The notes under the pieces: generated by a model
What the model saw: only the letters and a program-made list of their open reading frames with translations
Database searches by the model: none
What the model was told of the DNA's origin: nothing
Position numbers and translations under genes: made by a program
Shown: piece after piece, positions 1 through 64,000 of the stretch
Numbering within the stretch: position 1 is the first letter of the stretch
Layout: the number at the start of each line of letters is the position of its first letter
Assembly: GCA_943787705.1 (NCBI GenBank)
Contig: CALSNL010000003.1
Coordinates: forward strand, 18,314 to 82,313
DNA length: 64,000 nt
Direction: 5' to 3'
Source of the DNA: an uncultured Pseudomonadales bacterium
GTDB lineage: Bacteria; Pseudomonadota; Gammaproteobacteria; Pseudomonadales; UBA7434

Positions 1-180
1 TTTTAAATTGAGAAGCTTATCAGTGAATATGACATTTAAGTTATAAACAGCGGCACTTTTAGTATTAAGAATCAACTAGTATAAGAATCAATACACTCAA
101 AACCAAAAAACTGAATTAAATCGTTAGGTTAAGTAAGAAAGTTATATGTACTGTGGTTATAAGAAGCTTTTAGCTCAGCG

Positions 181-759
181 TTAATGCAAAAAATAGAACA
201 AGCGTCTCTGCTGCTCTTTGCTTAAACCCTGCATTCGAACAATATTCCTCGCTGGGATATCATCAACGTCAGGATAGGCGTTAATCGCCTGCTCTAAACT
301 CTCTTCTCGCAAAATATGCACCACAGGAAACGGCGCAGCATTAGTTAAGTTTTCTAGGTCAGCCGGTTCAGTACCGGCAAATTGATAGCGCGGATGAAAG
401 CTAGCCAGCTGATAAACACCCTCCCAGCCACCCTCGCTAAGCAAATCATTAGCAATTGCCAAAAAATCATTAAAATCATAAAAGTCCTGCATCACTTTGG
501 GCAGCACCAGCAATGTCGTTTCTAGCTGCTCAGCAGGCATATTATCAAGACGCTGACACTCAGACTGGATAGCCTCCAATGCTGTCGCTGCATCATCAGC
601 CTGGCTAACAAAAATCCGGTGTCTAGCCTCACGAATAGGCTTAAGCGCAAAAGGACATAATTGCAGCCCAATAACAACGTCTTCTAGCCAAACATTAATC
701 TTTTCTTCTACATCTTTAGACACAATATCACCTTCAAAAAAAGGGTGGCAACAAGCCAT
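181..759 (-). CDS. DUF1415 family protein
   Basis: Motifs 'WLEDVVIGLQLCPFA', 'YQLASFHPRYQFAG', 'APFPVVHILRE' and 'IPARNI' are typical of DUF1415. The true start may be slightly downstream. Confidence 0.8.
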   Translation of the reverse strand: MACCHPFFEGDIVSKDVEEKINVWLEDVVIGLQLCPFALKPIREARHRIFVSQADDAATALEAIQSECQRLDNMPAEQLETTLLVLPKVMQDFYDFNDFLAIANDLLSEGGWEGVYQLASFHPRYQFAGTEPADLENLTNAAPFPVVHILREESLEQAINAYPDVDDIPARNIVRMQGLSKEQQRRLFYFLH

Positions 760-987
760 TCAAACCCCACAGCCGCTATTGTACGCCAGCCAAGAATAAG
801 AGTATCAATAAGATAAGCATCGATCGCCCATAACATTGCGCTTTCAGGTATGACATTAACCATGGCCACAGGTATCATGAAGGGCATAAGGCCAATGCGT
901 AATAACGCAACGCAGCCGAACCGAACTAATCAGAACAAAACCAAACCAAACCAAACAATGACATTTTGATCGATGATACCTTATTAA

Positions 988-3126
988 ATGAGTCAAGCCA
1001 GCCACAACCAAGCCATTAACTGCACCAGTAGCCAGCAGCTAACCACCGACAAGAATGGCGGACTTCGCTCCTGTCGCTTTGAAGACATCTACTACACAGC
1101 AGGACAAGGTGCAGAAGAGTGTGAGCACGTCTTCCTAAAAGGCAATAACCTGCAACAGCGCTGGCAAGATAGCCGCGCGACTAGCGACTCATTTGTAATG
1201 GCTGAAACCGGATTTGGCACCGGGCTTAATTTTCTTGCCTGTTGGGATTTATGGCGCCAAGTGCACAGCGAGCAAACGCAAAATCAAGCACCCAAAACAC
1301 TTTATTTTTATACGACTGAGCTCTATCCATTAACGCGGGCTGCGCTAGAAAAAAGCATTGCTCATTACAACCCTTACCCGCCACTTGCCGAAGCCTTGCT
1401 AAGCCAATACCCCGACCCTATTGGCGGCGAGTATTTACTCAGCTTTGATAGTGACACTCGCCACCCCGTTAAATTGATTGTTTTATTGGGTGATGCCACC
1501 GAGTGCCTAGGCCGACTTGAACACTACCCAGCAGACCAAAGCATCAAAAACGACAACCCTAGCAGCAGCGGACTTATCGTCGATGCCTGGCTTTTAGATG
1601 GTTACGCGCCAGCTAAAAACCCTATTATGTGGCAAGATGCCTTGTTCACTTTAATTGCACGACATAGCGCAGATGGCACCACTGTCGCCTCTTTTTCAGT
1701 GGCGCGGCAAGTCTGCGATCAACTTAGAGCCAACCGCTTTGTGGTTAACAAAACCAAAGGCTTTAAACGTAAGCGTGATATGTTAATGGCGCATTTTGAT
1801 AGCCAACAAATATCTGAAAAATCGGACCCTATCACTTACAATCGAAAACGCTCTCGCAAAAATTTCAGCTTATCGCCTTGCTACTACCGACACCCTTCTG
1901 CGCCATTATTGAGAAATAAGCCGCGAAGCGCCCTCGTCATAGGCGCAGGCATAGCGGGCTGCACTATTGCCTATAAGTTGGCCCAACGCGGCTGGCAAGT
2001 GTCATTAATTGATGCCGAAAAAACGGTAGCTGGCGCTGCATCAGGCAACGCTCGCGCGGTTCTCTATGCCCGTACAGCACAGCAGCGATCTCACCTCGCC
2101 GATTTTCATGAAGCCGCTTTTCACTACGCCACGCGCTTTTATCAAACCGTGGCTGGCAGCGACCTAACACATGGCCTTAATGGCATGTTAAAGCTTAATG
2201 AGCAATTGAGTGACGAGATGCTGGCATTGAATCCCGAAGCTTACTCACGGCAAAATATTAGCGCCGAGCAAGCCAGTGAACTCAGCGGCATTGCCACCCA
2301 GCATAATGGCATCCACTATCCTGAATCTGGCTGGATAGATCCTTTGGCGATTTGCCAAGCATTAACCGAGCACCCCAATATTTGCTTTTATGGTGAAACA
2401 ACAATCGCCGCGCTCCATCATCATGAGACAAGTTGGACGGCTGAATGCAAGAACGGCACGACCAAGAACCAAAATAGGACAGCCGATATTGCCATTATTG
2501 CAACCGGCCAACTCAGTCATCAATTTGAAAAAACAGATTGGCTACCGTTAAGATCTATGCGCGGACAAACCACAACATTGCCGGCAACATCGGCCAGCAG
2601 CGCGTTAAAGATGGCCGTTTGCCAGCGCGGCTACATAACACCTGCGACTAATGGCAGCCATTCTATTGGCGCCACTTATGCTATTAAAGATGACAACAGC
2701 AAAGTCTTAACCGCCGACCACCAAACCAATATCGACAATCTACTTATTATGCTTAGCGAGCATTCGCCCTGGCAACAAGCGCTAGAAAATCAGAGCGTCG
2801 ATAATTTAGAAGGCCGCGTTGGCTTTCGCTGTGTAGCACCCGACTACTTACCCATTGTTGGTCCGATACCCGCAGCAGAAAAATTTAAGCAGCAATTTAA
2901 TTGCTTAAAAAAAGATGCCAAACAAACACCGTCTCAACTCGCTTCGCTTGAAGACGGACTTTATGTCAGCACCGGCTATGGCTCGCATGGCTACACCACC
3001 GCGCCACTGGCCTCCGAAATTTTATTGGCGCAAATTGAAGGCAGCCCCATGCCTATTGGTGATAAACTGCGACAAAGTATTGCTCCCGCACGCTTTTTGG
3101 TGCGTCAATTAATACGTGGCACATAA
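988..3126 (+). CDS. mnmC: Bifunctional tRNA mnm5s2U34 methyltransferase / FAD-dependent oxidoreductase
   Basis: N-terminal 'FEDIYY', 'ETGFGTGLNF', 'DAWLLDGYAPAKNP' followed by a Rossmann 'VIGAGIAG', 'GAASGN' and C-terminal 'GSHGYTTAPL...APARF'. Confidence 0.93.
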   Translation: MSQASHNQAINCTSSQQLTTDKNGGLRSCRFEDIYYTAGQGAEECEHVFLKGNNLQQRWQDSRATSDSFVMAETGFGTGLNFLACWDLWRQVHSEQTQNQAPKTLYFYTTELYPLTRAALEKSIAHYNPYPPLAEALLSQYPDPIGGEYLLSFDSDTRHPVKLIVLLGDATECLGRLEHYPADQSIKNDNPSSSGLIVDAWLLDGYAPAKNPIMWQDALFTLIARHSADGTTVASFSVARQVCDQLRANRFVVNKTKGFKRKRDMLMAHFDSQQISEKSDPITYNRKRSRKNFSLSPCYYRHPSAPLLRNKPRSALVIGAGIAGCTIAYKLAQRGWQVSLIDAEKTVAGAASGNARAVLYARTAQQRSHLADFHEAAFHYATRFYQTVAGSDLTHGLNGMLKLNEQLSDEMLALNPEAYSRQNISAEQASELSGIATQHNGIHYPESGWIDPLAICQALTEHPNICFYGETTIAALHHHETSWTAECKNGTTKNQNRTADIAIIATGQLSHQFEKTDWLPLRSMRGQTTTLPATSASSALKMAVCQRGYITPATNGSHSIGATYAIKDDNSKVLTADHQTNIDNLLIMLSEHSPWQQALENQSVDNLEGRVGFRCVAPDYLPIVGPIPAAEKFKQQFNCLKKDAKQTPSQLASLEDGLYVSTGYGSHGYTTAPLASEILLAQIEGSPMPIGDKLRQSIAPARFLVRQLIRGT

Positions 3127-4000
3127 GCTCATGACTGTTTCAAAAATACCCACAAGGTTTTTACTAACGCTCATTCTTGTTTGCGGACAAGCGTTTTCTT
3201 ATGCTGCGAAACCTTCCCCCTCACCCATTCACTGCAATGCCGTTAAGACTGACTCCGCGCTTAGCTCTTCAAGCTCTTTACCCAGGGCTGCGCCAGCAAA
3301 CTGGCAAGTTAAAGTTCACAACACTTACCCTCACCGCAGCAATGCCTTTACCCAAGGGCTTTTTTATCACCAAGAACAGCTCTTTGAGTCGACCGGTCAT
3401 TATGGTCAATCGAGCATTAGCCAAATTAATATCAACAGCGGTGAAATTATTCAACAACGAGCACTCAATAAAAACGTATTCGGCGAAGGCATAACCATCT
3501 GGGACAATGAGCTGATTCAACTCACGTGGAAATCAGGGCAAGTTTATCGCTACTCACTGCCTGATTTTTCTTTACTACAGACGCAAACCATCTCAGGTGA
3601 AGGCTGGGGCTTAACGCATAACAATCAGTCTTTAATTAGCAGTAATGGCTCTGCGCAGCTCAGCTTTCGTGATCCAATTTCGTTAGCAGTAGAATCCACT
3701 CTTAATGTCACCTATCTTGGCCGCCCGTTAAAAAATCTCAATGAACTCGAATGGGTTAATGGCTGCATATTGGCCAATATCTGGCAAAACCACTCTATCG
3801 CCATTATTGACCCCTCAAGCGGCCAAACCACTGGTCTTATAGATCTAAGTCGTATAGTTGCGCATGAGCAAAAAACCGGCACAAGTGAGGTTGCTAATGG
3901 CATAGCCTGGCTAGCAGAGAGTCAGCGACTGTTAATAACAGGCAAATACTGGCAGCGTATCTATGAAATAGAACTGGTTAAAACGCCAGCCTCAAAATAA
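3116..4000 (+). CDS. Glutaminyl-peptide cyclotransferase (beta-propeller type), secreted
   Basis: Signal peptide plus 'YPH...AFTQGL', 'ESTGHYG', 'FGEGIT', 'GEGWGL', 'LNELEW', 'NGIA' and 'TGKYW'. Confidence 0.88.
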   Translation: MAHKLMTVSKIPTRFLLTLILVCGQAFSYAAKPSPSPIHCNAVKTDSALSSSSSLPRAAPANWQVKVHNTYPHRSNAFTQGLFYHQEQLFESTGHYGQSSISQININSGEIIQQRALNKNVFGEGITIWDNELIQLTWKSGQVYRYSLPDFSLLQTQTISGEGWGLTHNNQSLISSNGSAQLSFRDPISLAVESTLNVTYLGRPLKNLNELEWVNGCILANIWQNHSIAIIDPSSGQTTGLIDLSRIVAHEQKTGTSEVANGIAWLAESQRLLITGKYWQRIYEIELVKTPASK

Positions 4001-4189
4001 AGCGTAAAAGCCCTAAAGTATGCCTATGGACCTTTGGCCCACCTCAAAAAACAGCTATACTGTTCAACTAATTGGCGAGCCTCTCTACCATGATATTTGT
4101 GGCTGACTCACCACAGAAAGCACACATCGACATCAGCGCCAATAATATTTTCTTAATTACTGTTCAAAGCAAAAAGAAAACCAGACTTT

Positions 4190-4531
4190 ATGAGCGAACT
4201 ACCTCCCTGCCCTAAATGCGAATCTCCCTATACCTATGCCGATAGAGATTTATTAATTTGTCCTGAATGCGCACATGAATGGTCGATTGATGGCAGTGCG
4301 AGTGAATCTGAAGACGCACTTAATATTAAAGACTCGAATGGCAACCCCTTAACCGACGGTGATTCAGTTACCGTTATTAAAGACCTTAAAATTAAAGGCA
4401 CATCACTGGTTGTTAAAGTGGGCACTAAAGTAAAAAATATACGCTTAGTCGATAGCGATCATGATATTGATTGCAAAATTGATGGCATTGGTCCAATGAA
4501 ATTAAAATCCGAATTTGTCAAAAAAGCTTAA
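4190..4531 (+). CDS. yjdM: PhnA/YjdM zinc-ribbon protein
   Basis: '[13 protein letters not shown]...CPECAHEW' and '[21 protein letters not shown]...LKSEFVKK'. Confidence 0.9.
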
Positions 4532-4577
4532 TGCTTAAACCCTTATTTCTCATTAACGAAAAAAGAATCGCACAACT

Positions 4578-7505
4578 ATGAATGCAGACGTATCCGCTTT
4601 TACATTAGTTAAAACAACCACTATTGAATCATTGAATATTCAGTACGAAGAATATGAGCATCTCACCACCGGTGCGCGTCATATTCATTTAGCGTCCGAC
4701 AACAATGAAAATGTATTTATGGTGGCACTGCGCACCGTCCCTACCGACTCCACTGGGGTGGCGCACATTCTTGAACATACAAGCTTATGTGGCAGTAAAC
4801 GCTTTCCGGTACGCGACCCTTTCTTTATGATGATTCGCCGTTCATTGAATACGTTTATGAATGCCTTTACCAGTTCAGACTGGACGGCTTACCCCTTTGC
4901 TAGCCAAAACAAAAAAGACTTTAACAACTTGTTAGAAGTTTATTTAGATGCGGTATTTTTTGCCCGCCTAGACCCTCTCGATTTCTCACAAGAAGGCCAT
5001 CGCTTAGAATTTGAAGAGCCTACTAATCCTGACAGTGATTTAGTTTATAAAGGCGTTGTCTTTAATGAAATGAAAGGCGCAATGAGTTCTATTTCTTCAC
5101 AGCTTTGGCAAGCGGTTGGCGAATCATTATTTCCTGATACCACTTATGGCGTTAATAGCGGCGGCGAACCCGAAAATATTACCGACTTAAGCTATGAGCA
5201 ACTACAAGAGTTTTATCAAACGCATTATCACCCTGACAATGCCACCTTTGTGACCTTTGGCGACATTAGCGCCAAAGAACATCAGTTTAAAATTCAAGAA
5301 TTTGCGCTTAGACATTTTGCGCCGTTAAACAAACGTATCGAAGTGCCGCTGCAAGACAAGTTTGATGATGCTATTCGAGTCACAAAACAGTTTCCAATTT
5401 CAGAAGAAGAAGCCCAAGGCGATAAAACCCATTTAGTGATGGCTTGGGTATTAGGCAATATTCGCGATCCGCTTGAGCTAATGTCTACGCATTTACTCTC
5501 TGCGGTATTATTTGAGAATAGCGCATCGCCGTTGCAACTCGCATTAGAAACTACCGACATAGGCACAGCGCCATCGCCATTATGTGGAATGGATGATTCA
5601 GGCTTAGAAATGGTATTTGTCTGCGGTGTTGAAGGCAGCAGCGAAGATAAACTTGAGCAACTAGAAGCCCTCGTTCTAAATGCCCTGCAAGGCGTTGCCG
5701 ATAACGGTGTCGATACAGCGCGCATGACGGCATTACTGGACCAACTAGAATTGCAACAACGAGAAGTCGGTGGTGGTGGCTATCCCTATGGCCTACAAAT
5801 AATGCTTTCATGCCTACCCACTGCCATTCATCGTGGTGATGCCGCAGCTGCATTAAATATTGATCCTATTCTTACTCAGCTTCGAGAATCAATTCAAGAT
5901 CCAAACTTTATTAAATCGTTAGTTAAGCGACTTTTAATAGACAATCAACACCGAGTGTCATTAGTAATGACGCCAGACACTAAGCTTAGCCAGCAACGTA
6001 TTGAAGAAGAAAAGCAAAAACTAGCGGCCATTAAAGCGACGCTAACTGAAGATGAAAAACAAAACATTATTACCACGGCAGCAGCTCTTAAAGAGCGCCA
6101 AACCGTTGATGATGATCCTGAGATTTTACCTAAAGTGGATTTAAGTGATATTCCCCCTGTCACCGATACTCCGACATTTGCAGAACAAAAGATTGCTAAT
6201 CGAACGGCCACTTTTTACCCTCAGGGCACTAATGGTCTTAGTTACCAGCAAGTCATTACCCAGTTACCAACATTAAACGAACAGCAGTCGGCGCTGCTTG
6301 GCATTCACAATCGTGTACTCACCGACTTAGGTGTGGGCAGTAAAGATTACCTCGCCACCCAAAACTGGCAGACGCAGGTCTGTGGTGGCATCAATGCACA
6401 GAGTAGTATTCGCAGCAATCTCAACAACGAACAAAACGTCAGCGGCTACTTTACGCTATCGGCTAAAGGCTTAAACATCCATAACGATGCCATTAGTGAT
6501 TTGCTCTATCAAACCTATCAACACGCTCGCTTTGATGAGCCACAACGTATTCGTGAACTCATTGCTCAGTCGCGTGCGCGCGCTGAACAGTCCGTCACAG
6601 GCAATGGTCATAGCTTAGCAATGGCGTTAGCTTCACAAGGTTTTAGCCCCACAGCCAAACTGAGTCACGCTAGTAGCGGTATTCTTGGCATACAGAATCT
6701 AAAAGCACTCGATGATTCCCTCGAAAACCCTGCATCGTTAAATGCGCTAACGGAATCATTAAGTGGCATTCATCAAGCTATTATTAGCAACCCACAGCAA
6801 TTTTTAATTATTGGCGAAGAGCAAGCCTCTGCCGGTATTCTGTCGCAGGTTGGGGATTTATGGAAAGATAGTACAGCCGCAACGAATAGCTTATTTACTT
6901 TACCGCCCATTAGAGAAAATACTCGCGAGCTATGGCTGTGCAATACACAGGTCAACTTTTGCGCCAAAGCCTACCAAACGGTTAATGGTGGTCATGAAGA
7001 TGCACCAGCCCTCACCGTTCTCGGCGGCGTATTACGTAATGGTTTTTTACACACCACTATTCGCGAACAAGGTGGCGCCTATGGCGGCGGTGCCAGTCAA
7101 GATTCGAGTATTGCGGCTTTCCGTTTTTATTCTTATCGTGATCCACGCCTTGGCGAAACATTGGATGACTTCGATAAATCCATTGCCTGGTTATTAGAAA
7201 AAGACCATGAATGGCGCGCGGTAGAAGAAGCAATTCTAGGTGTTATTAGCTCGCTAGATAAACCTTCCTCACCAGCGGGCACAGCAAAGCTGCATTTCCA
7301 TAACAATTTATTTGGCCGCACACCTGAATACCACAGCGCCTTTAGAGACGCAGTACTAAGCGTGACACAAGCCGACTTAAAACGAGTAGCAGAAAAATAC
7401 TTACGCCCAGAGCAAGCGAGCATTGGTGTGATTTCACATAAAGGGGAAGAAGCTAACTACAAGAAAGTGTGTGAGTCTTTAAACCTGAATATCAAACAGC
7501 TTTAA
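4578..7505 (+). CDS. Insulinase-family (M16C, presequence protease-like) metallopeptidase
   Basis: Inverted zincin 'HILEH', 'RDPFF', 'NAFTSSDWTAYPFAS', 'IREQGGAYGG' and 'SYRDP'. Confidence 0.9.
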   Translation: MNADVSAFTLVKTTTIESLNIQYEEYEHLTTGARHIHLASDNNENVFMVALRTVPTDSTGVAHILEHTSLCGSKRFPVRDPFFMMIRRSLNTFMNAFTSSDWTAYPFASQNKKDFNNLLEVYLDAVFFARLDPLDFSQEGHRLEFEEPTNPDSDLVYKGVVFNEMKGAMSSISSQLWQAVGESLFPDTTYGVNSGGEPENITDLSYEQLQEFYQTHYHPDNATFVTFGDISAKEHQFKIQEFALRHFAPLNKRIEVPLQDKFDDAIRVTKQFPISEEEAQGDKTHLVMAWVLGNIRDPLELMSTHLLSAVLFENSASPLQLALETTDIGTAPSPLCGMDDSGLEMVFVCGVEGSSEDKLEQLEALVLNALQGVADNGVDTARMTALLDQLELQQREVGGGGYPYGLQIMLSCLPTAIHRGDAAAALNIDPILTQLRESIQDPNFIKSLVKRLLIDNQHRVSLVMTPDTKLSQQRIEEEKQKLAAIKATLTEDEKQNIITTAAALKERQTVDDDPEILPKVDLSDIPPVTDTPTFAEQKIANRTATFYPQGTNGLSYQQVITQLPTLNEQQSALLGIHNRVLTDLGVGSKDYLATQNWQTQVCGGINAQSSIRSNLNNEQNVSGYFTLSAKGLNIHNDAISDLLYQTYQHARFDEPQRIRELIAQSRARAEQSVTGNGHSLAMALASQGFSPTAKLSHASSGILGIQNLKALDDSLENPASLNALTESLSGIHQAIISNPQQFLIIGEEQASAGILSQVGDLWKDSTAATNSLFTLPPIRENTRELWLCNTQVNFCAKAYQTVNGGHEDAPALTVLGGVLRNGFLHTTIREQGGAYGGGASQDSSIAAFRFYSYRDPRLGETLDDFDKSIAWLLEKDHEWRAVEEAILGVISSLDKPSSPAGTAKLHFHNNLFGRTPEYHSAFRDAVLSVTQADLKRVAEKYLRPEQASIGVISHKGEEANYKKVCESLNLNIKQL

Positions 7506-7537
7506 TTTTTATTGTAAATAATTAATTAGAACCGACA

Positions 7538-8017
7538 TTAAAAAATCCCTAGTTGCAAAGCAGAAGCCATGGTCTGACCAAGGGTTTTGCAAGCTTCTAG
7601 GGCGTCGGCGTCGACCTTGCCTTTAACTACCAAAGGATCGGCGACCTTTTTCATTGGGTAACCTTTTAATATTCTATCAACTTCTCTCACCGCCCCACTG
7701 CCATCATTACCCGCGCTAACTAATAACGCATAAGGAGTACATAGCTGTAAGGGTTGAGCAGCATGAAAGGTTCGATCAAAAAAATCTTTTAATGCACCCG
7801 ACATATAGCCGAAATTTTCTGGCGTACCAAAGAGTATGGCATCTGCGCATTCAAGGTCTTTAACATCCGCATCAAAAGCTCGTTTAACAATTAACTCAAC
7901 GTCAGCTTCTAATGCTGCACCGGCAGCAACCGCCTCAACTAATTGAGTCGTCGTTTCTGATTGGCTATGATAAATAATAAATAGCTTTTTCTTTTCCACG
8001 ACAACTCTTTTAATCAA
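7538..8017 (-). CDS. Flavodoxin / NAD(P)H-dependent FMN reductase-like protein
   Basis: 'IIYHSQS', 'GTPENFGYMSGALKDFFDR' and 'SAGNDGSGA'. Confidence 0.8.
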   Translation of the reverse strand: MIKRVVVEKKKLFIIYHSQSETTTQLVEAVAAGAALEADVELIVKRAFDADVKDLECADAILFGTPENFGYMSGALKDFFDRTFHAAQPLQLCTPYALLVSAGNDGSGAVREVDRILKGYPMKKVADPLVVKGKVDADALEACKTLGQTMASALQLGIF

Positions 8018-8081
8018 GAAGAATGTTAACTACCGTTTTTAGCTAGGGTCTTTCTCTGATGGTTCATCACTGGCTTCTGAT

Positions 8082-8414
8082 TTATCTAAACCACCTGCTT
8101 TGTCTAAACTCACCTGCTTTGTCTAAACCAGCTGCTTTGTCTAAACCAATAGGCATAAAATAAATTTGGCCGGCAAGCATCAACACAAAACCCACACCAA
8201 AAGTCAGATATTGATTTAAGGAGCCTTCTTCAAATTGCAAATAACCCAATAAGAAAATAATACTTCCCAGCGCAATAGCCTTTAAATAAGACTTCCAAGT
8301 TACACGCAGTTCCGCACCACAAGCCTCACAGGGCATCGCAGCAAGCGGACTTAAAAAAGCTTTTTTCCATATAGGCATTGCATTGTTATTACACTTAGGG
8401 CAAATCGCTGACAC
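8082..8414 (-). CDS. Small membrane protein with two CxxC motifs. A +1 indel in a C-terminal 18-bp repeat probably hides the true stop at 8039-8041.
   Basis: 'CPKC...CEAC' followed by two hydrophobic helices. The GLDKA(A/G) repeat continues out of frame as GLDKAG-GLDKSEASDEPSEKDPS*. Confidence 0.6.
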   Translation of the reverse strand: MSAICPKCNNNAMPIWKKAFLSPLAAMPCEACGAELRVTWKSYLKAIALGSIIFLLGYLQFEEGSLNQYLTFGVGFVLMLAGQIYFMPIGLDKAAGLDKAGEFRQSRWFR

Positions 8415-8704
8415 GTATTTATTCTCTCAAAATGGAACGTTAAAAATTCAAAGTGATCGGTAACACTCTACTACTATCTAACCCAAGCTAGCTTTAAACC
8501 GCAGTAGTTGTTAGGTCACGGACGCTTTGAATCCTATTTATTAGTTATAGTTTAATTGTTGAACGAGCAGGATAAACAGAATCCCCTCTATAGTTATAGC
8601 CTAGCCATTGGTATTTTGTCCAATGCAAATGTATCAAACCCCCCCGCCTGGCTAAAAAGCAATCAAAAAAGAAAATAGCCAAATCTCTTGCTCTATCTTA
8701 AAAG

Positions 8705-8737
8705 CTGGATATAATTACATACTGTGCATTTAAACAG
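8705..8737 (+). promoter_or_regulatory. LexA (SOS) operator(s) overlapping the lexA promoter
   Basis: Canonical CTGT-GCATTTAA-ACAG at 8722-8737. A degenerate CTGG-ATATAATT-ACAT at 8705-8720 overlaps a TATAAT -10 box (8710-8715). Possible -35 TTGCTC at 8688-8693. Confidence 0.85.
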
Positions 8738-8823
8738 TTATCTATTGTTGCAAGCCTAAAAGCAGCAACTGAATAACCGGCCCATACATTGCGAGGCGAA
8801 AGCCCAATCAGGTAGGTATAAGA

Positions 8824-9423
8824 ATGAAATTAACCGCTAGACAACAGCAAATACTCTCGTTAATTCGATCGCACATCCAAGATACTGGTTTTCCCCCTAC
8901 CCGCGCCGATATTGCTAAAGAATTTGGCTTTAAATCAGCCAATGCCGCCGAAGAACACTTAAAAGCCCTTGCAAGAAAAGGCGCTATTGAAATTATCCCT
9001 GGCGCCTCTCGCGGCATCCGCCTTATTGATGAAACCCCTAATGGCCTGCCTTTAATTGGCCGCGTCGCTGCCGGTAGCCCCATCTTGGCCCAAGAGCATA
9101 TCGATGATTACTGCGATATCTCACCCAGCTTCTTTCGTCCTAGAGCCGACTATTTACTGCAAGTAGTTGGCGAGAGTATGCAAGATGTTGGTATCTATGA
9201 CGGTGATTGGCTTGCCGTGCACAAAACCACTGAAGCAAATAATGGCGATATTGTTATCGCGCGTGTTGATGAAGAAGTCACGGTAAAACGACTGCGTAAA
9301 ACCCGCAGTAAGCATTTGGTTCATTTAGAGCCAGAGAATCCAGAATTTAATGTGATTGAAGTCGATTTACGAGAGCAGTTTTTTGCTATTGAAGGCTTAA
9401 GCGTTGGTGTTATTCGACGCTAA
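8824..9423 (+). CDS. lexA: SOS repressor LexA
   Basis: '[30 protein letters not shown]', Ala-Gly cleavage site in 'GRVAAG', catalytic Ser in 'GESM' and Lys in 'VTVKR'. Confidence 0.97.
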
Positions 9424-9528
9424 ACAGCAATTAAGCAGCCATGATGTCGTCCAATAAATTATTAGTAGTCCTTGGTTCGCGTCATTTTTTAAACGAGCGC
9501 TGAGCCAGCTTTCTCGGAGTAATTAATC

Positions 9529-10311
9529 ATGGAACGCGTTAAATCCAACACTCCAAAAGTAGTGCTTTACACCTTCGCAGCCAGTCCATACGGCCTTAAG
9601 GTCCAAGCTTTTCTCGCTTATAAGGGAATCCCTTACGAAACTGTCTATGTATCTCCATTTAACATGAGCGAAACACTGCCCGTGGGAAATACCGTCCCCG
9701 TTTTGACTATCGACGGTGAGAGTAAAAATAATTCACAAGCCATTGCGCATTGGTTAGATGAACGCTTCCCGAAGCGACCGTTGTACCCCGAGGACGCGCC
9801 TTCATGTGTTAGTGAGCTTGATAATTGGGTGCACCACTGCATGATCCCTGCAAACTTTCGATTTGCACGTCCGTCTTTGTCGTTTGCCCTTCCAGTACAA
9901 CTGCTCAACGCGTGGCGCCTCGGCAGCGTGATGTATCGAACGGTCCCGAATAAAGCGATCGGTGCATGGCGTTTCGCTTGGCCTTTATTCCTTAGCTGGA
10001 CACCTTTTGTTCGAAGGGAAGCAGAGAATGCACCTGGTCGCAGTCTATTAGATACGGCGCGCCATGTCGGTTCACGTATTAACAAAGAGCTTAACGAGGG
10101 GCCTTTCATGTGTGGTCGTAGTGAATTGAGCGTTGCAGACCTCTCAGCCTACGCACTTATTACCTTTGGCTATGAAGCTGGGCTTACCGGAGGAGATGGC
10201 TTATTGCGCAAACGTAGGATTCAAGAGTGGGCGTTGCGAGTGAAAGCCAAACTCGATCCTTCCCTGCCTTTGGTACCCGACAAGATTCGAGTTCGAAGTT
10301 TAGGAGACTAA
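9529..10311 (+). CDS. Glutathione S-transferase / glutaredoxin-fold protein (PTGES2-like)
   Basis: 'LYTFAASPYGLKVQAFLAYKGIPY', 'VPVL', and a C-terminal 'FMCG..LSVADLSAY' GST motif. Confidence 0.75.
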   Translation: MERVKSNTPKVVLYTFAASPYGLKVQAFLAYKGIPYETVYVSPFNMSETLPVGNTVPVLTIDGESKNNSQAIAHWLDERFPKRPLYPEDAPSCVSELDNWVHHCMIPANFRFARPSLSFALPVQLLNAWRLGSVMYRTVPNKAIGAWRFAWPLFLSWTPFVRREAENAPGRSLLDTARHVGSRINKELNEGPFMCGRSELSVADLSAYALITFGYEAGLTGGDGLLRKRRIQEWALRVKAKLDPSLPLVPDKIRVRSLGD

Positions 10312-10381
10312 CAATTGAATCGCTATAAAACGGAGAACTGAAGAATAAACGCTTTGTCGTAAAACGTTTTAGTAAAAGACC

Positions 10382-10645
10382 TTAGTGAAGCACTCTAGGA
10401 GAGTCGACTTCCATTTCATCATCATCCATATCAGATCGAACAAACTGCATTTCTGAAGCTGTTTCAATACCCGCATGAATCATCGCTTTAGCTACTTCTA
10501 AACGGCCATTCGGCATATAGTCTTTCGACTCATCCGAAAAGCGAATCGTCATCAACGCCTCACCATCACCGTCTGCACGTTGCAAAACGATATCACCGTT
10601 AACTAATTCTACGATTTCAAGAAAAGAAGACACTGACAACCTCAC
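10382..10645 (-). CDS. Conserved hypothetical protein of the lexA-topA neighbourhood
   Basis: 'SFLEIVEL.NGDIVLQRAD..EAL.TIRFS', resembling the small gene found between sulA and topA in pseudomonads. Confidence 0.7.
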   Translation of the reverse strand: MRLSVSSFLEIVELVNGDIVLQRADGDGEALMTIRFSDESKDYMPNGRLEVAKAMIHAGIETASEMQFVRSDMDDDEMEVDSPRVLH

Positions 10646-10786
10646 TGCTTTAAAGAGTGGCTAGTCTAGCATTTATCATTATTATTTACAGCAGCTTATG
10701 CCATTGAGGAGGGTTAAAAGGGTAAAAACAGAGCCGTTTAATCTTAAAACTTAGCCATTCAAACGCATTACCAAGCGAGACTCAGA

Positions 10787-11293
10787 CTAGAATTCAGCGC
10801 TAATGCCTTGTACTTTCAGGAATAAATCAGCAATTAACTGCTGCCAACGCTCACAGCTATCTACAGATAACGACAAGTCGACAACCGCAATCGCGTCTTT
10901 AGGGGCCGCCTGACGAACGGCATTATGTGACCAAATTGTCTGTCGCGCACTCAATAGAGTGGCCAGTGAATGAGGATCTTCAAGCGCCTGAATAAGACTA
11001 TCGACTTCAGCAATAGGGTTTTCTTGGTAGGCTAACCTTAAACGGTTAAGCAATTGATTGGGCTGTTGGATTAACTCGCTTCTTAGCGTGCCTTTGTCGA
11101 GCAGCTCAATCGCTAAAAAGAAAACCGCCCTGAATAAGCAATCGGCAGAGGCCTCTAAAAAACACTGCTGCTGTTGACGCGAAAACTGTGGCTGGCTAGA
11201 CGCACCCGCCACTAAATCACGAGCGCTGTCACAATGTAAACGCGCAAAATACAGCGACTGATTAATTTTACCCAGCACCGCTCTATCTATCAT
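10787..11293 (-). CDS. Hypothetical protein (DUF6586-like) downstream of topA
   Basis: N-terminal 'NQSLYFARL' and C-terminal 'SAEF', with conserved position next to topA. Confidence 0.6.
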   Translation of the reverse strand: MIDRAVLGKINQSLYFARLHCDSARDLVAGASSQPQFSRQQQQCFLEASADCLFRAVFFLAIELLDKGTLRSELIQQPNQLLNRLRLAYQENPIAEVDSLIQALEDPHSLATLLSARQTIWSHNAVRQAAPKDAIAVVDLSLSVDSCERWQQLIADLFLKVQGISAEF

Positions 11294-11353
11294 TACACTG
11301 CTCTATCTATCATTACACTGCTTTATCCATCATTACACCGCTCTAGCCGTCAT
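11274..11353. repeat. 20-bp tandem repeat x4 duplicating the gene start
   Basis: Unit CATTACACTGCTCTATCTAT and variants. Confidence 0.9.
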
Positions 11354-11511
11354 GACTTGCCCTAGTTATTAAGACAGGATCGCCGTGGCAACATTATGAA
11401 TCGCTAGCGTCGCTTTTCTTTTTAACCGCTTTACGTTTAACAGCTGTCTTAGCGGCGGCTTTTTTAGGCGACTTTTTAGCTGCTTTTTGGCGGGCTTTCT
11501 TGGCTGCCTTT

Positions 11512-14184
11512 TTAGCGGGCTTTCTTGGCCGCTTTTTTAGGCGCTGATTTTTCAGTAATCTGCCAAGCACCATTTTCAAAGTCAGCACGCCAACCCGTGG
11601 CTTTGCCATCAACGTCGGTCATTAAATATTGCTGTTTGGTTTTTCGCTGGTAACGAATCTGCACACGAATACCATCGGTATCGGTAACCGGCCCTTCCAT
11701 TAAAAAGTGATACTTAGGATCAATGGCGGCTTTGTGCGGCAATATCTCATCGACATAAGGCGCTCGCGTTTCACGATTTTTCGGAAACTGACTGGCAGCA
11801 AGAAAAATACCGGCAGCACCATCTCGTAAAATATAAGTGTCATCTACCTTATTACAGACTAACTCAGGCATCGGCACAGGATCCATTTTGGGTGGCGCAG
11901 CTTCACCGCTTCGCAACAACTTGCGCGTGTTTTTACAGCTATCATTCATACAACCAAAATACTTGCCAAAACGGCCCGACTTTAATTGCATTTCAGAACC
12001 GCATTTATCGCACTCAAGTACAGGGCCTTCGTAACCTTTAATTTTAAATTGGCCCGCCTCAATTTCGTAGCCATCACAATCAGGGTTGTTACCGCATATA
12101 TGTATTTTACGGCCTTCATCAATAAGATAGCTATCCATTGCGGTATTGCATTTAGGACAGCGACGTTTATTAATCAGTAAACGTGATTCTGCTTCATCAT
12201 CCGCATCGGCGCTCACAACTTCGTCGCCAGAGATCAAATTAACCGTTTGCTTACAACGTTCTTTTGGTGGCAAGCCATAACCTGAACAGCCTAAGAATAC
12301 GCCAGTACTCGCCGTTCTTACCTGCATAGGACGCGCTTCACAATCAGGGTGTTCACACCGAACATCATCAACTGTCGTAGGATCATTATGACGCATACCG
12401 CCATCACCCACTTCACCTTGAGCCGTGGCTAGCTTGTCACTAAAGCCTTTATAGAATTCGTCCAATACGACATGCCAAGATTTTTTACCATCAGCAATTT
12501 CATCAAGCTTCTCTTCCATTTCGGCTGTAAAGCCGTAATCCATTAAATCACCAAAGCTTTCATTGAGTCGCTCAGTAACAATATCGCCCATTTTCTCAGC
12601 ATAAAAACGACGGTTCTCAACGCGTACATAACCGCGATCTTGAATCGTAGAAATAATCGATGCATAAGTCGATGGACGACCAATACCGCGCTTCTCTAAC
12701 TCTTTCACTAATGCGGCTTCTGAATAACGCGCCGTCGGCTTAGTAAAATGCTGACTAGGATCTAAAGCTTTAAGCGTTAAGCTATCGCCTTGTTTAAAAT
12801 CGGGTAGCAAACGATCTTCTTCTTTTTTGGCTAACGGTGTTTGCACACGAGTAAAACCATCAAAGCGAATCACACGGCCGCGAGTACGCAACTCAAAATC
12901 ACCGGCTTCAACCACAATACTTGAACTAGTAAATTCCGCCTTTGTCATTTGACAGGCAACAAACTGACGCCAAATTAATTCGTATAAGCGCACACCATCA
13001 GGATCAATTTTATCCAGATCACTCGGCATAACCGTAACGTTAGAAGGGCGAATAGCTTCGTGCGCCTCTTGCGCCCCCTCTTTACTGCTGTAGCTTATCG
13101 GCTTTTCTGGCAAATACGCTTTACCGTATTTAGCCTCAATATGAGCACGACAGTCCGCTATTGCATCGGCACTTAAGTTAGTCGAGTCAGTACGCATATA
13201 AGTGATGTAGCCGCCTTCATACAAACGCTGGGCCAACATCATGGTTTTCTTAACGCTAAAGCTTAGGCGTGTACTGGCGGCCTGCTGGAGCGTTGAAGTA
13301 ATATAAGGCGCTGTAGGCTTAGTCGTGGTGGGTTTATCTTCACGTTTAGCAACAACAAAGTTAGCGTCTTTTAGCTTGGCCAAAGCCGTATCGCTAAGCG
13401 CTTGACTAGTGGGACGGTATTTTTCGCCATTGGCACGCGTCACTTGCATGCGCACATCGCCAGCATTGCCATTTAAATCGGCAAATAAATCCCAGTACTC
13501 TTCAGGAATAAAGGCACGTATTTCGCGCTCGCGCTCGGCAACTAACTTAGCTGCTACCGACTGTACTCGACCCGCCGATAAACCTCTGGCCACTTTAGCC
13601 CAAAGCAGCGGTGAAACCATAAAGCCCACAACACGGTCAAGAAAGCGACGTGCTTGCTGCGCATTAACTCGATGCATATCCAGCTCACCGGGTTTTTCAA
13701 AAGCAGCGTTTATGGCTTTTTTAGTAATCTCATTAAACACCACACGTTGATAGCGAGATTCATCACCACCAATAATTTCGCGTAAATGCCAGGCTATCGC
13801 CTCTCCTTCTCTATCCAAATCCGTCGCCAGCACTATGGTGTCAGCATCTTTGGCTAATCGACGTAACTCATCGACAACCTTTTCTTTACCCGGCAAAATC
13901 TGATAATTCGCTTCCCAGTTCTTGGCAGGGTTAATCCCCATTCTCGCCACTAACTGCTCGCGCGCTTTCTTCGCCTTATGAATAATCTTTTTAGCCGGCG
14001 ATAACTTTCTGGTTTTCGCCGCCTCTGCTGCTCGCGCTTTCGGATCGACAGGCTTACCGCTACCGCTCACCGGTAAATCACGGACATGACCTACACTAGA
14101 CTTAACAACATAGTCTTTGCCGAGGTACTTATTTATGGTCTTAGCTTTCGCTGGTGACTCTACAATAACGAGTGACTTACCCAT
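11512..14184 (-). CDS. topA: DNA topoisomerase I. The Lys/Ala-rich tail probably extends to 11394 across a 1-nt indel.
   Basis: '[22 protein letters not shown]', '[15 protein letters not shown]', active-site '[10 protein letters not shown]' and C-terminal zinc ribbons. Confidence 0.97.
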
Positions 14185-14696
14185 TCGTATATAAACTTCC
14201 TAATAGATTGACTATGTACCATTAATAAGCGCAATGCTCGCACCTAATACCTAACAAGAAAGGCCTTTGACCTCTCTCAACGTTGTTTTCGTCGGACGTA
14301 TCCTCAATGTTCATAGGCCTTCACAGCGCTTTTGCGACAACTCTGATCACGGACATTACGACGAAGGGCGACATATATAGAGAAGGAAGAGCGGCGGGTC
14401 AAGCTATTCGTTCAAAAATTTTACCTATGGCTGCGCCTTTACCCCTATAGTGAAATCGTCCTAATCAGGTCAAGTTGTCGGTAAAAGCATCGAACAGGTC
14501 GATAGAAAGTCACCTTTTAGCACTTTTGCGTAGACAAAAAAATAATTAGAAAATAATCAGTGACCGGTAGGCAATTTACAGATTACGGCAAGAATCGATG
14601 CTAGTATGGGTTTTGATTACAGCTGAATATTCATTCAAATAACGGCTGAAAATTGAGTTACTTTCCAACGAATAAGGTTTAAACGACAACACGCTC

Positions 14697-16853
14697 ATGT
14701 CCCTTTATAGTTTTATGCTAAGCAGTCATTCATTGAAAACACTAACGATTGGCACTTCCCCTTTATCGGTTAGTCAGCGCTTTCAACAAGCGAAAGGCTT
14801 TAGCCACCTCGCCTATCAGCGACTGCTCAACTTAGCCATCATATTAGTGACTACTCTGCTAGCCATAAGCAGTAGTTATGCAGAAACTTCGTTTAGCACT
14901 TATGAAGTCAGCGAGCAGACACAAAAACAGCGAGAGCTATACAGCCAAGCCAAATCGCTACTCGAAAAACCGCACTCAATAAACGCCTATAAAAAGCTAC
15001 GCTTATCTTTAGACCACTACCCACTAGCCGGTCATTTAGACTACCTGTATCACCGACAGCACTTGAATAAATTAACGCATAAAAGCTTACAAAGCTTTAG
15101 CGACACGCATAACAATTCATTACTTAGCAATAAACTTAAACGCGCCTGGCTGCAGCATCTGGCCAAACGGAAACAGTGGTCACGTTTTACTCTCCACTAT
15201 GACAAAGCGCTCGCCAATAGCAACATGCAATGTCAGCATGCTTGGGCGCTTTACCAAACGGGAGAACAAGCTCAAGCTTTAGACGAAGCCAAAGCCCTAT
15301 GGATGCATTCAGAATCACGACCTAAAAGTTGTGATGCTATTTTTCATTTACTAATAAAGACAGAAAGCATTGATAGTGATTTAGCTTGGCAGCGATTTAT
15401 TTTAGCTTTTAATGCTCGCCAGCATCAGCTGTCTAAATACTTAACCCGCCTGCTTGATGGCCAGCAATTAGCTGATGCCAATCGACTGCTTAAACTTTAC
15501 CGTCAACCGAAAAAAATCCCTAGCCAATGGCAAGCCGTTAGTCTTATTCCCGGACAAGCCGTTGATTTATTCGAAAGCAAGTATCAATTATTAAAAAAAC
15601 TCGCTCGCGCACATCCAGAAAAAGCGCGTGATTTTGTATTAGAGATTAAACAGCAGCAACAAGACCAACCCCTAGCCGATAAATTAGCGGCTTATTTAAT
15701 TCAGTCACAAGCTATTAAAGGCTATGCCACACTGCCTCAAGATTATGTTGCACTTGGCTCGCCAAAAGATAGCAGTTCACTGCAATGGTTGTTGCGCGCC
15801 CATATTGCGCAAGCTAACTGGCAAGATGTTATTGAAACCGTTAAGCAATTACCTGACGAGCTAAAAGAGCATGAGCGCTGGCGCTATTGGTATTACCGAG
15901 CAAAATCACTCTCAGGCCGTCTCACTTTATTAGAAGAGCAAGAGCACTATAAAGCAGTGGCAAACAAAGCCAGCTTTTACGGTTTTACTACGGCCGAGAA
16001 CCTTGGCCTACCCTATGGCTTCGAGCCTATAGAACATACGCCCAAGCCTGAGCATATCGAGCTGATGCGTAACAATCCCTATATGCAACGCGCTAGCGAG
16101 CATTTTGCACAACAAGAATACAGCCTTGCACGCAGTGAATGGCGCAGAGGCAGCCAGAGCTTTAATAGCGCTATGCAAATTGACTCTGCCTACTTTGCTC
16201 AATCACTGGGCTGGCACCATCAAGCCATTAATACGGCTGCACAGGCCAAGGCATGGCAGCATTATCAATTACGTTTTCCCAATCTTTATACCGAGCAGTT
16301 TGAACAGCAGGCTTCTGCAACTAAGCACTCTAATCACTGGCCAGCCAACTGGCCTTACGCCATAGCACGACAAGAAAGCGCCTTTGCCAGTGATGCGCAA
16401 TCGGGTGCAGGCGCCATGGGTTTAATGCAAATACTGCCGTCGACAGCAAGAGAAGTTGCGCGTAAGAGAAACGTTAAATATCAACGCAGTAAACTTTTTA
16501 ATGCCGATTACAATATTGTTTTAGGCAGCGGCTATTTAAAGCAATTAAATAAGCGCTACCAGCATCGCGCACTCACATCTGCCGCTTACAACGCCGGCCC
16601 TCGCCGCGCAAATAAATGGCTTAAAAATATGGAGCAACCCCTACCCATAGATGCCTGGATAGAAACCATTCCATTTTCAGAAACACGCCAATATGTACAA
16701 AATATTTTTAGCTTTAGCTTAATTCACAGCTTACTTTATGATGACGCTACGCTGACTAACACTGACACTAAAACAGATAAAAAACGACCGCCATTTATTC
16801 ATCTTCATGAACAAATGATTTACCCTAACAATATTCAGCCAGACATTAACTAG
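14697..16853 (+). CDS. slt: Soluble lytic murein transglycosylase (Slt70-like)
   Basis: C-terminal SLT motifs 'AIARQESAF', 'GAMGLMQILP', 'AAYNAGP' and 'IPFSETRQYV', with an alpha-helical N-domain. Start uncertain. Confidence 0.9.
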   Translation: MSLYSFMLSSHSLKTLTIGTSPLSVSQRFQQAKGFSHLAYQRLLNLAIILVTTLLAISSSYAETSFSTYEVSEQTQKQRELYSQAKSLLEKPHSINAYKKLRLSLDHYPLAGHLDYLYHRQHLNKLTHKSLQSFSDTHNNSLLSNKLKRAWLQHLAKRKQWSRFTLHYDKALANSNMQCQHAWALYQTGEQAQALDEAKALWMHSESRPKSCDAIFHLLIKTESIDSDLAWQRFILAFNARQHQLSKYLTRLLDGQQLADANRLLKLYRQPKKIPSQWQAVSLIPGQAVDLFESKYQLLKKLARAHPEKARDFVLEIKQQQQDQPLADKLAAYLIQSQAIKGYATLPQDYVALGSPKDSSSLQWLLRAHIAQANWQDVIETVKQLPDELKEHERWRYWYYRAKSLSGRLTLLEEQEHYKAVANKASFYGFTTAENLGLPYGFEPIEHTPKPEHIELMRNNPYMQRASEHFAQQEYSLARSEWRRGSQSFNSAMQIDSAYFAQSLGWHHQAINTAAQAKAWQHYQLRFPNLYTEQFEQQASATKHSNHWPANWPYAIARQESAFASDAQSGAGAMGLMQILPSTAREVARKRNVKYQRSKLFNADYNIVLGSGYLKQLNKRYQHRALTSAAYNAGPRRANKWLKNMEQPLPIDAWIETIPFSETRQYVQNIFSFSLIHSLLYDDATLTNTDTKTDKKRPPFIHLHEQMIYPNNIQPDIN

Positions 16854-16865
16854 AGCAAATAACCA

Positions 16866-17660
16866 TTGATTGATATAGGCGCAAACCTTAGTAACCCTAC
16901 TTTTGATAATGATTTAGCTGAGGTATTACAGCGTGCAAAAGACGCTAAACTTCAAGCTGTTATCGTAACGGGCACCAGCGTTGAAAGCAGCAAAGCCGCC
17001 TTAGCGCTAGCTGAACAACAGCCCAACTTTCTATACGCCACCGCCGGTGTGCATCCGCATGATGCCGACAGCTATAACAATGATATTGAGAAACAAATAA
17101 GCGCTATGCTAGGCAATTCCAATATTGTCGCCGTTGGCGAAACCGGTTTAGATTTTAATCGCAACTTTTCAACACCAGATAACCAACGACATGCCTTTGA
17201 AGCACAAATAGCCTTAGCGAATCACTATCAAAAGCCCTTGTTTTTGCATGAACGCGATGCCTTCGAAGACTTTCACTCTATTATATTGGCCAACAAAAAT
17301 GAGCAGACACAAGCCGTTGTGCACTGCTTTACAGGCAGTGAAACAGCACTCAAGGCTTATTTAGATTTAGGTTTATATATTGGTATAACGGGTTGGATTA
17401 GTGATAAAAAACGCGGCGCGAATTTACGTGAAATCATCAAATACGCACCACTAGATCGCTTAATGATTGAAACCGACGCCCCCTATTTAACTCCGCAGCA
17501 AGCCGGCTTAAAGAACCAACTCAGCAAAAAGAATCGTAATGAGCCATGGACATTGCCATACACGGCAGCCACCCTCGCAGAGTGCCTAGGCGTTAAAACA
17601 GAAGTATTAATTGAAAAGACAACAGAGAACACCAACAACTTTTTTAACTTAGTCAGTTAA
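16866..17660 (+). CDS. tatD: TatD family DNase
   Basis: 'IDIGANL', 'TAGVHPH', 'VGETGLDFNRNFS', 'FLHERDA', 'VHCFTG' and 'ETDAPYL'. Confidence 0.93.
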   Translation: MIDIGANLSNPTFDNDLAEVLQRAKDAKLQAVIVTGTSVESSKAALALAEQQPNFLYATAGVHPHDADSYNNDIEKQISAMLGNSNIVAVGETGLDFNRNFSTPDNQRHAFEAQIALANHYQKPLFLHERDAFEDFHSIILANKNEQTQAVVHCFTGSETALKAYLDLGLYIGITGWISDKKRGANLREIIKYAPLDRLMIETDAPYLTPQQAGLKNQLSKKNRNEPWTLPYTAATLAECLGVKTEVLIEKTTENTNNFFNLVS

Positions 17661-17909
17661 TAAATCTTTAATACGGCTGGGAGGAAAAGGCCAGTTAAGC
17701 GTAGTGGCTTCAGCACTAGCGTTATGAATACGGGCCAAAACAGGAATAGTAAAACGGTATAGCTCAGTGAGCTGCGGATCAGAATCAATATCCACTTTTT
17801 CAAGTTGCCAATCACTGCCTGCAATAACCTGCTCGATTAAAGCCTGCGCTTGATCACAAAGATGGCAATCTTGACGGGAATATAAGACAAGATGGCGGCT
17901 GTTAGTCAT
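17649..17909 (-). CDS. Glutaredoxin-like protein (DUF836)
   Basis: 'LYSRQDCHLCDQA', 'VDID', 'IPVL' and 'LNWPF'. Confidence 0.85.
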   Translation of the reverse strand: MTNSRHLVLYSRQDCHLCDQAQALIEQVIAGSDWQLEKVDIDSDPQLTELYRFTIPVLARIHNASAEATTLNWPFPPSRIKDLLTD

Positions 17910-17961
17910 TTATTATTTACCGCCATACTTTTTATACCTACCATAACAGCTGATACTGCCC

Positions 17962-19124
17962 TTAGTGGCGCGTTGTCCAGCTATGTAAGCTTTTAGATAT
18001 TACTTTATCAAGGCTCTTTTCCACAGCCATTTGAGCAGAAACGCCCAGCTTTTCTTGCCAAGATTTTTTCTGCACATACTTCACTTCAAACACAGAAGCC
18101 TCTTTAACGCGTTGAGAAATATATTCATCACTGGTGCTAATACCATCAACCAACAGTTTCTCAAGCGCCACTTTACCGTACCAAGTTTCGCCAGTAGCGA
18201 CTAATGGAATATCTAGCTTAGGTCTAAATTCACTCACAAAGCCTTTAAATAATTCATGCGTTTCTTCAAGGTCATCAATAAATTTCTGACGACCGGCTTC
18301 TGTATTTTCGCCAAGCATCGTTAATGTGCGCTTATATTCACCTGCCGTTAGAACATCATAATCGACATCTAACTTCTTCAATACTTTATTAAAGTTAGGC
18401 AAGCTGGCAACCACGCCTATAGAGCCAATAACAGCAAAAGGTGCAGCCAATATTTTATCGGCAATACAAGCCATCATATAACCGCCACTGGCGGCAACTT
18501 TATCGACACAAATAGTCAGTGGGATATTTGCCGAACGAATTCTTGCCAACTGCGATGATGCCAAACCATAAGAGTGGACCATACCGCCTGGGCTTTCGAG
18601 ACGAACAACTACTTCATCTTCAGGCTTAGCTAAGGTTAATACTGTCGTTATTTCTTCACGGAAATTTTCAACTTCTGAGGCTTTCATATCGCCATCGAAG
18701 TCTAATACATAGACGTTACCTTTAACGGGGCTAGCACCTTTAACAGAATCAGTACCTTTAACTGATCAGTACCGTTAACAGAGTCAGTAACAGCAGCATC
18801 GCTATCGGAGTCGGTTGATTTTTTAGCATTAACTTTAGCCAACTGTTTAGCTTCTTTCTTAGCCGCTTTATCTTTTTTCTTTTGGCTTTGCTTTTCGGCT
18901 TTTTCGCGCTGCTTAATAACATGCTCATCAAGCACTGCATGCTGCATTATTTCTTCCATTTGCTTGTAGCGATCATTGAGCTTTTTCACTTCCAAGCGCC
19001 CTTCACCTTCACCGCCACGCTGACCCGCGTTAACAATGACTGAAATCAATAGAACAATGGCAATCAAAAATGTAGCAATTTTGGCGAAAAACAATCCATA
19101 TTCAGCAAGTAATTCAATAAACAC
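17962..19124 (-). CDS. sohB: Protease SohB (S49), split into two ORFs by a 1-nt deletion near 18765
   Basis: The N-part 'EYGLFFAKIAT' (18702-19124) joins 'VYVLDFDGDMKASEV...LESPGGMVHSYGLASSQL...DKVAASGGYMMAC' when one base is restored in an 18-bp repeat (DSVKGT)n. Confidence 0.9.
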
Positions 19125-19484
19125 AGCAAAACCTTTTTAACGAGTGAGTAAAATGCGACCATCTTTTAATGTTGGACGCTTTAAAATAAGAGCTATAAAA
19201 CAGCTACCATCTGGATATTCCAGTAACGGCTAGGTTTTAGCCACTTTAAGCGAACACGATTAAACAAGGATTAAGGGAGGATGTCTAGCGGGTTGTTGTC
19301 TAAATAAAGCCGGCCAGACAAGGGTTTGGGTGATTCATAAACAAGTTTTAGCCGAATTTTGGGGCCGTTATACGATTATCTTACACCCTAGAGAATTATT
19401 GTTAGGGGTGAAAGAAATGGACTCTAGCGATTAAGCTCCTTTGCCAGCGCTTAATTTTAACATTCAAAAAAACGCTTCACTTTT

Positions 19485-21431
19485 TTATTGCAGCGCCAAC
19501 ACACTATCATCAATCAATTTATCCACCATATTATCGACGGCTCGCCCAGCAGCTAACTCCTCCAATAAATACTCAACACTGACTAAAGCATCCGCCAAGC
19601 GTTCCAACCAATCATCAACTACCCCTTCATTGGAATTACCTTGGTAAGCTGTATTCAATAAGACAGCACAGCGATTCATTAATATCTCTGCATTCTCAAT
19701 ACCTATTATGCTAAACGCACCACCAATACTCTCCAAACAAACAGCTACATTAGCAATATGCTCTCTATCATAATTCGAATCGATATAGGCAATGACCGCT
19801 CGCTTGGCCAAACCGATATTCGATTTTGACTCTTCATATAAATTCATTTGTGCTTGCTGCAATAATCCCTTAGCAACGGTTGATTGTGCTTCTTGGCTAT
19901 CAACGCTATCTAGCAGAGAACCGGTCAACAATGCATTTTCAATATAGAGAATCATATTGGCTACATGCAATAAGGCCTCTTGGTCCGGCGACTCAATGCG
20001 CCAGCTATTAATTTGCTCAATGGATTGATCAATTGGCGCGGTTGCTGCCACATAACCACTGACTTTTAGCACCGCCGATATACGCTCACAATTGGTGACT
20101 AAGGTATTGATATCATCCGACTCACACAAGCCGCTCTCGGACATCATATCGAGAATACGTTTAGCGCCTAGCAACTCATCCTTAACCACATCCAACATTG
20201 AGAGTAACGCTTTGTATGTGCTGCGCTCCATCGCCTCGCGATGCGCCACTAAGGCTTTGTCATTCCAAGGGAGAGGCGTAAACCGACCTAATTGATTGAG
20301 ATCTTCATCGTTAACATTTTGAGGCTCAGCCAATAATAACAATAACGTTAACTCAGCTAACACTGCTGTATCTGGCAAACTGTGCATACCGTGCAAAGGG
20401 TCTTTCTCTAAACGTTTTAAACTGCGATCAAATTTAGTGAAAAAATGTCTGCGTTGCGGCGTTAACTCAAGCGTTTTGCTATTAAAAGCCGCGACCAGCT
20501 TCTTGACCAGCCGCCAAACCGCTGCATTAACGCTACCATGACATAAATCAATGGCCCGCTCCGCAACCCTATCAATCAACACTAACTTGGCGCTCACATC
20601 ACTGTCGCGTAACAAACCAATCAAGCCCGTTTGATACATTTGACGTAAGCGCCTAAAGGTTTTTTGCTGCTCTTCAATGTTATCAACTACAGGCTCAGTG
20701 ATATCTTCTTCAAGACTACTCGCCTCACTCTCGTCTTCAGCATTCGCGAGAGGCACCAACGTCAACTCCATCACTTCAGGAGCCGTTGACACTAATAATG
20801 TATTATCAGACGGCTTATTGTTCGCCTCGACCCAATCATTAAGCTGATACTCAAATTCGATTAATGTGCTTTCGGTGACAAATGATGATAAACCCGCACT
20901 CGCCAAGGCGTAGAAGCAAGGCGCTAATAGCAGCGGCGAGGCAACGCCAGTGGTTTGTACATATTCAAAAAACCGCGGTAACAAATAAACGCATTGAAAT
21001 AAAGCATCAGACTCTCTTGCGGTAATTCCGCCGTTCTCATCAGACCGACCTTGATACACGCTCTCAACCGCTTGCCCTAGCTGCACCGATAAATCAGCCG
21101 CTACCGATAAACCCAGCAACGAAAAGACACCCGCCACCTCATCTAATTGTGACGATAATTTTTTGATTAAGGCATCCGCGGGTGTAGCATCATTAAGGCT
21201 TTGCTCCACCAGTAAATTTAACTGCTCAGAAACCCGCGACAAGGCTTCGACCAGCTCAGGCTCAACGACATCAAAAGCACTTTGCGAAGAACGAAACGGC
21301 AAAGGAGAAGCGGCTTTTTTAATAGCTGTATTAGTCTGATTCACGTGTGGTCTCTCTTTTTTGTGGCTGCTTACGATTGGTTTACGATTGATAGCACCGC
21401 TGATTTGTAAAAACAGTTGTGAAATAGTCAC
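19485..21431 (-). CDS. fimL: FimL-like protein (ChpA N-terminal Hpt-like scaffold)
   Basis: 'FRRLRQMYQTGLIGLL', 'AKRAVIAYIDSNYD..HIANV' and 'LADALVSVEYLLE'. The start is probably the GTG near 21344. Confidence 0.7.
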   Translation of the reverse strand: MTISQLFLQISGAINRKPIVSSHKKERPHVNQTNTAIKKAASPLPFRSSQSAFDVVEPELVEALSRVSEQLNLLVEQSLNDATPADALIKKLSSQLDEVAGVFSLLGLSVAADLSVQLGQAVESVYQGRSDENGGITARESDALFQCVYLLPRFFEYVQTTGVASPLLLAPCFYALASAGLSSFVTESTLIEFEYQLNDWVEANNKPSDNTLLVSTAPEVMELTLVPLANAEDESEASSLEEDITEPVVDNIEEQQKTFRRLRQMYQTGLIGLLRDSDVSAKLVLIDRVAERAIDLCHGSVNAAVWRLVKKLVAAFNSKTLELTPQRRHFFTKFDRSLKRLEKDPLHGMHSLPDTAVLAELTLLLLLAEPQNVNDEDLNQLGRFTPLPWNDKALVAHREAMERSTYKALLSMLDVVKDELLGAKRILDMMSESGLCESDDINTLVTNCERISAVLKVSGYVAATAPIDQSIEQINSWRIESPDQEALLHVANMILYIENALLTGSLLDSVDSQEAQSTVAKGLLQQAQMNLYEESKSNIGLAKRAVIAYIDSNYDREHIANVAVCLESIGGAFSIIGIENAEILMNRCAVLLNTAYQGNSNEGVVDDWLERLADALVSVEYLLEELAAGRAVDNMVDKLIDDSVLALQ

Positions 21432-21852
21432 TCACTTTGAGTATAGGTAATAAGACATCGCACGCCTGCCAGACCCTTCTAATCAATAGATTCAGCCGCC
21501 TAGATGTGACCGAAGTCGCCTTTTACAACTCGGTTATAGCCCTGTTCCAGCTGCGTTATGGCGCCGCCATAGCACTGTCTTCGCACTTTTAGCGACAAGC
21601 ACCCAGAATAAACCCAGCTCAGCCAAAAACATTAGATTACCTAGCTACGAATTAAGCGGCGCGCACTTGCCTCAAAACGTCTAATGAAATGAATTGTTCT
21701 TTATACCGATTATGCTTATTAAAGCCCCAAAAGCAGCCATAGACGGTCTATAATTTGCAGGCTAGCCTCAGGCAATAGTAGAGCTCGCTAGTAACCACAA
21801 AAAAACACCGACTAACAATGCATTCAGCCATATATTTCACAGGATTTATTTC

Positions 21853-23460
21853 ATGCAAAGCGTATCAACTGGCCAAGCCCTCTACCGTAACTTTTTGGGT
21901 GACGCCCCTTGCTGGTATAAAAATACGATTATCTTTTTCTTAATCGCCAACCCTTTCTTATTAAATATCACCGGTCCATTCGTAATGGGCTGGTTATTAA
22001 TAATACAGTTTATTTTCACCCTTGCGATGGCACTGAAGTGCTACCCATTGCAAAGTGGTGGCTTACTGGCCATGGAAGCGATTATTCTCGGCATGGCTAG
22101 CCCGCAAGATGTTTACCATGAAATACAACTCAACCTGCCTGTCATTTTACTATTAGTGTTTATGGTGGCCGGCATTTATTTTATGAAGGACTTACTGCTC
22201 TTCACCTTTACCAAACTATTAACCAATGTGCGCTCTAAAGTCTGGCTATCTCTTTTGTTTAGCTTTGTTGCCGCATTTTTATCGGCGTTCTTAGATGCCT
22301 TAACCGTTATTGCCGTCATCATTAGTGTTGCCGTTGGCTTCTATGCCATATTCCAAAAAGTCGCCTCAATAGAAGGCTACGATGAAAATGAAGATGACGA
22401 TGATAAGCATGAAGACAGCAACATCCATCACCTCCACCGTGAAGATCTCGATCAATTCCGTGGCTTTTTACGTGATTTAATGATGCATGGCGCCATTGGT
22501 ACCGCGCTAGGCGGCGTATGTACACAAGTAGGCGAACCTCAAAATTTGGTTATCGCTGCGCAATCTAACTGGCAGTTTCTTGAGTTTTTCTTACGCATGT
22601 GCCCGGTTACTATTCCTGTATTAATAGCCGGTTTATGCGTAGTGGTATTACTCGAAAAAACCGCTTGGTTTGGTTATGGCTGGCAGCTTCCAGAATCCGT
22701 TCGTAAAGTGTTAGTTGAAGATGCCGAACAACAAGATGCCAATCGTAATCATCAAGACAAGATGGCTTTAGTTATTCAAGCCTTAGTCGCTGTTTGGTTA
22801 ATCCTTGGCTTGGCACTGCATTTAGCCGAAGTTGGCGTAATTGGTTTAAGTGTTATCGTATTAGCGACTGCGTTTAATGGCATCACGAGCGAGCATGCAC
22901 TTGGTAAGGCCTTTGAAGAAGCATTGCCCTTTACCGCATTACTTGTCGTGTTCTTCGCTATTGTTGCTGTTATCGACAAACAAGGCTTGTTCACCGGCAT
23001 TATCAATAATGTCTTAGCCATGGATAAAGATGTGCAAGTCCCCATGTTTTACTTAGCCAATGGCGTATTGTCGGCCATTAGCGATAATGTATTTGTAGGT
23101 ACGGTTTATATTACCGAACTCAAACAAGCGTTAATTGACGGCACAATTGATAGATCACAATACGATTTACTTGCAGTAGCCATTAATACCGGCACCAACA
23201 TCCCGTCTGTTGCCACACCTAATGGCCAAGCCGCATTTTTATTCTTGCTGACATCATCACTAGCGCCGCTGATTCGTTTAGGCTATGGCACTATGGCTTA
23301 TAAAGCTCTGCCTTACACCATTGTATTAACGATAGTAGGCTTACTCAGCGTTATCTATATATTGCCGGGCGCCACAGACTATATGGTTGCAGAAGGCATT
23401 ATTACGAATTTACATACCAACGAGGTGTATATTGAGACGAATAACTCAGGGCATCATTAA
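21853..23460 (+). CDS. nhaB: Na+/H+ antiporter NhaB
   Basis: '[11 protein letters not shown]', '[12 protein letters not shown]', '[17 protein letters not shown]' and '[25 protein letters not shown]'. Confidence 0.95.
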
Positions 23461-23492
23461 AAATAATAATTTAATCTGCAGCTAATTTTATT

Positions 23493-24365
23493 GTGAAAAC
23501 ATTTATCGTGACATGGCTATTAAGAGTAGTCGCCCTCCTACCCCTATCGGTTGCTCGGACAATCGGTAGAGGAATTGCTTATTTATTATCGTTGACTAAC
23601 AATGATATTTATCGGCTAAGCCGCATCAACATTGCGTTAACACATCCACAACTGGACAGTGATGCTCTTGATAAAATAACAAAAGACAGTGTTGCGAGTA
23701 CCGTTGTTAATGCTTTTGAAATGCCCATTGTCTGGCAGCAAGATAACGACTGGATTGTCAAGAAAACGGTATCTATTGAAGGTGAAGCCCACCTAACTTC
23801 AGCCCTTGGCAGCAAAAAAGGTGTCATTATTATTGCGCCACATATAGGCAACTGGGAAGCACTTGGAAGACATTTGCCTGTGCATGCACCCACAACTAAC
23901 CTTTACCAGCCACCCAAGCTTACAGCGCTAGAGAATATCGTTAGATCTGGTCGAGAGCGTTCGGGTGCCAAACTTGTGCCGACGAATCAACGGGGTGTTG
24001 CTGCTTTATTAAAAGCGCTAAGACGAGGCGAGTTAATTGGTGTTTTGCCCGATCAGGTGCCGCCTAAAAACTCTGGTGTGTTCGCCCCCTTCTATAACGT
24101 GCCTGCTTATACGATGACGTTGGTTTATAGTTTGATTCAAAAAACCGACTGTCGTGTGGTGTTGGGTTCTGCGTTACGTGTTCCTGGTGGTTTTAAAGTG
24201 ATTTATGCTGAGGCGCCTGAGGCTATTTACAGTGCGGATCAGGCGGTGTCTTTAAGGGCGTTGAATTTGATGGTTGAGATGGCTATTAATAATGATGTGG
24301 CACAATATCAATGGGCTTATAAGCGGTTTAAGAAACAGCCTGAGGGTGTTGAGAAGCCTTATTGA
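23493..24365 (+). CDS. Lipid A / lysophospholipid acyltransferase (LpxL/HtrB family)
   Basis: 'APHIGNWE', 'LPDQVP', 'APFY' and 'QYQWAYKRFK'. Confidence 0.88.
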   Translation: MKTFIVTWLLRVVALLPLSVARTIGRGIAYLLSLTNNDIYRLSRINIALTHPQLDSDALDKITKDSVASTVVNAFEMPIVWQQDNDWIVKKTVSIEGEAHLTSALGSKKGVIIIAPHIGNWEALGRHLPVHAPTTNLYQPPKLTALENIVRSGRERSGAKLVPTNQRGVAALLKALRRGELIGVLPDQVPPKNSGVFAPFYNVPAYTMTLVYSLIQKTDCRVVLGSALRVPGGFKVIYAEAPEAIYSADQAVSLRALNLMVEMAINNDVAQYQWAYKRFKKQPEGVEKPY

Positions 24366-24426
24366 TTTGAGGATGAGCCGTTAGTATTTAGTGGTGATGG
24401 TGCATTCCGAGGGTTTGCTTTTTTTG

Positions 24427-25716
24427 TTTGAGTTTTAAGGTCAAAGTCGTCGGGGGTGGCCCGACAGCCAGTAACTTTTTGTATTCGCTTCGCTCACCCT
24501 ACGGGGCGCCCTTCAGGCGCAGCGCAAACTACGCTGTGCAACACAAAAAAAGTAACCAAAAATGCCGCAACCTTAACGGCGAAGCTTGACCACGACGGGT
24601 GCATCTCGCAGTGTTTTCTGTCCAGCAGTTCCAGAGAGATTATCGCCAAGCGGTATAGGGGGTAATTTTTTCAAACTATAACAGTCACGTTACATTCTGA
24701 TGTTTCGCTTTTCTTTTTAAGTTTTAAATTCAAGACCGTCGGGGGTGGCCCGACAGCCAGTCACTTTTTGTCTACAGCAACAAAAAGTAACCAAAAAATG
24801 CCGTAAGCTTAACGGCGAAGCTTAACCACGACGGGTGCATCTCGTAGGGTTTTCTGTCCAGCAGTTCCAGAGAGATTATCGCCAAGCGGTATAGGGGGTA
24901 ATTTTTTAAACTATAACAGTCACGTTATATTCTGATGTTTTGCTTTTCTTTTTAAGTTTTAAATTCAAGGTCGTCGGGGGTGGCCCGACAGCCAGTCACT
25001 TTTTGTCTACAGCAACAAAAAGTAACCAAAAAATGCCGTAAGCTTAACGGCGAAGCTTAACCACGACGGGTGCATCTCGTAGGGTTTTCTGTCCAGCAGT
25101 TCCAGAGAGATTATCGCCAAGCGGTATAGGGGGTACTTTTTTTGTGCTGCACTTGACATCAAGCTTTACGTCTAAGTTTACCTTTTAGCGAAATAGTAGT
25201 TCTACTAGTTATAAGCCTTTGTTTAGCTCTCACTCTTTCACCTTCTATCCCACACTACGCTCAATAATTCTTTTGAGTAAAAGATTATTCTTTTGAGCTG
25301 CTGCTCTTCATTGCTCTTTTTTCTCTGCTCGGCTCTTCTCTTATCTTTTTTGAGCGGCATGCGGAGCTCAATAGTAAAAGCCGGCCGTTAGGCACGGTTT
25401 TTACTTGTTCTAAAATAAAAAGAAGTCTACTGAACTTGTTCGTTGTAGCCTCATTGTGTTTTGAAAAGTCTGAGGAATCAGAATGATATTGGCTGGAGGC
25501 GAGCTCAGATATTGACGAACAACTAAGTCGAGTGAAAAACGTTTTCGTAGGCGCTGCTAAGGTGTACTGGATAAGACTACCCCAAAGCGAATAGGTTATA
25601 TCGGGGTCAATCTTCGTCAGATTGTGTGCTTTCTTTTGGTTACTTTTCTTTGCACAAGCAAAGAAAAGTGACTGGCGTGTCGGGCCACCCCCGACGGTCC
25701 TGATTGAAAACTCAAA
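24427..25716. mobile_element. Composite non-coding repeat element, copy 1 (three tandem units + conserved core + inverted end). Probable non-autonomous MITE/REPIN-like element.
   Basis: Units at 24441-24664, 24730-24900 and 24965-25135. Inverted terminal copy at 25628-25716. Near-identical second copy at 44459-45847. Mobility is inferred only from the dispersed duplication. Confidence 0.7.
24441..25135. repeat. Tandem array of three ~170-bp structured units separated by homologous ~65-bp AT-rich leaders (period 235 bp without the insert)
   Basis: Unit: TCAAG..CGTCGGGGGTGGCCCGACAGCCAGTCACTTTTTGT...ACAAAAAGTAACC...GCCAAGCGGTATAGGGGGTA. Confidence 0.97.
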
Positions 25717-25765
25717 AAAAATCAAAATCTCAAAGAAGGAAAAAAACTATATATAATACAAAACC

Positions 25766-25786
25766 CTTAAGCGCTAAACGCTTAAG
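25766..25786. terminator. Hairpin just downstream of the dnaQ stop, possible terminator
   Basis: CTTAAGCG-ctaaa-CGCTTAAG perfect 8-bp stem, followed by GGTTTT on the minus strand. Confidence 0.4.
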
Positions 25787-25788
25787 CA

Positions 25789-26520
25789 TTAAGCCTCATC
25801 CTCCTCCTTTAACCAAAGACACTCCCCGCCACTCTTCTTATTAATCGTCGCCAACAACGCCTCATGCGCCGCCAACTCATCAGCATTCGCCGCAATCACT
25901 CGCAAATTCTGACTACCATCCAAACGAATAATCCCCGTCTGAGCTTTTGCACTTTCCGAACCCGACTCAGCCTCGCCCCCTAAATACAAAGAAGTCTGAC
26001 CACCCGTCATCATCAGATAAACGTCAGCTAAAATCTCAGCATCTAATAATGCACCATGCAACTCTCGCTTAGCATTATCAACCGCATAACGCTTACAAAG
26101 CGCATCAAGATTATTTTTTTGACCCGGATGCTTTTTCCGCGCTAAAACTAAACTGTCTATCACACCACAAATACTACTGGTTTTTTTAACCTTACTGCCC
26201 GCTAACTTTAACTCGTGATCAATAAAACCAATATCAAACGGCGCGTTATGAATAATTAATTCCGCACCATCAATGAAATCTAAAAACGCCTCCATCACAT
26301 TTGCAAATAAAGGCTTATCCGATAAAAACTCATTGCTAATGCCGTGAACTTCTAAAGCGCCTTGATCAATCTCTCGCTCAGGCTGAATATACTGATGATA
26401 GTGCTTGCCCGTTAATCGCCGATTAACTAATTCAACACAGCCAATCTCAATAATTCGATGACCTTGTGACGGCTCTAAACCCGTGGTTTCTGTATCGAGT
26501 ACTATTTGTCGTGTCGCCAT
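25789..26520 (-). CDS. dnaQ: DNA polymerase III epsilon subunit
   Basis: 'RQIVLDTETTGL', 'HNAPFDIGF' and 'HGALLDAEILADVYLMMTGGQ'. Confidence 0.97.
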   Translation of the reverse strand: MATRQIVLDTETTGLEPSQGHRIIEIGCVELVNRRLTGKHYHQYIQPEREIDQGALEVHGISNEFLSDKPLFANVMEAFLDFIDGAELIIHNAPFDIGFIDHELKLAGSKVKKTSSICGVIDSLVLARKKHPGQKNNLDALCKRYAVDNAKRELHGALLDAEILADVYLMMTGGQTSLYLGGEAESGSESAKAQTGIIRLDGSQNLRVIAANADELAAHEALLATINKKSGGECLWLKEEDEA

Positions 26521-26545
26521 TACTGAGTTCTCTTATCCATACTAA

Positions 26546-26974
26546 TTAAATTTTCTCTAAGCCTTCATTCGCTAACTGATCGGCAATTTCATTCTCTGCA
26601 TGACCAGAGTGACCCTTTACCCAGTTCCACTTAATTGTATGACGCTGTGATTGCTCATCAAGCTCACGCCAAAGATCCGCATTCTTAACCGGCTTTTTCG
26701 CCGCCGTTCGCCAACCGTTACGCTTCCAATTACCTATCCACTCAGTAATACCCTTTCGCACATACTGTGAATCGGTAACCAATACAACTTCAGAAGTCGC
26801 CTCTAGTAAGCGTAAACCTTCTATCGCTGCTTGCAGCTCCATGCGGTTGTTAGTAGTTTCACGCTCGCCACCACAGTGACGCGCATCAACACCGTCAATA
26901 CGAATTAATACGCCCCAACCACCTGGGCCAGGGTTCCCTTTGCACGCTCCATCGGTATACAACTCTATTGCCAC
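26546..26974 (-). CDS. rnhA: Ribonuclease HI
   Basis: '[16 protein letters not shown]', 'TTNNRMEL', 'TDSQYV' and '[14 protein letters not shown]'. Confidence 0.97.
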
Positions 26975-27122
26975 GCTTCTTTATCCTATAACTGAATTAA
27001 AAATTTGATTAAATAGCACTAAACAGCTTTTCTAACGCGCTATCAAGGCCAGCTATTCTGGTCGCTGACAGAGGCAATTTCAAGCACTGAATGGTTTTTT
27101 CGCCCCTAATGATCATGAAGGA

Positions 27123-27893
27123 TTATTCTCGGTGATGAACGCCTGAAGCCCGCGGCGTCTTAATACGCTTCATCCAATACTGCTTTATAAAATTAACCGG
27201 ATAACTGCGCTTTTTAGCAATCACAACATAAAATAGCCCCAGCGGTAAGCGACAACTCTCACCGAAGCGTTCCAAGCCTTGAAACCGCTCAAGTATCGAC
27301 TGATTATTAATCGGTGGGCGATAAAAATAGGACTGCTGATGCAGTACATCGTAATTCAATACCGACAACCAATCGGTTAATCGATTTTGCCGTATTGGCA
27401 TAAGCCCCATGGCTAAGCCTTTGCCCCATTGCGCATAGCGCTGATACAAGGGCCAGGCGCTAAGCGGGTTAAACCCCACCACGAGCATATGCCCACCCGC
27501 TGTTAGGGTACGATCGGTTTCACGTAACAATTGATGAGGATCAGCAGAAAACTCTAAGACATGATGCAACAAGGCAATATCGATGCAATCGGTCGCGATA
27601 GGAAAGGACTGATAATCGCCCCAAATACTATCGCGTATCTCGGTATCGAGACTCGGCGCAAAACCTAATTGAATATACTGCCCTACACAGGCCAGCTGAG
27701 ATATCGCCTGCGCTTTTTGAATACTTAACTGCAGTAAGTTGCAGCCTACTAGCTTGGGTAAATGACGGTCAATGACGGTGGTCTCGCTAGCGAGCAGCGT
27801 CTGACCTAAATCCGTCGCTAAAAAGCCCTTAAAGTCACTCATGGCAACAGACATTGGGAGTGCGGGACTTGCTGCTTTGTGTTTATCTGTCAT
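27123..27893 (-). CDS. Class I SAM-dependent methyltransferase-like protein (YafS-like)
   Basis: 'HVLEFSADPHQLLRE..RTL..GG...VGFNPLS' and synteny with rnhA-dnaQ. The ATG at 27893 was chosen because the longer ORF runs through a 12-bp repeat. Confidence 0.8.
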   Translation of the reverse strand: MTDKHKAASPALPMSVAMSDFKGFLATDLGQTLLASETTVIDRHLPKLVGCNLLQLSIQKAQAISQLACVGQYIQLGFAPSLDTEIRDSIWGDYQSFPIATDCIDIALLHHVLEFSADPHQLLRETDRTLTAGGHMLVVGFNPLSAWPLYQRYAQWGKGLAMGLMPIRQNRLTDWLSVLNYDVLHQQSYFYRPPINNQSILERFQGLERFGESCRLPLGLFYVVIAKKRSYPVNFIKQYWMKRIKTPRASGVHHRE

Positions 27894-28335
27894 AGGGGTT
27901 AGACCTAACTCAATCAATACAACAATCAATACAACAATAAAAACAACAATAAAAAACAACGGCAATAGAATAACTAAAAAAAACCATTGTTTAGCCAAGC
28001 AATAATAAGCCTAAAGCTTAATGATAAATATAAATAACTGAACCAACGACTTTATTGCACACTGAAACCCTATTATACGATAAAGCCACTAGCGGCTGAT
28101 TATATTTTAACCTCCTTATGGCCTCCCTCGCTCTATTTTGCTATCCATAAATAATAGGAGTCTCACTATCGTTAGCATTTTCGATACATGCTGAGGCGCT
28201 CGCAAACCATCCACGCTTACGATACGATATCAATAAGAGAAAGATAGGGTTTTATTATCAATAGTTGATAGAATTCAGCGCCTATTTAGCTGAGAACATC
28301 TAATCAGAATTGTTTAACTAAGAGTATTTAATTTT

Positions 28336-30435
28336 ATGCTGCAGCAATCTAAACGCGTGTTACTGAGTCCTTCTCTATTATTGCCTACCTCTCTATTGCC
28401 TATTTTTCTATTGCTTACTTTTCTACTACTTGGCAGCTGTCAATCCATTAACCACAGCGATAATAAGCAATCGTTCAACTCAGACAATTTATTTGACAGT
28501 CAAAACGCAGACATTTTAAGTCTGCGATGCTCAGAAGCGACAACAAAGCTCCAAGAGCAACTCTCTGTCTTAGAAAGCAACTTAAGCGATGTCAGCGATC
28601 TGTCTTTTTTAACCGACTTGGATAATTTCTATATTCAGCTTGAAAATCACTACAGCGTTGCTCAACTCTATAGCAATACACATCCCAATGCCGATATTCG
28701 TAGTAGCGCCAGTAGCTGTCAGAAATCGGTAGAAAGCATTTTGACCGATGCCAATCTATCGCAAGCGATCTACCAACAATTACAACAAATCGACAGCAGT
28801 AACAGTGATGCAATTACACAGCGCTATCATAAAAAGTTGCTCATTAACTTTACCCGCTCAGGGGTTGATAAAGATCAGCTGCTGCGTGATACATTGCGAC
28901 AATTACAAATTGATATTGCCGATTTAGGCCAACAATTTTCAAAAAACATTCGAGAAGATGTTCGACATATTACTGTCGACTCTATTGATGAACTTAAAGG
29001 TCTGCCGCAAGATTATATTGATGGCTTAAGCAAAAACGCCGAAGGCCAATGGCTGATTACTACCGACTACCCCAGCATTTTTCCTTTCTTGCGCTATGCA
29101 CATAATGATAAAAACCGTCTAGCTATTTATAAGCAATTTTTGGATCGTGGCTATCCCGACAATGAAGCCTTACTCAAACAAATTATTAGCAAACGTGATC
29201 AACTAGCTAAACATCTTGGTTATGACACTTATGCAGAATATGTTACCGAAGTGGCCATGATAGCGACCCCTAGCAATGCCTCAACCTTTATTGACCGTAT
29301 AGCAACGCTAGCCAAACCACGCTCAGATCGCGACTACAAGCAACTGTTAGCTCAACTACAAACGATTGATCCACAAGCTGAAAAAGTGGGCAACTGGCAA
29401 AAAGCTTTTTTAGAAGAGCAAGTCAAGAAAGAGCAATATCAATATGACGCCAAAGCCATACGCGAGTACTTTGCCTATGACGATGTTAAGCAAGGTATCT
29501 TTGAATTAGCCGGTCAATTGTTTGATGTTGAGATTATTCCTTGGCAAACCTCAACCTGGCACCCTGCTGTGAGCACCCATGAGCTGCGCAAAAAAACTGG
29601 CGAGACGCTAGGCTATTTTTATCTTGATATGCACCCCCGCGATGGCAAGTATAAACATGCGGCACACTTTGGTATCAAAACCGGTGTGCTCGATAAACAA
29701 CTGCCTGTCTCCGCACTTATTTGTAACTTCCCCGGTGAAGATCAACAGCTCGATAGCACTGGCCATCGACTAAATCGCGGCTTAATGGAACACAACCAAG
29801 TTGAAACATTCTTGCATGAGTTTGGGCATTTAATGCATAGCCTTATTGGCGGCCACCAAGAATGGAGCGGCTTATCTGGCATTGCCACCGAACGCGACTT
29901 TGTTGAAGCCCCCTCGCAACTGTTAGAAGAATGGGTATGGAACTACGACACTTTAAAAACCTTTGCTGTGAATGCCAATGGCGAAACCATTCCTAAGGCG
30001 ATGGTCGATAAAATGCTGCGTGCTCGCGGCTTTGGTAAAGGCACGCATATTCGTAATCAAATGTTTTATGCGGCGCTGTCTCTCGACTACTACTCAAGCT
30101 CACCTGAAACGTTAGACCTTAATGAGACATTAATTCGCTTACAACAAGCCTACTCGCCGTTTGATTATATTAACGATACGCACTTCTATGCTAACTTTGG
30201 TCATCTCTACGGTTACTCAGCGCGTTACTATACGTATATGTGGTCACTCGTGATTGCTGCCGATTTATTCTCAGAGTTTGAGCGCGATGGCTTACTTAAC
30301 AGTGACGTGGCAGCCCGTTACCGCGATAAAGTATTAGCGCCCGGTGGCAGCAAAGACGCTGCTGATTTAGTGGCCGACTTTTTAGGTCGTCCTTTTAATT
30401 ACGATGCATTTATTGAGCAGCTTAATGCCGAATAA
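28336..30435 (+). CDS. M3 family (thimet/oligopeptidase A-like) metallopeptidase, probable lipoprotein
   Basis: Zincin 'FLHEFGHLMH', 'DFVEAPSQLLEEW' and 'YYTYMWS'. N-terminal hydrophobic stretch ending 'LLLGSC'. Confidence 0.9.
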   Translation: MLQQSKRVLLSPSLLLPTSLLPIFLLLTFLLLGSCQSINHSDNKQSFNSDNLFDSQNADILSLRCSEATTKLQEQLSVLESNLSDVSDLSFLTDLDNFYIQLENHYSVAQLYSNTHPNADIRSSASSCQKSVESILTDANLSQAIYQQLQQIDSSNSDAITQRYHKKLLINFTRSGVDKDQLLRDTLRQLQIDIADLGQQFSKNIREDVRHITVDSIDELKGLPQDYIDGLSKNAEGQWLITTDYPSIFPFLRYAHNDKNRLAIYKQFLDRGYPDNEALLKQIISKRDQLAKHLGYDTYAEYVTEVAMIATPSNASTFIDRIATLAKPRSDRDYKQLLAQLQTIDPQAEKVGNWQKAFLEEQVKKEQYQYDAKAIREYFAYDDVKQGIFELAGQLFDVEIIPWQTSTWHPAVSTHELRKKTGETLGYFYLDMHPRDGKYKHAAHFGIKTGVLDKQLPVSALICNFPGEDQQLDSTGHRLNRGLMEHNQVETFLHEFGHLMHSLIGGHQEWSGLSGIATERDFVEAPSQLLEEWVWNYDTLKTFAVNANGETIPKAMVDKMLRARGFGKGTHIRNQMFYAALSLDYYSSSPETLDLNETLIRLQQAYSPFDYINDTHFYANFGHLYGYSARYYTYMWSLVIAADLFSEFERDGLLNSDVAARYRDKVLAPGGSKDAADLVADFLGRPFNYDAFIEQLNAE

Positions 30436-32056
30436 AAAACGCTATATCTCGCTACTACCTTCGCTATTACTAACCCTATTACTTAGCGCCTGTGATTTGG
30501 GCCCGAGTAATGTGGAATCTGGCACACGCGATCAGATTTTGCACTTAGGTAATGGCACAGAACCAAAAGATCTTGATCCGCATTCGGTTACCGGCGTTCC
30601 TGAACATAATATTATTAGCGCATTATTTGAAGGACTGGTTACGGTTAATCCCAAAACCTTAGCGCCGGAACCAGGCATAGCCGCGAGCTGGAATATTAGT
30701 AATGACGGCAAGCGCTATACTTTTGCTATTCGCGATAATGCTAAGTGGTCGAATGGTGACCCCGTAACCGCTAATGATTTTGTTTGGTCATGGATGCGTA
30801 TGTTATCCCCCGCTATGGCCAGTGAATACGCCTATCAATTATTTACCGTCAAAAACGCTAAGCAATTTAATCACGGTGACATTAAAGACTTTAATCAAGT
30901 GGGTGTTAAAGCCCTTAATGCAAAAACCTTACAAGTTGATCTTGAAAATCCTACCCCCTACTTCTTATCGTTACTGGCGCATTACAGTACTTATGCCGTG
31001 CATCCGCCTACGATTTTAAAATTTGGCGCCATTGATGAAGCCGGTACTTTGTGGACGCGGCCGGGTAATTTTGTTGGCAACGGTCCTTTTTTATTAGATG
31101 AATGGCGACTCAACTATATTATTCGCGTGAGTAAAAATCCGTTGTATTGGGACAGCGAAAACGTGCAGCTTAATGAAATCGTTTTTTATCCCATAGACCA
31201 AGTACAAACGGAAGAGCGCATGTTTAAGACTGGCGCCTTACATGCCACCAGCTCTATACCGGTCGATAAAATTGCCGTTTACCAACAAAAAGATCCCGAA
31301 AAAATATCTATCGATCCTTACCTAGGCACCTACTACTACCGTATCAATGTTAATGTTAAGCCTTTAGATAACCCCAATATCCGCAAAGCGCTATCGATGT
31401 CAATTAACAGAGACTTGTTAGTCAGCTCCATTACTAAAGGTGGCCAGCTCGCTGCCTATACGTTTACCCCGCCTAACACGCAAGGGTATTACGCAGAGAC
31501 CAGCCCTATTACCTTTGATATTGAAGCCGCTCGTGCCTTATTGGCCGAAGCAGGCTTCCCGAATGGCGAAGGTTTTCCAGAAATAGAACTCACTTATAAC
31601 ACCAGTGATGGCCACCGTCGTATTGCCGTAGCGATACAGCAAATGTGGAAGGACGCACTGAATATTGATATACGCCTTTCTAATCAAGATTGGAAAGTTT
31701 ATTTAAGTCGTATTCAATCCATGGATTACAGCATTGCCCGTGCGGCATGGATAGGCGATTACCCCGATCCGAACACCTTTCTTGATATGTTTATTAGCGG
31801 TGGTGGCAATAACCAAACGGGTTGGTCTAGCCCAGAGTACGATAGACTGATTGCCTTGGCCGCTAGCCAAACGAATCAGCAACAACGTTATCGTACCTTC
31901 CAGCAAGCCGAAGCGATTTTAATGGATGAGAGTCCGATTATTCCTATTTATACCTACACACGCGTTTTACTAAAACACCCACAGTTGCAAGGCTGGCACC
32001 CCAACATCCTTGATCAACATCCGTATAAACATGTTTATCTGCAAGAGCCTAAATAA
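30404..32056 (+). CDS. oppA: Oligopeptide ABC transporter substrate-binding lipoprotein
   Basis: 'LLLSAC' lipobox, 'GNGTEP..LDP', 'LFEGL', 'AKWSNGDPVTANDFV' and 'WIGDYPDP'. Confidence 0.9.
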   Translation: MHLLSSLMPNKKRYISLLPSLLLTLLLSACDLGPSNVESGTRDQILHLGNGTEPKDLDPHSVTGVPEHNIISALFEGLVTVNPKTLAPEPGIAASWNISNDGKRYTFAIRDNAKWSNGDPVTANDFVWSWMRMLSPAMASEYAYQLFTVKNAKQFNHGDIKDFNQVGVKALNAKTLQVDLENPTPYFLSLLAHYSTYAVHPPTILKFGAIDEAGTLWTRPGNFVGNGPFLLDEWRLNYIIRVSKNPLYWDSENVQLNEIVFYPIDQVQTEERMFKTGALHATSSIPVDKIAVYQQKDPEKISIDPYLGTYYYRINVNVKPLDNPNIRKALSMSINRDLLVSSITKGGQLAAYTFTPPNTQGYYAETSPITFDIEAARALLAEAGFPNGEGFPEIELTYNTSDGHRRIAVAIQQMWKDALNIDIRLSNQDWKVYLSRIQSMDYSIARAAWIGDYPDPNTFLDMFISGGGNNQTGWSSPEYDRLIALAASQTNQQQRYRTFQQAEAILMDESPIIPIYTYTRVLLKHPQLQGWHPNILDQHPYKHVYLQEPK

Positions 32057-32059
32057 ATC

Positions 32060-32992
32060 ATGATGCGATTTTTTGTTGGTCGGTTATTACAATCCATACC
32101 GGTAATCTTTATTGTTATTACCGCCACGTTTTTTTTAGTGCGCGCAGCCCCCGGCGGCCCGTTTGATGCAGAAAAAACATTAAGCCCAGAAGTGATAGAG
32201 CGTTTAAACGAGCGCTATAATCTTGATGCGCCCATGTACGAACAGTACTTCGATTATCTCGGCCATTTAGTCCAAGGAGACTTTGGCCCTTCGTTTCGCT
32301 ATACCAATCGCACCGTGACAGAAATGATTTATGCCGGCCTACCCATTACTTTTGAACTGGCCATTTACGCCATTATGATTGCCTTAGTTATCGGCATTAG
32401 CGCAGGCATGCTGGCGGCGATAAAACCCAATAGCGCGCAAGATTATATTCCTATGTCGTTGGCTATGACGGGCATCTGTATGCCCTCTTTCTTATTAGGC
32501 CCGCTATTGGTACTGGTTTTTGGTATTTGGCTGCAATGGTTGCCTGTCTCCGGCTGGGGTTATTCACCAGGTGATAAAATTCTTCCGGCTATTACCTTAG
32601 GCTCGACCTATGCGGCCTATATTGCTCGGCTCACCCGCGGTGGCATGTTAGAAATACTGTCGCAAGACTATATTCGTACCGCTAAAGCCAAAGGGTTGCC
32701 TATGGCAAAAATTATTATTCGTCATGCGCTACGTGGTGGATTATCTCCGGTGGTTGCCTTTTTAGGACCAGCCATTGCGGGCTTATTAGCAGGCTCGTTT
32801 GTAGTAGAAACGATTTTTCAAATTCCCGGCCTAGGACGCTTTTATGTGCAAGCTGCCTTTAACCGCGACTACACCATGATATTAGGCACCACCATATTGC
32901 TGTCTTGCTTAATTGTATTGCTCAACATGTTGTCTGACTTACTGGCCGTCTGGCTCAACCCACGCCTCGCATTGTCTAACGAAAAAAACTAG
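32060..32992 (+). CDS. oppB: Oligopeptide ABC transporter permease
   Basis: 'APGGPFD', 'GDFGPS', 'DYIRTAKAKGL' and 'VETIFQIPGLG'. Confidence 0.92.
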   Translation: MMRFFVGRLLQSIPVIFIVITATFFLVRAAPGGPFDAEKTLSPEVIERLNERYNLDAPMYEQYFDYLGHLVQGDFGPSFRYTNRTVTEMIYAGLPITFELAIYAIMIALVIGISAGMLAAIKPNSAQDYIPMSLAMTGICMPSFLLGPLLVLVFGIWLQWLPVSGWGYSPGDKILPAITLGSTYAAYIARLTRGGMLEILSQDYIRTAKAKGLPMAKIIIRHALRGGLSPVVAFLGPAIAGLLAGSFVVETIFQIPGLGRFYVQAAFNRDYTMILGTTILLSCLIVLLNMLSDLLAVWLNPRLALSNEKN

Positions 32993-32994
32993 CC

Positions 32995-33885
32995 ATGATT
33001 GATTCATTAAAAGAATATCAAAACCTCAACTTTGAACAAGGCCGCTCACTGTGGCAAGACGCTTGGTATCGACTGAATAAAAACAAACTCGCCATGCTGG
33101 GTTTGTATGTAATTATTTTTTTTGTTGTCGTATCCATTCTCACGCCTTGGCTTGCGCCCTATGGCTATGAAACACAAAACCTAGCACTGGGCGCTTCGGC
33201 ACCCTCCGCTCAACACTGGTTAGGCACCGATATTCATGGTCGCGATTTAATGACCCGCTTAATGTATGGCGGACGCATATCATTAATGGTCGGCTTTGCC
33301 GCCACCGCAGTCTCTTTAGTTATTGGCATTCTATGGGGCACTATCGCTGGGTATATTGGCGGGCTTACTGACACCATTATGATGCGCATTGTTGATATTT
33401 TATACGCACTGCCTTTTATGATATTTATTATTTTGTTGATGGTGGTTTTTGGGCGCAGCTTACTGCTGCTGTTTTTAGCTATTGGCTTAATTGAATGGCT
33501 CACCATGGCCAGAATTGTTCGCACCCAAGTATTGACGCTTCGTAAACAAGAATTTGTGAGTGCCGCCGTTGTCACCGGCCTTAGTCATTGGCAAATTATT
33601 CGCCGCCATATTATTCCGAATGTCCTCGGCCCGGTTATTGTCTACATTACTCTAACGATTCCCAGCGTTATGTTGTTAGAAGCGTTTTTAAGCTTCTTAG
33701 GCCTTGGTATACAACCACCGCAAAGCTCTTGGGGTGTATTAATTTCTGGTGGCGTAGAAACCATGGAAGAGTATCCATGGCTATTGGTATTTCCAGGCCT
33801 TGCCCTTTCACTAACCTTATTTGCGCTTAACTTTTTAGGCGATGGCTTACGCGATGCACTCGACCCACGTGCGACAAGAGATTAA
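32995..33885 (+). CDS. oppC: Oligopeptide ABC transporter permease
   Basis: 'SLWQDAW', 'HWLGTD..GRD', 'EAFLSFLGLG' and 'NFLGDGLRDALDP'. Confidence 0.92.
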   Translation: MIDSLKEYQNLNFEQGRSLWQDAWYRLNKNKLAMLGLYVIIFFVVVSILTPWLAPYGYETQNLALGASAPSAQHWLGTDIHGRDLMTRLMYGGRISLMVGFAATAVSLVIGILWGTIAGYIGGLTDTIMMRIVDILYALPFMIFIILLMVVFGRSLLLLFLAIGLIEWLTMARIVRTQVLTLRKQEFVSAAVVTGLSHWQIIRRHIIPNVLGPVIVYITLTIPSVMLLEAFLSFLGLGIQPPQSSWGVLISGGVETMEEYPWLLVFPGLALSLTLFALNFLGDGLRDALDPRATRD

Positions 33886-33887
33886 TT

Positions 33888-35468
33888 ATGAGCTTATTAA
33901 CGGTTAATCATTTATCCATTGATTTCACCACACGTGACGGCACCGTAAGCGCTGTTAGTGATGTCTCATTCCATGTCGACCAAGGTGAAACCTTAGGCAT
34001 TGTCGGTGAATCCGGCTCGGGAAAATCAGTTAGCTGCTATTCATTGCTGGGGTTAATTCCTATGCCGCCCGGTCATATTAAAAATGGCAGCGCGATTTTT
34101 GATGGTATTGATTTACTGCAAGCGAATGAAAAAACCATGCGCCAAATTCGCGGCAAGCGCATCAGTATGATTTTTCAAGATCCTATGACCTCGCTCAACC
34201 CCTATATGCGCGTTGGCCAACAAATTATTGAACCTTTGCTGCAACATAGTAATATTTCAAAAAGCGCAGCCAAAGAAAAAGCCATTGCCCTGCTTGAAGA
34301 AGTCGGCATTAGTGATGCAGCTAATCGGTTTCAGCAATTCCCTCATGAGTTTTCTGGCGGCATGCGACAGCGCGTAGTGATTGCCATGGCGCTCATTACA
34401 GAACCTGAGCTATTAATTGCTGATGAGCCAACCACAGCCTTAGACGTGACTATTCAAGCGCAGATACTCGAACTGATTCATGAGTTGCAACAACGCCGAA
34501 ATATCGCCGTTATTTTTATCTCTCATGATCTTGATGTTATTAAGCGCATGGCCGACCGAACCATTGTGATGGAAAAAGGCCATATTGTTGAGCAAGGTAA
34601 TACACAAGCTATTTTTGATGCTCCCACACAGGCCTATACACAAAAACTGATTGCCTCTATTCCTAACAGCGCTAAACCTGAAGCCTATCGTTTTACTGGC
34701 GATTCGGAATCACGCTTTTTAAGTTTAAATAATATTAGTATTTCTTACGGCAACAAAAAGAATGCCTTTAAGGCAGTCGACAATGTTAGCTTAACGGTTA
34801 AGCAAGGCGAGATATTAGGCTTAGTCGGTGAATCGGGTTGTGGTAAAACCAGTTTGTCGCACAGCATTGTTAGGTTAGTTGATATTCAGCAAGGGCAAAT
34901 TTGTTTGCAGAAAAACGCTTTAGAAGAGCTAAAAGGCAAAGCATTAAAAGCGACGCGTAAAGATATTCAAATGATCTTTCAAGACCCCTATGCCTCGCTT
35001 AATCCGCGCATGACAGTTTTCAACACACTTGCCGAACCGCTGCGCTTACATGGCATAGCAAGTAATGCTGATGACTTAAAAAGCAGAGTGTTAACCCTAA
35101 TGCAAGATGTTGGACTAGAAGCACGCTGGGCGAATAAATACCCGCACGAATTTTCTGGCGGACAGCGTCAGCGCATCGCTATAGCGAGAGCCTTAGCTGT
35201 TGAACCCAAATTAATTATTGCGGATGAGCCGGTGTCGGCATTGGATGTGACGATACAAGCGCAGATACTCAGCTTGCTCTTAGACTTGTGTCAGCAGCGT
35301 CAGCTAACAATGATTTTTATCTCTCATGACTTAGCCGTGGTGCGTTATATCGCTGATCGCACGGCTGTAATGAATAAAGGCAAGATTGTGGAAATTAATG
35401 ATACCGAAAGTGTTTATCAAAACCCTAGCGACCCTTATACAAAAAGCCTTTTAGCCGCCAGAGTCTAA
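33888..35468 (+). CDS. Peptide ABC transporter ATP-binding protein with two fused ATPase domains (OppD/OppF-like)
   Basis: Two Walker A motifs ('GESGSGKS', 'GESGCGKT') and two signature motifs ('FSGGMRQR', 'FSGGQRQR'). Confidence 0.92.
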   Translation: MSLLTVNHLSIDFTTRDGTVSAVSDVSFHVDQGETLGIVGESGSGKSVSCYSLLGLIPMPPGHIKNGSAIFDGIDLLQANEKTMRQIRGKRISMIFQDPMTSLNPYMRVGQQIIEPLLQHSNISKSAAKEKAIALLEEVGISDAANRFQQFPHEFSGGMRQRVVIAMALITEPELLIADEPTTALDVTIQAQILELIHELQQRRNIAVIFISHDLDVIKRMADRTIVMEKGHIVEQGNTQAIFDAPTQAYTQKLIASIPNSAKPEAYRFTGDSESRFLSLNNISISYGNKKNAFKAVDNVSLTVKQGEILGLVGESGCGKTSLSHSIVRLVDIQQGQICLQKNALEELKGKALKATRKDIQMIFQDPYASLNPRMTVFNTLAEPLRLHGIASNADDLKSRVLTLMQDVGLEARWANKYPHEFSGGQRQRIAIARALAVEPKLIIADEPVSALDVTIQAQILSLLLDLCQQRQLTMIFISHDLAVVRYIADRTAVMNKGKIVEINDTESVYQNPSDPYTKSLLAARV

Positions 35469-35482
35469 CAAAGCAAAAACAC

Positions 35483-37711
35483 TTATTTGCGTGAGCGACT
35501 GCTCCACTGACCACCAACGGCCTTATTACTCGGTTTTCTTCCTGTCTTTTTATTCGGCGCACCGGTGGCACCACGTCGGCCAGCCGATTGACTACCTCTA
35601 CGATTCATAGATTTTTCGGCGGGAACCAGTTGATTAGGCCCATCACCGATAAGCTCAGCACGATTCATTTTAATTAATGAGGCACGCAAGTAAGCCCAGT
35701 TCTTTTCATCGTGATAACGCAAAAACGCTTTTTGTAAGCGGCGCTGCTCAAGATTCTTCGCAACAAATATTTTCTCACCGCGCTTGTACATAAGCTTTTT
35801 AAGCGGGTTACGGCCTGAGTGATACATGGCCGTCGCCAACGCCATTGGCGATGGATAAAACGTTTGCACCTGATCAACCCTAAAATCATTGCGCTTTAAC
35901 CACAATGATAAATTCATCATATCTTCATCACTACTGCCCGGATGCGCAGCAATAAAATACGGAATCAAATACTGTTTTTTCTTTGCCTGTTTGGTGTATT
36001 TCTCAAACATTTTCTTAAAGGCATCATAACTACCCATGCCCGGCTTCATCATTTTCGATAACGTTGCATCTTCACTGTGCTCTGGTGCTATTTTTAAATA
36101 ACCACCCACATGATGCGTCACTAATTCTTTAACGTATTCTTCATCCAACACGGCTAAGTCATAACGTAAACCAGATGCAATCAAAATACGCTTAACGCCT
36201 CGCAATGCACGCGCTTTACGATACAGCTGCGTGGTTGGCTTATGATCCGTTTCCAAATTCTTACAAATGGTTGGGTATACACAAGACAATCGACGGCAAT
36301 TCGCCTGAATGACATCATCGTTGCAATTAAGATGATACATATTGGCCGTCGGGCCACCTAAATCAGAAATCGTACCGGTAAAGCCTGGCACTTGATCGCG
36401 AATCTTTTCAATTTCATCTAATACCGACTGCTCAGAACGGCTTTGAATAACACGACCTTCATGCTCGGTAATAGAACAGAAAGTACAACCACCAAAGCAA
36501 CCCCGCATAATATTAACTGAGGTTTTTATCATATCGTAAGCAGGAATAACGGCATCGCCGTAACTCGGATGCGGACGGCGCTGATACGGCAACGCAAAGA
36601 CACCATCCATTTCTTCTGTCGTCAACGGAATAGGCGGTGGATTAACCCAGACTTCACGACCATCATGCTTTTGCATAATCGCGCGCGCATTATGAGGATT
36701 ACTCTCTTGATGCAATACCCGCGAGGCATGCGCATACAAGACAGGATCATTACGGACTTTTTCAAATGATGGTAAGCGTACATAAGCGGTATCGGCACTA
36801 ATGTTTTGCTCACTTAAGGTTTTAATCGCTAACGGCATTGGAATAATTTTTACGATGTCTTCGCTATCAGCATTAACGGCTTGCGTGCGATCACGGTCAC
36901 ATTCGCTTTCATCGACATCGTAATGATAAGGATTCGGCATTTTATCAATGGCGTTAGGCCAATCGATACGTGTTGAATCAATTTCAACAAAGCCTTTAGG
37001 TGCTTCATTCACAATAGTGGTAGTGCCGCGTAAACGCCCCGCCGCTTTAATATCGCGACCAGAACCTAATAAATGGGCAACCTCACACAGGGCACGCTCG
37101 GCGTTACCGTATAACAAAATATCGGCACCGCTATCGACCAATATTGATCGTCTAACGGAATCACTCCAGTAATCATATTGCGCGATGCGACGTAAACTGG
37201 CTTCAATACCGCCAATAACAATGGGCACTTTAGGAAAAGCCTGACGACAGCGTTGGGTATAGACAATCACGCAGCGATCGGGACGATTGCCACCTTGGCC
37301 ACCTGCGGTGTATGCATCATCACTTCGCATGCGTAAATCGGCGGTATAACGGTTAATCATGGAATCCATGTTACCGCCGGTCACACCAAAAAATAGATTC
37401 GGCGCGCCTAACTCGGCAAAGGCGGCATCGGCTGCGGCATCACCTTGGTGCCATGCAGGCTGGCTAATAATACCGACTCGGAAACCTTGCGACTCAAGCA
37501 TACGGCCAATAACTGCCATACCAAAGCTTGGATGATCGACATAGGCATCGCCAGTAACAAGAATAATATCGCAGCTATCCCAGCCTAAGGCGTCCATTTC
37601 TGCGCGTGTCATTGGCAAATAAGGCGCTGGGCCAAAGCACTCAGCCCAATATTTGGGATAAGCGAATAAATCGGGTGCCTTTACCGGCTGACAAAGTGAT
37701 GATGAGGCCAA
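35483..37711 (-). CDS. ygiQ: YgiQ family radical SAM protein
   Basis: '[33 protein letters not shown]' and CxxxCxxC 'GCFGGCTFC'. Confidence 0.92.
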
Positions 37712-37875
37712 AATTTGGGTTCTTTTATGCTGGAGTCTAAAGACAAATAGCGCTGTAGAGCGGCTATTAGGCTTATTAAGCTCAAACCTTCAACTAAGCA
37801 AGGACCGAGCGATGAATAAGCGGGCATTTAACCATATGCAGCAAGGTTTGTATTGTGATTACTCGGCAATAACGC

Positions 37876-39000
37876 CTAACGAATATCGTTAGTACCACCC
37901 TCTTTTAGCGCTTTGACCTTATCGAGAATGCGTTGCGCACGTTCAATATTAGCCAGCAAATGAGAATCATTAGGGGCCAGCGGCAATGCAGACTGCCAAG
38001 CCATTAACGCATACTCAATATTGCCCTCAGAATAGTAAGCTTCTCCTAATGCCGTGGCGCGTTCAATTTCAAGCAGCAAGTTAGCATTTAACTGTTGCTG
38101 TTCATCAAGTAAGGCTTTATCACCCGGCCGCTGTTTCAGCATGGCCATTAAAATATCTTTAGCTGTAAGCCATTGCTGCTGATCAATAGCAGTAGTGTAA
38201 TCAGCTAACTGTTGCTGCTGCTTTTTCGATAAAGCACTATTATTATTGCGCGCTATTTGTGCTTTCTGCCGTTCTAACAATAATGATCGTAGCCGCTTTA
38301 TATCCGTTAATATCACCGGCGAATCTTCAAGACGTTGAATGCTACGTAAATGCGCCAAAGCCAGGCCATACTCTTGCTCGGCCTCGGCTATTGCCGCATA
38401 GGCCTTTACCGTCACTATTAATCGATCTCGCTTGTCCCTCTCCTGCTGCCAGCGTCGCAATGCAATAACATCATCTGCATCCGCTTTATATAAGCGCTCA
38501 TAAAACGGTAAGGTCTTCGGTAAATGCTGGGCCTCTAATTTAGCCAAGCCGAGCGTTAAGCTATCAACATACTGCTGCCGCTGCTGGTCCACATTGGCAA
38601 ATAAACCCTCTAACACTTTATTAGAGGGAAGGTGCTGACGTAAAAAGCCTTGTTCTACATTGACGGTCTGCCAGTCGTCACGACGCACCAAACGTTTTAA
38701 ACGCTGCATTTGCTCTTGTTGAAATGCAGCCGCCTCAACTGTCGCTTGTTCACGAACGGCTAGCCAATAATGTTTATCCTGCTCTTCTAAAGAACGATCC
38801 AACTGCGTATCGACAATCGCTAACACCTCATTAAAGTGTTTTTGTTCAAGTAATAAATCAATGGCTGGTGGCTTAGGTGTCGACAGCCCCTGCAACCAAG
38901 TACAACTGCAAAGTATTGTTAGTAGAAAAGCCATCACTATTAACTTGATAGTGAGAATGTGAGCGCGCTCACAACGAAAATCATTTGTGCTTAACATCAT
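37876..39000 (-). CDS. Hypothetical helical/TPR protein, probable lipoprotein
   Basis: N-terminal 'LTILCSC' and a C-terminal TPR-like 'GEAYYSEGNIEYALMAWQSALPLAP'. Confidence 0.65.
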   Translation of the reverse strand: MMLSTNDFRCERAHILTIKLIVMAFLLTILCSCTWLQGLSTPKPPAIDLLLEQKHFNEVLAIVDTQLDRSLEEQDKHYWLAVREQATVEAAAFQQEQMQRLKRLVRRDDWQTVNVEQGFLRQHLPSNKVLEGLFANVDQQRQQYVDSLTLGLAKLEAQHLPKTLPFYERLYKADADDVIALRRWQQERDKRDRLIVTVKAYAAIAEAEQEYGLALAHLRSIQRLEDSPVILTDIKRLRSLLLERQKAQIARNNNSALSKKQQQQLADYTTAIDQQQWLTAKDILMAMLKQRPGDKALLDEQQQLNANLLLEIERATALGEAYYSEGNIEYALMAWQSALPLAPNDSHLLANIERAQRILDKVKALKEGGTNDIR

Positions 39001-39090
39001 ATTGTCCTTTAACTAATTGTCCTTTTACTAATTGTCTTTTTACTAATTGTCTTTTTACTAATTGTTCTTTAACTAATTGTTCTTTAACTA
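39001..39090. repeat. 15-bp tandem repeat x6 covering the RBS of the downstream gene
   Basis: ATTGT(C/T)(C/T)TTT(A/T)ACTA x6. On the minus strand the last unit reads AAAGGACAAT-ATG. Confidence 0.95.
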
Positions 39091-39109
39091 ACTATTCCAT
39101 GAAGTAAGA

Positions 39110-40768
39110 TTATTCATGTGCAGAGACAAGATCTTCAATCAACCCCGCCAACATCCAACCTTTAGGCTCATTGACTGATTGAATGCGATAAACATTGACC
39201 ATCTCTTCTTTACCTTTTACGGCAACTAAGCCTGCATTTTCAGTTTTTACTTCCGTATAAAAGCCATTGTTATAAACAGACTCGGATACCAGCGCCTCGC
39301 CTGGTTGTGCCGCATCACAAAGCCGCGAAGCTAAATTAACCGCATCGCCTACCACGGTATACTCCATGCGGTACTCCGACCCTAAAATACCCGCCTGCAT
39401 TAATCCGGAGTTAACACCGACACGTAAATTAATCTGGTTTAAGCCTTTATTTTCACGCTTTTCATTGATCCTACTAGCCACTAATCGTATTGCATTAGCG
39501 CAAGACATAGCCTGTAAACGATGATCTTTATCGACACGTGGCGCGCCAAAAACAATCATTGCGGCATCGCCAATAAACTTATCGACCGTGCCGTGATAAA
39601 TACGTGCACAAGCAGTAAAAATAGATAAATATTGATTTAGCATGCGCGCCACTTCATTAGGCGACATCGATTCAGACATGCGCGTGTACTCAACAATATC
39701 AACAAACAATACCGATGCCTCAACCACCTCACCACCTAACTGCAAAACCTCATTGCCATTTAATAATTGATCGGCAACATCACTAGCAACAAAACGCTGC
39801 AATAGTTTTTCTACCTCACGCTTACTATTCACTTCATGGCCGAGCTGCGCATAAATCGATAAAATATCGGCCCATTCATTATTCCATTTTGCACTTCTAC
39901 CACCGCCGCTTTTACCGCCACCGACTTTACCGCCACCGATTTTACCGCCACCGATTTTACCGACAGGCAAGTCCTGCACTCGCCCTTCACGCGCGGCTTT
40001 ACTAATAGCCAGCAAGCGATAAACCGGACGCGACAATAAGCGACTAAAAACAAAAGCACTGACAATAGAAATAAGACAAACCAGCAACACGGCGATTAAT
40101 AAATCACGCGCAGAGGCAGAAAAAACCCTGCGCATGGGTGAGCGATTAACAGAGACCACCGCATAGGCGCCATCAGCGCCTGAAAAATTGACTGGCGCCA
40201 TATAATGGCCCAATGGTAATTCAGGCCGTTTTAACCGTATCGCCATAGCAATGGCCGCATCAGGACTATTCACACTGTAATCCGCTACCGAAGATAGCTC
40301 ACCCACACTGCCCGACTGGGCAATTAACTCGCCACTGGGTAAATACACTGCCACGCCATACACCGCACTTTTTTTAGCCAGCTGATTAAGCTGTAACTGA
40401 ATAGCGAGCTGGTCATCGGTAAACACCGGCTCCACTAAGCTACCGGCCAACTGCTCAACAATCGCTTCGCCAAATGCATCGCCTTGGCGTTCTAGCAATC
40501 GCTGATACTGAATCATGCCCAGATAAGCCAGCACCATTGCGCCCAGCACCGCAATCACACTAATCGCCAGCCCCAACTTCAAGGCAAAAGGCATATGCCA
40601 GCCCCTCTCGGCATCCCAGCAGAGCCTACGCAGAAAATGAGCTGGGCGCTGCCCCGCTCTTCGCTCGGTTCTGCGTTTAACCCTTTCGCTGCGCTTACGA
40701 AAGACAGGCGTTGAATGTTGCCTAGCCTCGCTATCCAGCGGCGGGGTCGTTTTTAGCGGTGTCGACAT
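39110..40768 (-). CDS. Membrane-anchored class III adenylate/guanylate cyclase with periplasmic domain
   Basis: Two TM helices flank a periplasmic domain. Catalytic 'VLFVDIVEYT', 'VDKFIGDAAM' and 'EYTVVGDAVNLASRL'. The Lys and Thr positions suggest ATP specificity. Confidence 0.88.
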   Translation of the reverse strand: MSTPLKTTPPLDSEARQHSTPVFRKRSERVKRRTERRAGQRPAHFLRRLCWDAERGWHMPFALKLGLAISVIAVLGAMVLAYLGMIQYQRLLERQGDAFGEAIVEQLAGSLVEPVFTDDQLAIQLQLNQLAKKSAVYGVAVYLPSGELIAQSGSVGELSSVADYSVNSPDAAIAMAIRLKRPELPLGHYMAPVNFSGADGAYAVVSVNRSPMRRVFSASARDLLIAVLLVCLISIVSAFVFSRLLSRPVYRLLAISKAAREGRVQDLPVGKIGGGKIGGGKVGGGKSGGGRSAKWNNEWADILSIYAQLGHEVNSKREVEKLLQRFVASDVADQLLNGNEVLQLGGEVVEASVLFVDIVEYTRMSESMSPNEVARMLNQYLSIFTACARIYHGTVDKFIGDAAMIVFGAPRVDKDHRLQAMSCANAIRLVASRINEKRENKGLNQINLRVGVNSGLMQAGILGSEYRMEYTVVGDAVNLASRLCDAAQPGEALVSESVYNNGFYTEVKTENAGLVAVKGKEEMVNVYRIQSVNEPKGWMLAGLIEDLVSAHE

Positions 40769-41059
40769 AGTAATGAGTGAGTATTATCCTAGCCATTGGC
40801 GACCCGAATTAGGCCGCATGCAGTATGACAGCAGCACAAGCCTTTTTAAGAGTGCTCAGCTTGGATTTTTACAAATGGTTTTGGCCAATGACTTAAACGC
40901 ATGGCTAAATAGCCAGCAGCCGACCTCCTTATATCGTGTTATCCTTCACAAAAGGCTTTAACTGCATAAAAACAACGCAATAGCCTTAAAAAATGACATA
41001 TTCATCAATCAATAGACGCCCATTAATCACAAGCCTTTAATTGTTATGAAACCATCTCT

Positions 41060-42339
41060 ATGAACCAATCTGCACAAGCCTTCGATCTGCATCATATTTG
41101 GCATCCCTATAGCTCACTGAGCAAACCTGTGCCGCCTCTGCATGTTAGCCATGCCGAAGGGGTACGTTTAACATTGGAAGACGGCAGAACCCTAATTGAC
41201 GGCATGGCATCATGGTGGTCAGCTATTCATGGTTATAACCACCCCATTCTCAATGAAGCAGCCAAAGGTCAGTTAGATCAAATGTCACATGTCATGTTTG
41301 GCGGCTTAACGCATACCCCCGCCATTGATTTATGCCGACAACTCGTAGCATTAACACCCGCCCCACTGACAAAAGTATTTTTAAGTGACTCCGGCTCGGT
41401 GGCCGTTGATGTTGCCATGAAAATGGCATTGCAATATTGGTATTCGCAAGGAATTAAAAGTAAAACCCAATTTGTCTCACTGCGCGGTGGCTATCATGGC
41501 GACACCTTAGGCTCCATGTCTGTCTGCGACCCTGATACCGGTATGCATCATTTATTTAGCGGCATGTTAGCGCCACAACACTTTGTTGAACGCCCTGCTT
41601 GTCAATTTGGCGAAGTCGCTACTGATGATGACATGGCCGATATGCAGCAGGTTTTATCGACCCATCATAAGATATTGCAGCCGTCATTCTTGAACCAATA
41701 GTACAAGGCGCTGGCGGCATGTATTTTTACTCCGCCGATTATCTAAGCCGTGTAAGAAAATTATGCGATGAATTTAATGTGCTGTTAATTGTTGATGAAA
41801 TTGCCACTGGTTTTGCGCGCACGGGTGAGTTTTTTGCCAGTCATCATGCCGCTATTTGCCCAGACATTATGTGTATGGGCAAAGCCATGACCGGTGGGTA
41901 TTTATCGCTAGCCGCCACTTTAACGACTGACAAAGTCGCCAATGGCATTTGCGAAGGTGAAGCCGGTGTATTTATGCATGGCCCCACATTTATGGCCAAC
42001 CCGCTAGCCTGTACCATTGCCAATGCCAGCATTAGCTTGCTCGCGCAAAGTGATTGGCGCAGTAATATTGAGCGCTTATCATCGCGACTGCAAAACAATT
42101 TACTGCCCGCCAAAGATCATACAAAAATCGCCGATGCGCGCGTGCTCGGCGGTATTGGCGTAATCGAAACTAAAAGCCCCGTTGACATGCATAAAGTGCA
42201 AAAGCTATTACCTGAACTCGGCGTATGGCTGCGGCCCTTTGGGAAATTGATCTATACCATGCCACCATATATTATTAATGACACTGATCTCGATACCGTT
42301 TGCGATGCCATAATGACTGTGGCCGAAGAGTGTAGCTAA
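41060..42339 (+). CDS. bioA: Adenosylmethionine-8-amino-7-oxononanoate aminotransferase, split by a 1-nt deletion at ~41670
   Basis: 'HIWHPYS', 'DGMASWW', 'SHVMFGG' and 'YHGDT'. Restoring one base gives 'DIAAVILEPIVQGAGGM...DEIATGF..GKAMTGG..HGPTFMANPL'. Confidence 0.93.
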
Positions 42340-43145
42340 TGACTCGATCTAAATTACAAAACACCTTACATGATATTATTTTTGGCACCGAAAGCCCGCT
42401 CGGAAAAGCCTTTGATATAAGCTTAATTGTAGCTATATGCGTGAGCGTAATGGCGGTAATTTTAGATTCAGTGAATATTTTTAGTGAACGCTTTGACAAC
42501 CTACTATTTATTCTTGAATGGTCTTTTACGCTTTTATTTACGGCTGAATATATCGCCCGCCTCTACTGCTCTCCACACCCATTACTTTACGCAAGAAGCT
42601 TTTACGGCATCGTCGATGCGCTCTCGATTATCCCTAGCTACTTGACCATATTATTTACCGGCGCACAATATTTCTTAATTATCCGCCTATTGCGCGTACT
42701 GCGATTATTTAGAATTCTAAAATTATTACGCTACTCAGGTGACGCCAATATACTTACTCGATCGATGTGGCAATCACGTCGTAAAATTTTGATATTTTTA
42801 TTTGTCGTCATGATTTTTGCCGTTTTTTTTGGCTCATTTATGTTTTTAGTTGAAGGGCCAGAGAATGGCTTTTCGAGTATTCCAGAAAGTATTTACTGGG
42901 CAGTGGTCACTATTACTACCGTAGGTTACGGTGATATTACGCCGCATACACCAGTAGGAAAACTATTAGCCAGCCTTGTAATGGTATTAGGCTATTCGAT
43001 TATCGCCGTACCCACAGGTATATTAACGGCCGAGCTAGCCAATGAAATCCGTCTCGATAGATCCAATAGAGATTGTGATCATTGCGGTCGCAGTGGTCAT
43101 GATAGCGACGCATTACATTGCAAGTTTTGTGGCAAACACGTTTAA
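42339..43145 (+). CDS. Ion transporter / voltage-gated K+ channel-like protein
   Basis: S4-like 'RLLRVLRLFRILKLLR', selectivity filter 'TTVGYGD' and C-terminal CxxC...CxxC. Confidence 0.9.
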   Translation: MTRSKLQNTLHDIIFGTESPLGKAFDISLIVAICVSVMAVILDSVNIFSERFDNLLFILEWSFTLLFTAEYIARLYCSPHPLLYARSFYGIVDALSIIPSYLTILFTGAQYFLIIRLLRVLRLFRILKLLRYSGDANILTRSMWQSRRKILIFLFVVMIFAVFFGSFMFLVEGPENGFSSIPESIYWAVVTITTVGYGDITPHTPVGKLLASLVMVLGYSIIAVPTGILTAELANEIRLDRSNRDCDHCGRSGHDSDALHCKFCGKHV

Positions 43146-43277
43146 GATAAACAGCATCGATAAGCTTTATCACTGTAAGTTATTTAATATAAGACAATAA
43201 CAAACATTACACTGCTACCATAAGTTATAAACAGTCTTTATTGATTTTAATCACCGTGGATTAGACGATACCCTCTT

Positions 43278-44450
43278 ATGAGCTTTCACCCTCCTCAACG
43301 CACACTAATGGGCCCCGGCCCTTCTGATGTTAATCCTCGTATTCTTAGCGCACTAGGGCAGCCAACTATTGGCCATTTAGACCCTAGCTTTATACAGCTA
43401 ATGGATGAGATTAAAGACCTACTGCAATATGTGTTTCAAACCAAAAATGAATTAACTTTACCAGTCTCCGCACCAGGCTCGGCTGGCATGGAAACTTGCT
43501 TCGTTAACTTAATTGAAGCGGGCGAAACAGTAATAGTGTGTCAGAACGGCGTGTTTGGTGGGCGCATGAAAGAAAACGTAACGCGCTGCGGTGCGCATGC
43601 CGTAATGGTAGAGGATGAATGGAGTAAAGCCGTTGATCTTGAAAAAGTAACAGCAGCGATTAAAGCTAATCCTAATGCAAAAGCCCTCGCCTTTGTTCAT
43701 GCAGAGACATCAACCGGCGTGCAAAGTGATGCCGCGGCATTGTGTGCATTAGCACGCGATGCCAATATGTTATCCATTGTCGATACGGTAACGGGATTAG
43801 CAGGCATTAATGTTGACGTTGATGGCTGGGGTGCCGATGCAGTTTATTCAGGCACACAGAAATGCCTATCGTGCATTCCTGGCATTTCGCCAGTGACTTT
43901 TAGTGCGCGTGCGATTGACGTTATCACTAACAGAAAGACGCCGGTACAGAGTTGGTTCTTAGATTTGAATTTAGTAATGGGTTACTGGGGCAAAGGTGCT
44001 AAGCGCGCTTACCACCACACTGCGCCGGTTAATTCGCTTTATGCTCTGCATGAGTCACTGACTATTGTGAAAGAGGAAGGCCTACAGGCGAGCTGGGATA
44101 GACACTTGCATAACCATCTTGCATTACGTGCAGGACTTGAAGCGATGGGTTTATCTTTGATTGTTGATGAGGCTGATCGTTTACCGCAATTGAATTTAGT
44201 GGGTGTGCCTGAGGGTATTGATGAGGCGCAAGTACGAGTGCAGTTGTTGGAGCAGTTTGATCTTGAGATTGGTGCTGGGCTTGGGGCATTGGCGGGTAAG
44301 GTTTGGCGGATTGGCTTGATGGGGTATGGGTCTAATTCTACGAATGTTAGGCTTTGCTTGAGTGCGTTGGAGACTTGTTTGATTTCGCAGGGACATGGGA
44401 TTACGGGTGGGGATGCGGTTGCGGCGGCTAATCGGGTTTATGCTGGTTAG
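43278..44450 (+). CDS. Alanine-glyoxylate / serine-pyruvate aminotransferase (class V PLP enzyme)
   Basis: 'RTLMGPGPS', 'VHAETSTGV', PLP lysine in 'SGTQKCL', 'YHHTAP' and 'WRIGLMG'. Confidence 0.92.
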   Translation: MSFHPPQRTLMGPGPSDVNPRILSALGQPTIGHLDPSFIQLMDEIKDLLQYVFQTKNELTLPVSAPGSAGMETCFVNLIEAGETVIVCQNGVFGGRMKENVTRCGAHAVMVEDEWSKAVDLEKVTAAIKANPNAKALAFVHAETSTGVQSDAAALCALARDANMLSIVDTVTGLAGINVDVDGWGADAVYSGTQKCLSCIPGISPVTFSARAIDVITNRKTPVQSWFLDLNLVMGYWGKGAKRAYHHTAPVNSLYALHESLTIVKEEGLQASWDRHLHNHLALRAGLEAMGLSLIVDEADRLPQLNLVGVPEGIDEAQVRVQLLEQFDLEIGAGLGALAGKVWRIGLMGYGSNSTNVRLCLSALETCLISQGHGITGGDAVAAANRVYAG

Positions 44451-44458
44451 GTTTAGGG

Positions 44459-45847
44459 CTTTTAGCTTTATCTGATAGTATTCTTATATTCTGGTTTTTT
44501 GCTTATTTTTTTAAGTTTTAAATTCAAGACCGTCGGGGGTGGCCCGACATGCCAGTCACTTTTTTTATTCGCTTCGCTCACCCTACGGGGCGCCCTTCAG
44601 GCGCAGCGCAAACTACGCTGTGCTACAGCAAAAAAAAGTCACCAAAAAATGCCGTAAGCTTAACGGCGAAGCTTAACCACGACGGGTGCATCTCGCAGTG
44701 TTTTCTGTCCAGCAGTTTCAGAGGGTTTATCGCCAAGCGGTATAGAGGAAATTCAAGGTCGTCGGGGGTGGCCCGACATGCCAGTCACTTTTTGTATTCG
44801 CTTCGCTCACCCTACGGGGCGCCCTTCAGGCGCAGCGCAAACTACGCTGTGCAACAGCAAAAAAAGTAACCAAAAATGCCGTAAGCTTAACGGCGAAGCT
44901 TAACCACGACGGGTGCATCTCGTAGGGTTTTCTGTCCAGCAGTTTCAGAGAGATTATCGCCAAGCGGTATAGGGGGTACTTTTTTAAACTTTAAGAGTAA
45001 TGTTGTATTCTGGATGTTTGCTTCTGTTTTTTAAGTTTTAAATTCAAGATCGTCGGGGGTGGCCCGACAGCCAGTCACTTTTTGTCTACAGCAACAAAAA
45101 GTAACCAAAAAATGCCGTAAGCTTAACGGCGAAGCTTAACCACGACGGGTGCATCTCGTAGGGTTTTCTGTCCAGCAGTTCCAGAGAGATTATCGCCAAG
45201 CGGTATAGGGGGTACTTTTTTTGTGCTGCACTTACATCAAGCTTTACGTCTAAGTTTATCCTTTCAGCGAAATAATAGTTCTACTAGTTATAAGCCTTTG
45301 TTTAGCTCTCACTCTTTCACTTTCTAACCCACACTACGCTCAATAATTTTTTAGAGTAAAAGATTATTCTTTTGAGCTGCTGCTCTTCATTGCTCTTTTT
45401 TCTCTGCTCGGTTCTTCTATTATCTTTTTTGAGCGGCATGCGGAGCTCAATAGTAAAAGCCGGCCGTTAGGCACGGTTTTTACTTGTTCTAAAATAAAAA
45501 GAAGTCTACTGAACTTGTTCGTTGTAGCCTCATTGTGTTTTGAAAAGTCTGCGGAATCAGAATGATATTGGCTGGAGGCGAGCTCAGATATTGACGAACA
45601 ATTAAGTCGAGTGAAAAACGTTTTCGTAGGCGCTGCTAAGGTGTACTGAATAAAACCACCCCAAAGCGAATAGGTTATATCGGGGTCAATCTTCGTCAGA
45701 TTGTGTGCTTTCTTTTGGTTACTTTTCTTTGCACAAGCAAAGAAAAGTGACTGGCATGTCGGGCCACCCCCGACGGTCTTGATTGAAAACTCAAACAAAT
45801 AAACTAAAAAACCAGAATATAAAAACACTATCAAATAAGGCTTAAAG
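44459..45847. mobile_element. Composite non-coding repeat element, copy 2
   Basis: Units at 44524-44748, 44753-44978 and 45044-45214. Core 45215-45706. Inverted end 45707-45847, whose outer part mirrors the left leader 44459-44523, giving an imperfect TIR of ~140 bp. Confidence 0.7.
44524..45214. repeat. Tandem array of three structured units; units 1 and 2 carry the 56-nt insert
   Basis: Same unit as 24441-25135. Unit 3 differs from copy-1 unit 3 at one position. Confidence 0.97.
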
Positions 45848-45860
45848 ATCTAGACTCTGG

Positions 45861-47036
45861 CTATCGCGCCAAATGCGCCATACAAGCCTCCAACCCATTC
45901 ACCGTCATAGGAAACATATTCCCATCAAAAATATCACTCATCATGCGCGTCGACTGCGCATAATGCCACTCACTCTCAGCAATCGGATTAATCCAAGCAA
46001 AGCGTTGATAACCCGCCAACAAACGCCGCATCCAAACCTCACCCGACTCCTCATTCCAATGCTCAACACTGCCACCATCAGACATAATCTCATAAGGCGA
46101 CATCGCCGCATCACCCACTACAATCACTTTATAATCTTGTGAGTATTTATTCAAAACCTCAACCAACGGCGTAGATTCCTGCCGCCGACGAATATTGTCC
46201 TTCCACACCGATTCATAAATACAATTGTGAAAGTAAAAAAACTCAAGATGCTTAAACTCGGTTCGCACCGCACTGAATAACTGCTGACAAGCCGTTATGT
46301 GATAATCCATCGATCCGCCAATATCAAAAAAGATCAACACCTTCACCGCATTATGCCGCTCAGGAACCATTTTAATATCTAATAGCCCAGCATTTTTTGC
46401 CGTTGAGCTAATGGTGTCGTCTAAATCTAATTGGTCTTCTGCACCTGAACGCGCAAACTTGCGTAAACGCCTTAAAGCTACTTGAATATTACGTGTGCCA
46501 AGGGCTGTGTCGCCGTCTAAATTTTTAAACTCTCGTTTTTCCCAAACCTTTACGCCTTTTTGATGCTTGCCCTCTCCCCCTACACGGATACCTTCGGGAT
46601 GAAAACCGTTATTGCCAAATGGTGAAGTACCGCCTGTGCCTATCCATTTATTACCACCTTGATGGCGTTTTTCTTGCTCGGCTAATCGCTCTTTAAATTG
46701 CTCAATCAATTCTTCTAAACTTTCAAATGATTGCAGCTTATCTAACTCTTCTTGAGTCAGCTCTTTTTGAAAGGCATCGCGTATCCAATCATCCGGAATT
46801 AAGGCCTCAAGCATGCCGTCCATTGATTCAAGACCATTAAAAAAGGCATCAATAGCACGATCAAATTTATCGAAGTGTTTTTCATCTTTAACAAGAATAG
46901 TACGCGACAGGAAATAGAATTTTTCGCGATCGGCAAATACCGTCGACGTCTTTAACGCTTCTAGTAAGTCTAAAAACTCACCTAGCGTAACTGGCACACC
47001 ATAGCGACGAAGCGTTTCGAAATAAGATAGCAACAT
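45861..47036 (-). CDS. vWA domain-containing protein (CoxE-like)
   Basis: 'HQGGNKWIGTGGTSPFG', MIDAS-like 'FDIGGSMD', 'YFHNC' and 'VGDAAMSPYE'. Confidence 0.85.
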   Translation of the reverse strand: MLLSYFETLRRYGVPVTLGEFLDLLEALKTSTVFADREKFYFLSRTILVKDEKHFDKFDRAIDAFFNGLESMDGMLEALIPDDWIRDAFQKELTQEELDKLQSFESLEELIEQFKERLAEQEKRHQGGNKWIGTGGTSPFGNNGFHPEGIRVGGEGKHQKGVKVWEKREFKNLDGDTALGTRNIQVALRRLRKFARSGAEDQLDLDDTISSTAKNAGLLDIKMVPERHNAVKVLIFFDIGGSMDYHITACQQLFSAVRTEFKHLEFFYFHNCIYESVWKDNIRRRQESTPLVEVLNKYSQDYKVIVVGDAAMSPYEIMSDGGSVEHWNEESGEVWMRRLLAGYQRFAWINPIAESEWHYAQSTRMMSDIFDGNMFPMTVNGLEACMAHLAR

Positions 47037-47078
47037 AATTAGCGCTCGCTAAACAGTATTTGCACTCGCTAGACAGTG

Positions 47079-47930
47079 CTAGCGTGAGGTCTCGCGACGA
47101 TGCATAAAGGCTAGACGCTCTAGCATTTGCACATCTTGCTCGTTTTTTAGTAGCGCACCATACAACGGCGGTATCGCTGTCGATTGATCGCGCTGAGTAA
47201 GAATATCATCGGGGATATCATCAGACATTAACAACTTAAGCCAATCAATAAGCTCGGAGGTTGAAGGCCGTTTTTTTAAGCCCGGCAACTCTCTTAATTC
47301 AAAGAAAATTTCTAATGCTTGATCTACTAAGGTTTTTTGAATAGCAGGATAGTGAACATCAACAATGGACTTCATGGTTTGACGATCGGGGAAACTGATA
47401 AAATGGAAGAAACATCGCCTTAAAAAGGCATCGGGTAATTCTTTTTCATTATTACTGGTAATTATAATAACCGGACGATTAATGGCTTTAATCGTTTCAC
47501 CCGTCTCGTAAACGAAGAACTCCATACGATCAAGCTCTTGCAGTAAATCATTGGGGAATTCTATGTCGGCCTTATCGATTTCATCAATCAATAATACAAC
47601 GCGCTTCTCGGCAGAAAATGCCTCCCAGAGTTTACCTTTTTTAATGTAGTTTCCCACATCGGCCACTTTGTTATCGCCTAACTGGGAATCACGTAATCGC
47701 GACACGGCATCGTATTCATACAAACCCTGATGCGCCTTAGTGGTGGATTTAATATGCCACTGCACTAGCTCCATACCCGCGGCTTCAGCTACTTGCTCAG
47801 CCAGCATGGTTTTACCTGTTCCTGGCTCGCCTTTAATTAATAAAGGTTTCTCCAATGCCATAGCGGCATTAACCGCCATCGATAAATCGTCACTGGCAAT
47901 ATATTCCTTGGTGCTACTAAACGTTGTCAC
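47079..47930 (-). CDS. MoxR-family AAA+ ATPase (CoxD-like)
   Basis: 'LLIKGEPGTGKT', 'LLIDEIDKADIEFPNDLL' and 'TSNNEKELPDAFLRRC'. Confidence 0.9.
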   Translation of the reverse strand: MTTFSSTKEYIASDDLSMAVNAAMALEKPLLIKGEPGTGKTMLAEQVAEAAGMELVQWHIKSTTKAHQGLYEYDAVSRLRDSQLGDNKVADVGNYIKKGKLWEAFSAEKRVVLLIDEIDKADIEFPNDLLQELDRMEFFVYETGETIKAINRPVIIITSNNEKELPDAFLRRCFFHFISFPDRQTMKSIVDVHYPAIQKTLVDQALEIFFELRELPGLKKRPSTSELIDWLKLLMSDDIPDDILTQRDQSTAIPPLYGALLKNEQDVQMLERLAFMHRRETSR

Positions 47931-48051
47931 AATAAGATATCCATACAGTTTAAAAGGGCTAATTACTGATTAGTATACCTGCTATTAACGACTCAAATAG
48001 TACGAAAACAGCACAGAAACATTACGAAAAGGCTAAGAAAATAAACAAGGC

Positions 48052-50502
48052 TTAGGTTTTTTTATCTTCTGGAAGATTATCATCGGCACTCAAGTCAAAT
48101 TCTATATCGATATCATCGCTTATATCGGCCTCGTCTTTATTGACGTCTTCTTCTTTATCCGTGGCTTGTTCTTTATTAGAACCCTGGGCTTCAGGGTTAT
48201 CTTCAAGGTTATCCTCATCGTCTAACTCGGTATCAACGTCTAAAAGCGCACCTAAATTAGCGTCGATTTTTTTGTCATTTTCTTCATCAACACTAATATC
48301 TACTGCATTAATATCTACTGCATCAATATCTACGGCATCAATATCAACGAGAGCATTTTCTTTACTATTATCTGTATCAAGCTCTTCCTCGATACTTTCT
48401 ATGATACTTTCCTCTATATCTTCATCATCGATCGAACCTTGCTTGATACCTTCCTTAACGTCTACCTCAACACCTTGCTCGGCAACTGCCTCAATATCTT
48501 GTTCAACAATTGCCTCAGCACTGTCGATCTCAGGTTTATCATCTACCTCGCTTTCACTGTCGACGGTTTCTTGTTCACTCACCTCAGCGTCATCAGTCTC
48601 TTTATATTTTTCTTCAACTATCGGTGGCGAGTTGCTCTCTGCATCCGCATTATCCATCGCCTTTTCTGCCGCCGCTTGCTTAGTCGACGAACTATCTAAC
48701 GAAGAACTTGACATCATTTTTTTATAGATAAAAAACAACAATCCTATTAATAAGCAATTGCCAGCAACTAATAAGATATAGGGTAACCAGCTATTTTTTT
48801 TCTCTTTCTCTGCTGACGCGTCAACAAGCGTTTCTGTTTTCTCAACGGGCTCTTTATCAATGTCTTGTTTTAGTTCAGGTTCAGGCAATACTATTGGCTC
48901 AGAAATACCCGGCACATTTAAATACAGGGATTGCTCAGCAAGAGTGTAATCCACCACTGTCGATTCGCTATTATATCCCGATGCCGTTAAGTTAATGGTA
49001 TAGGAACCCGTACCCTGCTCTTCGGCTTCGTAGCGCCAAACACCTACTTGATCACTTGCGAGATCTAGCGCCTGCTCACTCCCGTTAGGAAGAGTAATTA
49101 CAGCACTTAATACTACGTCCGTAGTACGTAAACGTTTATCGTCCGCAATGACAGTCAGCGCAAACTCGCCCTCTAATTCATTGGCGGCCAGCTCTACACG
49201 AAAAGGTTCTCTAACAGTAAATTTAAGCGTTTTTTCACGCTTAAAGGTTTTCCCATCAACGGCCACCGTCAGTGCGTAATTACCTGAGTTACGTAACATA
49301 TCTAACTCACGACTATAAACGCCCATGCTGTGACTACTATCAACACTACTATCAATACCACCACCATCACGCACTAAGGTCTGACGCCAAAATGAGGTGT
49401 TAGATCGTGACATGCTGGCATCAACCGTAAACAAATCTAAAAACTCATCACGACTCACTACTTCCCCCGCCTCAAGTATACTGGCGGTAAGTGTGGCTGT
49501 TTCACCGTGATAAAGGTTGTTCGCAATAGGGGCAATAGCGAGCGTTAAATCGCTCACAACCGTCACTCGATTATCAGGATCGATATCAGCATTAATCGTC
49601 CACTCACCTTCTTCGGGCTGCTGAATGGTAATCAAATCATAAGCGTCACTGGCAAACCAACGTAAGCTAGCACCATCAACGTCAGCATTAAATATTTGCC
49701 CGCCAGGACTTTCTATTTGCGTGGCTGCGCTGCCCGATTTTCTAAAAACTAAAGCGGTAAACTCTTCTACGCTTGAATCAATTAAAAAACGGTTATCATC
49801 TAATGGTGCACGATCACTCGGTGATGATTGATCAAAAGCCCGTAAAAATATACGATTCAATTCTTCAGCATCTTCTGCCACTGCAAAAATACCGTCGGTC
49901 TCTATAGCTAAGCGTTCTAGCAATTCCACATCGGCATTGGTCGACAACGCCACCGCATGAATCGCAATACCGGCCGCTTGATACTGCGGTAATAATGTTT
50001 CGAGTATGCGTTGACGCTCTTGCTCATTGACTAAGGGATCTTTGTCAATATCCACTACGCCATCGGTTAATAATATCACCGAGGTTTTAAAATCTTGAGT
50101 ATCCGAATATTTTTTTTGCCCATTATCATAAATGGCTTTTTCTAACGCCAAACCAATATTGGTATGCAAGGCTACCGAATTAATTAATCGAGACTTATTG
50201 GATGATTGAGAACGCCAGCGCGTCGACACTGTATCGTGTGGCACTAGCATATTAACGTATTTACCAAAGGTCCAAACGCCAGCACGGCTATCTGTAGGAA
50301 ATAACTGCACTAACAAATCTAAGGCAGGACGACGTAAATTACGAGGGTCGTTTTGCTTCATACTGCCAGACACATCAATCAATACACGGATATCCGCATT
50401 AGGCTCAACGGTGACTGTGGATTGCGCAAAAGTATAAGGCGCTACTAACGCTGCAGCAGTTATCACAAGCGCTAAGCAAGCCGAAGTACAACCGTAGTAC
50501 AA
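48052..50502 (-). CDS. Exported vWA-domain protein with C-terminal TM helix and long acidic cytoplasmic tail. True start is probably ATG 50555 across a 1-nt indel.
   Basis: MIDAS 'IDVSGSMKQNDP', 'ILLTDG', 'NRFLID', TM 'WLPYILLVAGNCLLIGLLFFIY' and a D/E-rich tail. Confidence 0.8.
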   Translation of the reverse strand: MYYGCTSACLALVITAAALVAPYTFAQSTVTVEPNADIRVLIDVSGSMKQNDPRNLRRPALDLLVQLFPTDSRAGVWTFGKYVNMLVPHDTVSTRWRSQSSNKSRLINSVALHTNIGLALEKAIYDNGQKKYSDTQDFKTSVILLTDGVVDIDKDPLVNEQERQRILETLLPQYQAAGIAIHAVALSTNADVELLERLAIETDGIFAVAEDAEELNRIFLRAFDQSSPSDRAPLDDNRFLIDSSVEEFTALVFRKSGSAATQIESPGGQIFNADVDGASLRWFASDAYDLITIQQPEEGEWTINADIDPDNRVTVVSDLTLAIAPIANNLYHGETATLTASILEAGEVVSRDEFLDLFTVDASMSRSNTSFWRQTLVRDGGGIDSSVDSSHSMGVYSRELDMLRNSGNYALTVAVDGKTFKREKTLKFTVREPFRVELAANELEGEFALTVIADDKRLRTTDVVLSAVITLPNGSEQALDLASDQVGVWRYEAEEQGTGSYTINLTASGYNSESTVVDYTLAEQSLYLNVPGISEPIVLPEPELKQDIDKEPVEKTETLVDASAEKEKKNSWLPYILLVAGNCLLIGLLFFIYKKMMSSSSLDSSSTKQAAAEKAMDNADAESNSPPIVEEKYKETDDAEVSEQETVDSESEVDDKPEIDSAEAIVEQDIEAVAEQGVEVDVKEGIKQGSIDDEDIEESIIESIEEELDTDNSKENALVDIDAVDIDAVDINAVDISVDEENDKKIDANLGALLDVDTELDDEDNLEDNPEAQGSNKEQATDKEEDVNKDEADISDDIDIEFDLSADDNLPEDKKT

Positions 50503-50841
50503 GCCGTAGTAAAACAGGAAGAAAACAAAGAAAATATTCGAGAGGAAATTGTCATGAGCTATTTCTCACTATGCGGTCTGGATACATGCGTACTGAAAGG
50601 CGAGGAAAAATATCTAGCAAAAAAAAGCTTTGCCAAACATAATAAGCGTCAGCATCTGTATAAAATCACTCTCTACATTTGCGCCTGAAACTAGCTCCTT
50701 TAAGCAGCACAACAACCCCGTATGACAGCAGTAGAAAAACGATGAATTACAATTAGTTATAGCAGTGATTGACGTCATTTCAAGCCCTTACGGATGGGAC
50801 TTTTACCAGAAGCTCACTAGATGAAGAGGCTAGCGGCTGGA

Positions 50842-51165
50842 TCAACGCCTTCGCAGAATGGAAATCAGTAATATAATGGCATAAGCAATCACTAATAAGG
50901 CCAGCATTGGCATAAAAGCGGCCTCTGCAGTCTCAGTATTGCCTAATGCTAATTCGAACATACCCACCAACCACGCGGGTGCCATGGATTGCGTATCATG
51001 CACAGCTACTGGCGTAGCTAAAATAACCAGTAAGGTACTCATTAATAATAAAAAAGGGATGTATGAAATATATAAACGGAGTACACGCCAGAAAATAACA
51101 AGCACCACCACCGACGTAGCCGCGTATAAAAGCCAGATATTAAGTGCGCCACTGAACTCAGACAT
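50842..51165 (-). CDS. Small hypothetical membrane protein
   Basis: Three hydrophobic segments with 'ATP...MAPAW'. RBS AAGGAG upstream. Confidence 0.65.
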   Translation of the reverse strand: MSEFSGALNIWLLYAATSVVVLVIFWRVLRLYISYIPFLLLMSTLLVILATPVAVHDTQSMAPAWLVGMFELALGNTETAEAAFMPMLALLVIAYAIILLISILRRR

Positions 51166-51210
51166 AAGCTACTCCTTAACCACTAATAGACTATTTTTTA
51201 AATAATTTAA

Positions 51211-51645
51211 CTAGACACTAACCCAAGTAATAATATGCTCATCGAGACCATCAGGATGAACGTATTCTTCACTCAGCACCCGACCCGCTACCGACTCCCC
51301 CGCTGCTACGGTTGAATTAACATCGCCAGTAAGCAATGGATGCCACGATGGTAAATCAAGACCTTGAGCAACAAGACGATAAGCACAGCTACTTGGCAGC
51401 CATTGCGCACTTCGCGCCATGGCAGGCGTCACTTGAATACAATTAGGCGCAGCGCTATGCCGCTTATCATAGTCTGTGCAGCGGCAGCTATCAGTGTCTA
51501 GCAGACGACAAGCAACACGCGTAAAAACGACCGCTTCTGTATCTTCATCTTCTAGCTTATTAAGACAACACTTTGCACAACCATCACAAAGCTGCTCCCA
51601 TTCTGACGAGGAGAAATCTTCTAACTCACGCCCCTGCCAAAACAT
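51211..51645 (-). CDS. ycgN: YcgN family cysteine-cluster protein
   Basis: 'EWEQLCDGCAKCCLNKLED', 'WLPSSCAYR' and 'WHPL'. Confidence 0.9.
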   Translation of the reverse strand: MFWQGRELEDFSSSEWEQLCDGCAKCCLNKLEDEDTEAVVFTRVACRLLDTDSCRCTDYDKRHSAAPNCIQVTPAMARSAQWLPSSCAYRLVAQGLDLPSWHPLLTGDVNSTVAAGESVAGRVLSEEYVHPDGLDEHIITWVSV

Positions 51646-51648
51646 AAA

Positions 51649-52026
51649 CTAGCTGAGCTTCTGCTTAGCAGAGGGATTAGCCACTAATGCGGCAAGCGAC
51701 GCTTCAAAAGAAGCCGCATGGCCTGGGGGCATTTGCAAATAAAAACCGTCATCACGTAAAGCTGCCATTACGGTGTCTATATCAGCATTGGCAAGCTTAC
51801 GACTCGACTCTAACAATAGCGACATCGCTTCAGTCAGGTCGCCAAGTTTAGACAGTAACAAGCCAGGTACCGGCTCAAGACCTTGATCTAAAGTGGTATA
51901 AAGATAAGCGCCTTGCTGACGCTCACTGCGATAAACCTTACAAAGCACTTTATTATCTAAGCCATTTGAGCCGTTCAAGCCACCTTGATCATTACTCTCA
52001 TTACTCTCACTACTCTCTTGACTCAT
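51649..52026 (-). CDS. ycgL: YcgL domain protein
   Basis: 'CKVYRS....AYLY', 'RKLANAD' and 'GFYLQMPP'. Confidence 0.85.
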   Translation of the reverse strand: MSQESSESNESNDQGGLNGSNGLDNKVLCKVYRSERQQGAYLYTTLDQGLEPVPGLLLSKLGDLTEAMSLLLESSRKLANADIDTVMAALRDDGFYLQMPPGHAASFEASLAALVANPSAKQKLS

Positions 52027-53156
52027 GACTTTGAGGGCGCCTGATAAATCGACACAATGGGATCCAATACCGGCGTTAGAATACGCGCTCGCCAGCCCTG
52101 ACCTAGCAACTGTGATGCTGGATCACTGGCAAACAAGTAGGCTTCTAAATCGCGTCTACGACCGAGTAAGGCTTCAGGGATTTTTAAGTTTTTAGCCGCG
52201 TGATCAACCGCCTGCTTCATGGATTTAAGCGCCGTTCTCGCTTCAAGGTTACCCGTTGGCAGCATAGCTGGAGGATAATTATCGCTTTCAACCGCTTCGG
52301 CTGCGGCAATAGCGGCAAGCATCGCGTCGCCATGAGCGCGCACAGTGCCATAACGTATTTCTGAAATATCACTGAGTGCAGCTGCATTGTCTGGACGCTG
52401 ACGCGATAACTCTAACAATATGGCATCTGTCACTACACGGCTACGAGGCACATCTTCTGCTCGCGCCACTTCTTCACGCCATGCACACAATGAACGCAAG
52501 CTATTTAATGATTGCGCATCTAAACGCCATGCAGCTTTAATTTTTAAATAGTATTGATCAAAAGGAATTGGTTGCTCAGCGCGAGCAATTAAACCCTCAC
52601 ATTCTTCAGCCATCCAAGGCTCACGGCCTAAAACATTCAATTGCTCAACCAAATGATCATGAACATCTAACAACCATAGAACATCATCTGCTGCATAAGC
52701 TAACTGCTTATCGCTTAACGGCCGCTGCAACCAATCTGAGCGCGTCTCAGCTTTATCCAATTGTTTATCGAGTATCGACTCAACTAAACGTTGATAGCTC
52801 ATCGAAAAGTCCATACCAATAATGCTAGCCGCCACTTGGGTATCCATTAGTGGCTTAGGATAACAACCTAACATACGAGCAAAAACGTCCATATCTTCAC
52901 TGCAACTGTGCATAACTTTCACGGTTGTCGGTGAATTAAAGAGGGTTTTTAAAGGCTCAAAGTCATTAATCTTTAGCGGGTCAATTAAATAGATTTTTTG
53001 TCTATCGTAAATTTGCAGCAGCGCTGGTTTAGGGTAAAACGTATCGGTGCGTATAAACTCAGTATCCAAAGCAATAGCGGGCTGTTCAAGACAAGCTGTA
53101 ACCATTTCGACTAAAGCGCTATCGCTATCAATAAAAACAAAATCAGTATTATTCAA
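52023..53156 (-). CDS. rnd: Ribonuclease D
   Basis: '[15 protein letters not shown]', 'HSCSEDM', '[18 protein letters not shown]', an HRDC domain and 'GWR'. Confidence 0.93.
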
Positions 53157-53748
53157 AATTTAATCTACCTGTTAATGCGCGCGCAATCGTACCACCGTCA
53201 ACAAACTCTAACTCACCACCCAACGGTACACCGTGCGCTATACGGCTAACGAGAATATCCTGCTTCGCTAGCTGATTAGCTATATAAAATGCCGTCGCTT
53301 CACCTTCGACGGTTGTACTTGTTGCTAAAATAACTTCTTTGACTGGCTCATCCGCAATGCGGCTCAACAAGTCTGTTATACCAATATCATCAGGACCAAC
53401 ACCATCTATCGGCGACAAATGCCCTAACAAAACAAAATAGCGACCCTTAAACTCAGCGCTTTGCTCTATCGCAAAAACATCTGTTGGGTTCTCTACAATG
53501 CATAAAATAGAATCATCACGACGTGTCGATAAACAAATACTGCATGTCGTATCTTCCGTCAGTATGCGACAACGACTACAGCGCCCTACTCGTTCAACGG
53601 CCTCTGCCAACACTTGTGACAGCTTCATGCCAGCCGCTCGCTGTTTCTCGAGCATATGCAACGCCATTCGCTGAGCCGACTTAGGACCTACGCCGGGCAA
53701 ACTGCAAAAAGAATCAATTAACTGCTGTATTAAAGGGCTATGTGACAA
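53149..53748 (-). CDS. recR: Recombination mediator RecR
   Basis: '[13 protein letters not shown]', C4 zinc finger, and Toprim '[26 protein letters not shown]'. Confidence 0.96.
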
Positions 53749-53763
53749 TGTTCAAACCTATTT

Positions 53764-53816
53764 ATTTAAAACCATTCATTTAAAACTATTCACTTAAAAC
53801 TATTCATTTAAAACTA
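53764..53816. repeat. 14-bp tandem repeat x~4 between dnaX and recR
   Basis: ATTTAAAAC(C/T)ATTC repeated. The last unit includes the dnaX stop. Confidence 0.85.
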
Positions 53817-55763
53817 CAGCGAGCGAACGGTATCCGTATCGAGTTCGCCATCAAACGCATCGATAATCGACTTTACGTTATCGTCCCCCTGAATAGAGGC
53901 CAAGGCCTCACCTTGAACTTCTGCTTTTATACGCAGACGGTAATCGGCTGGCGTTTCTACATTGCCAGGCAAGGTTAAACTGGACCAATCTTCAACAATA
54001 TTAATTTTAATTGTGAGTGGCTTGCCATAATAAATCGATAAGCCCTTAGCTAATCTTGCTGGGTGCTCATCATTAAATAATGTCGCGTTATCATCGGCTA
54101 GCGCAAATACCACCTGGCCGCTTGCTCCCTCATCAGACGTCTCAATGGGTACGCAATAAGACGCCACGGTTCGTACAACACCACTTAAAGGTAAGGCAGC
54201 AAATATCTCACACCATGATAATGGCGTTAGCGTATCTAAAGCTGGGTTTGTACCCTCTTCGGAACCCTGACTGATGGCATTGACTGCTGAATCACCAACA
54301 TTGACAGTATCACCAACATTGACAGACTCACTAGCCATAGTAGCTTGAATATTTTCTGGCTGCGCTAATTCAACGGGTGCCACATACGCAGGTGTTGCAT
54401 CAAAATTATCACGCATAGATGCAGCGGGTGACGGTGCCGGCGGCGTAACACTCTGCGACGCCACTGCAACGGGCGCAGTTTCAACAGGTTCGTTTAACGT
54501 CGGCTCTGACAACTGAGCACTCGCTGCCGCTTGATGGTTTTCCGATACAGCATCCACCGATGCCGTTTGCTCGGCAGCGGTTTCAGCTAATAACTTTTTT
54601 GCGGGTGTAACCTCTTCACTCTGGCTTGAACTTGTCGTAACCGACTGAGCAGAGCTCTGCTCAAGCTGAATATCTGCAGGCGCAATACGAAAGGCAAACA
54701 AACGAAGTACTATCATTTCCATGCCCGTAATCGGGTCGGGTGCCAACGCCAAATCACGCTTGCCTACCAATAAACTCTGATAAAACAGCTGTAAATCTTC
54801 GGGGCTAATTAAACCGGCATAGTCATGAATAAAAGTACGGTAGAGCTGCCCTTCACTGCCCGCACCTGGCACAGCTTGTTCAACAGCAATACGATGAATC
54901 AATTTAAGTAGCTCATCAACTAAGCCAACAAAATCTGGTGCTCGTTCCGCATAGGCGCTAATAACCGCTAATGCTTTATCGGCATTACCCGCCACAATAG
55001 CCGCCAGTAATTGCGTCAGCACATCGTGATCAACCGTGCCCAGCATTTCATTAACCGCATCACCCATTACCGATCCGCCACCAAAGGCAATCGCTTGGTC
55101 GGCCAAACTCAAGGCATCGCGCATACTGCCGGAGGCTGCACGCGCAATTATCCAAAGACCATCTTCGTCATAGCTAACGCTTTCAGCTTCAAAGACGGTT
55201 TTTAAATGATCAACAATAAGTTGTGGCGTTAGATTTTTTAAATGGAACTGCAAACAACGCGACAATACCGTTGGCGGTAATTTTTGCGGATGCGTAGTTG
55301 CGAATAGGAATACAGCGTGCGGAGGTGGCTCTTCTAAGGTTTTCAACAAAGCATTAAAACTGTGGTTAGACAGCATATGCACTTCATCGATAAGGTATAT
55401 TTTATAACGACACTGTGAAGGGGCGTATTGAACATTGTCCAACAGCTCTCGAGTATCTTCAACTTTAGTCCGCGAGGCAGCATCCACCTCAATTAAATCG
55501 ACGCTTCGTCCTTCGGTAATCTCTTTGCAAGTGGGGCAAACACCACAAGGTGTAGCAGATACACCCTCATCACAATTAAGACAGCGGGCTAAAATTCGGG
55601 CGATGGTAGTCTTACCCACACCGCGCGTACCCGTAAGCAAATAAGCATGGTGCAAACGGCCCTGTTCCAGCGCATTCGATAACGCCTTAAGAACGTGGGA
55701 CTGCCCCACCATGGTTTCAAAGGATTGCGGACGCCATTTACGCGCCAGCACTTGATATGACAT
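53814..55763 (-). CDS. dnaX: DNA polymerase III subunits gamma/tau
   Basis: 'MSYQVLARKWRP', Walker A 'GTRGVGKT', 'IDEVHML' and 'SRC'. Start placed at ATG 55763. Confidence 0.96.
   Translation of the reverse strand: MSYQVLARKWRPQSFETMVGQSHVLKALSNALEQGRLHHAYLLTGTRGVGKTTIARILARCLNCDEGVSATPCGVCPTCKEITEGRSVDLIEVDAASRTKVEDTRELLDNVQYAPSQCRYKIYLIDEVHMLSNHSFNALLKTLEEPPPHAVFLFATTHPQKLPPTVLSRCLQFHLKNLTPQLIVDHLKTVFEAESVSYDEDGLWIIARAASGSMRDALSLADQAIAFGGGSVMGDAVNEMLGTVDHDVLTQLLAAIVAGNADKALAVISAYAERAPDFVGLVDELLKLIHRIAVEQAVPGAGSEGQLYRTFIHDYAGLISPEDLQLFYQSLLVGKRDLALAPDPITGMEMIVLRLFAFRIAPADIQLEQSSAQSVTTSSSQSEEVTPAKKLLAETAAEQTASVDAVSENHQAAASAQLSEPTLNEPVETAPVAVASQSVTPPAPSPAASMRDNFDATPAYVAPVELAQPENIQATMASESVNVGDTVNVGDSAVNAISQGSEEGTNPALDTLTPLSWCEIFAALPLSGVVRTVASYCVPIETSDEGASGQVVFALADDNATLFNDEHPARLAKGLSIYYGKPLTIKINIVEDWSSLTLPGNVETPADYRLRIKAEVQGEALASIQGDDNVKSIIDAFDGELDTDTVRSL
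54557..54614 (-). promoter_or_regulatory. dnaX programmed -1 ribosomal frameshift signal
   Basis: In-frame A_AAA_AAG at 54600-54594. SD-like GAGG 10 nt upstream. Downstream stem ACCG-c-TGCCG/CGGCA-t-CGGT. The -1 frame stops at TGA after three codons. Confidence 0.75.
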
Positions 55764-56042
55764 ATGTGTATCCAACTCGCTAAAAAATGAGCTACTCGAT
55801 CCTAGCCTATAGCTAAAATTTTGGGTAGCACATAAAGGCTGCAAGTATACACCGTTCGGGGCTTAAAGCGGAGCGTGAGGAAGACGCTTAACAAGCAAAT
55901 AAGACCCATTTAACGTGAAAGACACTGAAATAAAAGTAATAAACCGCAAAAAGGGCTAAGAGAGACGGCTAAAGAGACAACTAAAGCAAAGAAAAGGTGT
56001 GTCGACTAAGGAGTGATCAGAAAAGGGATAAAAGAGAGAAAT

Positions 56043-56160
56043 TGGTGGTGAACCCCAACCAGCCACACCCCGGCACACGAGTCGATAGCTACCGTTGCTC
56101 CCTTCCAGGCCTGGCGGAATTTACCATCTATCGTTGCGAGGGGACCCATTGAGGCCACCA
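56043..56160 (-). ncRNA. ffs: Signal recognition particle 4.5S RNA
   Basis: Minus strand reads GGGTCCCCTCGCAACG...CCGCCAGGCCTGGAAGGGAGCAACGG...GTGCCGGGGTGTGGCTGGTTGGGGTTC (SRP domain IV with GGAA tetraloop). Closing stem TGGTGG/CCACCA. Located upstream of dnaX. Confidence 0.93.
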
Positions 56161-56184
56161 TAACGTTCTGCTCATTTTGACGCA

Positions 56185-56221
56185 GGGCGCGGATTATGGC
56201 GAATGTCTTCTGAGCTTGCAA
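56185..56221 (-). promoter_or_regulatory. Sigma70 promoter of ffs with GC-rich discriminator
   Basis: -35 TTGCAA (56221-56216), 17-nt spacer, -10 CATAAT (56198-56193), then CCGCGCCC. Confidence 0.7.
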
Positions 56222-56338
56222 GTGGTGAAAGGACTGACTGATAAGATTTTACGAAATGGCGAGCAAACTAAGCACTAATGGCTAATACGGACAAAGCATG
56301 TGCGCTCGCAAACACGCACTTTACACACGCGCTAGACA

Positions 56339-56581
56339 TCAGTAGCGGCGAAGATCAATAAGCTTATTACTGGCATCGACGACCAAAGCAAACTGCCCTT
56401 GCACGCCATTATGCGTGACAAACGGCTTGAGCACCTCGGCGGGAAAGCGGACATTTTGCCCATCCAACGACCTAGCCACCACCTCGCGAGCACTGCCACG
56501 ATAAAGCTTTAACAGCTCTTCACTATCAATATTTAAACGAACAATAATGGTCCGATTTGGCTTCATCTCTGTTGATACCAT
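56339..56581 (-). CDS. DUF2835 family protein
   Basis: 'LKLYRGSAREV.ARS.DG..VRFPA..L.PFVT..GVQG.F'. Confidence 0.8.
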   Translation of the reverse strand: MVSTEMKPNRTIIVRLNIDSEELLKLYRGSAREVVARSLDGQNVRFPAEVLKPFVTHNGVQGQFALVVDASNKLIDLRRY

Positions 56582-56940
56582 TCAATAAGCCTCCTAACAG
56601 GCCGTCGATAAGACTCGGGAACTTTTAACGCTAAGATGGTCTTAATTCTTGGCGTTTTTTTTTGCACATTTTTTTGCACATTTTTTTGCAAAAACAGAGA
56701 GGTTCTATACAATATCCACCTTCGATATTCGCCGCCAGATTATAGTAAATGGCAATAACAACGACAATTATAATGATAATAATTTTTTAGTGGGTAAACG
56801 CCCGCTAATGCCTAAAAATATCAAGAAGACAAAAAACAGATTGAGCAGCGAAAATCAACAGCCATACAGATAGCGCATACAACTACCAACGGTTAGCACA
56901 AGCAACGGTTAGCACAAGAGACTATTACAGTAGAGACAAT

Positions 56941-57942
56941 ATGACAGCAGAAACAATTCACCCTATTCAACAACTGCGTACGCAATTATCAGCGAGTATT
57001 TTAGGCCAGCCAAAATTAGTTGACCGATTAATTATGGCGCTATTGGCCGATGGCCACCTGCTTGTAGAAGGCGCACCAGGGTTAGCAAAAACACGCGCCA
57101 TACGAAGCCTTGCCGATGAAATTCATGGCAGCTTTCAACGTATTCAATTTACCCCCGATTTATTGCCTGGCGATGTCACTGGCACCGATATTTTTAGGCC
57201 ACAAACGGGCGAGTTTGAATTCCAACCTGGCCCTATTTTTCATAATTTAGTATTGGCCGATGAAATTAATCGCGCACCGGCTAAAGTTCAAGCCGCACTA
57301 CTCGAAGCAATGGCCGAGCGACAAGTTAGCGTTGGCAAAACGACTTATACGCTTCCACCGCTATTTTTAGTAATGGCAACCCAAAACCCTATAGAGCAAG
57401 AAGGCACCTATCCTCTGCCCGAAGCGCAGCTTGATCGATTTTTACTGCATGTCGTTGTCGACTATCCCAATGCCGACGCTGAGCGCGCCATTTTAAAACT
57501 CGTCAGAAAAGAAATGATGGCAGTTAATGCTGCCGACAGTGAAGGCGGCGATAAAAACCAAGCGCCAAGCTCAAAAACGCTTATTGATAATGAAAGTATT
57601 TTTGAAGCACGACAAGCTGCACTCGGCCTCTTTATGTCTGAAGCCGTTGAAGAATATATTGTGCAGCTCGTTATCGCCACCCGCTCACCTGAGCAATACG
57701 ATGCATCACTGTCTAACCTACTCGACTACGGCGCCAGCCCAAGAGCAACATTGGCACTTGACCGCTGCGCACGCGCTAACGCTTGGTTACGCGGCTCAGA
57801 ATTTGTGACGCCCGATGACGTACAAGCGGTTGCTCACGATGTATTGCGCCATAGAATTATTGTTAGCTTTGAAGCCGAAGCCAACGGTATTAGTGCCGAC
57901 CAAGTAATCAGTACATTAATAGCGAAAGTACCGGTAAGCTAA
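56941..57942 (+). CDS. moxR: MoxR-family AAA+ ATPase of a Bat-type operon
   Basis: 'HLLVEGAPGLAKT', 'RIQFTPDLLP', 'LADEINRAPAKVQ' and 'ATQNPIEQEGTYPLPEAQLDRF'. Confidence 0.93.
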   Translation: MTAETIHPIQQLRTQLSASILGQPKLVDRLIMALLADGHLLVEGAPGLAKTRAIRSLADEIHGSFQRIQFTPDLLPGDVTGTDIFRPQTGEFEFQPGPIFHNLVLADEINRAPAKVQAALLEAMAERQVSVGKTTYTLPPLFLVMATQNPIEQEGTYPLPEAQLDRFLLHVVVDYPNADAERAILKLVRKEMMAVNAADSEGGDKNQAPSSKTLIDNESIFEARQAALGLFMSEAVEEYIVQLVIATRSPEQYDASLSNLLDYGASPRATLALDRCARANAWLRGSEFVTPDDVQAVAHDVLRHRIIVSFEAEANGISADQVISTLIAKVPVS

Positions 57943-57990
57943 GGCTTACTTTAAATCCTTTCAATCGATTTATGACACGATAATTAACTC

Positions 57991-58968
57991 ATGGCTAGCG
58001 GCGCTAAAACCCATCTAAAACAGCTAATTGACCTGCGTTATCGCGCGGGTGAGTTAAATCTGTTTGCGCGCCATAAAGCACAAAGTCAATTAGCCGGCAA
58101 TGTAAAAACGAGCTTTCGTGGCCGCGGCATAGACTTCGAAGAAATTCGTCACTACCAACCGGGTGATGATATTCGCTCTATCGACTGGCGTGTTACGGCT
58201 AGAACTGGCGAAGCACATACCAAACTTTATCAAGAAGAACGTGAACGCCCAGTACTGGTGGTGACGGACCAAAGACCCAGTATGATGTTTGGCACACAAT
58301 GCAGCTTTAAATCGGTACAAGCCGCAGAAGTCGCCAGCCTTCTTTGCTGGGCCGCATTAGGACAAAATGATCGTGTCGGCGGTTTGGTATTTAATGGCCA
58401 ACAACATCAAGAAATTCGACCTGCTCGTAGTAAATCAGCGGTACTGCAATTACTTAGCGCCATTCATAAATACAATACTAACGAATACAGTAAGCATCAA
58501 AACAGCCATAAGCCGAATGACGAAGCTGGCAGCATTAATGAAGTCATTAAAGAGCTGCGACGTATTGCTAAACCCGGTAGCGCTTTATTTATTATTAGTG
58601 ACTTTATCGGCCTCAATGAAGACGGCATTAAGCAGCTTCACCTGCTTAAAAAACACTGCGATGTTAACGCTATTTTTATTAGTGACCCCATGGAAAAACA
58701 ATTGCCCGCACGCGGCGGCTATCAGTTTACGGATGGCGTAAAACGTCAATGGTTTAACACCGACAATAAACAATTAGTGACTGCATTTAAGCAACGCTTT
58801 ACAGCAAGAGTGGCGCATCTCACACAGCAACTGGCCGCTCATGGCATACCTACTATAGCCATTAGTACTAACGATAACGCGTTAACCGTATTGCGCAGCC
58901 AATATCATAGCAAAGCAACGGCAGCCAACATTAACAGCAAGCTAACCGCGAAAGGCAACTCCGCATGA
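57991..58968 (+). CDS. DUF58 domain protein
   Basis: 'GRGIDFEEIRHYQPGDDIRSIDWRVTAR' and 'IISDF'. Confidence 0.92.
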   Translation: MASGAKTHLKQLIDLRYRAGELNLFARHKAQSQLAGNVKTSFRGRGIDFEEIRHYQPGDDIRSIDWRVTARTGEAHTKLYQEERERPVLVVTDQRPSMMFGTQCSFKSVQAAEVASLLCWAALGQNDRVGGLVFNGQQHQEIRPARSKSAVLQLLSAIHKYNTNEYSKHQNSHKPNDEAGSINEVIKELRRIAKPGSALFIISDFIGLNEDGIKQLHLLKKHCDVNAIFISDPMEKQLPARGGYQFTDGVKRQWFNTDNKQLVTAFKQRFTARVAHLTQQLAAHGIPTIAISTNDNALTVLRSQYHSKATAANINSKLTAKGNSA

Positions 58969-59477
58969 ACGAGCCAATGAATCCGCTCGACCAACTGCCT
59001 GCGGTGGCATTACCTGAAGCCATTAGCGCTTGGCCGGCGACAGCGGCTTGGTGGCTGCTTATCGCTATGAGCTTGTTGATTTTAATAGCGCTAATCTCTT
59101 ACTGCGTTTACCGCTATAAAGCTAAAGCCTTAAAACGTGCCGCCTTAACAGAAGGCCAACAGCTGTATCAACACTATTTGCTAGATCAAGATAGCCATCG
59201 TTATCTCACGCAGCACAATCAATTATTACGTCGCTTCTGCCTTCAACAATTCCCCGACCTGCCCTGCGCAGCCTTATCAGGAGACGCTTGGTTACAACAG
59301 CTAGACATACTCGCCAATAAAACCTTATATCAATCGGAATGCGGCAGACAGCTACTGGATATTTATCAGCCTCAGCTATCTGAAGACATTGATATAGCGG
59401 GCTTAAACACGCTATTAAATAACTGGTTTAAAGAATTGAAAATTTACGCTAAGCGAGGTGAATCAATAGCATCATGA
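58965..59477 (+). CDS. DUF4381 family membrane protein
   Basis: 'LPEAISAWP...WW', one TM helix and 'LSGDAWLQQLD'. Position within the MoxR-Bat operon. Confidence 0.8.
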   Translation: MNEPMNPLDQLPAVALPEAISAWPATAAWWLLIAMSLLILIALISYCVYRYKAKALKRAALTEGQQLYQHYLLDQDSHRYLTQHNQLLRRFCLQQFPDLPCAALSGDAWLQQLDILANKTLYQSECGRQLLDIYQPQLSEDIDIAGLNTLLNNWFKELKIYAKRGESIAS

Positions 59478-60505
59478 TTAGCTTCGAAACCTATTGGTTC
59501 TTTTTGCTCACGCCGTTGCCATGGTTAATTTATGCCTGGCTGCCCGCCGTGGGAGATCAATCACCCGCGTTGCGCGTGCCGTTTACCGATGACCTCGCAA
59601 GCCTTACGCAACAAACACAGCTAAGCAGCGGTAAATCACCCATTAATATATTGTTACTCACATTTATATGGCTTTGCCTTTTAGTGGCCGTTAATCGTCC
59701 CATAGCAACAGGAGACGCCATTCAGCTACCTACCGAAGCGCGCGATATGATGCTAGCCGTTGATATATCTGGCAGCATGGAAGAGCGAGATATGATGCTC
59801 AACGGCAAAAACGTTAGACGCATTGATACCGTTAAACACGTGTTAAGTGACTTTACCGACAGGCGAAGCGGTGATCGTATTGGCTTAATTTTATTTGCCG
59901 ATCAAGCTTACTTACAAGTACCACTCACTTATGATTTAGCCACCGTAAAACAATTACTCAACGAAGCACAACTGGGTTTCGCTGGACAAAAAACTGCCAT
60001 CGGCGATGCTATTGGTCTATCGATAAAGCGTTTAATTGAGCGGCCCAACGAATCGAGAACCTTAATACTACTAACCGATGGCGCAAACAATGCGGGCAAT
60101 GTTGCACCCTTAGATGCGGCGAAGTTAGCTGCAGAAAATGCTATTAAAATATATACCGTTGCCATTGGTGCCGATACTATTGTCGAACGCTCCTTTTTTG
60201 GTAACCGAACGCGCAACCCCTCCCGCGACCTTGATGAAACGACGCTCAAAAGTATTGCCAAACAAACAGGTGGTCAATTTTTTCGCGCCAAAAACACTGA
60301 AGACCTTCAAGGCATTTATAGTGAACTTGATAAACTCGAACCGGTTGATCAAGAAGCCCAATTTTATAGACCCATAAAACAACTTTTTTATATCCCATTA
60401 GGCATTGCGCTTGGCACAACGTTTTTGCTGCTATTGCTGAATATATTTATTCAATTGAAACGTAAGTTACTCGATAGCAAAGCGTTGAATGAGCAATCGC
60501 CATGA
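59474..60505 (+). CDS. batA: vWA domain protein BatA-like
   Basis: 'AVDISGSM', 'DRIGLILF', 'TAIGDAIG', 'ILLTDGANN' and 'LDE.TL..IA..TGG.FFRA'. Confidence 0.85.
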   Translation: MISFETYWFFLLTPLPWLIYAWLPAVGDQSPALRVPFTDDLASLTQQTQLSSGKSPINILLLTFIWLCLLVAVNRPIATGDAIQLPTEARDMMLAVDISGSMEERDMMLNGKNVRRIDTVKHVLSDFTDRRSGDRIGLILFADQAYLQVPLTYDLATVKQLLNEAQLGFAGQKTAIGDAIGLSIKRLIERPNESRTLILLTDGANNAGNVAPLDAAKLAAENAIKIYTVAIGADTIVERSFFGNRTRNPSRDLDETTLKSIAKQTGGQFFRAKNTEDLQGIYSELDKLEPVDQEAQFYRPIKQLFYIPLGIALGTTFLLLLLNIFIQLKRKLLDSKALNEQSP

Positions 60506-62570
60506 TAGACATTATTCAACAGCTACATTTTTTGCGTCCCGAGTTTTTCTGGTTACTCCCAATCGCGTTAGGCGCATTTATTAGCCTGCATTTACTGCGC
60601 AGCAAAAGCAGCCAGTGGTACGACGTTGTCGACCCACTTCTCATAGAGCACCTACTCGACAATCCGGCCAACAACCAAGCCAGCCGACGGACTAACATAC
60701 CATTAATTGCCGCTGCATTGGCTTGTTGCATAGCGGTTATCGCCGTAGCTGGACCTAGCTGGGAGCGGCTTCCCAACGTGACAGAGCAAAAAACGGATGC
60801 GATGATTATTATTACCGATCTCACGCTTTCTATGCATGCCACTGATGTTAAACCTTCGCGTTTAATTCGCACTCGTTACAAGTTGCTGGAATTACTTAAA
60901 CAGAGAAAGGCAGGACAAACAGCACTCATCGCCTATTCGGGGGATGCCCACGTTGTTTCACCGCTCACCGATGATGCCAGCACTATTGCAGCGCTTATTC
61001 CTTCACTCTCACCTGATATTATGCCGAGCATTGGCAGCAATGCCGTTGCTGCATTGAATAGTGCTACTCAACTATTAAAAAACAGCGGCATTAGCCGTGC
61101 AAAAATTGTGTGGTTTACCGATGAAGCATTGCCCAGTGATATTAAAGCCATCGACAATATTCTTAACAGCAAAAAAAATAGCAGCACGATTAAAGGTAAT
61201 GATTATCAATTAATAATTATTGGCATTGGTAGTAAAGCCGGCGGACCTATTCCCCTGCCCTCGGGTAAATTCATTAAAGATACCAGTGGCCGCATTGTTA
61301 ATGCGCCGCTGAGTAGAGGCCGACTCAAAGATATCGCAGCCAATGCCGGCGGCGTTTATTTCGACTTACAATCTGACAATAGCGATATTAATGCAATCTT
61401 ATCTGAAAGCCTCTTTGATCAAATCAATAGCAAAGATAAGAATAATACTGATATGCCGCAACAAAAAAGCGCGCCTAGCATTACCGACAGCTGGCGTGAC
61501 CGAGGTGCTTATATCGCCTTAATCTTATTGCCCTTTACGCTACTAGCCTTTCGCCGTGGCTGGATACTTAGCCTTATGTTAACTATTAATATTAGCTACA
61601 CCGATAATGCGAGTGCCGATATCGGAATGCATAACGAAGTGAACACAGAAAGTGATAGCGAGACAGATACGTTTAAATGGATTGATCTCTGGCAAACGCC
61701 AGATCAGCAAGCCTATGCGTTAGAGCGCCAGCAACAACACAAACAAGCCGCTGAACAATTTGAAAATCCAGAATGGAAAGGCGTTGCAGAATATCAAGCC
61801 GGTAACTATAAAGACGCACTGCAAACATTATCTGCATTAGCCGAAAAGCATAACAGTGACACATCACACTACAACCATGGTCACGCCTTAGCGCGCAATA
61901 ATGATTTAGCCGGAGCCATTGCTGCCTATGATAAAGCACTGGCGATTAACCCTGATATGGAAAACGCTAAGTTAGCCAAAAGCATTGTCGAATCGCTGCA
62001 ACAGCAACAAGAAGAGCAACAACAAGACGGCAAGAAGGCGAGGAAGGCGAGGAAGGCGAAAAAAATAACGAACAACAATCGAGCGATCAACAAGAAAGTG
62101 ATAATTCAGAAAAGAGTGAATCATCGTCTGACGAAAGTGACTCTTCTCAGCAAGGGTCAGAGTCTGAACAAGAGTCAGAGCAAGGATCAGAATCTGACAG
62201 TGAAGCCTCCAATGATCTACTCGATAGACAAGCAGAACAAGCGCAAGAACAAAACACAGAAAAAGAACAGCAATCTCAGCAACAAAAAGATCAGCAAGCA
62301 GCCGATGAAGAATCTGAAAAAAATGCTAAAGAAGAAGCTGCTAGTGAACAAGCAGCTGACGCTAAGGAAAATACTGAAGGCGAAGCAGCAAGCTTAGAAG
62401 CGATTGAAGAACAACTGAACGCTGAACAACAGGCCCAACTAGAGCAATGGTTAAAAAAGATTCCCGATGATCCTGGTGGTTTATTACGCCGCAAATTCCA
62501 ATACGAGAGAAGCGTTCGTGAACGACAAGGAAACGTTATCGACGATCGTGAGCAAGGACAATTATGGTAA
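60502..62570 (+). CDS. vWA + TPR protein (BatB/BatC fusion-like), frameshifted at ~62030
   Basis: 'HFLRPE', 'DLTLSM.ATDVKPSRL' and TPRs. Restoring one base after GAC GG gives an acidic Q/E tail and the conserved end 'EQWLKKIPDDPGGLLRRKF' to TAA 62570. Confidence 0.85.
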
Positions 62571-64000
62571 GTCAAAAACGCTATTCATTTATTATCGTCA
62601 CTCTACTAACGGCCTTATATTGGTCGGCTAGCGCGCTTGCGCTTACCGTAACAGCAGAGCGTCAAATTATTCCGATTAATGAAACATTGCGTCTCACCAT
62701 TGTCGACAATGCAGGAGATGATCCCAGCGATATTGATATCAGCGGTATTGAAGCCAACTTTAGCGTCGTCAATGAATCATCCCAGTCTTCATTTACAATG
62801 ATTAATGGCCGCACTGAATCCATTCGTACACGGGTACTAAACTTAGTGCCGCTGCGTTTAGGCTCAGCATTAATCCCTCCGCTAACGCTTAACAAGCAGA
62901 CATCCAAGGCCATTAAAATCACAGTCATTAAGGCTATTCCGGCGGCCAGCGAGCTGAATGATCAATCGGTGATACTTGAATCATCGGTAGATAAATCGGA
63001 AGTCGTTGTTGGCGGCCAAGTTATTTATACCTTTCGGGTTATTTATCGCGTACAACTGAATAACGCAGAGATTACACCACCCAGCATTGAAGGTGCAGAC
63101 CTTACACCGCTTGAAGATAAAAATTATATGCGCGTCATCGATGGCAGAAACTACAATGTCACCGAAAAACGTTATGCCATTTTCTTTCATCAGGCTGGCT
63201 TAAAAATGATTCCTAGTCAGTCATTAACCGCGCTATTAAGTAATAATCAACGACGTAACCTTGGCTTTGATCCTTTCGCAAGAGGCAGTGAGCTGCGCCT
63301 AGAATCAAAAGCATTAACCATCGATGTGCTCGCGCAACCGCAGTCGCCATCCCCGCTAACTCATTGGCTGCCTGCCGCTAAAATCGAACTGCAAGAAGAG
63401 GCACAAGCGACCAATAGCAGTCGTGTAGGCGAACCCATTACCCGTTCGATTAGTGTTATGGCGCAAGGCTTACCGGCCGAGTTATTGCCGGCTTTAATTC
63501 CTGCAACACCTAACGGCATTAATAGTTACCCTGAAAAACCGGAGCTGGTTAACCAAGAATTTATTGGCGGCATTGCAGGTAAACGTTCTGACACCATAGC
63601 AATGGTGCCAACACAGGCGGGTACATTTACGCTACCGGCTATTGATTTGCCGTGGTGGAATACTGGCAGTCAGCGCTGGGAAACCGCCTCATTACCGGCT
63701 AGAACAATAACGGTATTACCGGCAACGCCATCAGCTCAAGCTACGAGTAACCCTCTTGACGATGATTCACAGAATATCAACCAGCCGAATAATGAAGAGC
63801 CCAGCATCACTGATTTACTCGCAATGAATACCGCGCAAAACTCTGCGTGGATGCCTATTGCGTTGCTTGCACTCGGCGGTTGGATAATCACCCTGCTCTA
63901 TTTATGGTTAAAGCCTTCACGCTCAAAATCGGCCGAAGAGGCATATCCCTCGCCGATGAGTAGTGATCAATATATTTTAAAAACGCTGAGCAAGCAGTTA
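62564..64000 (+). CDS. batD: BatD family protein (partial, runs off the window end)
   Basis: ATG 62564 overlaps the previous stop. Signal peptide 'MVSQKRYSFIIVTLLTALYWSASALA', then 'INETLRLTI', 'MING', 'WLPA', 'VGEPITR' and 'LPWWNT'. Absent from the ORF track because it has no stop in the window. Confidence 0.82.
   Translation, partial: MVSQKRYSFIIVTLLTALYWSASALALTVTAERQIIPINETLRLTIVDNAGDDPSDIDISGIEANFSVVNESSQSSFTMINGRTESIRTRVLNLVPLRLGSALIPPLTLNKQTSKAIKITVIKAIPAASELNDQSVILESSVDKSEVVVGGQVIYTFRVIYRVQLNNAEITPPSIEGADLTPLEDKNYMRVIDGRNYNVTEKRYAIFFHQAGLKMIPSQSLTALLSNNQRRNLGFDPFARGSELRLESKALTIDVLAQPQSPSPLTHWLPAAKIELQEEAQATNSSRVGEPITRSISVMAQGLPAELLPALIPATPNGINSYPEKPELVNQEFIGGIAGKRSDTIAMVPTQAGTFTLPAIDLPWWNTGSQRWETASLPARTITVLPATPSAQATSNPLDDDSQNINQPNNEEPSITDLLAMNTAQNSAWMPIALLALGGWIITLLYLWLKPSRSKSAEEAYPSPMSSDQYILKTLSKQL

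Follow-up and report, generated by a model that had tools for sequence, protein, structure and literature searches.

A dispersed family of non-coding intergenic repeats with inverted hairpin ends in an uncultured Pseudomonadales genome

Two copies of a non-coding repeat with hairpin ends lie in the window analyzed here, a 64,000-nucleotide stretch of the genome that we refer to as G000. Each copy consists of tandem left units, a core, and a right end module that is the inverted counterpart of the left one. The features are as follows (window coordinates):

24379–24448, plus strand: decayed outer spacer and arm at the left of copy 1, start of the repeat block by genome self-similarity (24379 is G000:C3:42692)
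24449–24658, plus strand: copy 1 unit 1, an end module plus segment B, with hairpin 1 at 24449–24465 (C3:42762) followed by hairpins 2 and 3; pair counts support the hairpins
24481–24540, plus strand: 60-nt GC-rich insert inside the hairpin 2 loop of copy 1 unit 1
24659–24893, plus strand: copy 1 unit 2, made up of a spacer ("leader", 24659–24722), end module (hairpin 1 at 24738–24754), and segment B; reference copy of repeat family D1
24894–25139, plus strand: copy 1 unit 3, the innermost, with spacer, end module (hairpin 1 at 24973–24989), and segment B; D1, 97% identical to unit 2
25140–25599, plus strand: copy 1 core, non-coding, long variant; no codon periodicity
25207–25345, plus strand: segment of the copy 1 core (139 nt) that is absent from 28 of the 57 copies
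25383–25399, plus strand: terminator-like hairpin in the copy 1 core, between an A-run and a T-run
25600–25716, minus strand: right end module of copy 1, corresponding to the left module in inverted orientation (inverted pairs I7 and I9; R hairpin at C3:43992)
25609–25623, ∼25641–25672, and 25679–25695, minus strand: hairpins 3', 2, and 1 of the copy 1 right end, followed by the outer arm
25717–25756, plus strand: decayed outer spacer at the right of copy 1, end of the repeat block by genome self-similarity; the dnaQ terminator hairpin comes next
44450–44509, plus strand: left outer spacer of copy 2, mirrored at 45796–45871 (inverted pair I1; genome self-similarity)
44510–45218, plus strand: three left units of copy 2, with hairpin 1 at 44532, 44761, and 45052 (gaps of 229 and 291); the 60-nt insert is present in the first two units, which adjoin each other without a spacer
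45219–45678, plus strand: copy 2 core, non-coding, long variant, 97% identical to that of copy 1
45679–45871, minus strand: right end module of copy 2, with hairpin 1 at 45758–45774, plus one outer spacer reaching the neighboring gene (inverted pairs I1 and I5)

The architecture that the sequence-only reading had proposed is confirmed for both loci: in each, three tandem left units (period 229–291 bp) are followed by a core of ∼500 bp and then by the beginning of the unit in inverted orientation, and both right ends carry the GTCGGG-ggtgg-CCCGAC and ACTTTT...AAAAGT hairpins. Its hand count of about 17 differences between the loci corresponds to 15 mismatches and 2 gaps over 578 columns of core plus right end, and the inversion at locus 2 does reach further out, with arms at 44451–44566 and 45740–45855 (116 nt, 82% complementary). 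Some details require revision. The AT-rich leader assigned to every unit is present in general but missing at the unit 1/2 junction of locus 2, and the units are not uniform, since the GC-rich insert occurs in the first unit of locus 1 and in the first and second units of locus 2. The right end is indeed inverted, but it is longer than the ∼75 bp originally given; it includes a third hairpin (AATCT..AGATT), so the functional inverted ends span ∼110 nt. The leader of the units and the spacer beyond the right end belong to one sequence family, placed in opposite orientations.

Genome self-similarity places these two copies in a family of 57 core-bearing loci, which are scattered over 5 contigs and sum to 61,442 bp, or ∼2.4% of the 2.6-Mb genome. 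A 16-mer from the hairpin occurs 147 times and is the top-ranking 16-mer of the whole genome, which excludes a chance origin. The two loci first recognized are both real, but they represent a rare extreme, as the three-unit form is found at only 3 of the 57 loci; 31 loci have a single left unit and 21 have two, in addition to one double element and one partial copy. The proposed tandem reiteration of one end is supported, and with 57 copies the family does not stem from a single segmental duplication. Dispersal over 57 sites agrees with the earlier judgment that this is neither a CRISPR nor an attC array, which would be clustered next to cas genes or an integrase and show a regular alternation of repeats and spacers; nor does the element appear to fit the core-site consensus of integron attC sites.

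The basic element comprises two ∼110-nt end modules, inverted with respect to each other, around a non-coding interior of 360–500 nt, giving a total size of 0.6–1.4 kb. The reiterated unit, present one to three times per copy, is the left end module together with segment B (∼100 nt). Among the 58 hairpin arrays of G000, 55 contain a core and 3 do not, and the inverted ends lie 570–820 nt apart, enclosing segment B and the core. Column identity among copies is 90–100% inside the unit, which is sharply bounded, and 64–76% in the outer spacers; outside each end there are zero to two further hairpin-plus-spacer modules, which are more decayed outward. The terminal inverted repeats are highly conserved over ∼50 nt and reach 116 nt at copy 2. 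Neither a target-site duplication nor a sharp terminus is visible at the 57 left and right junctions. Because these junctions are old and decayed, the absent duplication is weak evidence against a MITE; it fits the age of the family, as do the missing termini, and also fits non-DDE mechanisms.

Each end module is a series of hairpins over ∼110 nt: hp1a, the overlapping hp1b, hp2, which contains a conserved CTTTTCTTTG motif, and hp3. We measured covariation in 23 modules that are mutually less than 90% identical, using 28 base pairs. Overall, 92.3% of the cells pair, compared to 81.0% in shuffled alignments, and changes on both sides are seen in 14 of the 28 pairs. The covariation score of 0.264 was not equaled in any of 500 shuffles (0.081) and exceeds that of the slid controls (≤0.055). 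Across the genus, compensatory changes preserve the pairing of the end-module hairpins.

The interior shows a different picture. Its core exists in two variants (29 long and 28 short among the 57 copies). The only long open frame, 146 aa on the minus strand, is open in about half of the copies but lacks codon periodicity, with a diversity of 0.096, 0.092, and 0.076 at codon positions 1, 2, and 3; we rejected it as a coding sequence, in agreement with the initial view that there is no credible ORF. The description of the core as structured is weakly supported: segment B plus core gave a folding z of −0.81 on the plus strand and −3.37 on the minus strand (20 shuffles each), and the consensus fold of the interior gave a covariance term of only ∼1 kcal/mol. 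Column-shuffle z scores of −22 and −18 for the interior were discarded, as they are inflated by gaps and a crude control. The hairpin between the A-run and the T-run is retained in G019 with another stem sequence. When Rfam 15 was searched at the gathering threshold, the sole match in the window was the SRP RNA, outside the element; at E up to 10 the element itself gave four matches, each far below gathering. The element thus matches no Rfam family.

We also mapped contig-based runs on the segment 23400–26600 (X1, X17, and X18, labeled as RNA, and X4, DNA). The ratio of element to flank depth is similar in magnitude between X1 and X4; these runs do not tell RNA from DNA and carry no information on transcription. 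No junction skipping the whole copy 1 element is listed in these runs; some junctions skip units or the 141-nt core segment, and paralogous copies may be their source.

Comparison with related genomes indicates that the sites are long established. Of 59 hairpin-adjacent flanks from other species, 50 fall no more than 400 bp from an element of G000, and a further 3 lie at solo hairpins. Within G000, nearest-paralog identity ranges from 88.2% to 98.4% (median 96.4%), and no pair exceeds the upper value. The presence/absence polymorphism that would mark a mobile element is found in part: where G000 has an element, G020 has a 64-bp spacer and G002 a ∼114-bp spacer, both too diverged for the insertion point to be placed by alignment, but most sites are fixed across species, which makes present-day mobility doubtful. 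The family thus looks old and nearly immobile. The orthologous copy is the top-ranked relative in only 1 of 10 cases, and orthologous copies carry different core variants at 2 of 7 sites. In a tree built on 320 nt, with only 6 copies from outside G000, the G004 and G007 copies nest among G000 copies, and a short-branch cluster confined to G000 is also present. That orthologous copies are not closest relatives suggests that copies exchange sequence. As an alternative to gene conversion, shared sites could reflect repeated site-specific insertion into existing hairpin modules; G020 carries a solo hairpin at the copy 2 site.

G019, G006, G002, and G077 have homologues of the whole element whose interiors are different. 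The ends are the conserved part, while the interiors are lineage-specific and unrelated between genera. In relatives the matches sit at contig ends, and copies there are fragmentary because the assemblies break in the repeat. The end module was found in 5 of 150 other genomes of the order and in 8 of 150 other families sampled across the class, and hairpin 2 also occurs in Aeromonas and Burkholderia replicons. The suspicion that the end motif is widespread and under-described is supported: the literature searched contained no description of the element or its motifs, and matches to the 11-nt motifs were primers in unrelated papers.

The sequence-only reading had the hairpin ends acted on in trans, as REP and REPIN ends are by RAYT nucleases. 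In this scheme, a Y1 HUH enzyme would cut and join the ends as single strands; the candidate would be a divergent long Y1 protein, dead in G000 after a frameshift. Compensatory change in the hairpins is what structure-specific recognition would predict, and persistence at fixed sites resembles that of REPIN-RAYT systems as portrayed in two reports (10.1101/2022.05.22.493013, 10.1101/2021.07.10.451892). However, canonical Y1_Tnp (Pfam) has no match in G000, G004, G007, or G002, and end modules do not flank the canonical Y1 genes found in congeners; one of these, an ordinary RAYT-like gene in G003, is flanked by a different palindrome, its own unrelated REP. The long Y1 gene (HUH motif SNHYHV, tyrosine motif YVDLNPIRAG) has two copies in G000, both frameshifted, and matches NCBIfam REP_Tyr_transpos with an E of 4.9e-7 (29.7 bits, below the cut-off of 80).

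Several properties of this gene favor an involvement. Of the 8 congeners that bear elements, 5 have it (G000, G003, G004, G006, and G019), versus 0 of 13 others, and in G019 a canonical right end module lies ∼80 nt past it. The right-end motif of the long-Y1 unit is tandemly reiterated, five times in G000, echoing the reiteration of one end in the element. The amino-acid identity of the two G000 copies is not above their nucleotide identity, which, together with the frameshifts, fits a dead system with fossil repeats. Against this, at 14 of the 15 long-Y1 loci no end module lies closer than ∼1.5 kb (filters off, E up to 1), and the long-Y1 unit has its own short inverted pair of termini, GGACAGGCAC / GTGCCTGTCC, unrelated to hp1 or hp2. 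The 16-mers flanking the G000 genes occur at most 5 and 7 times versus 147 for the element, contrary to the idea of an HUH gene flanked by the same ends. In the class sample, full-length long Y1 is present in 19 of 150 families but in none of the 8 with an end module; G093 has a fragment with a stop only, and no long Y1 was found in the draft genomes G007 and G011, both rich in elements. A REPIN/RAYT-like mechanism appears unlikely, and this part of the original proposal is not supported.

A classical MITE, that is, an internally deleted derivative of a DDE insertion sequence moved by cut-and-paste or copy-and-paste via its terminal inverted repeats and since deprived of its parent, would account for inverted repeats of 50–116 nt, for dispersed intergenic copies with two interior deletion variants, and for the absence of coding capacity. 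The Porphyromonas MITE with a variable minisatellite (PMC4596501) is a precedent for internal tandem units. We nevertheless regard this origin as rather improbable. In addition to lacking target-site duplications and sharp termini, no gene-carrying form of the element was found: hairpin pairs bracketing a gene were found neither among all hairpin arrays of G000 nor in 64 loci of relatives, and the inverted ends that lie 2.0 and 4.4 kb apart in G148 enclose hipA and a MotY/OmpA gene and no parent transposon. Searches for DDE_Tnp_1, IS110, and TnpB gave no match, and the only DDE genes of G000 are two rve genes, one in an IS3-family and one in an IS481-family element, both with ends unrelated to those of the repeat. 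The similarity of plasmid- and phage-borne elements does not extend past a 45-nt hairpin, and the ends conserve pairing rather than sequence, which is unusual for DDE binding sites. The IS481-family rve gene, detected beside a truncated element, belongs to a copy inserted inside an element, with TGTACA ends and a GTGT duplication. The two-copy blocks of the genome are EF-Tu, PstB/PhoU, a TonB receptor, and unnamed ORFs.

The copies could instead serve the host, as a multi-copy 3'-end module (protective hairpins, a bidirectional terminator, or nucleoid-protein sites between convergent genes) or as non-coding RNA genes, kept by selection at fixed sites. Gene orientation, assigned from a crude set of ORFs (90 aa or longer), is convergent at 32 of the 57 loci, tandem at 15, divergent at 1, and unassigned at 9, and 47 of the 48 assignable loci adjoin the 3' end of one gene or more. 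It follows from the sequence that, with ends in inverted orientation, a transcript arriving from either side meets the same hairpin series. Conservation of the sites across species and of the end-hairpin structure, the core hairpin retained in G019 despite its different stem, and the somewhat better than shuffled fold of the interior minus strand point in the same direction, as does the hp2 motif of Burkholderia, which adjoins an Rfam sRNA family (that candidate is listed in PMC3521395 as RT-PCR-validated). Even so, this reading seems to us quite unlikely, given that the element matches no Rfam family, that interiors are unrelated between genera, show no covariation signal, and fold no better than chance on the plus strand, that G020 and G002 manage without the element at the same sites, that 0.6–1.4 kb far exceeds what a terminator needs, and that purifying selection against harmful insertions would also produce avoidance of promoter regions.

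We therefore favor, with a probability of roughly 55%, an old family of undescribed, non-autonomous, modular intergenic repeats with hairpin ends, of the MITE/REPIN/BIME kind, which is now fossil. The description of the element as dispersed, non-autonomous, and non-coding with hairpin ends stands, given its 57 copies and the lack of codon periodicity. We infer past transposition from two features only, the dispersal and the inverted ends. The family would have spread in an ancestor of G000, G004, and G007, its copies presumably moved by an enzyme supplied in trans that recognized the folded ends. That enzyme may since have been lost, have decayed, or have gone unrecognized, leaving the copies essentially immobile. 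Later gene conversion and unequal recombination would have exchanged sequence among copies, which would explain why same-site copies in two species are not closest relatives, why long and short cores swap per site, why the number of units differs among copies, and why identity declines with distance from the center. The copies probably persist at gene 3' ends because they do little harm there or because they are used as 3' hairpin or terminator modules.

A bolder version of the fossil-repeat reading, which we consider speculative and improbable, treats the end module as an ancient, structure-defined recognition element common to several families of Gamma- and Betaproteobacteria. It would mark a new class of mobile elements with hairpin ends, transferred in single-stranded form by the long Y1 or another unrecognized enzyme. 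In this genus, once that enzyme had died, the copies would have been vertically inherited, homogenized by conversion, and either tolerated or put to use next to gene 3' ends, amounting to a REPIN-like replicator 10 times the size of any known one. Few repeats are normally expected in the small genomes of marine bacteria; here, a single non-coding family fills 2.4% of one and breaks the assemblies of its relatives. The family is a natural data set on the long persistence of non-autonomous repeats at fixed sites without a transposase, on the share of gene conversion in shaping repeats, and on what reads a conserved DNA or RNA hairpin series across bacterial families. With a covariance model of the end module, such repeats could be annotated and the points at which metagenome-assembled genomes of the group are likely to break could be marked.

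Among known systems, IS200/IS605 derivatives share with the element hairpin ends, the absence of a target duplication, and a Y1 HUH gene family in the same genomes. In these derivatives, the hairpins of both ends are on one strand and do not form inverted repeats. The element also differs in that the long-Y1 unit has other termini and TnpB was not found. BOX elements have the layout boxA-boxB(n)-boxC, and BIMEs are composite. Like the element, the BOX repeats of Streptococcus pneumoniae and enterobacterial BIMEs are modular and intergenic, vary in unit number, and have no known dedicated transposase (PMC3049150). Unlike it, they show no sequence relation, BOX belongs to another phylum, and their units are far smaller; the reiterated unit of the element is one end module plus ∼100 nt, and its interior runs to several hundred nucleotides.

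The element is bigger than typical MITEs. It differs from them in the lack of target-site duplications and of a parent IS, in its ragged termini with decayed extra end modules, and in ends that are conserved as structure and not as sequence. A MITE of Porphyromonas gingivalis, as described in PMC4596501, is similarly non-autonomous, non-coding, and intergenic, with inverted ends and variable tandem units. REPIN and REP-RAYT systems resemble the element in their short GC-rich hairpins, inverted pairs, high extragenic copy number, and location downstream of genes, and REPINs also in that they do not spread horizontally but persist over long periods at fixed sites by vertical descent, as reported in 10.1101/2022.05.22.493013 and PMC3116915. 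A canonical RAYT is missing in G000, and the flanking-16-mer criterion for RAYTs, as given in PMC5581495, fails for the only Y1-like genes of that genome. The layout differs as well: a REPIN is a hairpin of ∼100 nt, formed by a short palindrome or an inverted pair with a short spacer, whereas the element sets its ends several hundred nucleotides apart and carries three to four hairpins in each of them.

The two copies in the window (copy 1 and copy 2) share one architecture, as the sequence-only reading described. Reading of both loci and a repeat finder showed three left units in tandem, a ∼500-bp core and, at the right, the unit start in inverted form; this inverted right end bears the GTCGGG-ggtgg-CCCGAC hairpin (hairpin 1) plus a second, A/T-rich hairpin. 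The longer inversion described at copy 2 was recovered as a 116-nt inverted repeat (44451–44566 with 45740–45855, 82% complementary). Between the two loci, the core and right end show 15 mismatches and 2 gaps in 578 columns. The inter-unit “leader” and the spacer outside the right end represent one spacer family in opposite orientations, and the hairpin 2 loop of some units holds a GC-rich insert.

Features in the window
∼24379–25756: copy 1
∼44450–45871: copy 2
24481–24540, 44565–44624 and 44794–44853: 60-nt GC-rich insert in the hairpin 2 loop

A comparison across the window's own genome (G000; 2.6 Mb in 7 contigs, 97.8% complete) confirmed a dispersed family with 57 core-bearing loci, not two. 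Core plus right end returned ∼30 full-length and ∼11 internally deleted matches, while a module map yielded 60 clusters, 57 of them with the core; the repeated blocks (477–2009 bp each) total 61,442 bp and make up 2.4% of the genome. The 17-nt hairpin occurs exactly 147 times (165 times allowing up to 2 substitutions), and its 16-mer is the commonest of the genome. A core is part of 55 of the 58 hairpin arrays, so this is not a REP that stands by itself. The 57 loci comprise 31 with one left unit, 21 with two, 3 with three, one double element and one partial copy; with the three-unit form at 3 loci only, the window's two copies are a rare extreme. The core is long in 29 copies and short in 28, and 31 elements lie in plus and 26 in minus orientation. 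The 60-nt insert occupies the hairpin 2 loop at either element end, with at least one at 33 of the 57 loci; in G000 it never turned up outside the element. An insert-like motif (CCCATAGGGTGAG...) also adjoins end modules in the congener G003.

Among 54 aligned copies, column identity is 90–100% between AGTTTTAA(A/G)TTCAAGGTC-hairpin and hairpin-GACCTTGAACTTAAAACT and drops to 64–76% in the outer spacers. Many loci carry one or two extra hairpin-plus-spacer modules (∼106 bp) beyond each end, the left set inverted relative to the right, with degeneracy growing outward. The outer junctions of the G000 copies are ragged, and the earlier statement that there is no target-site duplication holds throughout: none was visible at any of the 57 G000 loci inspected. 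Just beyond hairpin 1, the outer arm of several copies holds expanded, microsatellite-like runs of the hexamer GTTCAA and of the heptamer AGTTTTA (for example, G000 contigs C6:32440–33170, C1:283095–284350 and C2:66522–67442), and a solo hairpin in the close relative G020 is flanked by (AAGGTC)n.

To assess the structure of the end module, we aligned 23 modules from eight genomes, pairwise less than 90% identical. Paired cells reached 92.3% versus 81.0% in shuffles, 14 of 28 base pairs had changes on both sides, and the covariation score was 0.264 versus 0.081 for shuffles (0 of 500 reached 0.264) and at most 0.055 with slid partners; these statistics come from a structure derived from the same, related sequences. 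Compensatory changes are present in all four helices (hp1a, the overlapping hp1b, hp2 and hp3). The G000 right end has a third hairpin of its own, so that both ends measure ∼110 nt. Judged from the aligned sequences, the ends are a conserved, predicted multi-hairpin structure.

Such structure-conserved end modules extend well beyond the genus. Diverged whole-element homologues occur in the congeners G019 (inverted ends of ∼125 nt), G006 and G002, and end modules without the whole element in G003, G011 and G039. With a covariance model, the module was detected within the order in 5 of 150 further genomes and, in a sample of the class, in 8 of 150 further families; in one genome (G077) the same end architecture surrounds a ∼470-nt interior unrelated to that of G000. 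Hosts of the close relatives are assemblies labelled marine Cellvibrionales or Pseudomonadales. In G148, end modules of ∼260 nt lie in three successive intergenic regions in alternating orientation, surrounding a hipA toxin-kinase gene and a MotY/OmpA-family gene (L206:777–5535). Hairpin 2 (motif CTTTTCTTTG...CAAAGAAAAG) is also found in one Aeromonas and one Burkholderia replicon, in the latter adjoining Rfam family RF02421 (Bp1_Cand684_SIPHT; Burkholderia cenocepacia NZ_CP091014.1, L185:2533–2645, 92.9 bits). The RF02421 match begins inside the 3′ arm of the hp2-like hairpin, and this “sRNA” family, whose candidate is RT-PCR validated according to a list in PMC3521395, may belong to a related repeat.

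The interior offers no credible ORF, as had been stated: the only long frame, of 146 aa on the minus strand, is open in about half of the copies and lacks codon periodicity (diversity of 0.096, 0.092 and 0.076 at positions 1, 2 and 3). An Rfam search of the element gave no described family at gathering score, with four far-sub-threshold matches at E≤10; the window's sole match at that score is Bacterial small SRP RNA (RF00169, 56054–56150, minus strand, 64.3 bits). Compared with 20 shuffles, the plus strand of the interior shows no excess of folding (z = −0.81) and the minus strand a moderate one (z = −3.37); the consensus fold revealed no covariation in the interior, and its z-scores were discarded. 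A core hairpin with an A-run upstream and a T-run downstream is kept in G019 with a different stem sequence.

We mapped 59 unique hairpin-adjacent flanks from contigs of other species onto G000 (71–96% identical). For 50 of them a G000 element was no more than 400 bp away, and another 3 fell at G000 solo hairpins. The lpxL-dnaQ site is occupied in the congener G004 and is a short empty spacer in G020 and G002; the copy-2 site is occupied in G004 and G007 and holds a solo hairpin in G020. The right flank of the copy-2 site in G004 (C191, L137) has an additional ORF with a glutamine/glycine/lysine-rich repeat, which may resemble the tail of Rpn-type proteins. Copy pairs within G000 reach at most 98.4% identity (nearest-paralog median 96.4%). 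This sharing of sites across species, together with the lack of near-identical G000 pairs, indicates that the family is old, and neither flank mapping nor pairwise identities within G000 gave any sign of recent movement.

The copy at the orthologous site was the top-ranked match in only 1 of 10 comparisons, and long versus short core differs at 2 of 7 orthologous sites. G000 pairs have a median identity of 93.6%, and the longer cross-species pieces pair at ∼85–91% identity. In a 320-nt tree of 23 G000, 4 G007 and 2 G004 copies, the G007 and G004 copies have long branches and nest within the G000 set; one short-branch cluster contains G000 copies only. Gene conversion has probably homogenised the copies in part, over older subfamilies, a reading drawn from these sequence comparisons; a possible alternative is repeated insertion into hairpin modules already in place.

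No mobilising enzyme for the element was identifiable in searches of G000 and its relatives. Pfam searches of G000 found no Y1_Tnp, DDE_Tnp_1, TnpB zinc ribbon or IS110; two rve matches correspond to an IS3-family and an IS481-family element, the only DDE transposase genes found. The IS481-family element sits inside one repeat copy, cutting off its right end, with a 4-bp GTGT duplication. An NCBIfam search uncovered a divergent “long Y1” HUH gene, missed by the Pfam-based scan, in a two-copy 1.27-kb unit.

Transposase-related features in G000
C1:677408–678715 (L143:1014–2321), outside the window: IS481-family element, 393-aa rve transposase, TGTACA...TGTACA ends
C1: about 317050–318210 (L142:839–1992): single IS3-family element, OrfA 98 aa, OrfB 286 aa
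C1:89454–90720 and C3:468825–470092 (L107, L209, L215): two copies of the long-Y1 unit

The mechanism proposed from the sequence alone, hairpin ends worked in trans by a HUH/RAYT nuclease, is unsupported by flanking ends, 16-mer counts or class co-occurrence. Of 21 genomes of the genus, 8 carry canonical Y1 genes (G000, G002, G004 and G007 are not among them), and these genes are not flanked by the element's ends. One in G003 (L149:1158–1954), RAYT-like, is bracketed by a palindrome of its own, TTAGGGGTCAGAGCCCTAA, an inverted repeat of 23 nt with 96% complementarity; ∼60 bp beside it is an end module of the A type from the focal family. The mechanism survives as a minority hypothesis through the long Y1, which retains HUH and tyrosine motifs, is intact (304–326 aa) in G003, G004, G006 and G019, and is multi-copy in G003 and G006; in G000 both copies bear the same frameshift and are no more alike in amino acids than in nucleotides. 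Long Y1 occurs in 5 of 8 element-bearing genus genomes versus 0 of 13 others, and the G019 gene has a canonical right end module after it. However, 14 of 15 long-Y1 loci have no end module nearby, and the unit's own short inverted termini (GGACAGGCAC/GTGCCTGTCC; the right-end motif is in tandem, 5 copies of 17 nt, at L107:361–470) are unrelated to the element ends. The 16-mers flanking the G000 genes occur 5 and 7 times, versus 147 for the element, and across the class sample long Y1 is present in 19 of 150 families, yet in 0 of the 8 with end modules.

Neighbouring genes, taken as ORFs of ≥90 aa, could be oriented on both sides of 48 G000 loci: the element lies between convergent genes at 32, tandem genes at 15 and divergent genes at 1. 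The element is a real family of non-coding repeats, fixed at gene 3′ ends and, as far as our searches reach, undescribed. It is best filed with the MITE/REPIN/BIME-type repeats, as a large modular variant.

What the first reader, a model, noticed from the sequence alone, without database searches (positions are those of the whole stretch)
44160..46140. Symmetric mutational halo: genes flanking the element become G/T-rich at wobble positions on the strand pointing into it
Seen (hand counts of G/T-ending codons): aminotransferase last 77 codons, 70/77, versus 27/50 in its first 50 codons. vWA gene last 80 codons, 75/80. Acyltransferase last 82 codons, 69/82. dnaQ last 76 codons, 67/76. The 3' end of the M16 peptidase (~7340-7505), also convergent but with no element, is mostly A/C-ending. 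The + strand therefore flips from G/T-rich to C/A-rich across each element, fading over a few hundred bp while the proteins remain intact. Established: C->T and A->G are the deamination signatures of single-stranded DNA. Inference: the strand whose 3' end points at the element is repeatedly single-stranded, as expected from recurrent breaks or nicks at the element followed by 5'->3' resection, or from local strand-displacement or error-prone synthesis. The element may be a persistent site of DNA processing that mutagenises its neighbours.
Basis: partly seen in the sequence, partly recalled or inferred. Interest (0 to 1): 0.88.

Follow-up and report, generated by a model that had tools for sequence, protein, structure and literature searches.

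The report
G/T-rich halos flanking repeat elements
About sixty copies of a non-coding, hairpin-ended repeat in a marine bacterium are each bordered on both sides by a few hundred bases in which the DNA strand running toward the repeat has been driven to G and T, rewriting the silent positions of neighbouring genes; the pattern is real and apparently undescribed, while its cause, most likely repeated strand processing at the repeat's ends, is still inferred.

Summary

**Scale.** The element at window 44451-45855 has about 60 copies in the 2.6 Mb genome. Over all 112 flanks, the strand running 5'->3' into the element has G+T 0.64 next to the element. This decays exponentially (length constant 336 bp) to 0.50.

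**Controls.** Element-free convergent gene ends show no bias (0.56 vs 0.81 G/T at third positions). Nine element-free orthologues show none either. Two other species' assemblies show the same halo.

**Geometry.** The halo follows the element end. It does not depend on:
- gene direction;
- the element's internal orientation;
- replication direction.

Truncated ends appear one-sided.

**Spectrum and dynamics.** Changes are mainly A->G and C->T, with some transversions to G/T. Cross-species synonymous transitions are reduced in the halo, not raised. Element interiors evolve in concert.

**Reading.** Best explanation (0.45): recurrent polar strand processing at the hairpin termini. Selection on strand composition is not excluded. 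Six literature searches found no description of this pattern.

The parts
43278..44450 (+). Class-V aminotransferase gene. Its last ~100 codons (about 44140-44450) form the left halo core.
   Evidence: Pfam Aminotran_5. Last 77 codons 70/77 G/T-ending, first 50 codons 27/50. Last-80-codon third-position G+T is 0.42-0.55 in 9 element-free orthologues, against 0.91 here.
44451..45855 (.). Composite non-coding repeat element, 1405 bp. It starts directly after the aminotransferase stop codon and ends 5 bp before the VWA stop codon.
   Evidence: About 60 copies in the genome. No Rfam match. No ORF with a Pfam family: the 156-aa ORF gave 0 families.
44451..44566 (+). Left terminal inverted repeat. 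It carries the CGTC-tagged hairpin at 44531-44549.
   Evidence: 116-nt arms, 82% complementary to 45740-45855. The hairpin core has 147 exact copies in the genome.
44520..45221 (+). Tandem internal modules, each opening with the hairpin (44531-44549, 44760-44778, 45051-45069). Each carries a terminator-like hairpin on the minus strand.
   Evidence: Direct repeat families D1-D3. Terminator-like sites at 44651-44667, 44878-44894 and 45114-45130 on the minus strand.
45221..45740 (.). 520-bp internal region, conserved among copies. Some copies lack about 140 bp of it.
   Evidence: BLAST of this region against the genome. 33 full-length copies have mean pairwise identity 0.929.
45740..45855 (-). 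Right terminal inverted repeat, with the hairpin at 45757-45775 on the minus strand.
45861..47036 (-). VWA (CoxE-like) gene. Its last ~100 codons (45861 to about 46200) form the right halo core.
   Evidence: Pfam VWA_CoxE. Last 80 codons 75/80 G/T-ending. GC skew on the + strand is -0.37 to -0.44.
24394..25720 (.). Second copy of the element in the window (G000:C3:42707-44033).
   Evidence: BLAST locus. Flank G+T is 0.63 on the left and 0.66 on the right, inward strand.
23493..24365 (+). Lipid-A acyltransferase gene, with a halo at its 3' end.
   Evidence: Pfam Lip_A_acyltrans. Last 82 codons 70/82 G/T-ending.
25789..26520 (-). DnaQ-like (RNase_T family) exonuclease gene, with a halo at its 3' end.
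   Evidence: Pfam RNase_T. Last 76 codons 68/76 G/T-ending.
4578..7505 (+). M16 peptidase gene. It is convergent with 7538-8017 and has no element, so it serves as the internal negative control.
   Evidence: Pfam M16 families. Last 55 codons 20/55 G/T-ending (hand count).

Best explanation
**What the element is.** Each end of a 0.8-1.4 kb non-coding composite repeat is a recurrent, polar site of DNA strand processing. The repeat has 116-nt inverted termini built around a CGTC-tagged REP-like hairpin.

**Proposed mechanism (inferred, not shown).**
1. The element is cut or nicked at its hairpin termini, or excised.
2. The flank strand that begins 5' at the cut is resected.
3. The partner strand, which ends 3' at the element, is left single-stranded or is resynthesised.
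4. The interior is copied back from the sister chromosome or from another copy.

Over evolutionary time the 3'-ending strand loses its amino bases (C->T, A->G, some A->T and C->G) and becomes G/T-rich. The effect is strongest at the end of the element and decays with a length constant of about 340 bp. Silent sites of roughly 100 neighbouring genes are rewritten while the proteins stay intact.

**Shown.** The geometry, its independence from transcription and replication, the derived state, the spectrum, and the concerted evolution of the interiors.

**Inferred.** The cut, the resection, and single-strandedness as the cause.
For: 1. The halo is element-anchored and symmetric. In 112 flanks, inward-strand G+T falls from 0.64 to 0.50, with C 0.21->0.125, A 0.29->0.23, G 0.22->0.29 and T 0.28->0.35. 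The fit gives lambda 336 +/- 20 bp.
2. It is the same on both sides of the oriented element: 0.649 vs 0.640 in the first 100 bp.
3. It is the same whichever way the replication fork travels: rise of 0.109 vs 0.117.
4. It stays on the inward strand when the neighbouring gene points away. In 12 such genes, third-position inward G+T is 0.81 (n=58), 0.62 (n=421) and 0.49, against a baseline of 0.43. 7 of the 8 tested are real by Pfam.
5. It is derived. Orthologues in 9 element-free relatives score 0.42-0.55, against 0.91 here. At 4 sites where a relative has the element and this genome has none or a remnant, A>G is 32 vs G>A 14, and C>T is 27 vs T>C 7.
6. The halo lies outside the element only. 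Truncated ends score 0.65 vs 0.53, 0.74 vs 0.52, 0.60-0.67 vs 0.56 and 0.56 vs 0.47. Outer hairpin units are degenerate while inner ones are intact.
7. Interiors are homogenised within a genome. In 5 of 5 orthologous pairs the orthologue is not the closest copy, with ranks 16/33, 19/58, 7/33, 21/58 and 6/30. This is as expected if interiors are recopied.
8. Both amino bases are lost. The G/A and T/C ratios at 2-fold sites each shift about 4-4.5 fold.
9. RecJ is present and RecC was not found in any of 21 genomes of the genus. That is compatible with 5'->3' resection starting at the end itself.
10. Genomes with few hairpin copies have weak halos: mean about +0.03 in 14 flanks.
Against: - No break, nick, excision product or empty-site allele was seen. 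Contigs of 3 public runs carry identical flanks, and no joint skips the element.
- No nuclease or transposase for the element was found. There was no Y1 transposase, no TnpB and no reverse transcriptase. The one DDE transposase inside a copy belongs to a separate IS481-family insertion with its own ends.
- Synonymous transitions between species are fewer in the halo (0.111 and 0.135) than in control gene ends (0.175 and 0.192).
- Polarised third-position changes show no excess toward G/T: A>G 10 vs G>A 15, and C>T 5 vs T>C 15. A moderate, ongoing hot spot would raise divergence. The data need either a very strong bias with a class of constrained sites, or selection.
- The pyrimidine fraction at 4-fold sites falls (0.575->0.471), so deamination alone does not give the composition.
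- Some flanks lack a halo, for example 0.44-0.46 at 5 flanks.
Confidence: 0.45

Rival explanations
1. **Selection on strand composition.** The flanks are kept G/T-rich on the inward strand, which makes them C/A-rich and G-poor in any RNA read outward from or through the element. This would be useful, for instance, as Rho-loading zones that stop read-through and antisense transcription between convergent genes separated by the element. It could also serve another strand-specific DNA or RNA property.
For: - Synonymous transitions are suppressed in the halo while transversions are not: ts 0.111 vs 0.175, tv 0.086 vs 0.101.
- Reverse changes per site are about 2.3-fold rarer in the halo: G>A 15/456 vs 36/464, and T>C 15/624 vs 52/962. 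Forward rates are not raised. This is the pattern expected from selection or a conversion bias.
- At 4-fold sites G gains most (0.198->0.404), as a 'more C, less G' rule for outward RNA would give.
- 36 of 56 elements lie between convergent ORFs.
- REP/BIME elements sit at gene 3' ends (PMC3733652, passages read).
Against: - It requires selection on hundreds of silent sites at each of about 112 flanks.
- A is depleted relative to T at 4-fold sites (A 0.227->0.125, T 0.350->0.415). A C-rich, G-poor RNA rule does not predict that.
- The same bias is seen in non-coding flanks and in degenerate outer units of the element itself.
- Element-free convergent pairs need insulation too but show nothing.
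- No outward promoter was found above chance: 2 promoter-like sites vs 2.7 expected.
- Amino-acid positions shift slightly the same way, as mutation pressure would give.
Confidence: 0.17
2. **Nick-initiated, error-prone resynthesis of the inward strand.** A strand-specific nick at the CGTC foot of the hairpin leaves the inward strand with a 3' end. That end is chewed back and refilled toward the element by a polymerase that tends to misinsert G and T (G.T and T.G mispairs, or oxidised dGTP) and escapes mismatch repair. No double-strand break or long single strand is needed.
For: - The halo is polar and one-sided at each end.
- Its short range (lambda 336 bp) fits repair patches.
- Changes go toward both keto bases and include transversions. 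In one search, A>T is 12 vs T>A 3 and C>G is 4 vs G>C 1. G is in excess at 4-fold sites.
- CGTC and GTAG tetranucleotides at REP feet are cleavage sites of REP-specific tyrosine transposases in other bacteria (PMC3733652, passages read).
Against: - No HUH/Y1 enzyme was found in this genome or in the two other assemblies with many copies.
- It does not by itself explain the concerted evolution of the interiors.
- It faces the same difficulty as the best explanation with reduced transition divergence.
Confidence: 0.18
3. **Fossil of a past burst.** The halo was written once, at or soon after insertion or during a past period of activity. It is now merely decaying under ordinary mutation.
For: - Element sites are old. 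44 relative flanks map to sites that carry the element in this genome too.
- Polarised changes since the split run slightly away from G/T: over all sites G>A 77 vs A>G 52, and T>C 64 vs C>T 31.
- Remnant hairpins keep a halo.
Against: - Neutral decay predicts normal reverse rates. The observed rates are less than half of those far from the element.
- Transition divergence is below that of control gene ends, so something still holds the sites.
- A halo of similar strength is present in three species.
- At the CAXAHI_L086 site the relative with the element has the stronger halo.
Confidence: 0.1
4. **Transcription- or replication-coupled asymmetry.** Stalled RNA polymerases, R-loops or forks at the hairpins expose one strand.
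For: - The non-template strand of convergent genes is the G/T-rich one.
- Hairpins and terminator-like sites are present.
- The sign change across the element resembles that at a replication terminus.
Against: - Genes that point away from the element carry the halo on their template strand.
- Halo strength is equal on the fork-arrival and fork-departure sides: 0.109 vs 0.117.
- Both sides of one locus are affected, although a fork passes in one direction.
- Element-free convergent pairs show nothing.
Confidence: 0.05

Closest known systems
CGTC-tagged REP sequences (Di Nocera, De Gregorio and Rocco 2013, PMC3733652; abstract and passages read)
   Same: - A short GC-rich stem-loop that begins with CGTC, has a 5-nt loop and is followed by a CCA-containing tail.
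- Copy number over 100.
- Placed next to the 3' ends of convergent or same-direction ORFs, sometimes touching the stop codon.
- No dedicated transposase.
   Different: - Here the hairpins are the ends and module heads of a 0.8-1.4 kb composite with 116-nt inverted termini.
- The stem is 6 bp, not 8-9 bp with A-T pairs at its base.
- The word 'skew' does not occur in that paper, so no flank bias is reported there.
REPINs mobilised by RAYT tyrosine transposases; BIMEs of enterobacteria
   Same: Inverted pairs or clusters of REP hairpins, non-coding, multi-copy and intergenic.
   Different: - No Y1_Tnp gene was found in this genome or in the two other high-copy assemblies.
- The spacer is about 1 kb and itself conserved.
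- No flank halo is known to me for REPINs or BIMEs. That is recall, plus searches that listed none.
Strand-coordinated mutation clusters at resected double-strand breaks (yeast, cancer kataegis; PMC3628087, PMC3521656, PMC6786661 seen as search listings and abstracts only)
   Same: Mutations of one base type on the 3'-ending strand, switching strand across the break, over hundreds of bases to kilobases. They are explained by damage to single-stranded DNA after 5'->3' resection.
   Different: - Those are somatic or experimental clusters, mostly at C.
- Here the state is fixed, near saturation, affects both A and C, recurs at about 60 defined loci and is shared by species.
- No break has been shown here.
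Heavy-strand compositional asymmetry of vertebrate mitochondrial DNA (recalled; PMC9561281 seen as a listing)
   Same: C->T and A->G accumulate on the strand that spends time single-stranded, making that strand G/T-rich at silent sites.
   Different: That asymmetry is replication-driven and genome-wide. This one is local, mirror-symmetric about an element and independent of replication direction.
Leakage of repeat-induced point mutation (RIP) from repeats into neighbouring single-copy genes in fungi (recalled, not searched)
   Same: A repeated element mutagenises its unique neighbours over about 1 kb.
   Different: RIP is a eukaryotic premeiotic process. It makes C->T on both strands in a dinucleotide context, with no strand switch.

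Membership tests
CGTC-type REP | CGTC tetranucleotide at one end of a short palindromic stem-loop | tested here: met
   The core is CGTCGGGGGTGGCCCGACA. The CGTC overlaps the 5' arm of the stem GTCGGG/CCCGAC.
CGTC-type REP | Stem of 8-9 bp with A-T pairs in first and second position, and a loop of 4-5 nt (as described in PMC3733652) | tested here: not met
   The stem is 6 bp with no A-T pairs at its base. The loop of 5 nt (GGTGG) does fit.
CGTC-type REP | High copy number, and position close to the 3' ends of convergent or unidirectional ORFs | tested here: met
   147 exact hairpins. 36 of 56 loci lie between convergent ORFs and 0 between divergent ORFs, against 13.6% each genome-wide.
REPIN/RAYT system | A cognate Y1 (IS200/IS605-type) RAYT transposase gene in the genome, flanked by the REPs | tested here: not met
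   PF01797 gave 0 matches in G000 (97.8% complete), G004 and G007. The Y1 genes of other genus members are not flanked by this hairpin.
MITE (non-autonomous DDE transposon) | Terminal inverted repeats, no coding capacity, many copies | tested here: met
   116-nt inverted termini, no ORF with a family, 60 loci.
MITE (non-autonomous DDE transposon) | Target-site duplication, and an autonomous relative sharing the termini | tested here: inconclusive
   The ends are blurred by degenerate outer units, so no duplication could be read. The only DDE transposase nearby has different termini.
Diversity-generating retroelement | Reverse transcriptase plus a template repeat matching the variable 3' end of the target gene, with adenine-specific changes | tested here: not met
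   No RVT_1 in the genome. 112 unrelated flanks are affected, and both A and C are lost.
Break-associated single-strand mutation clusters | Strand-coordinated changes that switch strand at the lesion site and decay with distance | tested here: met
Break-associated single-strand mutation clusters | A physical break or resected end at the site | not testable with these tools
   Only assembled contigs and about 40 raw reads were available. They showed no informative ends.

The most novel reading that the evidence does not exclude
The CGTC-hairpin termini are recognised by a dedicated strand-specific activity. This could be a nickase, or end processing coupled to deamination or to a biased polymerase. 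It continuously drives about half a kilobase of neighbouring chromosome toward G/T on one strand in every lineage that carries many copies.

That would be a natural, site-anchored, strand-specific sequence drive in a bacterial chromosome. It would rewrite the silent sites of about 100 genes, and its flank state may have been co-opted as a transcriptional insulator.
Probability: 0.25. Interest if true: 0.92.

Novelty: new variant of a known kind. Interest (0 to 1): 0.8.

Why it matters
- **Mutational reading.** If correct, this is a natural bacterial counterpart of break-associated strand-coordinated hypermutation. It is fixed over evolutionary time at defined loci. It would show that a selfish or structural repeat can reshape the codon usage of about 100 neighbouring genes and locally override genome-wide composition.
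- **A marker.** The halo marks sites of recurrent DNA processing that can be read from sequence alone.
- **A link.** It ties concerted evolution of dispersed repeats to damage in their unique flanks.
- **Selective reading.** If instead the halo is selected, it reveals a strand-composition signal of unexpected length and strength next to REP-like elements.
- **Practical points.** Such halos distort codon-usage, GC-skew and horizontal-transfer scans. The repeats break short-read assemblies exactly where the halo lies.

Tried and rejected
**Tried and led nowhere, or considered and rejected**
- Rfam scan of 44300-46000 at E<=1: no family.
- Protein coding in the element: ORFs only by chance; the 156-aa ORF has no Pfam family.
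- RAYT partner: none in this genome. Y1 genes of relatives are not flanked by the hairpin. One G003 locus has a variant hairpin about 180 nt from a Y1 gene that has its own different repeats.
- IS481-family transposase inside one copy: a separate 1286-bp insertion with its own 42-nt ends.
- Chi-like clustering in the halo: the E. coli Chi octamer and the 10 most strand-skewed octamers occur 0-4 times in 56 kb of halo, against 1.4-2.1 expected. No enrichment.
- Replication fork stalling: rejected by equal halos on both sides.
- Neighbour-gene transcription: rejected by the outward-pointing genes.
- DGR, retron or group II intron: no reverse transcriptase. TnpB-guided cutting: no TnpB.
- RecBCD: RecC was not found in any of 21 genus genomes, so it does not discriminate. 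An AddA-like 1222-aa ORF scores below the family cut-off.
- Public reads: 16 marine metagenome runs from 9 studies hold at least 84% of the sampled words. In the 4 runs laid, flanks are identical or differ at single sites. No joint skips the whole element. The raw-read run gave only 40 partly fitting reads. This gives no evidence on activity.
- 'Young insertion without halo' (JABIQF_L076): not usable. The flank is nearly identical in both genomes and moderately G/T-rich, at 0.59.
- Three-taxon parsimony on 8 flanks: counts are small and can be misled by parallel changes.
- Solo-end test: of 19 hairpin-like matches at up to 4 edits, I treat 5, at four loci, as real remnants. C1:205468, C1:678772 and C4:67120/67225 have independent support from BLAST or alignment. 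C1:115758 was picked partly because of its halo, so it is circular. The other 14 look like chance matches with no halo.
- Literature: six full-text searches listed no paper describing compositional halos around bacterial repeats. Supplementary files were not consulted.

Full report
**1. What is at the coordinates**

The window is G000:C3:18314-82313 of a 2.6 Mb, 43% G+C genome in 7 contigs. A class-V aminotransferase gene (43278-44450, +) and a VWA gene (45861-47036, -) converge on a 1405-bp non-coding element at 44451-45855.

The element consists of:
- 116-nt terminal inverted repeats, 82% complementary;
- two to three tandem modules;
- a 520-bp internal region.

Each terminus and each module opens with the hairpin CGTCGGGGGTGGCCCGACA (6-bp stem, 5-nt loop). 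This core occurs 147 times exactly in the genome. No Rfam family matches, and no ORF in the element has a Pfam family.

**2.

| Gene end | My count | Reader |
|---|---|---|
| Aminotransferase, last 77 codons | 70/77 | 70/77 |
| Aminotransferase, first 50 codons | 27/50 | 27/50 |
| VWA gene, last 80 codons | 75/80 | 75/80 |
| Acyltransferase, last 82 codons | 70/82 | 69/82 |
| DnaQ-like gene, last 76 codons | 68/76 | 67/76 |

The element-free M16 peptidase end is 20/55 G/T-ending (hand count). The skew profile flips across the element. GC skew is +0.39 to +0.53 at 44100-44499 and -0.37 to -0.44 at 45800-46199, and the AT skew runs the opposite way.

**3. It is genome-wide**

- BLAST finds 60 loci of the element. 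56 are longer than 600 bp and were used; 4 short remnants were set aside.
- Averaged over their 112 flanks, the strand running 5'->3' into the element has G+T 0.64 in the first 100 bp. This falls smoothly to 0.50. C drops from 0.21 to 0.125 and A from 0.29 to 0.23. G rises from 0.22 to 0.29 and T from 0.28 to 0.35.
- An exponential fit gives amplitude 0.172, length constant 336 +/- 20 bp and baseline 0.498.
- 76 of 112 flanks have G+T >= 0.60 in 300 bp, against 3.4% of all windows.
- 61 of the genome's 126 most extreme 200-bp segments lie within 600 bp of an element.
- The signal sits at third codon positions: 0.81 within 200 bp, against a baseline of 0.53-0.55. Second positions hardly move, and first positions shift slightly.

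**4.

- *Last-80-codon third-position G+T:*
  - 0.807 in 55 element-adjacent genes;
  - 0.569 in 1072 genes far from any element;
  - 0.558 in 244 element-free convergent pairs.
- *Aminotransferase orthologues:*
  - 0.42-0.55 in 9 relatives without the element at that place;
  - 0.79 and 0.65 in two close relatives whose contigs break at the gene end;
  - 0.91 here.
- *Other assemblies:* a scan of public genomes with the hairpin core found it in two other assemblies of marine gammaproteobacteria (records JABIQF01 and CAXAHI01), mostly at contig ends. Their 19 and 31 flanks show the same halo, 0.68 and 0.66 falling to 0.50. Unrelated single matches in Gallionellaceae show none.
- *Shared sites:* 44 relative flanks map to sites that also carry the element in this genome, so the insertions are shared and old.
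- *Low-copy genomes:* in four genus members with only 2-8 hairpin copies the flank bias is weak, about +0.03 on average over 14 flanks.

**5. What the halo follows**

- *Not gene direction.* 36 of 56 elements lie between convergent ORFs and none between divergent ones (13.6% each genome-wide, P = 3e-18). Twenty flanks face a gene that points away. In the 12 long ones the inward strand, here the template strand, still has third-position G+T 0.81 (n=58), 0.62 (n=421) and 0.49, against a baseline of 0.43. 7 of the 8 tested are real genes by Pfam.
- *Not the element's internal orientation.* First-100-bp G+T is 0.649 vs 0.640.
- *Not replication direction.* The rise is 0.109 on the side where the inward strand is the leading strand and 0.117 on the other.
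- *One-sided.* At truncated or remnant ends the bias lies only on the 5' (CGTC) side of the hairpin: 0.65 vs 0.53, 0.74 vs 0.52, 0.60-0.67 vs 0.56 and 0.56 vs 0.47. One of these was picked partly by its halo.
- *Degenerate outer units.* Outside the innermost intact hairpin the element's own outer units are degenerate in the same direction.

Each terminus therefore carries its own outward-facing, strand-specific halo.

**6. Spectrum**

- In the last 60 codons, A at 2-fold purine sites falls from 0.62 to 0.26. C at 2-fold pyrimidine sites falls from 0.28 to 0.086. Each is a shift of about 4-4.5 fold in the ratio.
- At 4-fold sites the composition goes from A .227, C .225, G .198, T .350 to A .125, C .056, G .404, T .415. 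The pyrimidine fraction thus drops from 0.575 to 0.471.
- At four sites a relative has the element and this genome has none or a remnant. The differences 150-600 bp out are A>G 32 vs G>A 14, C>T 27 vs T>C 7, A>T 12 vs T>A 3, and C>G 4 vs G>C 1.
- C is lost most after T (retention 0.09), less after C (0.20) and least after G (0.34). Codon preference may contribute to this.

The drive is from amino bases (A, C) to keto bases (G, T). It consists mostly of transitions, with a minority of transversions.

**7. Dynamics**

- *Divergence falls toward the element.* Third-position divergence between this genome and the two relatives falls toward the element: 0.10, 0.20, 0.23 and 0.27 against about 0.25-0.27 for one relative, and 0.18, 0.22, 0.23 and 0.24 against 0.27-0.30 for the other. 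Only transitions fall.
- *It is not a gene-end effect.* In 104 control genes the transition divergence is flat up to the stop codon (0.175, 0.192, 0.180). In 16 element-adjacent genes it is 0.111, 0.135 and 0.180.
- *No net flow toward G/T.* Changes on 8 flanks polarised with three genomes show A>G 10/188, G>A 15/456, C>T 5/82 and T>C 15/624 in the halo. Far from the element the figures are 34/580, 36/464, 38/354 and 52/962.

My inference: a moderate continuing hot spot would raise divergence, and a dead fossil would decay at normal rates. Neither fits. The sites are held at G/T in all three lineages. The cause is either a very strong continuing bias acting on free sites, with the residual A/C sites constrained, or selection or conversion bias.

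**8. The interiors**

Copies within this genome are 93% identical on average across 33 full-length internal regions. Copies at orthologous sites in the relatives are no closer to their orthologue than to any other copy, with ranks 16/33, 19/58, 7/33, 21/58 and 6/30. The interiors are therefore homogenised or replaced within each genome, while the unique flanks keep their history.

**9. What the element is**

- The hairpin fits the CGTC-tagged REP type of Di Nocera et al. 2013. That type has a CGTC tag, a short loop and a CCA-like tail, sits at the 3' ends of convergent ORFs and has no dedicated transposase (passages read). The stem here is shorter than described.
- The genome has no Y1/RAYT transposase, no TnpB and no reverse transcriptase.
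- The one DDE transposase found inside a copy is a separate IS481-family insertion with its own ends.
- RecJ is present. RecC was found in none of 21 genus genomes.
- Promoter-like sites are not above chance. Each module carries a terminator-like hairpin facing outward.

**10. Explanation**

The geometry is best met by recurrent processing at the hairpin termini that leaves or remakes the 3'-ending flank strand, with the interior recopied from another template. The geometry to be explained is:
- mirror symmetry;
- polarity tied to the hairpin;
- independence from transcription and replication;
- a halo outside the element and a fresh interior.

It remains an inference, because no cut, nick, enzyme or empty site was seen and the divergence data do not show a plain hot spot.

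- *Selection on strand composition,* for instance for Rho loading on outward RNA, explains the suppressed reversions. It does not explain the loss of A relative to T, and it requires selection on thousands of silent sites.
- *A nick-and-refill model* explains the polarity and the keto-ward transversions.
- *Transcription and replication models* are largely excluded.

**11. Known or new**

Six full-text searches found no report of such halos. The paper on CGTC REPs does not mention skew. The nearest known processes are break-associated strand-coordinated mutation clusters and the mitochondrial heavy-strand bias. The nearest known element types are REP/BIME and MITE repeats. I file the finding as a new variant of locally strand-asymmetric sequence evolution, with an open mechanism.

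Supplementary files of papers were not available.

Noticed in passing
G000:C1 about 677419-678704 (locus L109 1120-2405): A 1286-bp IS481-family insertion sequence sits inside one copy of the element. It encodes a 393-aa HTH/LZ_Tnp_IS481/rve transposase and has its own 42-nt inverted ends. It is single-copy in this genome. A 77% identical copy in G006 lies about 50 bp from an element-like hairpin hit.
   Followed up: yes
whole genus (21 genomes): RecC (PF04257) was found in none of 21 genomes of the genus. This genome has RecJ and a 1222-aa AddA-like ORF that scores below the family cut-off. End resection here may not be RecBCD-type.
   Followed up: partly
loci L022, L038, L039, L045-L047, L052, L056, L072-L074, L082-L084, L087, L089: The exact 19-nt hairpin core also occurs once per contig in several Gallionellaceae genomes (Sideroxydans, Gallionella, Ferriphaselus), with no flank halo. 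This is probably one conserved sequence shared by descent. What it is was not examined.
   Followed up: no
locus L100 (G003:C1:2462177-2465512), about 1160-2100: A Y1_Tnp (RAYT-like) gene is flanked by its own inverted GGGGTCAGAGCCC-type repeats. It is followed about 130-180 nt on by a variant of the CGTC hairpin whose loop holds an extra ~45 nt.
   Followed up: partly
genome-wide, outside elements: The octamer GAGCAGGG is 87:4 on leading vs lagging strand, and several related G-rich octamers are also strongly skewed. These are candidate chromosome-orienting (KOPS-like) words. The E. coli Chi octamer is only 60:26.
   Followed up: no
window 44651-44667, 44878-44894, 45114-45130 (minus strand); 45462-45478 (plus strand): Each internal module carries a terminator-like hairpin (GCCGTTAAGCTTACGGC followed by a T run) facing the left end. 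The internal region has one on the plus strand. In all, 8 terminator-like sites were found against 2.1 expected.
   Followed up: no
G000:C1:113340-115776 and C1:205376-205486: Two sites carry only a degenerate hairpin remnant directly after a gene. They still show a G/T-rich gene end (last-80-codon third-position G+T 0.90 at the first). They look like ghosts of lost elements.
   Followed up: partly
window 44424-45895 in public runs X1, X9, X15: Summed contig depth over the element is roughly 30-300 times that of the flanks. The species' flanks are near-identical in marine metagenomes from 2014 to 2022. The repeat breaks short-read contigs at the gene ends.
   Followed up: partly
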